Below are positions 1 to 55,660 of a stretch of 55,660 bases of DNA, one piece after another; positions within the stretch are counted from its first letter, which is position 1; the number at the start of each line of letters is the position of its first letter. The notes beneath the pieces are model-generated. The model was not told the DNA's origin. It was given only the letters and a program-made list of their open reading frames with translations, and ran no database searches. Origin of the DNA: Octopus bimaculoides (taxonomy: Eukaryota); the NCBI RefSeq assembly GCF_001194135.2, contig NC_068990.1, positions 89,029,228-89,084,887 of the forward strand, read 5' to 3'. The translations under genes were made by a program, and so were the position numbers.

Positions 1-83
1 GAATAGCATATGGGAACCAGTATTGAGGAAGGATAGAAAAATAATAGATTTATAAGCCTTAAAATTCACCCCATAATTGCCCA

Positions 84-330
84 CGGGCATATGGCGTAGT
101 GGTTAAGAGCGCGGGCTACTAACCCCAAGGTTCCGAGTTCGATTCACGGCAGCGACCTGATTAATAATAGTAATAATAATATAATAATAATAACATCGTT
201 AGGAATGAGAACCCAGGTTCGAAATTTCCCCAAGACACCTAAAGAAGGCTGGAGGGTATATCAGCCGAAACGTTGTGTTGACAACAAACAAGATGAGGAC
301 AAATATCCGTCAAATGTAAATAATGTAAAT
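84..330 (+). mobile_element. Composite SINE-like element: tRNA-derived head, (TAA)n, then a Penelope-type terminal segment with a hammerhead fold
   Basis: Pol III box A TGGCGTAGTGG (92-102), box B GTTCGATTC (137-145), anticodon-like arm GGG-CTACTAA-CCC (113-125), (TAA)n at about 162-192, hammerhead-like motif at 234-279. Confidence 0.65.
234..279 (+). ncRNA. Minimal type I hammerhead ribozyme-like motif with a mutated core (probably inactive copy)
   Basis: Stem I GACAC(234-238)/GTGTT(275-279); core CTAAAGA (239-245; consensus CUGANGA); stem II GGCTG(247-251)/CAGCC(262-266); GAAA (267-270); palindromic ACGT stem III; GUU cleavage triplet ending at 274. Confidence 0.5.
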
Positions 331-1447
331 CATATATTGTTGTGACTTACATTATTGACAAATAATACATTGCTGGGTGGATGGGAGAAGGAATAATAAT
401 AATAACCTTATCACAGAAAGATAGATTTTTCAATGAAAGTGACTTAGCAAAATACGCGTAGATGTTATTTTTTGTTTGTTTTTGCATTTTGTTTTTTTTT
501 AATTTTATTTGTTATTCTAACTTTGTACTGACAGCAAGAGAAGTAGATATAAACAAAGAACTGAAATAAAATGAAACAATCGTGGTTGGCAAACAACTTA
601 GATTGAGCTTTGTTATTGAAAGCTGTAATGATGATGGTGGAGGTGATGGTGATGGTCATTGTGATGATGGTGGTGGTGAGTAGGTAACGAAAAGTGTAGT
701 ATTTTTTTATTTTAACTGAACTAATTTTTTTATATCGCTTCTGCATATGCACAAGTGCGGTTATTTACTGTCTGCTCGCTTGAAAATAGGTATTTGTTTA
801 TAAAATATGGATGACATATGATATAAGTTAACAACAGAAAGATTAAAACGGAATAAGCAATGATATAAAGAGAAACAGAGGGTCGAATCACTAAAACAAG
901 CACGGGATCATCATTGTGTTGAAGGGAAAATATGAATCAAAGAGTATAGAGTGAGTATTTACAAGAAATAAGGGAACGAGTTCAAGATAGAATATGAAAT
1001 AAAAATGAGAGAGAACGTCAAAAAACTGAAAGGTGCTTTTAAATAAAGATGATGCAGAATATACAATTTATAAAGGAATACTAAATTCTGTGACTCTATA
1101 TAAACTTATAATCATCAAAAGAATCTCATATTTACCATGGAGTTGCTACTGCAAGTATATATTTAACTAGCACCACCTTCAAATTCACAGTCATCACCAC
1201 CAACACTATCATCACCACCAACACTATCATCACCACCAACACTATCATCACCATCATCTCCATCGCTACTATAACCATCACTTCATCACCGTCACTACCA
1301 TTAATACAACTGCTATCATACCATCGTCATTATCATCACTCTTTCTATCTTCACCATCTCATTATTTCAGTGAGAGAAAGAGAGAAAGAGAGAGAGAGAA
1401 GCTGGAATGAGACGAAGATAAAGAAGTATGCGTTTAGTTATACTCAC

Positions 1448-1607
1448 AAATAAACAACTAATATCATCTGGGAATTCAGTGGCAAAAAATATCATAACTG
1501 CGGTATTGGTTGTAGCACAACCCAAAGATTCTAAAGCTCTCACAATGAAACTTAGTATGATGAACACCATATTATAAGAACCCTGGTTAGGGATGTATTT
1601 AAGCAAT
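1448..1607 (-). CDS. SLC18B1: Gene B coding exon 4 (160 nt)
   Basis: CATCAG|A TTG... to TTT|GTGAGT; LLKYIPNQGSYNMVFIILSFIVRALESLGCATTNTAVMIFFATEFPDDISCLF; 19/53 residues identical to gene A exon 4, including EFPDDIS. Confidence 0.9.
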
Positions 1608-4117
1608 CTGATGAGAGAGATATATACAAATATTAATAATGGTTTCTAACAACAGTGCAATTTTCATAGTGAGAACAGTCGAAAACAGGAAACTCGAGTA
1701 TATATTTTGTCAGTAAGAAAACAATAAAAGCAAATGAAATAGTAATAAAAATAAATATAATTATATTTTAGTCATGAGGAAAAGAAAAATTATATTTCGA
1801 ATTTAAGTTCTTTCTGTTTTTTAGTTTACCCAGTGGCTCCCTAGGGCCGGATTTATAGGGGTGTGGAGGGGGCAATTGCTCGGGCATCTTAGGTATTAGG
1901 GACCCCTGCTAGGAAAGGTATGTAACACTCAATACGGGAAGCCTCCCCCACCACCTTCCAGCAATCAGGCATGATGAGGCACACTCATTATACAAAAGTA
2001 TCTTGACTTCTAAAAAAATGTAATGGATTCTCTTTTATGATAAATACCCATAGATTTTTTCCACTTTAGAGATACCAAATAATTCAATTAAAAAAACTTT
2101 ACTAAATAATTCAATTAAAAAACAATTTATTGCCAGTCCCAAAGCACTTACAATTTCCGAGAAAATTGTAGCTGCTTTTGGAACAACAGAGAAAATGGAA
2201 AGACCAGAACACTCCTGAAAATGTATGTATGTATGTATGCATGCATGCGTGTATGTATGTATGTATGTATGTATGTATGTACGTATGTATGTATGTATGT
2301 ATGTATGTATGTATGTATGTATGTATGTATGTATGTATCTGTGAGTGTATGTGTGTTTGTGTAAGTATAAATGTATATAAAGAAATTTTCCTCAAATTTG
2401 ATATTTAACAAAATATCTGGATAATTTTTTGGCGAACAAGCTATGGTGAAGAAGCTATAAAAAATATTTTACGTTGAGATTTTAGATTTAGTTAGGTATC
2501 ATTAATTTCATATCGTATGCTATTTTTCCACAATCCTCTTTCATTTGACCAAGATATTTTAAATTTTGTTGCACATCTGATGTCTAAGAATGGCTGTATA
2601 CGCGTGTGACTTTTTTTTTAAACTTAACTCTGGAGAACTGGAAGGACATATTACTTTGTCTTGTCTTACCCATTTCCCCCCGCCTAAATTTGTCTTTTAT
2701 ATGCTCAAAGAGAACAGTGATAATTTTCTGAAATAGTGTTCTGAATATGTTGTAGGCTTTACTGCGTTTAGAGAAGATTTTTACTTCGCAAAAATAACAA
2801 ACAATACGACAATATGAAACAATTCTGAACAAATCTCACTTACCCCAAAAAAACTGTGTTCATGGCAGAAAATGCTGTTGCAACATATAAGATATGTCTT
2901 AATTCAAAATGATAGAGCTGTAAGAAATAAACAGACAAGACTTAGTTTCAATTGCGAATGAGTCCTGCTGATTTGTCAGCATATTTTAGAAAAAGATCCC
3001 ATCACTTTCAAATGAAACTTGGACAAATTTCTTCAAGGGATAACAGATAATCTGCCTACGCTCGAATACATGTCAGTCAACAGCAACTCTTAACTTGATT
3101 TTAAAATGACTTAACAAATCCTAACAGGTGGTACTACTAAAGTTAGATATGGCTTGGGCCAATATTTGGTCGAAGTATATCTAAGACATCTAAGTTATAT
3201 AGGAGATGCGATCCCTAAGTCTTCTGGTAGGTAGCGCCTCATTATAGTATGGGGCCGCCGCGTCGAAGGCTTCTTGGTTAGAGGAAAGGTTTGAAATCCT
3301 TTTGCTAATACCCTTTACCAGGTTCCTGAACACGATGGGTGGGCGACAGGATGCTGTGTTGGTGTATGTTTGCCTCTCGTTCGGTTTGTGGTAAGGCCTG
3401 TGAGTACCGGAGCCCAAGTCCAGCGTGACGTCTAAGAAGTACGCAGTGGTGAGGTTGGTTTCTAAGGTGATCTTCAACCCCATAGCGGCAAGCGTGCTGA
3501 TTAATTCCTTCCTAAGTCTATTTAGTGTGTGGCTGCTTGCTCCCTTAGAGATGACCAGGGCGTCATCTCTGTATAGGTCAAAGAAGACATAGGGGATCTT
3601 TTCCTAAGGGTATCCAGGATGTACAGCCTTATGAGGTCGCACATGTCGTAGGCTCCCATCGCTACGTCAAAGGAGCGTGTGGGGTCGGATTGCTTGACCC
3701 ATGCCGAACTTTTGTTAAATAGTACTGTCTTCCTGACAAGGATAATAATTTCTACATTTCTATCGCTAAAGCTAGTGAAGACCCTAGCGAAAGAAAGCGC
3801 TTTGGTCAGTAGCCCTTTTGATATAGACGCGTAAAAGTCGACTATATCAAATTGGGTGAAACTTGTCCTGCCTCTACCCTTGTTGACGTTAAACCATGCC
3901 TTCACTTCACTGGTGCTGCGTCAAAAGAAAGGGTTGGTGGCCCCTACATGAACGGGACGAAACGCTGCAAGCTATGCATAGCTGAACGCACGAGAATCCT
4001 AAAATTCGATAAAGAGAACCAGGCACTATACTTAACTCCAGAACGGAGATTTTCGGGCTATGTTTGCATTTTAGGAAATTTCTGTTGGCATTTTAGGAAC
4101 CGCAAGTTGGTAGCTAA

Positions 4118-4170
<53 letters not shown>

Positions 4171-7100
4171 AAAATTGAGTTGGCTTACCATTTTTTTGAC
4201 CATTTGTGGACCCAATACATTCATGAGTGGATAAACACCAAACAGCAAGCTGATTAAAGTATTGTTCATTCCATGACGTTTAGCCTGCAGGAAAAAAAAT
4301 ATCCATTTCGTTCATTAAATCTGATCAGTCATAGAAGTGTAAAGGTGCATTATTGTAGGGACAAGTCGACGTATTTTGTAGGAAGAATACAGTCGTTTAA
4401 CTGAGACCCTAGTGCTTGACTAGAACTGATTTTATTCATATCCATAGAATGAAAGACAAATTCCTCTACTAAAGACAGCCAATCTGTCTGCCTTTTTAAC
4501 ATACACCACTCTTTTCTTAATCCCAATAACAACTGCAACTGAGCAAGAGATTAAGCGAAGGTAAACCGAGTTCGTGACACGGTTTGCACTCTTAGTTGAT
4601 GTATTTCGCTTATCCCAACAAATGCTATTGAGAAAGGCTTAGGAGTTACATAATCTAATATTTTATAGTAAATTGACGATCATTCTCTCAAATCAAAAAT
4701 TAATATTTTCGTCATTAATCACAGGTGGAAAGCTACAAATCCGAAATCAAAAGATCATTCTAGGTCTTAGTTGCAGTGCCTTGAACGGTGGAGTTGTCAG
4801 AAATAGCACTCAATATTTAGTTATGTCTATTTAGGTTCTGTGTTCAAAGCTCACTTGTAATTGGCACAACTTTTCACCCATCCAGGGTTTCTATACAATA
4901 GATGTAATAGTTATATACTGAAGTCAACAGGGCCCAACCAAATAAGTTTCCCTTCAAGTTTAATCACTATAGTTTGTGTTTCGTTTGAAATCAATATTTC
5001 GTTTTTTTTAAATATGGTCATCACCACTGTATGAAATGTTTTCGGTTCCTGTCAGCGCGCTCCTGAGATTTAGGTTCAATTCCTAGTTGCGTCTATTTTA
5101 CTTTACTTCTCCAACATCGTTAATGTCCAAGAGAAGGACATAAATATCACTCTATTTTATATTTGTTCTGCTTTTAACTTTTCTAGCTGATGTTCGCTCG
5201 ATTCTCCCATAAAATTAGTAAACTTGTTTCAAATCTGCTTCATTTTAGTTTTTTTAATACATGTATAAAAATGTAAGAATGTTTAATTTAAGCCATAATA
5301 AACAGATGAAACATGTAAATCGCATACTAAAGTAGAATTTGACTCTTGTAGATCACGTTGGTTACGTAGATCGCATACCAAAGTAGCACCCAAAATTTAA
5401 TTTTGTTTTCTCTTTTTATACCTTTCATTTTCGCATTAATTCCTCCAAAACAAGAGTTGAACACATTGCTATAAGCTGTGGGAAAAAAAACATTTGTCAA
5501 CACTTGTGGTGCTGCTACTGATTCTAAATAGCATGAAGTTGCTTCCATTCTTGATAACTATTCTCAGCTTCCTGAAAAATAAACACTCCTAACCTCTCTT
5601 CAAGATCACAATCATCAATCTACAAAGTCTCATTGTGTTTGAATAGTTTCACAAGTATCCGGTTGGTTCGTAAGTATCGGTTGCAAATATTAGACTTAAT
5701 AAATCCGCGATCTATGGTGAAAATAGATTTTTATCAGTGTTAAGTGATTTCACAACACTGTGACCAACTGCTTCTGTGAATGTACGTTGAAAACTATTGT
5801 CTGATATGATATTTGGTGAGAATAAAATATATTGACCAAAGAACACAACAGTGTTGATCGAACCAGTGAGGGAGCTACATTCAGAACAACAATCTCTAAT
5901 GTGCCTGCGCCCTTTTAAAGTCGGACGCAATCGGTGAAGCTTCGGCTCGGCAACGGAATACGGTGATCGATTCAGCCAACTGTTGTACGCTCTCTCCTCG
6001 ATAGTTGTCAGAGAAGACTTCAAAGTGCAACGATCAACATGAGTGTAGTTGTTCCTTTGCAGCTGACAACGGTTTGGCCGTTCAGCGGGTACGACCTCAA
6101 CTACGAACATGAATGCGAGCTGAGAACGAAGCTTGGGCACCACCAGGAGCACGATCACGGCCATGAGCATGGCCACGAATACGGCCGAGAAGACGGCCGC
6201 GAAGGCGACCGCGAAGGCGACCGCGAAGGCGACCGCGAAGGCGACCGCGAAGGCGACCGCGAAGGCGACCGCGAAGGCGACCGCGAAGGCGACCGCGAAG
6301 GCGACCGCGAAGGCGACCGCGAAGATGGCCACAATCACAACGCCGAATGCCCGGTAGCTGGCGAGAAACGTATAGCACAAACATTCACACTCGCACTGGA
6401 ATTGTCGGCCGACATGCAGCTCGCCAACAAGCGGACTGAATCGGTGGAGCTTCCGCTAGGCGGGGGAGTACAGCGATCGATGAGGTTTCAGAGAAATTTG
6501 GAGTCATTTGTAGAGGGTCATGTGATCATAGATTATTGCGACTGAAATACATTTCACCATAGGTCTGCTGAATCAGGATTGACTTGGAGCTTGACTACGG
6601 CAGCAACAACTCAGTGCCGGTGATGGAACGTGAATAGCTCTCTTCTTCACTGGCTATTTCAGTTATTTAATCCCAGTTCAGCTCAGATTCGATAGAGCAA
6701 TGACCGAAAGTCTTTCAACCATTACCAACACACCTTTTTTTTCCAGACAGTGAGTCAAGAACTACATTATCCAAAACATCCTTTCTTGATGTTGTAATTA
6801 TTTTTGCTGTTGTTTAACCCCGGTTAATTCTTTGACGCAGTAGATCAAAACTGTTCTAACTGTAGCCATCACAGCTTTTATTCAGAAATGTTTTTTTTTT
6901 TCTGTCTGAATAAAAGATATAAGGATATCCAATATATCCTTACATCTTTTTTTCTCAAGATAATACGAGGGTCGGCTGAAAAGTTCATAGGCTGACCAAG
7001 ATACTCGCATGGAATGTGACCAAATGAGGTTTCTTCCATCAGTGTTACAGTGCTTGGATGCCATTGAAGAACCTTTCATCTGTTAGTCAAAAAAGTTGGC

Positions 7101-8657
7101 AGCAGCAGACATGACGTCGTCATCATTACTGCAATATTGGTTTCCAACCAAGTGCTTTTTTTTTTTCATATTGGGGAACAGATGATAAGTCAGATGGGGC
7201 CAAATCATAAGAATAAGAAAGCCGATCAACCAGGTCAAAGCCACAGTCACGTACAGCACCCATTGAAACCACGTACTTGTGTGCTGGAGCATTGACATGG
7301 GGAAGCAAGACCTCTTTCTTCAGTTTTTCTGGCTATTAGGTCTTGATAGCTTTTCGTAACTGCTTCAGCAAGTTGGCATAGTACTTTTCTTTGATGGTGT
7401 GGCCCTTTAGAAGACAGTCAATAAACACAATGCCTTTTGCATCCTCAAAATCTGATGCCATCATCTTCCCTGCAGATGAAACAACCTTGGCCATTTTAGG
7501 AACAGGTGAGGAGGGATGTTTTCACTGCACAGATTATCTCTCTGTCTCTGGCTCAAAGTAATGAAGCCAACACTCATACTGGGTTAGGAAACGTTTAAGA
7601 AAACCAGCTGGATCTGCCTCAAACAATGTCAGATTTTCCCGTGACGTGATCAGCCTGGTGTACTTTTGATCATGTGTCAGAAGACACTTCGTCCAACCAA
7701 GTCATACCAAGTTTTGTAGAATATTCTCAATTCTCTCACAGCATATGTTAATAGCATTGATTATTTGATTCATAGTTAATTACCTGTCATCCATCACCGT
7801 GTGGGGAACACGATCAATGTTTTCCTCAGTGGAGGCAGTTGCTAGACGTCCAGACCTTGGTTCATCTTCAAGAATGTCCCTTCTCCTCTTAAATTCAGCT
7901 GCTCCCTTTTGCACTGGTTGCTACATTAGGGGAGCATCATCCCCTAATGTAGCAACTATGTCAGCATGAATGCTGTTAGGGACAAAATCCTTTTCCTGCA
8001 GGTACTTGATAACACCACAATGCCAAATTGTGTCCATTTTCAAGAGAAGTTGCAACTAGTTACTTTTGAAGCAGTCAAATGTCTTGAGCTGTGGGGTGTC
8101 AGTTTATCCGGGAAAAAATAAAGCAGTTATTAAGAATTGAAATCAATGCATGCAAGATTTCACAACTCAAGCATCACGCCTTCATAGTTAGCCAATGAAC
8201 TTTTTTAGCCCACCCTCATAGAGTATGACTTCAGGCACTTGTGGTTACTATTAGTAATAGAACACCAGACCATATAAATATATGCATTTGGGGCAGGTTG
8301 TCCAGAATATCGACGACACATTCTTGACTGATTGTCCTGTACACTATAATTTCTGACATCGTCTTCATAGTCACTACTATTAAGAGAGAAAACACATTTA
8401 GGAGCAATTATTTAGAGAATGAATATACAGTGAGAGAATGAAGATATTTTAATAAGGTTACCTACCTCAACTGGATAGTTAACTTCTAGTAGAGGGAACA
8501 CCGAAGCAGATATCAAACGAGATAGCAACAGTGCCGTTATAAGCAATTTTTGTCGAGAAGCAATTTTCTTTGGTGAGTCAGATATTTCGTTGGTTGCTGA
8601 ATCATTATTGTCTGGTACCTCCTCCGGATTCCTCATGATCTCCATATTGCTACACAT
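1448..8657 (-). CDS. SLC18B1: Gene B: diverged SLC18B1-like MFS transporter, 5' part (4 coding exons; continues beyond the left edge)
   Basis: Exons 8657-8466, 4284-4189, 2917-2844 and 1607-1448 have GT-AG boundaries and splice in frame. Internal exon sizes (96, 74, 160 nt) and phases are identical to gene A exons 2-4. Confidence 0.85.
2221..2337. repeat. (TATG)n microsatellite
   Basis: Directly visible tetranucleotide array with a few interruptions. Confidence 0.95.
2844..2917 (-). CDS. SLC18B1: Gene B coding exon 3 (74 nt)
   Basis: TTTCTTACAG|CTC... to TTG GG|GTAAGT; LYHFELRHILYVATAFSAMNTVFLG; same size and phase (0 to 2) as gene A exon 3. Confidence 0.8.
3190..3916 (-). mobile_element. 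Penelope-like element, reverse transcriptase fragment (frameshifted)
   Basis: Motifs FDIVDFYASIS, FDVAMGAYD, YRDD, FLDVTLDL and PYHKPN, typical of Penelope RT, across ORFs 3522-3905 and 3190-3483. Confidence 0.9.
3918..4119 (+). mobile_element. Penelope-like element, C-terminal GIY-YIG region, inverted relative to the adjacent RT piece
   Basis: PYMNGTKRCKLCIAERTRIL matches the Cys-containing C-terminus of Penelope endonucleases; followed by (TA)n. Confidence 0.75.
4121..4168. repeat. (TA)24 microsatellite
   Basis: Directly visible. Confidence 0.95.
4189..4284 (-). CDS. SLC18B1: Gene B coding exon 2 (96 nt)
   Basis: TTTTCCTGCAG|GCT... to ATG|GTAAGC; AKRHGMNNTLISLLFGVYPLMNVLGPQMVKKM; same size and phase as gene A exon 2. 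Confidence 0.85.
5712..6545. other. GC/CpG-rich island with overlapping long open frames on both strands; product unknown
   Basis: Minus frame open from about 6460 to 5712 (about 250 codons, hydrophobic (AVAF)n stretch); plus ORF 6039-6545 (His-rich, then (REGD)n). No recognisable domain. Confidence 0.4.
6198..6317. repeat. Perfect 12-bp minisatellite (CGCGAAGGCGAC)x10
   Basis: Ten identical units counted; degenerate units with the same 12-nt period flank both sides. Confidence 0.95.
6966..8218 (-). mobile_element. Full-length decayed mariner transposon (about 1.25 kb)
   Basis: Imperfect TIRs (CGAGGGTCGGCTGAAAAGTTCAT on the left; reverse complement TGAGGGTGGGCTAAAAAAGTTCAT on the right), each flanked by TA. 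Transposase remnants GVIKYLQEK, EDEPRSGR and YSYDLAPSD (YSPDLAPSD motif) with stops and frameshifts. Confidence 0.92.
8466..8657 (-). CDS. SLC18B1: Gene B coding exon 1 (192 nt)
   Basis: ATG at 8657 (AAAAATGT); ends ...LEVNYPVE|GTAGGT at the position where gene A ends APFFPKE|GT. Confidence 0.8.
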
Positions 8658-8661
8658 TTTA

Positions 8662-8670
8662 CTCTCTGTT

Positions 8671-8747
<77 letters not shown>

Positions 8748-9150
8748 TTCTCACTCTCTCTCGTTCTCACTCTTTCTCTTTATCGCTCTCTCTCTCTCTC
8801 TGTCTCCCTCGTTCTTTCTTTTTCTCTTGCTCTGCCCCCTTCTTTCACTGTACCTCAATCATACTGTCTCTACTCACAGTCCCACTATTGCACTGTCCCC
8901 TTTCTCACTGTTCCCCTTTCTCACTCTCCTTCCCTCTCTGGCATTGAACTTTTCTGTTGTTGCATCCCCTTTCACTACCTCTCTCTCTCACTATTCCCAC
9001 ACTCACACTGTTCCCTTCTCTCACTGTCCTTTTCTCTCACTATCTTACTGTACCGTTCTTTCGCTGTTTGCTTCTTTCACTAACCCTCTCTTAATTCCCC
9101 CTCTCCCACTATAGCCTTACATGTCCTCCTCTCACTCCCACACTTACTCA
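8662..9150. repeat. (TC)n array followed by about 400 bp of pyrimidine-rich low-complexity sequence
   Basis: Near-pure TC at 8675-8741, then degenerate CACTGTTCCCCTTTCT-like units. Confidence 0.9.
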
Positions 9151-9399
9151 GCTTCCTTCATTGTCTCTCTGTACCAAAGAAATAAAAAAAATATTGAAAG
9201 ACTGTAAGACATACATAAATCAGTACATAGTTCTCATCAACAACAATAAAATCATGAACAGTAACAACAATCGAGAGAGATCCTATGTGATCGCTCACAT
9301 TGAAATAAAATATCCTTCAAATCATCATATAGAAAAAAGAATAGTTGTCTGTGGAATACTCAGCCACTTTGCACGGTAATCAATATATATAATATGCTA

Positions 9400-9436
<37 letters not shown>

Positions 9437-9539
9437 GCACCTATATATACAGGTAGATGTAGGTATGCACATATTTGTACGTATATATGCATATATTCAT
9501 TTATTATTTGTTTTATATATTTATATATATATATATATG

Positions 9540-11110
9540 AAGTTCTCTAAATATAAATTCCCTTCCAAAAACAACTTTCCCAAACTATAAAACGGATCAC
9601 TTCATCACCTAAATTGTTGCACGTCTTCTCAGATAAAATGGAAATTATGTATCCTATTACTATCGAGGAATACACCAAAATCATCAAGTAGGAACTATAC
9701 AAGTCTTATAAGCTGGCACCGACATCTGCTCTTGACAATATCGACACCAACCAATGCAAGCTTATGAACAAATTATACGTGGACGATCGCACAGAATCCT
9801 ACTCCTCTACATCTCCACATTTCAACCTTAAGGATCATAAGAAAGACTTCATAACTAAGCCCATCTATACGCCTCATATACTTTACCAAATCCGACCTGG
9901 GAAGAATACGCAAAAATATTCTATATAAAATAATACCAATCGTCAGGGAGAAATTGTACCTCAACTTATGATCCTGTACAGGTGAAGTCATAACATGGTT
10001 CCATCTCTTAAACAACAAAAACTCTTCTTTCCTACAATTCGATATAAATAATTACTATTCTTCTATTTCTCCCAAACTTCTTAATCAAGCTCTCCTTCTA
10101 GCTAGGAATCTAACTAACCTAACCCCACTATAAATTAACATAATTCTTAATGCCCGTAAAAACCTTGTTTCTTTTGAGGACAAACTTTGGTACCGGGTTG
10201 ATCGCTATAACAATAACTATAACAAATTATTTAACATTACTATGGGATCATCCGACTCTGCCCAAGTCACCGAGCTCGTTGGACTATACATACTCTACCA
10301 GTTCCGAATACATTTCCTTAACATCAAGGGAGGCCTCTACAGAGATGACACTTAGCTAGTCACCAAGGGCGTTAATAAATCCACTTTAGAACGAGTTAGG
10401 AAAGATCTATACAATTTTTTTTTCTAACCTCAACCTATCTATTACTTTTGAAAATTCTCACAAAAAAATATTTTTAGACGTAACTTTAAACTTAGAAACC
10501 TCCCAATACTCCTCATATCGCGAACCTAACCAACACCTTAAGTACTTAAACATTAATTCCAATCACAACAAATCCATCTTTGATAATATAGTTAAGGGTA
10601 TCTCGATTCGTATATCTGACCCCTCATCCACTCAGGAAATATTCAATAACTACGTTCCATATTACAACCAAGCGCTTACTGCCAGCGGCTTCTCCCAACA
10701 AATAAAATACATCTCTAATACTAGACTCAAGCTACATATATCTCAAATTATATCACAACGACATGCTAACCATCAGAATCACAACAGACCACACAGACTA
10801 TACTAGTACCCCGGGAGAACCCAGATTAAGACAACTTAGACCCCACACGCACAAATATAACACTAGGTCAAAAGCTAGAACAACTAACAATAACAGGCCA
10901 TATTATGCCCCTCTAATTTCTAAAAATATAGATTATACTCCCTCTAAGCAATCAAAAAAGTAGTCGACGCTCTATTCTATAGTATACACCACCCCCGCCT
11001 TCTCACTAAACGTTAAGACCTTAGTTAAATATTTTTTTAATATACAAGACTCCATCTTCCTGCGTCAGCATAAATATTACTTTATCTCTAATAAATCTAT
11101 TTTAACGCAT
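9540..11110 (+). mobile_element. Penelope-like element, long decayed RT region
   Basis: Translates to LKDHKKDF, FLQFDINNYYSSIS, FNITMGSSDSAQVTELVGLYIL, GLYRDD, FLDVTLNL and PYYNQAL, with stops and frameshifts. Confidence 0.9.
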
Positions 11111-11319
11111 TTCCTTCCTGATATCTTTTAGGGAGTGTTTGTTGCCTGAGTAGCTCAAAAGGAGAAATATCGTCACTTATGATGGTAGTACCCGGTCTTA
11201 TATTATCTTCTATTATTGAAAGAAGTTTTGCCGCAGACCTGTCGGGGACAATAAACGTGAAACACTCTTAGCGTCTACTTACTTCCTCCACAACACTAAT
11301 CTCAAAAAGTCTTCTTTGG

Positions 11320-12062
11320 ACGTGACCTTGGCGTTGTTGTTGACAGCGATTTGCGTTGGACAAAACACATTGCTAAAATTGCCAAGAAGGCTGAGGGTAT
11401 CTTGGCATCACTTACCAAGTCCTTTGTGAGCCGCTCTCCGGCTATCTATCTGAGGCTTTATATAGCTATGGTGCGGTCTCACCTGGAATTTGCATCACCG
11501 GTCTGGAACCCCTATCTTGCCCCGGATATTAATTGTCTGGAAGCCGTTCAGCGATGTGCAACCAAGAGAATACCCTCCATCAGGCATTTGCCATATTCTG
11601 AACGCTTTACTTCTCTGAGCATGGATACATTGAAACTCCAACGTCTAGCAACTGACTTGGAAGACACCCATAAAATTATTAACCATCTTACTAACTATAA
11701 CTCTGAGCACCTTTTCAAACACCACCTGTCTAACACCTGTGGGCATGTTTACAAAGTCAGAAAACAGCACAGCTCCCATGACTTTCAGAAACACTTTTTC
11801 CCGCTAAGAGTTGCTGAAGTATGGAACAAACTACCAGCATCAGTTGTTAGTTGTCGGAGGACTGCATCCTTCAAAACTTCCATGCTTCCTGAGATTCGCC
11901 AACACTACACCTGATTTTCTCCCCTCCATACACATGCAAGCATGGATCTGACTCATACACTGTTCACTTTCCAGACATTTGTACATTACTGCATATGCTT
12001 TATACGCACTTTTGACAAGTTGAAGTGCACCTGAGCACTGTATACAATAATTTCATTATTTT
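11320..12062 (+). mobile_element. CR1-clade LINE 3' fragment (ORF2 C-terminus and 3' UTR)
   Basis: RDLGVVVDSDLRW, MVRSHLEFASPVWNP, LEAVQRCATK, GHVYKV and FFPLRVAEVWNKLP. Confidence 0.92.
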
Positions 12063-12064
12063 TT

Positions 12065-12582
12065 TTTTATTATAAATACCTCCAAAAACCCATTGTTAAT
12101 GTAGTTGACGTCAGACACAATTTTTTGTTGGGTCCTCCTATCACTCTTGGGTTAGCCAAAATATATGCAGCGCAAACTTCTCTCAAATAGTTATTCCAGT
12201 CAACAACGTAATTGACTTTCATTTCAAGCTCACGTTCACAAAATTTGATACTTGTCATGTTTACAAATGGACTCTTCCCGACTGAACTATTTTCGAAAAA
12301 GCCTTCTCGAACAGAGAATATTTATTAAGATTTAACTTTATAACATATCTCAAAACTTGCGATGGTTGTTTTATATTGTGGAGATAGTATTTATATTAGT
12401 TCTTAAAATGTCCTAAATGTAGATTAATCTCAAGAAAAATTAATAAGACATATATAATAAGCTCACTTGAAAAAAAGTGATGGTTTTTTTATATAAGGGA
12501 GATAACTTAAGTTTTTAGTGGGGATATAATCCACTTTTTTAATGACATTTTTTTAATGCTGGTGAGATAACCAAAAGGTACC
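12065..12582 (-). mobile_element. Merlin/IS1595-like DNA transposon, 5' remnant
   Basis: VVDWNNYLREVCAAYILANPRVIGGPNK matches the segment preceding the first catalytic Asp of Merlin transposases; possible GG-initial terminus near 12582. Confidence 0.7.
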
Positions 12583-12639
12583 CAAGTTCTTACTCTATTG
12601 AGAAGAAATCTTGAAATAACCTGACTTACATGCATACTT

Positions 12640-12870
12640 TATGCAAAGAATATGCACGAGATGAAAAAGAGCCTTGACCTAGTTGTAACATTCTCAAAGG
12701 ATGTAGGGTTAGAATTTGGTCAGGAGAAATGTTGTTATATGGTTGTGGAAAGGGGGACAAACTGTAAAAAGGATTAGCAACATCTCCATCAATGACTTGG
12801 TTGTTTCCCCTATATCTGACGAGGAATTTTACAGGTGTCTAGGAGTAGATGAAAACGTATCTTTAGCTAG
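12640..12870 (+). mobile_element. R4/Dong-clade non-LTR RT fragment
   Basis: LYAKNMHEMKKSLDLVVTFSKDVGLEFGQEKC ... LGVDE. Confidence 0.75.
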
Positions 12871-13115
12871 AACATTTGTTAGAAAAACTCCCTAATAATG
12901 TACTGTATGTTAGACATGAGAGACAAAGAATTCCAAGACTTTTAGAACAAAGGGATTTATCCAATAGTTTCTGGAATGGTCTTAAAAAAGGAATGAGTTT
13001 GGGTGATGCCTAATCAATTCTTAAAAACACGGTTTCCACATATATGAAAATATTTAACATAATGAAAAAATTCTCATGAAGACTTATAAGTATATAGGAG
13101 TGAATAGAAATAAAA

Positions 13116-13203
13116 CATTTGTAAAATGTAGAATTTTCATATCTGCTGTATCATATTATTTGATATGATACAGCAGATATGAAAATTCTACATTTTACAA
13201 ATG
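13116..13203. repeat. Perfect 41-bp inverted repeat with a 6-nt spacer
   Basis: 13116-13156 is the exact reverse complement of 13163-13203. Confidence 0.95.
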
Positions 13204-14919
13204 CTTTATTTTTATTGACAGTAAAATAACAACATATCATAGTAATAATTTAACATATAGCATAATGACATAATAATCACATAATAATATAACAACATAA
13301 CATATAGTAAAAACAGAGCAATTTAATTACATAAAATTATAACAATATAACATAAGATAATAATATAGCATAATTGTTGTATAATTAGTACTTACAAATT
13401 AAACTTATATTTAGCTTATTGGTTTCTGTGTACTTCTGATTGAATCTTGCAAGTTAGACAGGAGAGGAATAATCCAGATAGTACCTTACTATCTTTATCG
13501 TTAGCTCCAAGTTGTCCCTGATCTAGCAGACAGACTTATGATTCCATAAATGTCCTTAACAGTGGTAAATGATATATTCTTAAATACAGTGGGGGAGTTT
13601 GCAACAGGAATCAATGTTCTTCAAGTTCACAAATCTCAAGATATCAATGAGATAGTAATTGTTCTCTGCTTCTAGGTTTTTACTTATTAAAAACTGGTAT
13701 GTCACAAATGTTCTCTTTCTAGGTATTATAACACTGTACAATTATTGATCTCTTCTTTCTGAAAGACACAAAGTAAATCATTGAAAATGCTATGCATAGT
13801 TAATGTATTATGTATTAGCAATAGATGTTGATTCAGAAAATTGTGGAAAGCAAGTGGTAGACTGATTAAAACAGAATATGTTATGTTTATTGTTTGTGTA
13901 AAATAAATGGTTTGTAATTTCTCCCCACTTTTATGAATGACACTCTGGACTGAAAAATATATTACAGCTATGAAATAATTATATATGTAAATGTATTCTG
14001 ACACAGCTGGTCATTTATTTAAGATGGCAACTTTCATTGTAAAAACAAGTTAATTTTGTTTAATCAACTGCAAATAATTATTAGAAGAACCAGTAATATA
14101 CCAATGAATAGATTTACCATAGATGATGGCATTTCATTCTGGGCCTTCAGTTTCTACTTCATAAATGAGCATAAAATACATTACAAAGCATTATCATCAA
14201 CTGTAAAAAAAGTGCACGAAAATAGATTACCTATACAGAGGTAACTGATCATGCAAGGGGCAATAATCACCAATCCACACAATTTCTTCTACAAAATGTG
14301 CAGTTATTCTTCAACATGCAAATACACTGTGATACCTATTTCAACACACATGAATAGTACAATACACCTATGGCCATAACTACAACATCATCCTATAAAT
14401 ACTATATCCCCTTGCTCAGTCCAGGCAAAAAAAATATGCACAGACATCTCAGAAGTAATTAGACACCACATGTTATAACATTTTGACAGTGTTGATATTA
14501 CTCATAAGTACAATGCCCAAACTGGTTAAATAATAAAAAAAAACTGCACAAGTCATGTCTACCAAATACTAGATTAAGTATTTAAAAGCATCAAATAACA
14601 TTAGTTTGTTTCAATAAATAAATCTTTCAAACATGATGGTGTCTATTTACTTTAGAGATGTCTATGTATATAACAAAACTATGAGAAAGTAACACACTTA
14701 TAAATAGATTTACAATCTACCAACTAAAAATATCGACCACCTCACATCAGAATTTAAACAACATTATTTACTATAAGACTTGATAACTTACAGTTTATTT
14801 TAACTTAAAACTCTTTATAACAAAAGGGATTTGAAGCTTTTCCTTAAAGATCTATGTATATACAGATGTTTGTGTACATACAGAGAGAAACAGCAACTAT
14901 CATACTCTGACCAAGCCTG

Positions 14920-15290
14920 TAGTGCCCCATGCAACTTCAGTAACACCCAGAATCTTCCACCTCCATGTCACCTTTTGTCTGGGTGGAATTTTGTCTTGTC
15001 TATGGCTTGCAACATGCTGTTGTATAATAACTTCCAGTTTTCCTCTATGTTATAAGTCTCCATCTCATCCTCATTTTTTGTGAAATGTTCCAACTTGTGT
15101 TTCTCTGAATTTTTGCCTATTCAACAGTTCTTCAGATTTTTATATCTTTCTTCTCCAACTTGTGTCTCTGAGTTGACACAGATCTTACTCTGAAGTCACT
15201 AGTTACTAAGCCATCTCCAGAGAAAGACTTAGCATTCACAACTATCAGCCTCTTCCATTTCCCCATGAGTATGAAATCTTGTGTGTTCAC
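14920..15290 (-). mobile_element. Decayed RTE-clade LINE fragment (end of endonuclease domain and linker)
   Basis: VVNAKSFSGD, LVTSDFRVR and IEENWKLLYNSMLQAID resemble the RTE endonuclease end and linker. Confidence 0.55.
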
Positions 15291-16348
15291 CTGATTGTAG
15301 AAAATCAAATGACTGGTTGGTTTGTAGAAGTAAGTTGCAAATTATCAAGTCATTAAAGTTGGGCAGATGGATCTATGATACACAAATGGGGAATGTCATC
15401 TTTCTCCAAGGTAAAGACATCATGCTCAAATACACTACACCCAGCAATTTTCTCTTTTTATATTTTGTGCATGCGAGTGTGATAATGATTATGTACAACA
15501 TCTTTCTCTCTATATTTAACTTTTATCAAGGCCAAATTCCATTTTAATATTGTTACTAAATTGTTGTTATTATTATCATTGTTATTGGCAGAATTGTTAG
15601 TATGCCAGAAAATATATATATATATATACAAGGTATTGAAGGCCAATCTAAAAAAATGCTGAAACTTATGAAGAAGATGACAGAGAACTGAGATATGTGG
15701 CACATTGCTGTACTCTAGAAGACCCACCCACCAAAATAGAGTTGAGATTCTAAAACCAAGGTGCCGCATAAAAGCATTAGTGTGAGTGCTAGTGCCACAT
15801 AGATAGCAGTGGTGTTGGTGCTCCATAAAAAGCATGGGTGACGGTATCACACACAAAGCACCCAGTACAATCTGTAAAGTGGTTGGCATTAGGAAGGATA
15901 TCCAACCATAGAAACCAAGCTAAAACAGACTATGGAGCCTGGTATGACCTCTAGCCTTGTCAGTTCCTGTCAAGCAGTCTAACCCATGCCAGCCTGAAAA
16001 ACAGACGTTAAATGTTGATGGTGATGATATATACACACATGAAAATGATACATGCACACAGGCATGGACACACACACATACATACATACATACAAACAAC
16101 AAAAATATGAATGGAGAAAATTATATCTTTAATTTGTGGCTCCACCATACGATGCCAACAATCAATTCTGGTGTATCAACATATAAAGATACAGAAAATA
16201 TCAGTCAAATAAATATATCCAAAATACATGTTAATACATTACCAAGGCAATCCAAAATTGCATTTTCCACAATTGTATCACTTTGTACTCTTTTAACACT
16301 GAGTGCTTTACTGATATCTGCGTCCTCGATGTTTTAATCCCTTTTTCT

Positions 16349-16383
<35 letters not shown>

Positions 16384-17529
16384 TATATACACACAAACAC
16401 ACATACAAGCATTCACACATAAGCAATATCTATTTCATGCACATCACATAAGAACCAAAATGATTTTGAATATTAGAAAGCCTCACCATGGGCATTAATA
16501 AGAGTGTAAATACATTCTTTGTGTTAATCTGATGAATAGAAATGTTTATTGGCTGCTTTCAGAAAAAATATATCTGACTTCCTTAGGCACAGAAAATTAT
16601 ACCAGTCCAATATCAAAATATTTACCACTTTCTGAATCTTAATTCAAAATTCATACATTAAATTCACATGTATAATGGATTGGAAATTATTTAACTTTTT
16701 GTATTTAATAATTTATTATCTGTAGTTTTAGTCTGAATGTGTAGTTTTTACTTTACCCATCTGAATTGATATTGTGTTAATGATTATGACTTTATGACCC
16801 AATTTCAAATTTAGATCGTTCATTCTTGATTTCTTTCATCAATTAAGGATTAGTTTATGTTCGTTCTTAAGTTGCACTATCTTTGAAAATTCATTTCATA
16901 ATTGTCATCATCATCATCATTTAATATCTGTGTTCCATGTCCGCATGGGTTGGATAATTCAACAGGCTCCAACAAGCCAGGGGTCAACATTGTATTTTGG
17001 TTTCTTATATGGTTTCAGTAATTAATTTTCTAGTTTTATTTAAAAATGAGGGTGGATTGCTTGTATAGGAAACAGTTGTATTTGCCAATTAACGTATTTT
17101 TATTTAGTTTTTATGTTTCTTAGAAGCACAATATGTTACAGATGCACATTTAAATGATCAATATAAAATGCAATGTCATGAAATTTAAAGCTATTTTGTT
17201 TGTATGCAAATATGAAGTTTATTCTACAGTTGATAGAATTATTCAGTTGTTGAGTTTTTTAATATTGGTGTATATGTGATATATTATTAGTGTTAATTTA
17301 TGAATGGATTTAATGTATGATATGCTCAACTTTGTGATGAAACTAAGCATCAATTGAATCAATTTTATTTGTTTGGGAAGGCTTACAAAAGTGATAGATC
17401 TCTCTCATTTTCAAGTTAATTATAAACTAGGTTAACTTGTCTATAGGTCTTTAACCAAATTTCCAAGAAATTATGTCCTCTTTAAAAGAAAAATGAAGAA
17501 TACATTGGATAATGTCAGATATATTATGT

Positions 17530-17990
17530 TTAGGAAAAAGACAAGAGGATGTGGTTTAGAGTGCTTTTACCCAGATTTTATTCTTTTTTTACAGTACACG
17601 CTGTTGGAGCTGCCCATTTTGCATATTCCACTTTTTGGATGACTCCAGTTTTCTCTAATCTGTCTAATTCTTCATTGACGTGTTTTATCACAGCAAAACG
17701 TTCCATTCTTTTTGGTTTCAACATTGGTACTGTTTTCTTTAATTTGGAAATATGCCTCAGTCTTAGAACACAAACCTAATTTATCCGACAACACTTCAGA
17801 AAAGCATTTTTAAATTTTTTCTTCAATTCATCTGACACCTTATTCTTACTGGAGGAACAATCATTTATGTTATTACAGAACAGATTTATAGGGAGGTCCC
17901 ATAAATCAAACAACTCCATCCATTCAGTACCAAACAAGTTTGTTGCATTTTTTAACACAAACACTTTTGCATTATAGATTTTTTTTGCCT
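17530..17990 (-). mobile_element. Ty3/Gypsy pol remnant (protease-RT junction)
   Basis: LGLCSKTEAYFQIKE, then after a frameshift KPKRMERFAVIKHVNEELDRLEKTGVIQKVEYAKWAAP. Confidence 0.85.
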
Positions 17991-18676
17991 AAGAAGTGTA
18001 ATCTTTCACCTGTGATGTCTCGCACACTTTTCAATGTTTACTATAATGTAGGTTTACTATAATGTAGGTGTGTGTGTGTATGTGTGTGTGTGTGACAGGC
18101 TCCTTTCAGTTTGCAAATGCTAATTCCATTCACAAGGCTTTCATCAACTCAGGGTTATTGTAGAAGATACTTGCCTAAATTGTCCCACAAAAGAACTGAA
18201 CCTGGAACCACATGATTGAGAAACAAACTTCTTAACCACACGGCCAGGTTTGCACAGCCACTACCTTACAAAAATAAACACCAACACTTAAATTACAGAA
18301 TATTCACAATCTCTCTCCATTTCCATCTTTCTCTCTCTATCATTCAAATATTGACAAAAAAAAGTGTGGTGTTATGGGCTGTGATGAGCTGTGTGTTGTT
18401 GGTGGAGAGAGGTGAGGCAAACAGAAGTGAAGCCAGACCGAAAGGGCCAGACCAGAAGTCGGACACATGCGGTCGAAGGCCAGCACGTGCATCAGTCAGA
18501 AAACAGACAGGTTAAGAGAAAGACGTGTTTTGATCAAGAGTGATTGTGTACTCCACTGCGGTCGACAAGGTAAGGTCCAACGTTTCATTCTGTCCTTTTG
18601 CTTTTTGTTGTCTTTTTCCTCCATCACACCACAAAAAGTAACCAAACAAATTTTATATATTAGAAAAAAGAATTAT

Positions 18677-18692
18677 TTTATTTGATTTTATT
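18677..18692 (-). terminator. Candidate polyadenylation signals of gene A (two AATAAA)
   Basis: AATAAA on the minus strand at 18692-18687 and 18682-18677, about 200 nt past the stop codon. Confidence 0.45.
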
Positions 18693-18888
18693 TTCCTTTA
18701 ATATAAAAAATGTTAAGTTTTAATATTTAATAGCATTATATGAATATGATTAATATAAAATGTAACATGGAAATATCCTTGGTATGAAAGCAGTTTTACA
18801 TTAGTTTGTTTGATTTTTGTCCCCCATTTAAATATGTTTTTTTCTTTATCTTTTTTTTTTTCAAATCTCCCTTGCATCAGATACAACT

Positions 18889-47153
<28,265 letters not shown>

Positions 47154-48061
47154 TTTTTCGTCAAAGTATTTTTTAACATCCCACACGAGTCAGCTTCAGC
47201 AAATTTTGGATTAAAATAACTCTGGAAAAGAAATGAAAAAGAATATAAGAGTAGTAAAAACAAAATATTAAAAAAAATTTTTTTATGAAAAATGAATTTT
47301 TACATTGGTTTATGATCAATGAATTTAGAAATGGCAGGGGCTGAAACAGTGAGACAAGCTACTAAGGAAAAGAGTCTGAAAACTAAGGCAAAGGAATATC
47401 AACATGGTCATTTATAGAACTCATATAAGAATTTGAAATGATTTAAAATCTTAAATATTGCATCAATTGTGCACTCTCACTTTCTGTAATGTTTACACCT
47501 ATAGGATTACTATTATATTGTAACTTATTTACTTTTTTAAGTCATTGGACTACAGCCATACAGGGGCACTGCCTTGAAGGGCTTTTAATGGGGGAAGAAC
47601 AACAAAGACACACATACAACAGGCTTCCACACAGATTCTGCTTACCTTACAAAGCATTGGTTAGCCCAGAGCTATAGTAGAAGGTGCTGCACAGAGGGAC
47701 TGAACCCAAAACCACATGATTGCAAAGTGAGCTTCTAAACCACACAGTCATGCTTGCATCTCTATAACTGCTTCATTTAATTTGTTTTGCTTTGACTCAT
47801 TTCCATTTAGTGACACCTATAGATAGAGCTCATTAAAAGCCACAATATCACTAAATATAGCCTTTCTCCAACTGATTATTGTCATGAAAGATATGAAACT
47901 TAAGCTTAGATATGGGTAATATACATTCACTTTGATATGTACTTTGTGATTTGTTTTTCAGTTTCATTATATACATTAACTGCATTCTATTTGTAATACA
48001 AATTACTGACCAGTCTTACAACAATTACAATATACTGATAAATTTTGTGAAACATACATAC

Positions 48062-48100
<39 letters not shown>

Positions 48101-49173
48101 TTAGTTGAGTTAGAGGTTAAAATAACTGTCTAAGGGATAAATGTATCCAAAATACTACCGGTATATTACCTGTATTTAAACATGGGCAAAAGTATTATGC
48201 TCATAAATCATAGGTAAAAACAAGGTTAAAAAAGAGTTTATCAAGATTCAAAATTTTCTGTTTTCTACCAAATCTACTCAAAGTTTTGACCAACCTGAGA
48301 CTATAGTAGAAGATACTTGCCCAAGATGCCACACAATCAAACTGAACTTGAAACTATATGGTTGAAAAAAAAAAAAAAAAAATATATATATACATATTAT
48401 AGTTATATAACTAAAAGGGTAAAGACCTCTTTTGATCATGAATGACCATAAGATTGCACCTAGAAAGTTCCCCTCCAAGGCATAAGTCTCATCGTTGTTT
48501 TTTTTTTTTCTTCTGAACCCAGCCATGAAGTGATAGGTCAATACAGAGGTCCCTTCCACTATGTCCAAGGAGCTCTATTTATCCCTTTCCAAGACACATG
48601 TTTTGGCAAGAGCAGAAGGTCCAATCACTTGCAAGTGGCCTTATAATACTCATTCATGATCTGAAGTATTTATTTGTCTAGTATGTTATTGGTAGATAGT
48701 CACTGACCCTAGCTGGGTTTCTCCATCCTTGCGTTTGTCCTACTGAATTTGTCAGCTATTCTCATCACCAGATTAACCTGGTAGGCATGGGAGTACTGGT
48801 TTAGTCACCTGTGACCAATTTTATTGCAGTAGATTACATAACACTGGTAATACTTGGAGTGACCTGAAGCATACAATACATACACACAAACACACAGATA
48901 CATACAGATACTCACAAAGAATCCTTATGAAAAACTCATTCATTCTTTTTAAAACACACAAACAATGGGTATTAAAGGTGCAATCACTGTTCTATGCAGA
49001 CACAGAGAATGCTTTTTTAAAAAATACTTACTCTCTTTCATACAGATACACATACCACATAAGATGAGAATGAAAAATGAAAACATCACATTAAAATTCA
49101 AAAGCCTAGTGTGCATTACATTCATTTGACACGGTATTTGAAAATGAAAAATGACCAACAATAATAACATTAT

Positions 49174-49226
<53 letters not shown>

Positions 49227-49974
49227 TAATATTGACAATGCTAAGGTTTTGTTATACATCAAGTACAACCTTAACAAAAACTTATTCTACCTGAACAAAA
49301 GAAAAAGAAAATAATTGAAATAAATGGTTATAAATAAAACTGCATAGTCATTCTATGTTACATCGCCTCAGATGTTAAATAGGAACCGCATCACAAGAGA
49401 TGTCAAACACAACAAACAATTATGTGGAAGGGACAAAAAATTTTTAAAAAATGGAATATAATGATATAAAGTATTAATTATTTTATTTTAGATGAAACAA
49501 ATTTAAGAACTTCTGTTGTGTGTTTTATTGGTGACAGGAAGAGGAGTACATTCCATGACCTTCACATATAAGCCCCACCACCCACCTCTGAGTGGTGAGA
49601 ATGGTGTGAAATGAGTAACACTCAGTTTGAGCATCTGTAAGTCAATATATCTATTTTCCCCCAAAATTAAGTGGATGCTAAATCAAATGAATTATAAATA
49701 TGATACAGAATCCAAAAGCAGGCCTCTCATCTTTAATTCAACATCAGTTAAGTCATTTGAATTTGAAAGGGCATCCAGCTGTAGAAACCATGCCAGGACA
49801 GACATGTAGCCTGAACAGCCCTTCAGTTGGCCGGTTCCTGTCAAACCATACAACCCATGCCAGCATGGAAAGTGGATGTTAAATGATGACAATGATAACG
49901 ATAATGATGTATTAATATATTTTATATATTATTATGATGAATTAATGATAATTTTTAATTTTGGTACATGGAAG

Positions 49975-51090
49975 TAATGTCTAGAACTGAAGGGCCTTAG
50001 AGTTAACCAAGTAAAAACCAAAGTCTTAGTAAGTAGAAAAGCAGACAAATCACAAATTTCGTCAGGTAGATGACCCAGCTCGACCTGTAGAAAAAGCAGA
50101 GGTATAAACTCCATAAGACGTACCTGGTGTCAGCTATGGACACATAAGAGGTGCAACAATATCAGAGGAAGATTAACAAGGAAAATAGCTTTTGTGTATA
50201 GAAGAAGCACAGGTACAAAAAACACTAAAAATGTACAGAAAATAGACTCCATCAACTGCCAGTGGAGTAAATAGAGGTAGTATATAGCTTCCATTATCTA
50301 GGTGACCAAGTTAGTAGTGGAGGTGGATGCTCCAAGAGGGTAGCTGTGAAAAAAGAAATAGACTAGTCAAAGTTCAGAGAACTTCTACCTCAGCTGACAA
50401 CAAAGGGCCTCTCCCTCAGAGTGAAAAACAAACTGTATGATGTGAACAGCTATGTTACACCACGGCAGTGAAACATGAGCTGTGACAGACGAGGACAGAC
50501 ATAGGCTTGAAAGAAATGAAGCCAGTATGCTTCACTGGATGTGCAATGTCAGTGTGCATGTACGACAGAGTGTAAGCATCTTGAGAGAAATGTTGGGCAT
50601 AAGAGGCATCAGATGTGGTGTGCAAGAGAGTTGACTGTGCTGGTATCATCATCTGATGTGTATAGATGAGGACAGCTATGTAAAGAACTGCCGATCTCTA
50701 ATTGTGGAGGGATACTGTGGTAGAGGTAGACCCAAGAAGTCATAGGACAAGGTGGTGATCTTCAAACTTTGGGCCTCATGGAGTTAATGACTAGTGACCG
50801 AGACCTTTGGCAATATGCTGTGCTTGAGAAGACCCATCAAGCAAAGTGAAATCATAGTTGTGGCCAATGCTGGTGTCACGTAACTGGCACCCATGCCAGT
50901 GGCACATAAAAAGCACCTTTCGAGCATTGGAGGCAAGGTGACCAATGCCGGTGGCACATGAAAGCACCTTTTGTGTGTTGGGCCTCACATTATGTTGCGC
51001 TTGTGAAAAAGACCCATCAAGCCAAATAAAACCGCAGTTGTGGCAGATACTGGTGTCATGCAAATGGCACCAGTGCTGGTGTTCTTTCTG
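49975..51090 (+). mobile_element. RTE-clade LINE 3' fragment with Cys-rich insertion, plus tail
   Basis: LELKGLRVNQVKTKVLVS...LWTHKRC...KGLSLRVK...LERNEASML; same family as 33730-34340. Confidence 0.88.
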
Positions 51091-51867
51091 TAACACTATC
51101 TATTCGTAAAACATTCATCAATGTGCTGGAGGACAGCATCAAAGTGACATAAGGGCATAGGGGACAAAACAGCCACCCATCAAATGAAACAGAAAATCCT
51201 CACAAAAAATATACTAAAATGATGAAAACAAGAATAACTTCAATTCTAAGTGTGTAAAACAACTATGCAAAACAAACAAAAACTGATGATTATACATGGT
51301 CTTAACAATATGATTATGCAAAATTGAAGTGTATTTCACTGGATATCTATGGATATAAATTTCATGAATCATGCATGTACACACAAACATGCATATACAT
51401 GCATTTATGCAAGATTGAATGATTTAAATATCCAAATTATATGTATTAATAAATACATTTATCTTCATTGCTGTATACATATGAATAATTTTAAATAGAC
51501 CGATATATGCAATGATGAAGATGTAGACGTGTCATCACTGCTGCATCTAAATAACTGTTATTTAAAAAAAAAAACAAAAAAAAAACACCTGATGGTTTAT
51601 GAATATTTAATTTTTGATTTCAAATTTAGGCACAAGGTCAATAATTTTGTGGGTGAAGCCAGGGATAAGTTGATTACACTGCCCCCCCCAGCACTCAACT
51701 GGTATTGTTTTTATCAATACCAAAAGGATGAAAGGCAAAGTCAACCTCAACAGAACTTGAACTCAGAATGTAAAGATGAATGAATGCTACTCAGCATTTT
51801 TGTCTGCCATGCTTTGATATACATATATATGAATATGATATATATATATAATATATACATATATATG

Positions 51868-51904
<37 letters not shown>

Positions 51905-51913
51905 CTATATAGG

Positions 51914-51986
<73 letters not shown>

Positions 51987-51997
51987 ATATATATATG

Positions 51998-52720
51998 ACT
52001 AGCAGAGATACCCGGCGTTGCCCGTGTTACATGCAATTGAAGAATTAAACTTTTCTGTTATATTTTCTCTAATGAACTGGAATACTTATGATTTAAATTT
52101 CATCAAAATTGCAGATGAGGGTTCTTTCCTTCTTTACACACTCTAAAAGAATTCTAATGATGACACATGTATCCCATACTACTGAACTTTATGCGCACGA
52201 AAGTGGAAATATTGATATTGTATGGCAGCAACGTTCAAACAGACGTGTTGAGTAGACACATCACCCAATTTTGGCTGTCTTGTGACTCCTATGTTTTTAT
52301 CAAGAAATTCATATTTTACAAAAAACAAAAAAGGTTTCCAGGTTTTTTTCATTTTTGACTTTTAACTTATCCTTTTTTCAGAGATTTTCTTGAAAATCCA
52401 CATTTAAAAATTCGGAGAACACGATTTTAGAAAAGAGTTTTTTTCAGAATTTCTATTTCTTAAAGACGATTGCTTACAATAATTTTCCACTTTCATTTTA
52501 TGACTATAAACCGAAAGAATCCCACAAAAGTTAAAGGTGTAAAACAACAAGCGGCAATCCTTCGATTCTGATACACGACGTCATTCACCAACACAATCTT
52601 CTCTAATGACATAGATAAAGAGGCTAGGCTGAAAAAGAGGGTGAACAATCTCTTAAAGAGGCTAGGCTGAAAAAGAGGGTGAACGATCTCTCCTCACACT
52701 GACACTGTAAATCTATACTG
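51998..52720. mobile_element. Probable non-autonomous Helitron/Helentron-like element in a (TA)n tract
   Basis: Terminus ACTAGCAGAGATACCCGGCGTTGCCCG next to (TA)n resembles known non-autonomous Helitron ends; no coding capacity; the other end is uncertain. Confidence 0.4.
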
Positions 52721-52734
52721 AAGCAACGTCCAAA

Positions 52735-52875
52735 TATGCGCGTTGACTTTGCCTTTCATCCTTTCGGGGTCGATTAAATAAGTACCAGTTACGCACTGGA
52801 GTCGATGGAATCGACCTAATCCTTTTGTCCTTGTTTGTCCCCTCTATGTTTAGCCCCTTGTGGGAAATAAAGAAA
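52735..52875 (+). mobile_element. SINE core family, 5'-truncated, little diverged
   Basis: TTGCCTTTCATCCTTTCGGGGTCGATTAAATAAGTACCAG core and GTCCCCTCTATGTTTAGCCCC tail. Confidence 0.85.
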
Positions 52876-52904
52876 TAAATATATATATATATGTAGTTAA
52901 TGCA

Positions 52905-53007
52905 GGCGAAGGTAAAGAATACGTACACCACCCGTTTTCGGCATAACAAAAACCCTAACCCTAATCCTAACCCTAAACTCCGGGTGTACGTATTCTTTAC
53001 TTTCGCC
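52905..53007. mobile_element. 103-bp MITE with 25-bp TIRs and internal (CCCTAA)n
   Basis: TIRs 52905-52929 and 52983-53007 (one mismatch); flanking direct repeats GTTAATGCA and ATTAATGCA. Confidence 0.85.
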
Positions 53008-53714
53008 ATTAATGCATATACATACAGTGGTCGAATTCGATGGGGAACCATAGGCATGTCTACATCAAGTAAACAAACAACTGTGAAATAATATCGGCAT
53101 GAGAGAAGATAATCGCCTTTACCCAGCAGATCGATACTAACTAGGCTTAAAAAATATAAAGAGCACCATTTCATTTGATATAATTAAACAGACTGGTGAA
53201 GGCACGAGACAATCCCGTGTCCTTTCCTCAGTTAAAATCAGGTCTGTTGCACTTGCAAGCTTTCTTAGTACAAATCCTGTTTAGGCAGACTTAGCCTTTC
53301 ATCACTCACACCGTGCACAAATACAAACATACACACATATGTATATGTTTTCAGCAGTATGTGTATGTGTGTGTGTACGTATGTGTATAAATATTTAAAT
53401 ATATAAACAATTACAGACGTGCGCGTGCACACACACACACACACACCAAGAGAGAGAGAGAGAGAAGCAAATAATTGATTCCCTATTTCAGGACTTAAAT
53501 TTTTGTTTCATGAAGAATGTATTCATTAGGTACTTTTATTTTCTAATTATATATTATAAGAGCAATCATATGTAACCTATATATAATGCTGGTGTATACA
53601 TATCCGTTTATCTAATAGCCAAAACTAAAAATGGAAAAAGAGGAACAAAGAAAGAAAAAGAAAGAGAAAAAAAAGAAAGAAAAACGGGGAAAAAACATCA
53701 ATGCAACACCAAGT

Positions 53715-55500
53715 ACTTCAATTGGTTGCACACCACAAGGTTCGACGGAACTTACTGAAGCAAGTCAACATGCTCATGGCATTACCATGGGTGATAGCGA
53801 GGCTAAGGCGTTGAAACAGCCAAGCACCTTCATGGGCATCATCTGACACCTCGGTAAGGCGAGCCGCCAACAACGACAAGAACTTCGGCGTTAGCGGCTC
53901 AACCCCCTTCCAAACGTCTCAAATGACACAGGCTGGAAGAGATGGTTCACTGACAGGTCTCAATACTTAAAAATTTTGTTCCGTTCAGCTACGGAAGCAG
54001 TGGTCCTCCCATTTACGCAGCATCCAGGATGTGGGAGGGACAAAAGGAATCACAGACTGTGGCATCCCAGATGAGGCACCTACCTCTTGCCCAGGAAAAA
54101 ATGGGTAAGATCATTTGGACTCTTCACATCACTTCTGGATAATCCCGCCAGCTCCAGTTCTGAGGGGATATTAACCCGAGACAGGGCCCGCTAAATGATC
54201 AAGTTTAGCTCGGTGTGACGAGCGAAGTGATCGGCATTTAGGCGGCAAAACAAACCGTGAAAACCTGTGGATTCAAGGGGCCTACCACAGCAACATCTCA
54301 GTCCCCTACAGACGTCGGCTCCCATTCTGAGTGCGATGGAAATGCGGAGCTCATCTAGACTGAGTAGACCACCAATGTGTCTAGAATTTTTCACAAGCAG
54401 GAAGTAGGCGGCACCTTGAAAATTGATCAGGTTGATCAAAGAGAGAGTCGAAAGTGACACTTGAGCGCAGATTGTCCCATACTCTCTGCTTTTGTCTATC
54501 CTCAATTGTAACAGGAACTGACAAACCCAGCTCTCTCCACTGTAACAGAACTTCATCCATCTCCTTGTTGGAACTAGTTCATGTTGGAGAGAAAGCAAAA
54601 CAGGGAAGAGATAGAGATATAAGCACTACGCAAACCTAGGCCCCCAAACCGTTTGGGCAAAGCATCCTGGTCGTGGGACTCTGGAGAGAATCTGACAATG
54701 ACCAAGCTTTCGAGTTTCCTGAAGATTGGATCATCAAAGCATCGGAGAGATGACAAGAATCTATAAGGACTAACTCTGAGAAAATACAATTTAGGAATCG
54801 ACAAGTAATTCCTAAGTATTAAAAAATCTTGGTTGGCCTCAATTACCTCAAAGTTTTTTAGAAGTTACTCAAGGTTAACCATCTTGAGTCGAAAGATGGA
54901 CTCGGAAGCTCGGTCGGTAATTTGGGGCTCCAACGGAGCACCATGCTGATGAAGGAGGAACCGCGATAGAAGGGAAGGAGTCTGTAAACAAGTTTACAGT
55001 CTGCTGATGTGAAACTGGATGGCTAAGGAGCCAGAGCACACATTTGAAACTGTTACGGTTAAGCCCCCTACGACCAAGTTCCTCAATCATCGTCCTCGCA
55101 GTTGCAAGGACTTTGTCGGGGGGGAGAGCCTACCCCACCAAAACAAGCATCGTAGAGATACCAGACATTCAAGTCTAGGTCAGCTCCCGTCGTGGTAACA
55201 TCATCATTACCCAGTGCAAACAGAGCAGGCCCAAGTGGGTCACCTTATTGGACTCCAGAGGCAGATAGGATGAGGTGGTCACCAAAAGAGAGGTAAGAGG
55301 GCTTCTGATAAGCTTGAGAGATGTGGGGCATTCTCCCTTACTACCCGGAGGGTGACATCCCGACTGATGGAACTGAAGGCATTCCTAAAGTCTAGTTTGA
55401 GGATGACCTTTTGGGGCTGAGAGAGTAAGTTGGTAAAAGCTCTAGTGGCATGAGATGAGCAGCACCCTCACAACCTAGCTTAGCACCCAAGAAGTTGGGG
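53715..55500 (-). mobile_element. CRE-clade non-LTR retrotransposon, 5'-truncated and decayed (RT, Cys/His knuckle, restriction-like endonuclease)
   Basis: KLDFRNAFSSI, GVQ*GDPLGPALF, LNVWYLYD, LPKRFGGLGLRSA, RISIALRMGADVC...CCCGRPLESTGFHGLFC...RHTELN, LIWDATV, FETFG and LFQRLSLAITHGNA, in collinear order. Confidence 0.85.
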
Positions 55501-55660
55501 AAAATTCGTTTTTTCTTTTTTTTTTTTTGTAGATTTATAGCTCGAAACATCAACATTTTGTAATGTTTCGACAAAATGTCATTTAAAGATATGCATGTTA
55601 AAGAGATTTATGAGGAAACAAATTCGGGAAGAGGAAGAATGATCTGAAACTCCTCCAATT

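What the first reader, a model, noticed from the sequence alone, without database searches (positions are those of the whole stretch)
5712..6545. Unexplained CpG-rich island with a perfect 12-bp array and long open frames on both strands
Seen: an abrupt GC- and CpG-rich block in AT-rich intron DNA. Ten identical CGCGAAGGCGAC units (three CpGs each, none decayed) grade at both sides into degenerate 12-nt units. The plus frame reads HQEHDHGHEHGHEYGREDG(REGD)10REDGHNHN (His-rich, highly charged). The antisense frame reads a long hydrophobic (AVAF)n helix ending in VIVLLVVPKLRSQ, then about 130 more stop-free codons with several Cys, well beyond the repeat. A third frame gives (KATA)n. No transposon protein motif, TIR or poly(A) is recognisable. 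Inference: a recently inserted foreign or mobile coding fragment (viral, retrocopy, or a LINE 5' region with monomer repeats), or a nested orphan gene whose repeat is expanding from a His-Gly loop or membrane helix. The long repeat-independent opening favours the minus frame.
Basis: partly seen in the sequence, partly recalled or inferred. Interest (0 to 1): 0.7.

Follow-up and report, generated by a model that had tools for sequence, protein, structure and literature searches.

The report
Intronic CpG island with young minisatellite
A 620-base CpG-rich block inside the first intron of a transporter gene carries a recently expanded 12-base tandem repeat, and its long open reading frames look like by-products of the repeat rather than a gene, so it is most likely an ordinary non-coding minisatellite in an orphan CpG island.

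Summary
Positions 6198-6317 hold ten identical CGCGAAGGCGAC units, flanked by degenerate 12-nt units (6137-6352). They sit in a 620-nt block (5881-6500) with GC 0.58 and CpG o/e 1.41, in a window with GC 0.36 and CpG o/e 0.37. Long frames are open on both strands, in one shared triplet register.

- A significant 50-nt direct repeat brackets the array (5922-5971 and 6432-6481).
- A marginal 14-nt inverted repeat lies at 5709/6565.
- The block lies in intron 1 of a minus-strand MFS-type transporter paralogue (exon 1 at 8466-8657, exon 2 at 4189-4284), next to a mariner remnant.

Neither frame has a homologue outside the repeat in 5.8 billion clusters, 1.8 billion representatives (minus frame only), PDB, Pfam, PHROGs, viral contigs or bacterial genomes. 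The DNA matches no plasmid or phage. There is no codon periodicity and no confident fold.

The His-rich edges largely follow from transitions in the REGD unit, many at CpG sites. The two 50-nt repeats differ at 22% of sites yet keep their CpGs. That points to a long-unmethylated island rather than a recent insert.

One point is unexplained. The open frames are longer than shuffles give (P about 0.002-0.008).

Verdict: a non-coding minisatellite in an orphan intragenic CpG island. A nested orphan gene is not excluded. Interest is low.

The parts
5881..6500 (.). CpG-rich block (sequence-defined CpG island): 620 nt, GC 0.58, CpG o/e 1.41, 72 CpGs
6197..6316 (.). Perfect array: 10 identical 12-nt units CCGCGAAGGCGA, with no T on the plus strand
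6137..6196 (.). Left degenerate 12-nt units (5 units, 5/12 to 9/12 identical to the core). Plus frame reads HQEHDHGHEHGHEYGREDG.
6317..6352 (.). Right degenerate 12-nt units (9/12, 6/12, 7/12 identical to the core)
5922..5971 (+). Direct repeat copy 1 (50 nt, 8 CpGs)
   Evidence: (78% identity, E 2e-8, spacing 510)
6432..6481 (+). Direct repeat copy 2 (50 nt, 6 CpGs). A weaker continuation at 6483-6495 matches 6003-6015.
5709..5722 (.). Left arm of a marginal 14-nt inverted repeat (13/14)
   Evidence: E 0.17, no target-site duplication
6552..6565 (.). Right arm of the marginal 14-nt inverted repeat
5715..6455 (-). Stop-to-stop open frame, 247 codons: (AVAF)n hydrophobic run, then 147 non-repeat codons. 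The first ATG lies after the array. No coding evidence beyond its length.
5967..6542 (+). Stop-to-stop open frame, 192 codons (ATG at 6039): His-rich stretch, (REGD)10, then a 67-codon tail. It uses the same triplet register as the minus frame.
8466..8657 (-). Context: exon 1 of host gene B (MFS-type paralogue). ATG follows a (GA)n tract; donor is GAG|GTAGGT.
4189..4284 (-). Context: exon 2 of host gene B. It has 32 codons like exon 2 of paralogue A, a strong acceptor and a GTAAGC donor. Intron 1 (4285-8465) contains the block.

Best explanation
The feature is a non-coding, GC-rich minisatellite inside a small orphan CpG island. It lies in intron 1 of a minus-strand MFS-type transporter gene.

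Shown:
- An older, degenerate 12-nt periodic stretch (6137-6352) contains ten identical copies of one variant unit.
- The edge units on both sides share the older state (A at unit position 9, G at position 12).
- The block keeps its CpGs although the surrounding intron and a neighbouring mariner copy have lost theirs.
- The block carries an internal 50-nt duplication 510 nt apart that has diverged by 22%.

Inferred mechanism:
- One interior variant unit was amplified recently by replication slippage or unequal exchange/gene conversion, as in other minisatellites.
- The island has been shielded from germline CpG methylation for a long time, like orphan CpG islands that act as unannotated promoters or enhancers. 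That is why CpGs persist while other substitutions have accumulated.
- The long open frames are by-products. The unit has no stop in any of the six frames, the block is GC-rich, and the two long frames are exact antisense partners, so depletion of stops in one tends to open the other.
- The His-rich and hydrophobic peptides are largely what transitions in the unit (CGC to CAC/CAT) translate into.

Whether the block arose in place or came in as part of a repeat family cannot be decided here.
For: - Array anatomy and the shared older state of both edges.
- Among 29 differences between six edge units and the core, 21 are transitions, 9 of them at core CpG sites.
- CpG o/e is 1.14-1.21 in the non-repeat parts of the block. 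It is 0.40-0.57 in the flanks, 0.32 in the adjacent mariner remnant and 0.37 window-wide.
- The 50-nt direct repeats match at E 2e-8 and differ at 11 sites. Only 3 of these are of CpG<->TpG/CpA type, and 8 and 6 CpGs are retained.
- All six frames are open over the perfect array.
- No homologue of the minus non-repeat part in 5.8 billion clusters or 1.84 billion representatives. The only two hits there are multi-stretch matches to repetitive proteins. PDB gives none.
- The plus frame matches only low-complexity RE/RD/GD runs.
- Pfam gives nothing above cut-off and Rfam nothing.
- There is no codon-position asymmetry in 5715-6136 (chi-square p 0.47), against p 0.005-0.04 for exons and transposon frames of this window.
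- AlphaFold2 single-sequence mean pLDDT is 38.
- L+S+R make up 30% of residues, about what I would expect from random translation (the expectation is my own knowledge).
- Intronic position: B1+B2 against A1+A2 gives BLASTP E 4e-8; the B2 candidate is a clear outlier (score 32 against 13 for the next distinct candidate); splice sites are good.
Against: - The open frames through the array are longer than block-wise dinucleotide-preserving shuffles give. The minus frame (247 codons) has P 0.005-0.008, the plus frame (192 codons) P 0.001-0.005, and their sum P about 0.001 or less.
- In 5715-6136 the minus-strand stop triplets number 0 in register against 10 and 6 out of register. This is what a coding history would leave.
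- The periodicity test has limited power: 17% of random 422-nt windows reach p<0.05.
- Methylation state, transcription and repeat-number polymorphism could not be tested.
- No second copy or orthologous locus was available, and the protein collections appear not to contain this genome. The lack of homologues is therefore weaker evidence than the numbers suggest.
- The array does not fold into hairpins better than shuffles, so no special slippage-prone structure is shown.
Confidence: 0.6

Rival explanations
1. Fragment or full copy of a non-autonomous repeat (a MITE-like DNA element, or 1.1-1.2 monomers of a roughly 510-bp satellite) with an internal minisatellite. It inserted into the intron, and its CpGs survive because the copy is young.
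For: - The compositional edges are abrupt.
- A 13/14 inverted repeat at 5709-5722 / 6552-6565 encloses the block and both open frames.
- The 50-nt direct repeat spaced 510 nt apart looks like the start of a second monomer.
- The intron is full of other transposon remnants.
- The less decayed RT-like remnant nearby (CpG o/e 0.80) shows that CpG content tracks the age of inserts here.
Against: - The inverted repeat is marginal (E 0.17). It lies in AT-rich, CpG-poor sequence 160 nt and 50 nt outside the GC block, with no target-site duplication and no 8-mer direct repeat at the edges.
- There is no second copy in 55.6 kb.
- No transposase, RT or other element protein is present.
- The internal repeats have diverged by 22% with CpGs kept. 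That does not fit a young methylated insert unless the divergence predates insertion.
Confidence: 0.2
2. Nested lineage-restricted gene, or alternative first exon, on the minus strand (the same strand as the host gene). The CpG island is its promoter and leader, and the array lies in the leader or an N-terminal hydrophobic extension. Translation from the first ATG would give about 150 residues with a hydrophobic start (MLMAVIVLLVVPK...) and five cysteines.
For: - The minus frame has 247 stop-free codons, with P 0.005-0.008 against shuffles.
- There are 0 in-register stop triplets against 10 and 6 in the other phases over 422 nt, including 55 codons in AT-rich sequence.
- The frame has the same orientation as the host gene.
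- A CpG island is a plausible promoter (sequence criteria met).
Against: - No homologue turned up in any protein resource searched, not even a distant one.
- There is no codon-position asymmetry (p 0.47).
- The amino-acid make-up is that of random translation.
- pLDDT is 38.
- No ATG precedes the array in this frame, and by eye there is no good splice donor or canonical AATAAA downstream.
- The frame crosses the compositional boundary at 5881 without any change in its properties.
- It does not fit host exon phases.
Confidence: 0.12
3. Plus-strand gene for a His-rich, highly charged (REGD)n protein (ATG at 6039, 168 residues).
For: - An ATG-initiated frame with A at -3.
- 192 stop-free codons, which as the second-longest frame exceeds shuffles (P 0.001-0.005).
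- T is under-represented at codon position 1 (0.12-0.18).
Against: - Taken alone, the right-hand extension is what chance gives (P 0.50).
- All database matches fall on the low-complexity run only. The 67-residue tail finds nothing in bacterial genomes.
- The His-rich part largely follows from transitions in REGD units.
- The frame is the exact antisense partner of the minus frame, so the two signals are not independent.
Confidence: 0.04
4. Foreign DNA: a viral or bacterial insert, a contaminant or an assembly chimera.
For: GC 0.58-0.75 and an undepleted CpG content resemble bacterial DNA more than the host intron.
Against: - No match in plasmids or phages by DNA, or in viral contigs or 185,579 bacterial/archaeal genomes by protein.
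- The single metagenome hit is a 34-nt chance match in a 68% GC contig.
- The block is only 620 nt and grades into host-like sequence.
- There are no N gaps nearby; the nearest is at 27380.
Confidence: 0.03

Closest known systems
GC-rich minisatellites / VNTRs (Jeffreys-type tandem arrays with units of about 10-60 nt; own knowledge)
   Same: A head-to-tail 12-nt unit with about 13-18 copies in register. It is GC-rich with strong strand asymmetry (no T on one strand). The centre is homogenised and variant units lie at both edges. The location is intronic.
   Different: Length polymorphism and a link to a recombination hotspot, which characterise classical minisatellites, are untested. The array sits inside a CpG island and keeps every CpG.
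Orphan / intragenic CpG islands (Illingworth et al. 2010, PMC2944787; review PMC8873577)
   Same: It meets the sequence criteria (over 200 nt, GC over 0.5, CpG o/e over 0.6). It lies within a gene, in the first intron about 2 kb from exon 1, away from the recognisable start of the host gene. CpGs are kept although the block's internal duplicates have diverged.
   Different: Those islands are defined experimentally by lack of methylation, and many by transcription initiation. Neither is known here. They were described in mammals, and the source organism of this window is unknown.
Non-autonomous DNA transposons (MITE-like elements) with internal tandem repeats (own knowledge)
   Same: About 857 nt lie between short inverted repeats, with an internal minisatellite and no coding capacity recognisable by homology.
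   Different: The inverted repeat is only 14 nt (13/14) and statistically marginal. There is no target-site duplication and no second copy in the window.
Monomer arrays in LINE 5' regions, such as mouse L1 monomers of about 200 nt (own knowledge)
   Same: CpG-rich tandem units with promoter-like composition.
   Different: The unit here is 12 nt. No ORF1/ORF2 follows on either strand. The nearest RT remnant is separated from the block by a host exon.
Long antisense open frames and de novo ORFs in GC-rich or repeat DNA (own knowledge)
   Same: Two long frames lie in exact antisense register across a stop-free repeat, with no homologues.
   Different: No expression or translation evidence exists to call it a de novo gene.

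Membership tests
Minisatellite / VNTR | Head-to-tail units of about 10-100 nt in several copies | tested here: met
   TRF finds period 12, 13.3 copies, score 152. Ten copies are perfect.
Minisatellite / VNTR | Variant units interspersed or at the edges of a homogenised core | tested here: met
   Edge units fall from 9/12 to 5/12 identity. Both edges share A at position 9 and G at position 12.
Minisatellite / VNTR | Repeat-number variation among individuals | not testable with these tools
   Only one haplotype is available.
CpG island (sequence definition) | At least 200 nt, GC at least 0.5, CpG observed/expected at least 0.6 | tested here: met
   5881-6500 is 620 nt with GC 0.58 and o/e 1.41. 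Outside the array the values are 1.21 and 1.14.
Orphan CpG island (functional definition) | Unmethylated in germline or soma | not testable with these tools
   Indirect only: the internal 50-nt repeats are 22% diverged, with few CpG-type transitions and 8 and 6 CpGs kept.
Orphan CpG island (functional definition) | Transcription initiation or regulatory chromatin marks | not testable with these tools
   No expression data. The bacterial-type promoter scan is irrelevant here.
Protein-coding gene (nested or orphan) | Open frame longer than composition explains | tested here: met
   P 0.005-0.008 for the minus frame and 0.001-0.005 for the plus frame. Selection bias is not corrected.
Protein-coding gene (nested or orphan) | Homologues or a known domain outside the low-complexity run | tested here: not met
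Protein-coding gene (nested or orphan) | Codon-position (3-nt) compositional periodicity | tested here: not met
   5715-6136 gives p 0.47 and 6353-6542 gives p 0.11. Exons and transposon frames in the window give p 0.005-0.04. The test has low specificity.
Protein-coding gene (nested or orphan) | Confidently predicted fold | tested here: not met
   Mean pLDDT 38, pTM 0.27, single sequence. This is weak evidence, because orphan proteins often score low.
Exon of the host MFS gene | Similarity to paralogue exons, and splice sites in the right phase | tested here: not met
   Exon 1 and exon 2 of gene B are found elsewhere, at 8466-8657 and 4189-4284. Candidates inside the block score 12 or less against 32 for the true exon 2.
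DNA transposon / MITE | Terminal inverted repeats | tested here: inconclusive
   13/14 at 5709-5722 / 6552-6565, E 0.17.
DNA transposon / MITE | Target-site duplication | tested here: not met
   No direct repeat of 8 nt or more at the edges. By eye, only a possible TA on each side if the repeat is trimmed to 8 nt.
DNA transposon / MITE | Multiple dispersed copies | tested here: inconclusive
   None in this 55.6-kb window. The source genome is not available.
LINE 5' region with monomers | Downstream ORF1/ORF2 (endonuclease, RT) on the same strand | tested here: not met
   No such frames adjoin the block on either strand. Host exon 2 lies between the block and the RT-like remnant.
Viral or other foreign insert | Sequence relatives in viral, phage, plasmid or prokaryotic collections | tested here: not met
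   The single metagenome hit is a chance match.
Structured non-coding RNA | Match to an RNA family, or a fold more stable than shuffles | tested here: not met
   Rfam gives no match even at E up to 1, and no tRNA is found. The array folds worse than shuffles, and the two 50-nt repeats share no structure.

The most novel reading that the evidence does not exclude
The block is the promoter, leader and single coding exon of a lineage-restricted gene nested in intron 1 of the transporter gene, on the same strand. An expanding 12-nt VNTR lies in its leader or N-terminal hydrophobic segment. The product would be about 150 residues with a signal-anchor-like start and five cysteines. It would be a young de novo or fast-evolving gene whose repeat number could vary among individuals.
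Probability: 0.1. Interest if true: 0.4.

Novelty: new member of a known kind. Interest (0 to 1): 0.15.

Why it matters
If the main reading holds, this is routine genome texture. It is a useful example of how a stop-free GC-rich repeat creates impressive but empty open frames on both strands, and of how transitions in the repeat unit, many at CpG sites, can mimic a 'His-rich' protein motif.

It would matter modestly in two ways. The array could serve as a polymorphic marker. The block could also be an unannotated regulatory element or alternative promoter in the first intron of a transporter paralogue.

It would matter more if the minus frame turned out to be translated, as a case of a young nested gene with an expanding repeat.

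Tried and rejected
1. Promoter and first exon of the host paralogue. Rejected: exon 1 of gene B is at 8466-8657, with its own ATG and a consensus donor. Exon 2 is at 4189-4284. The block lies between them.

2. Exon 2 candidates at 5438-5527 and 4898-4963. Rejected for wrong phase or missing splice sites.

3. A three-unit, roughly 190-nt higher-order repeat suggested by recurring GAAGCTT. Rejected: only the 50-nt pair is significant.

4. Part of the RT-like element at 3150-4050, as the LINE 5' end on the minus strand. Rejected: a host exon and AT-rich DNA without frames lie between them.

5. Pol III or tRNA-derived element. ARAGORN and Rfam are negative.

6. Hairpin-prone repeat or structured RNA. 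Folding is no better than shuffles.

7. The metagenome hit L009 is a chance 34-nt match in a bacterial contig.

8. The exhaustive-search hits P0016 and P0017 are artefacts of summed matches to internally repetitive proteins.

9. Exact look-up of both ORFs in public assemblies found nothing on record.

10. A protein search with host exon 1 to name the organism found nothing. The source organism stays unidentified.

Full report
**Observation**

- Positions 6197-6316 are ten identical CCGCGAAGGCGA units.
- Tandem Repeats Finder reports a period-12 array over 6171-6330. The repeat finder follows the 12-nt register over 6137-6364.
- Unit by unit, identity to the core falls from 9/12 to 5/12 on the left (6185 back to 6137). 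On the right it is 9/12, 6/12 and 7/12 (6317-6352).
- GC reaches 0.60-0.65, against 0.357 for the window.
- CpG observed/expected is 1.41 in 6001-6500, against 0.37 for the window. This is the only 500-nt bin above 1.0.

- It runs from 5881 to 6500: 620 nt, GC 0.58, 72 CpGs.
- CpG o/e is 1.21 and 1.14 in its two non-repeat parts.
- 5709-5880 and 6501-6565 are AT-rich and CpG-poor like the rest of the intron.

All quoted translations are correct.
- Stop to stop, the minus frame is open over 5715-6455 (247 codons). The plus frame is open over 5967-6542 (192 codons).
- All six frames are open across the perfect array.
- The two long frames occupy the same triplets, each the exact antisense of the other. 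This follows from the coordinates: 6039 minus 5712 is a multiple of 3.

- A 50-nt direct repeat brackets the array, at 5922-5971 and 6432-6481. It is 78% identical, with E 2e-8 and start-to-start spacing of 510 nt. A weaker continuation links 6003-6015 with 6483-6495.
- A 14-nt inverted repeat (13/14) lies at 5709-5722 / 6552-6565. It encloses the block and both frames. It is statistically marginal (E 0.17 in a search space of a few hundred bases) and lies in the AT-rich flanks. It has no target-site duplication.
- No other copy of any part of 5600-6650 exists in the window.

**Genomic context**

The window carries two tandem paralogous MFS-type transporter genes on the minus strand.
- Gene A has exons at 46911-47150, 38805-38900 and about 34895-35044, and a late exon within 21455-21652.
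- Its first two exons, joined as they stand, match the N-terminus of Pfam MFS_1. E is 5.7e-7 at 29 bits, below the 33.4-bit cut-off, as expected for a fragment.
- Gene B has exon 1 at 8466-8657. Its ATG follows a (GA)n tract and its donor is GAG|GTAGGT.
- Gene B exon 2 is at 4189-4284. It has 32 codons exactly like A's exon 2, the acceptor ttttttttcctgcag and the donor gtaagc. It scored 32, against 13 for the next distinct site among 105 phase-compatible candidates.
- A third exon lies around 1445-1600 and is 38-42% identical to A's.
- B1+B2 against A1+A2 gives BLASTP E 4e-8 across the exon junction.

The block therefore lies in intron 1 of gene B (4285-8465), about 2 kb downstream of the exon-1 donor. 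It is not that gene's promoter or an exon.

Its neighbours are transposon remnants.
- A mariner-type copy lies on the minus strand at about 6965-8250 (Pfam Transposase_1, E 1.1e-10). Its CpG o/e is 0.32.
- An RT-like remnant lies at about 3150-4050 in intron 2. Its CpG o/e is 0.80.

**Is it coding?**

Evidence against:
- The 147-residue non-repeat part of the minus frame has no match in the 5.8-billion-cluster search.
- It has none in PDB, viral contigs or bacterial/archaeal genomes.
- The exhaustive HMMER scan of 1.84 billion representatives returned two hits at E 8e-5 and 2e-4. Both are sums of five weak stretches on internally repetitive proteins, which is an artefact.
- The plus frame matches only low-complexity RE/GD/RD runs, including the RD repeat of NELF-E in PDB. 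Its 67-residue tail finds nothing in bacterial/archaeal genomes.
- Pfam gives nothing above cut-off.
- Codon-position composition is flat in 5715-6136 (chi-square p 0.47). The host exons and transposon frames of this window give p 0.005-0.04. This test is not very specific.
- A single-sequence AlphaFold2 model has mean pLDDT 38.
- Leu+Ser+Arg make up 30% of the minus-frame residues, about what I would expect from random translation (the expectation is my own knowledge).

Evidence in favour:
- With the periodic core held fixed and the flanks shuffled block-wise with dinucleotides preserved, the longest frame through the core averages 153 codons. It reaches 247 in only 0.5-0.8% of trials.
- The second-longest frame reaches 192 in 0.1-0.5% of trials.
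- In 5715-6136 the minus-strand stop triplets number 0 in register, against 10 and 6 in the other phases.

This excess is real and I cannot explain it away. However, the region was chosen for its long frames, the two frames are not independent, and the excess stands alone.

**What the repeat and the CpGs say**

- Both edges of the array share an older unit state (A at position 9, G at position 12). The ten perfect units carry the derived state. One interior variant unit was therefore amplified inside an older array.
- Of 29 differences between six edge units and the core, 21 are transitions, and 9 of these sit at the core's CpG sites.
- In the plus frame these changes turn CGC (Arg) into CAC/CAT (His). 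In the minus frame they exchange one hydrophobic residue for another.
- The 'His-rich loop' and the 'membrane helix' thus largely read as the translated record of transitions in the repeat unit. They are not evidence of a protein.

The two 50-nt direct repeats bear on the age of the block.
- They differ at 11 sites: 6 transitions and 5 transversions. Only 3 are of the CpG<->TpG/CpA type.
- The copies still hold 8 and 6 CpGs.
- In a methylated sequence, CpG transitions would dominate and the CpGs would be largely gone at 22% divergence. This is an inference from the known hypermutability of methylated CpG.
- If the duplication happened in place, the block has evolved for a long time without methylation-driven decay. 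That is the behaviour of a true CpG island, not of a recent insert.
- The alternative is that the divergence predates insertion from a source element. This cannot be excluded without the genome.

**Other readings tested**

- Foreign DNA: there is no DNA match in plasmids or phages. No protein relative appears in viral or prokaryotic collections.
- The single metagenome hit to the conserved core of the 50-nt repeat is a 34-nt chance match in a 68% GC contig.
- The nearest assembly gaps are 21 kb away.
- LINE 5' region: no adjoining ORF1/ORF2 exists, and a host exon separates the block from the RT remnant.
- Structured RNA: Rfam is empty even at E up to 1 and no tRNA is found. The array folds worse than shuffles, and the two 50-nt repeats share no fold.

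**Conclusion**

The best-supported reading is a non-coding GC-rich minisatellite that recently amplified one variant unit, by slippage or unequal exchange (inferred). It is embedded in a small intragenic CpG island that has probably stayed unmethylated (inferred). The open frames on both strands are by-products.

The block fits the sequence definition of a CpG island and the anatomy of a minisatellite. It resembles orphan intragenic CpG islands (PMC2944787, PMC8873577), whose functional definition could not be tested here.

Two alternatives remain open:
- A repeat-family fragment, at about 0.2.
- A nested orphan gene on the minus strand, at about 0.1.

Descriptive data would settle the matter: copy number in the source genome, stranded expression and footprints, methylation, spanning reads and repeat genotypes.

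Overall interest is low.

Noticed in passing
window 21455-47150 (gene A) and 1445-8657 (gene B), minus strand: Two tandem, strongly diverged paralogues (31-42% identity in shared exons) of an MFS-type transporter. Gene B probably continues beyond the window start. B1+B2 alone gets no Pfam hit, so B could be a fast-evolving copy or a pseudogene.
   Followed up: partly
window about 6965-8250, minus strand: Mariner-type DNA transposon remnant of roughly full element length (Pfam Transposase_1, E 1.1e-10). It is CpG-depleted (o/e 0.32). Its transposase frame is interrupted several times by stops and frame changes, which I did not count exactly.
   Followed up: partly
window about 3150-4050 (minus strand) and about 10390-11911 (plus strand): Remnants of an RT-bearing retroelement family (weak RVT_1, E 0.009). 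The first sits in intron 2 of gene B, has at least one frameshift and is less CpG-decayed (o/e 0.80) than its surroundings, which suggests a younger insertion.
   Followed up: partly
window 15840-16050, 20860-21070, 26760-26950, 34420-34570, 38340-38410, 42580-42680, 43140-43320 (possibly also 49700-49900): A short interspersed repeat present at least seven times in both orientations. It shows up as recurrent tblastx matches (a further copy near 49700-49900 is suggested by an ORF peptide only). It is the dominant repeat of this window. ARAGORN finds no tRNA gene in it.
   Followed up: no
window 8662-9041: A long (CT/GA)n and C/T-rich low-complexity tract directly upstream, in gene sense, of gene B's start codon. 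It could be a GAGA-type promoter region.
   Followed up: no
window 27380-27462 and 28118-28127: Runs of N (assembly gaps).
   Followed up: no
window 54194-55600, minus strand: A block that is GC-rich (0.51) but CpG-poor (o/e 0.31), with several open frames of 60-144 codons that look retroelement-derived. It contrasts with the CpG-rich block studied here.
   Followed up: no
window 5438-5491, minus strand: A 54-nt stretch with a strong polypyrimidine/AG acceptor and a GTATAA donor. It is out of phase with gene B's exon 1 and runs into a stop. It could be a decoy or cryptic exon 350 nt downstream of the block.
   Followed up: partly
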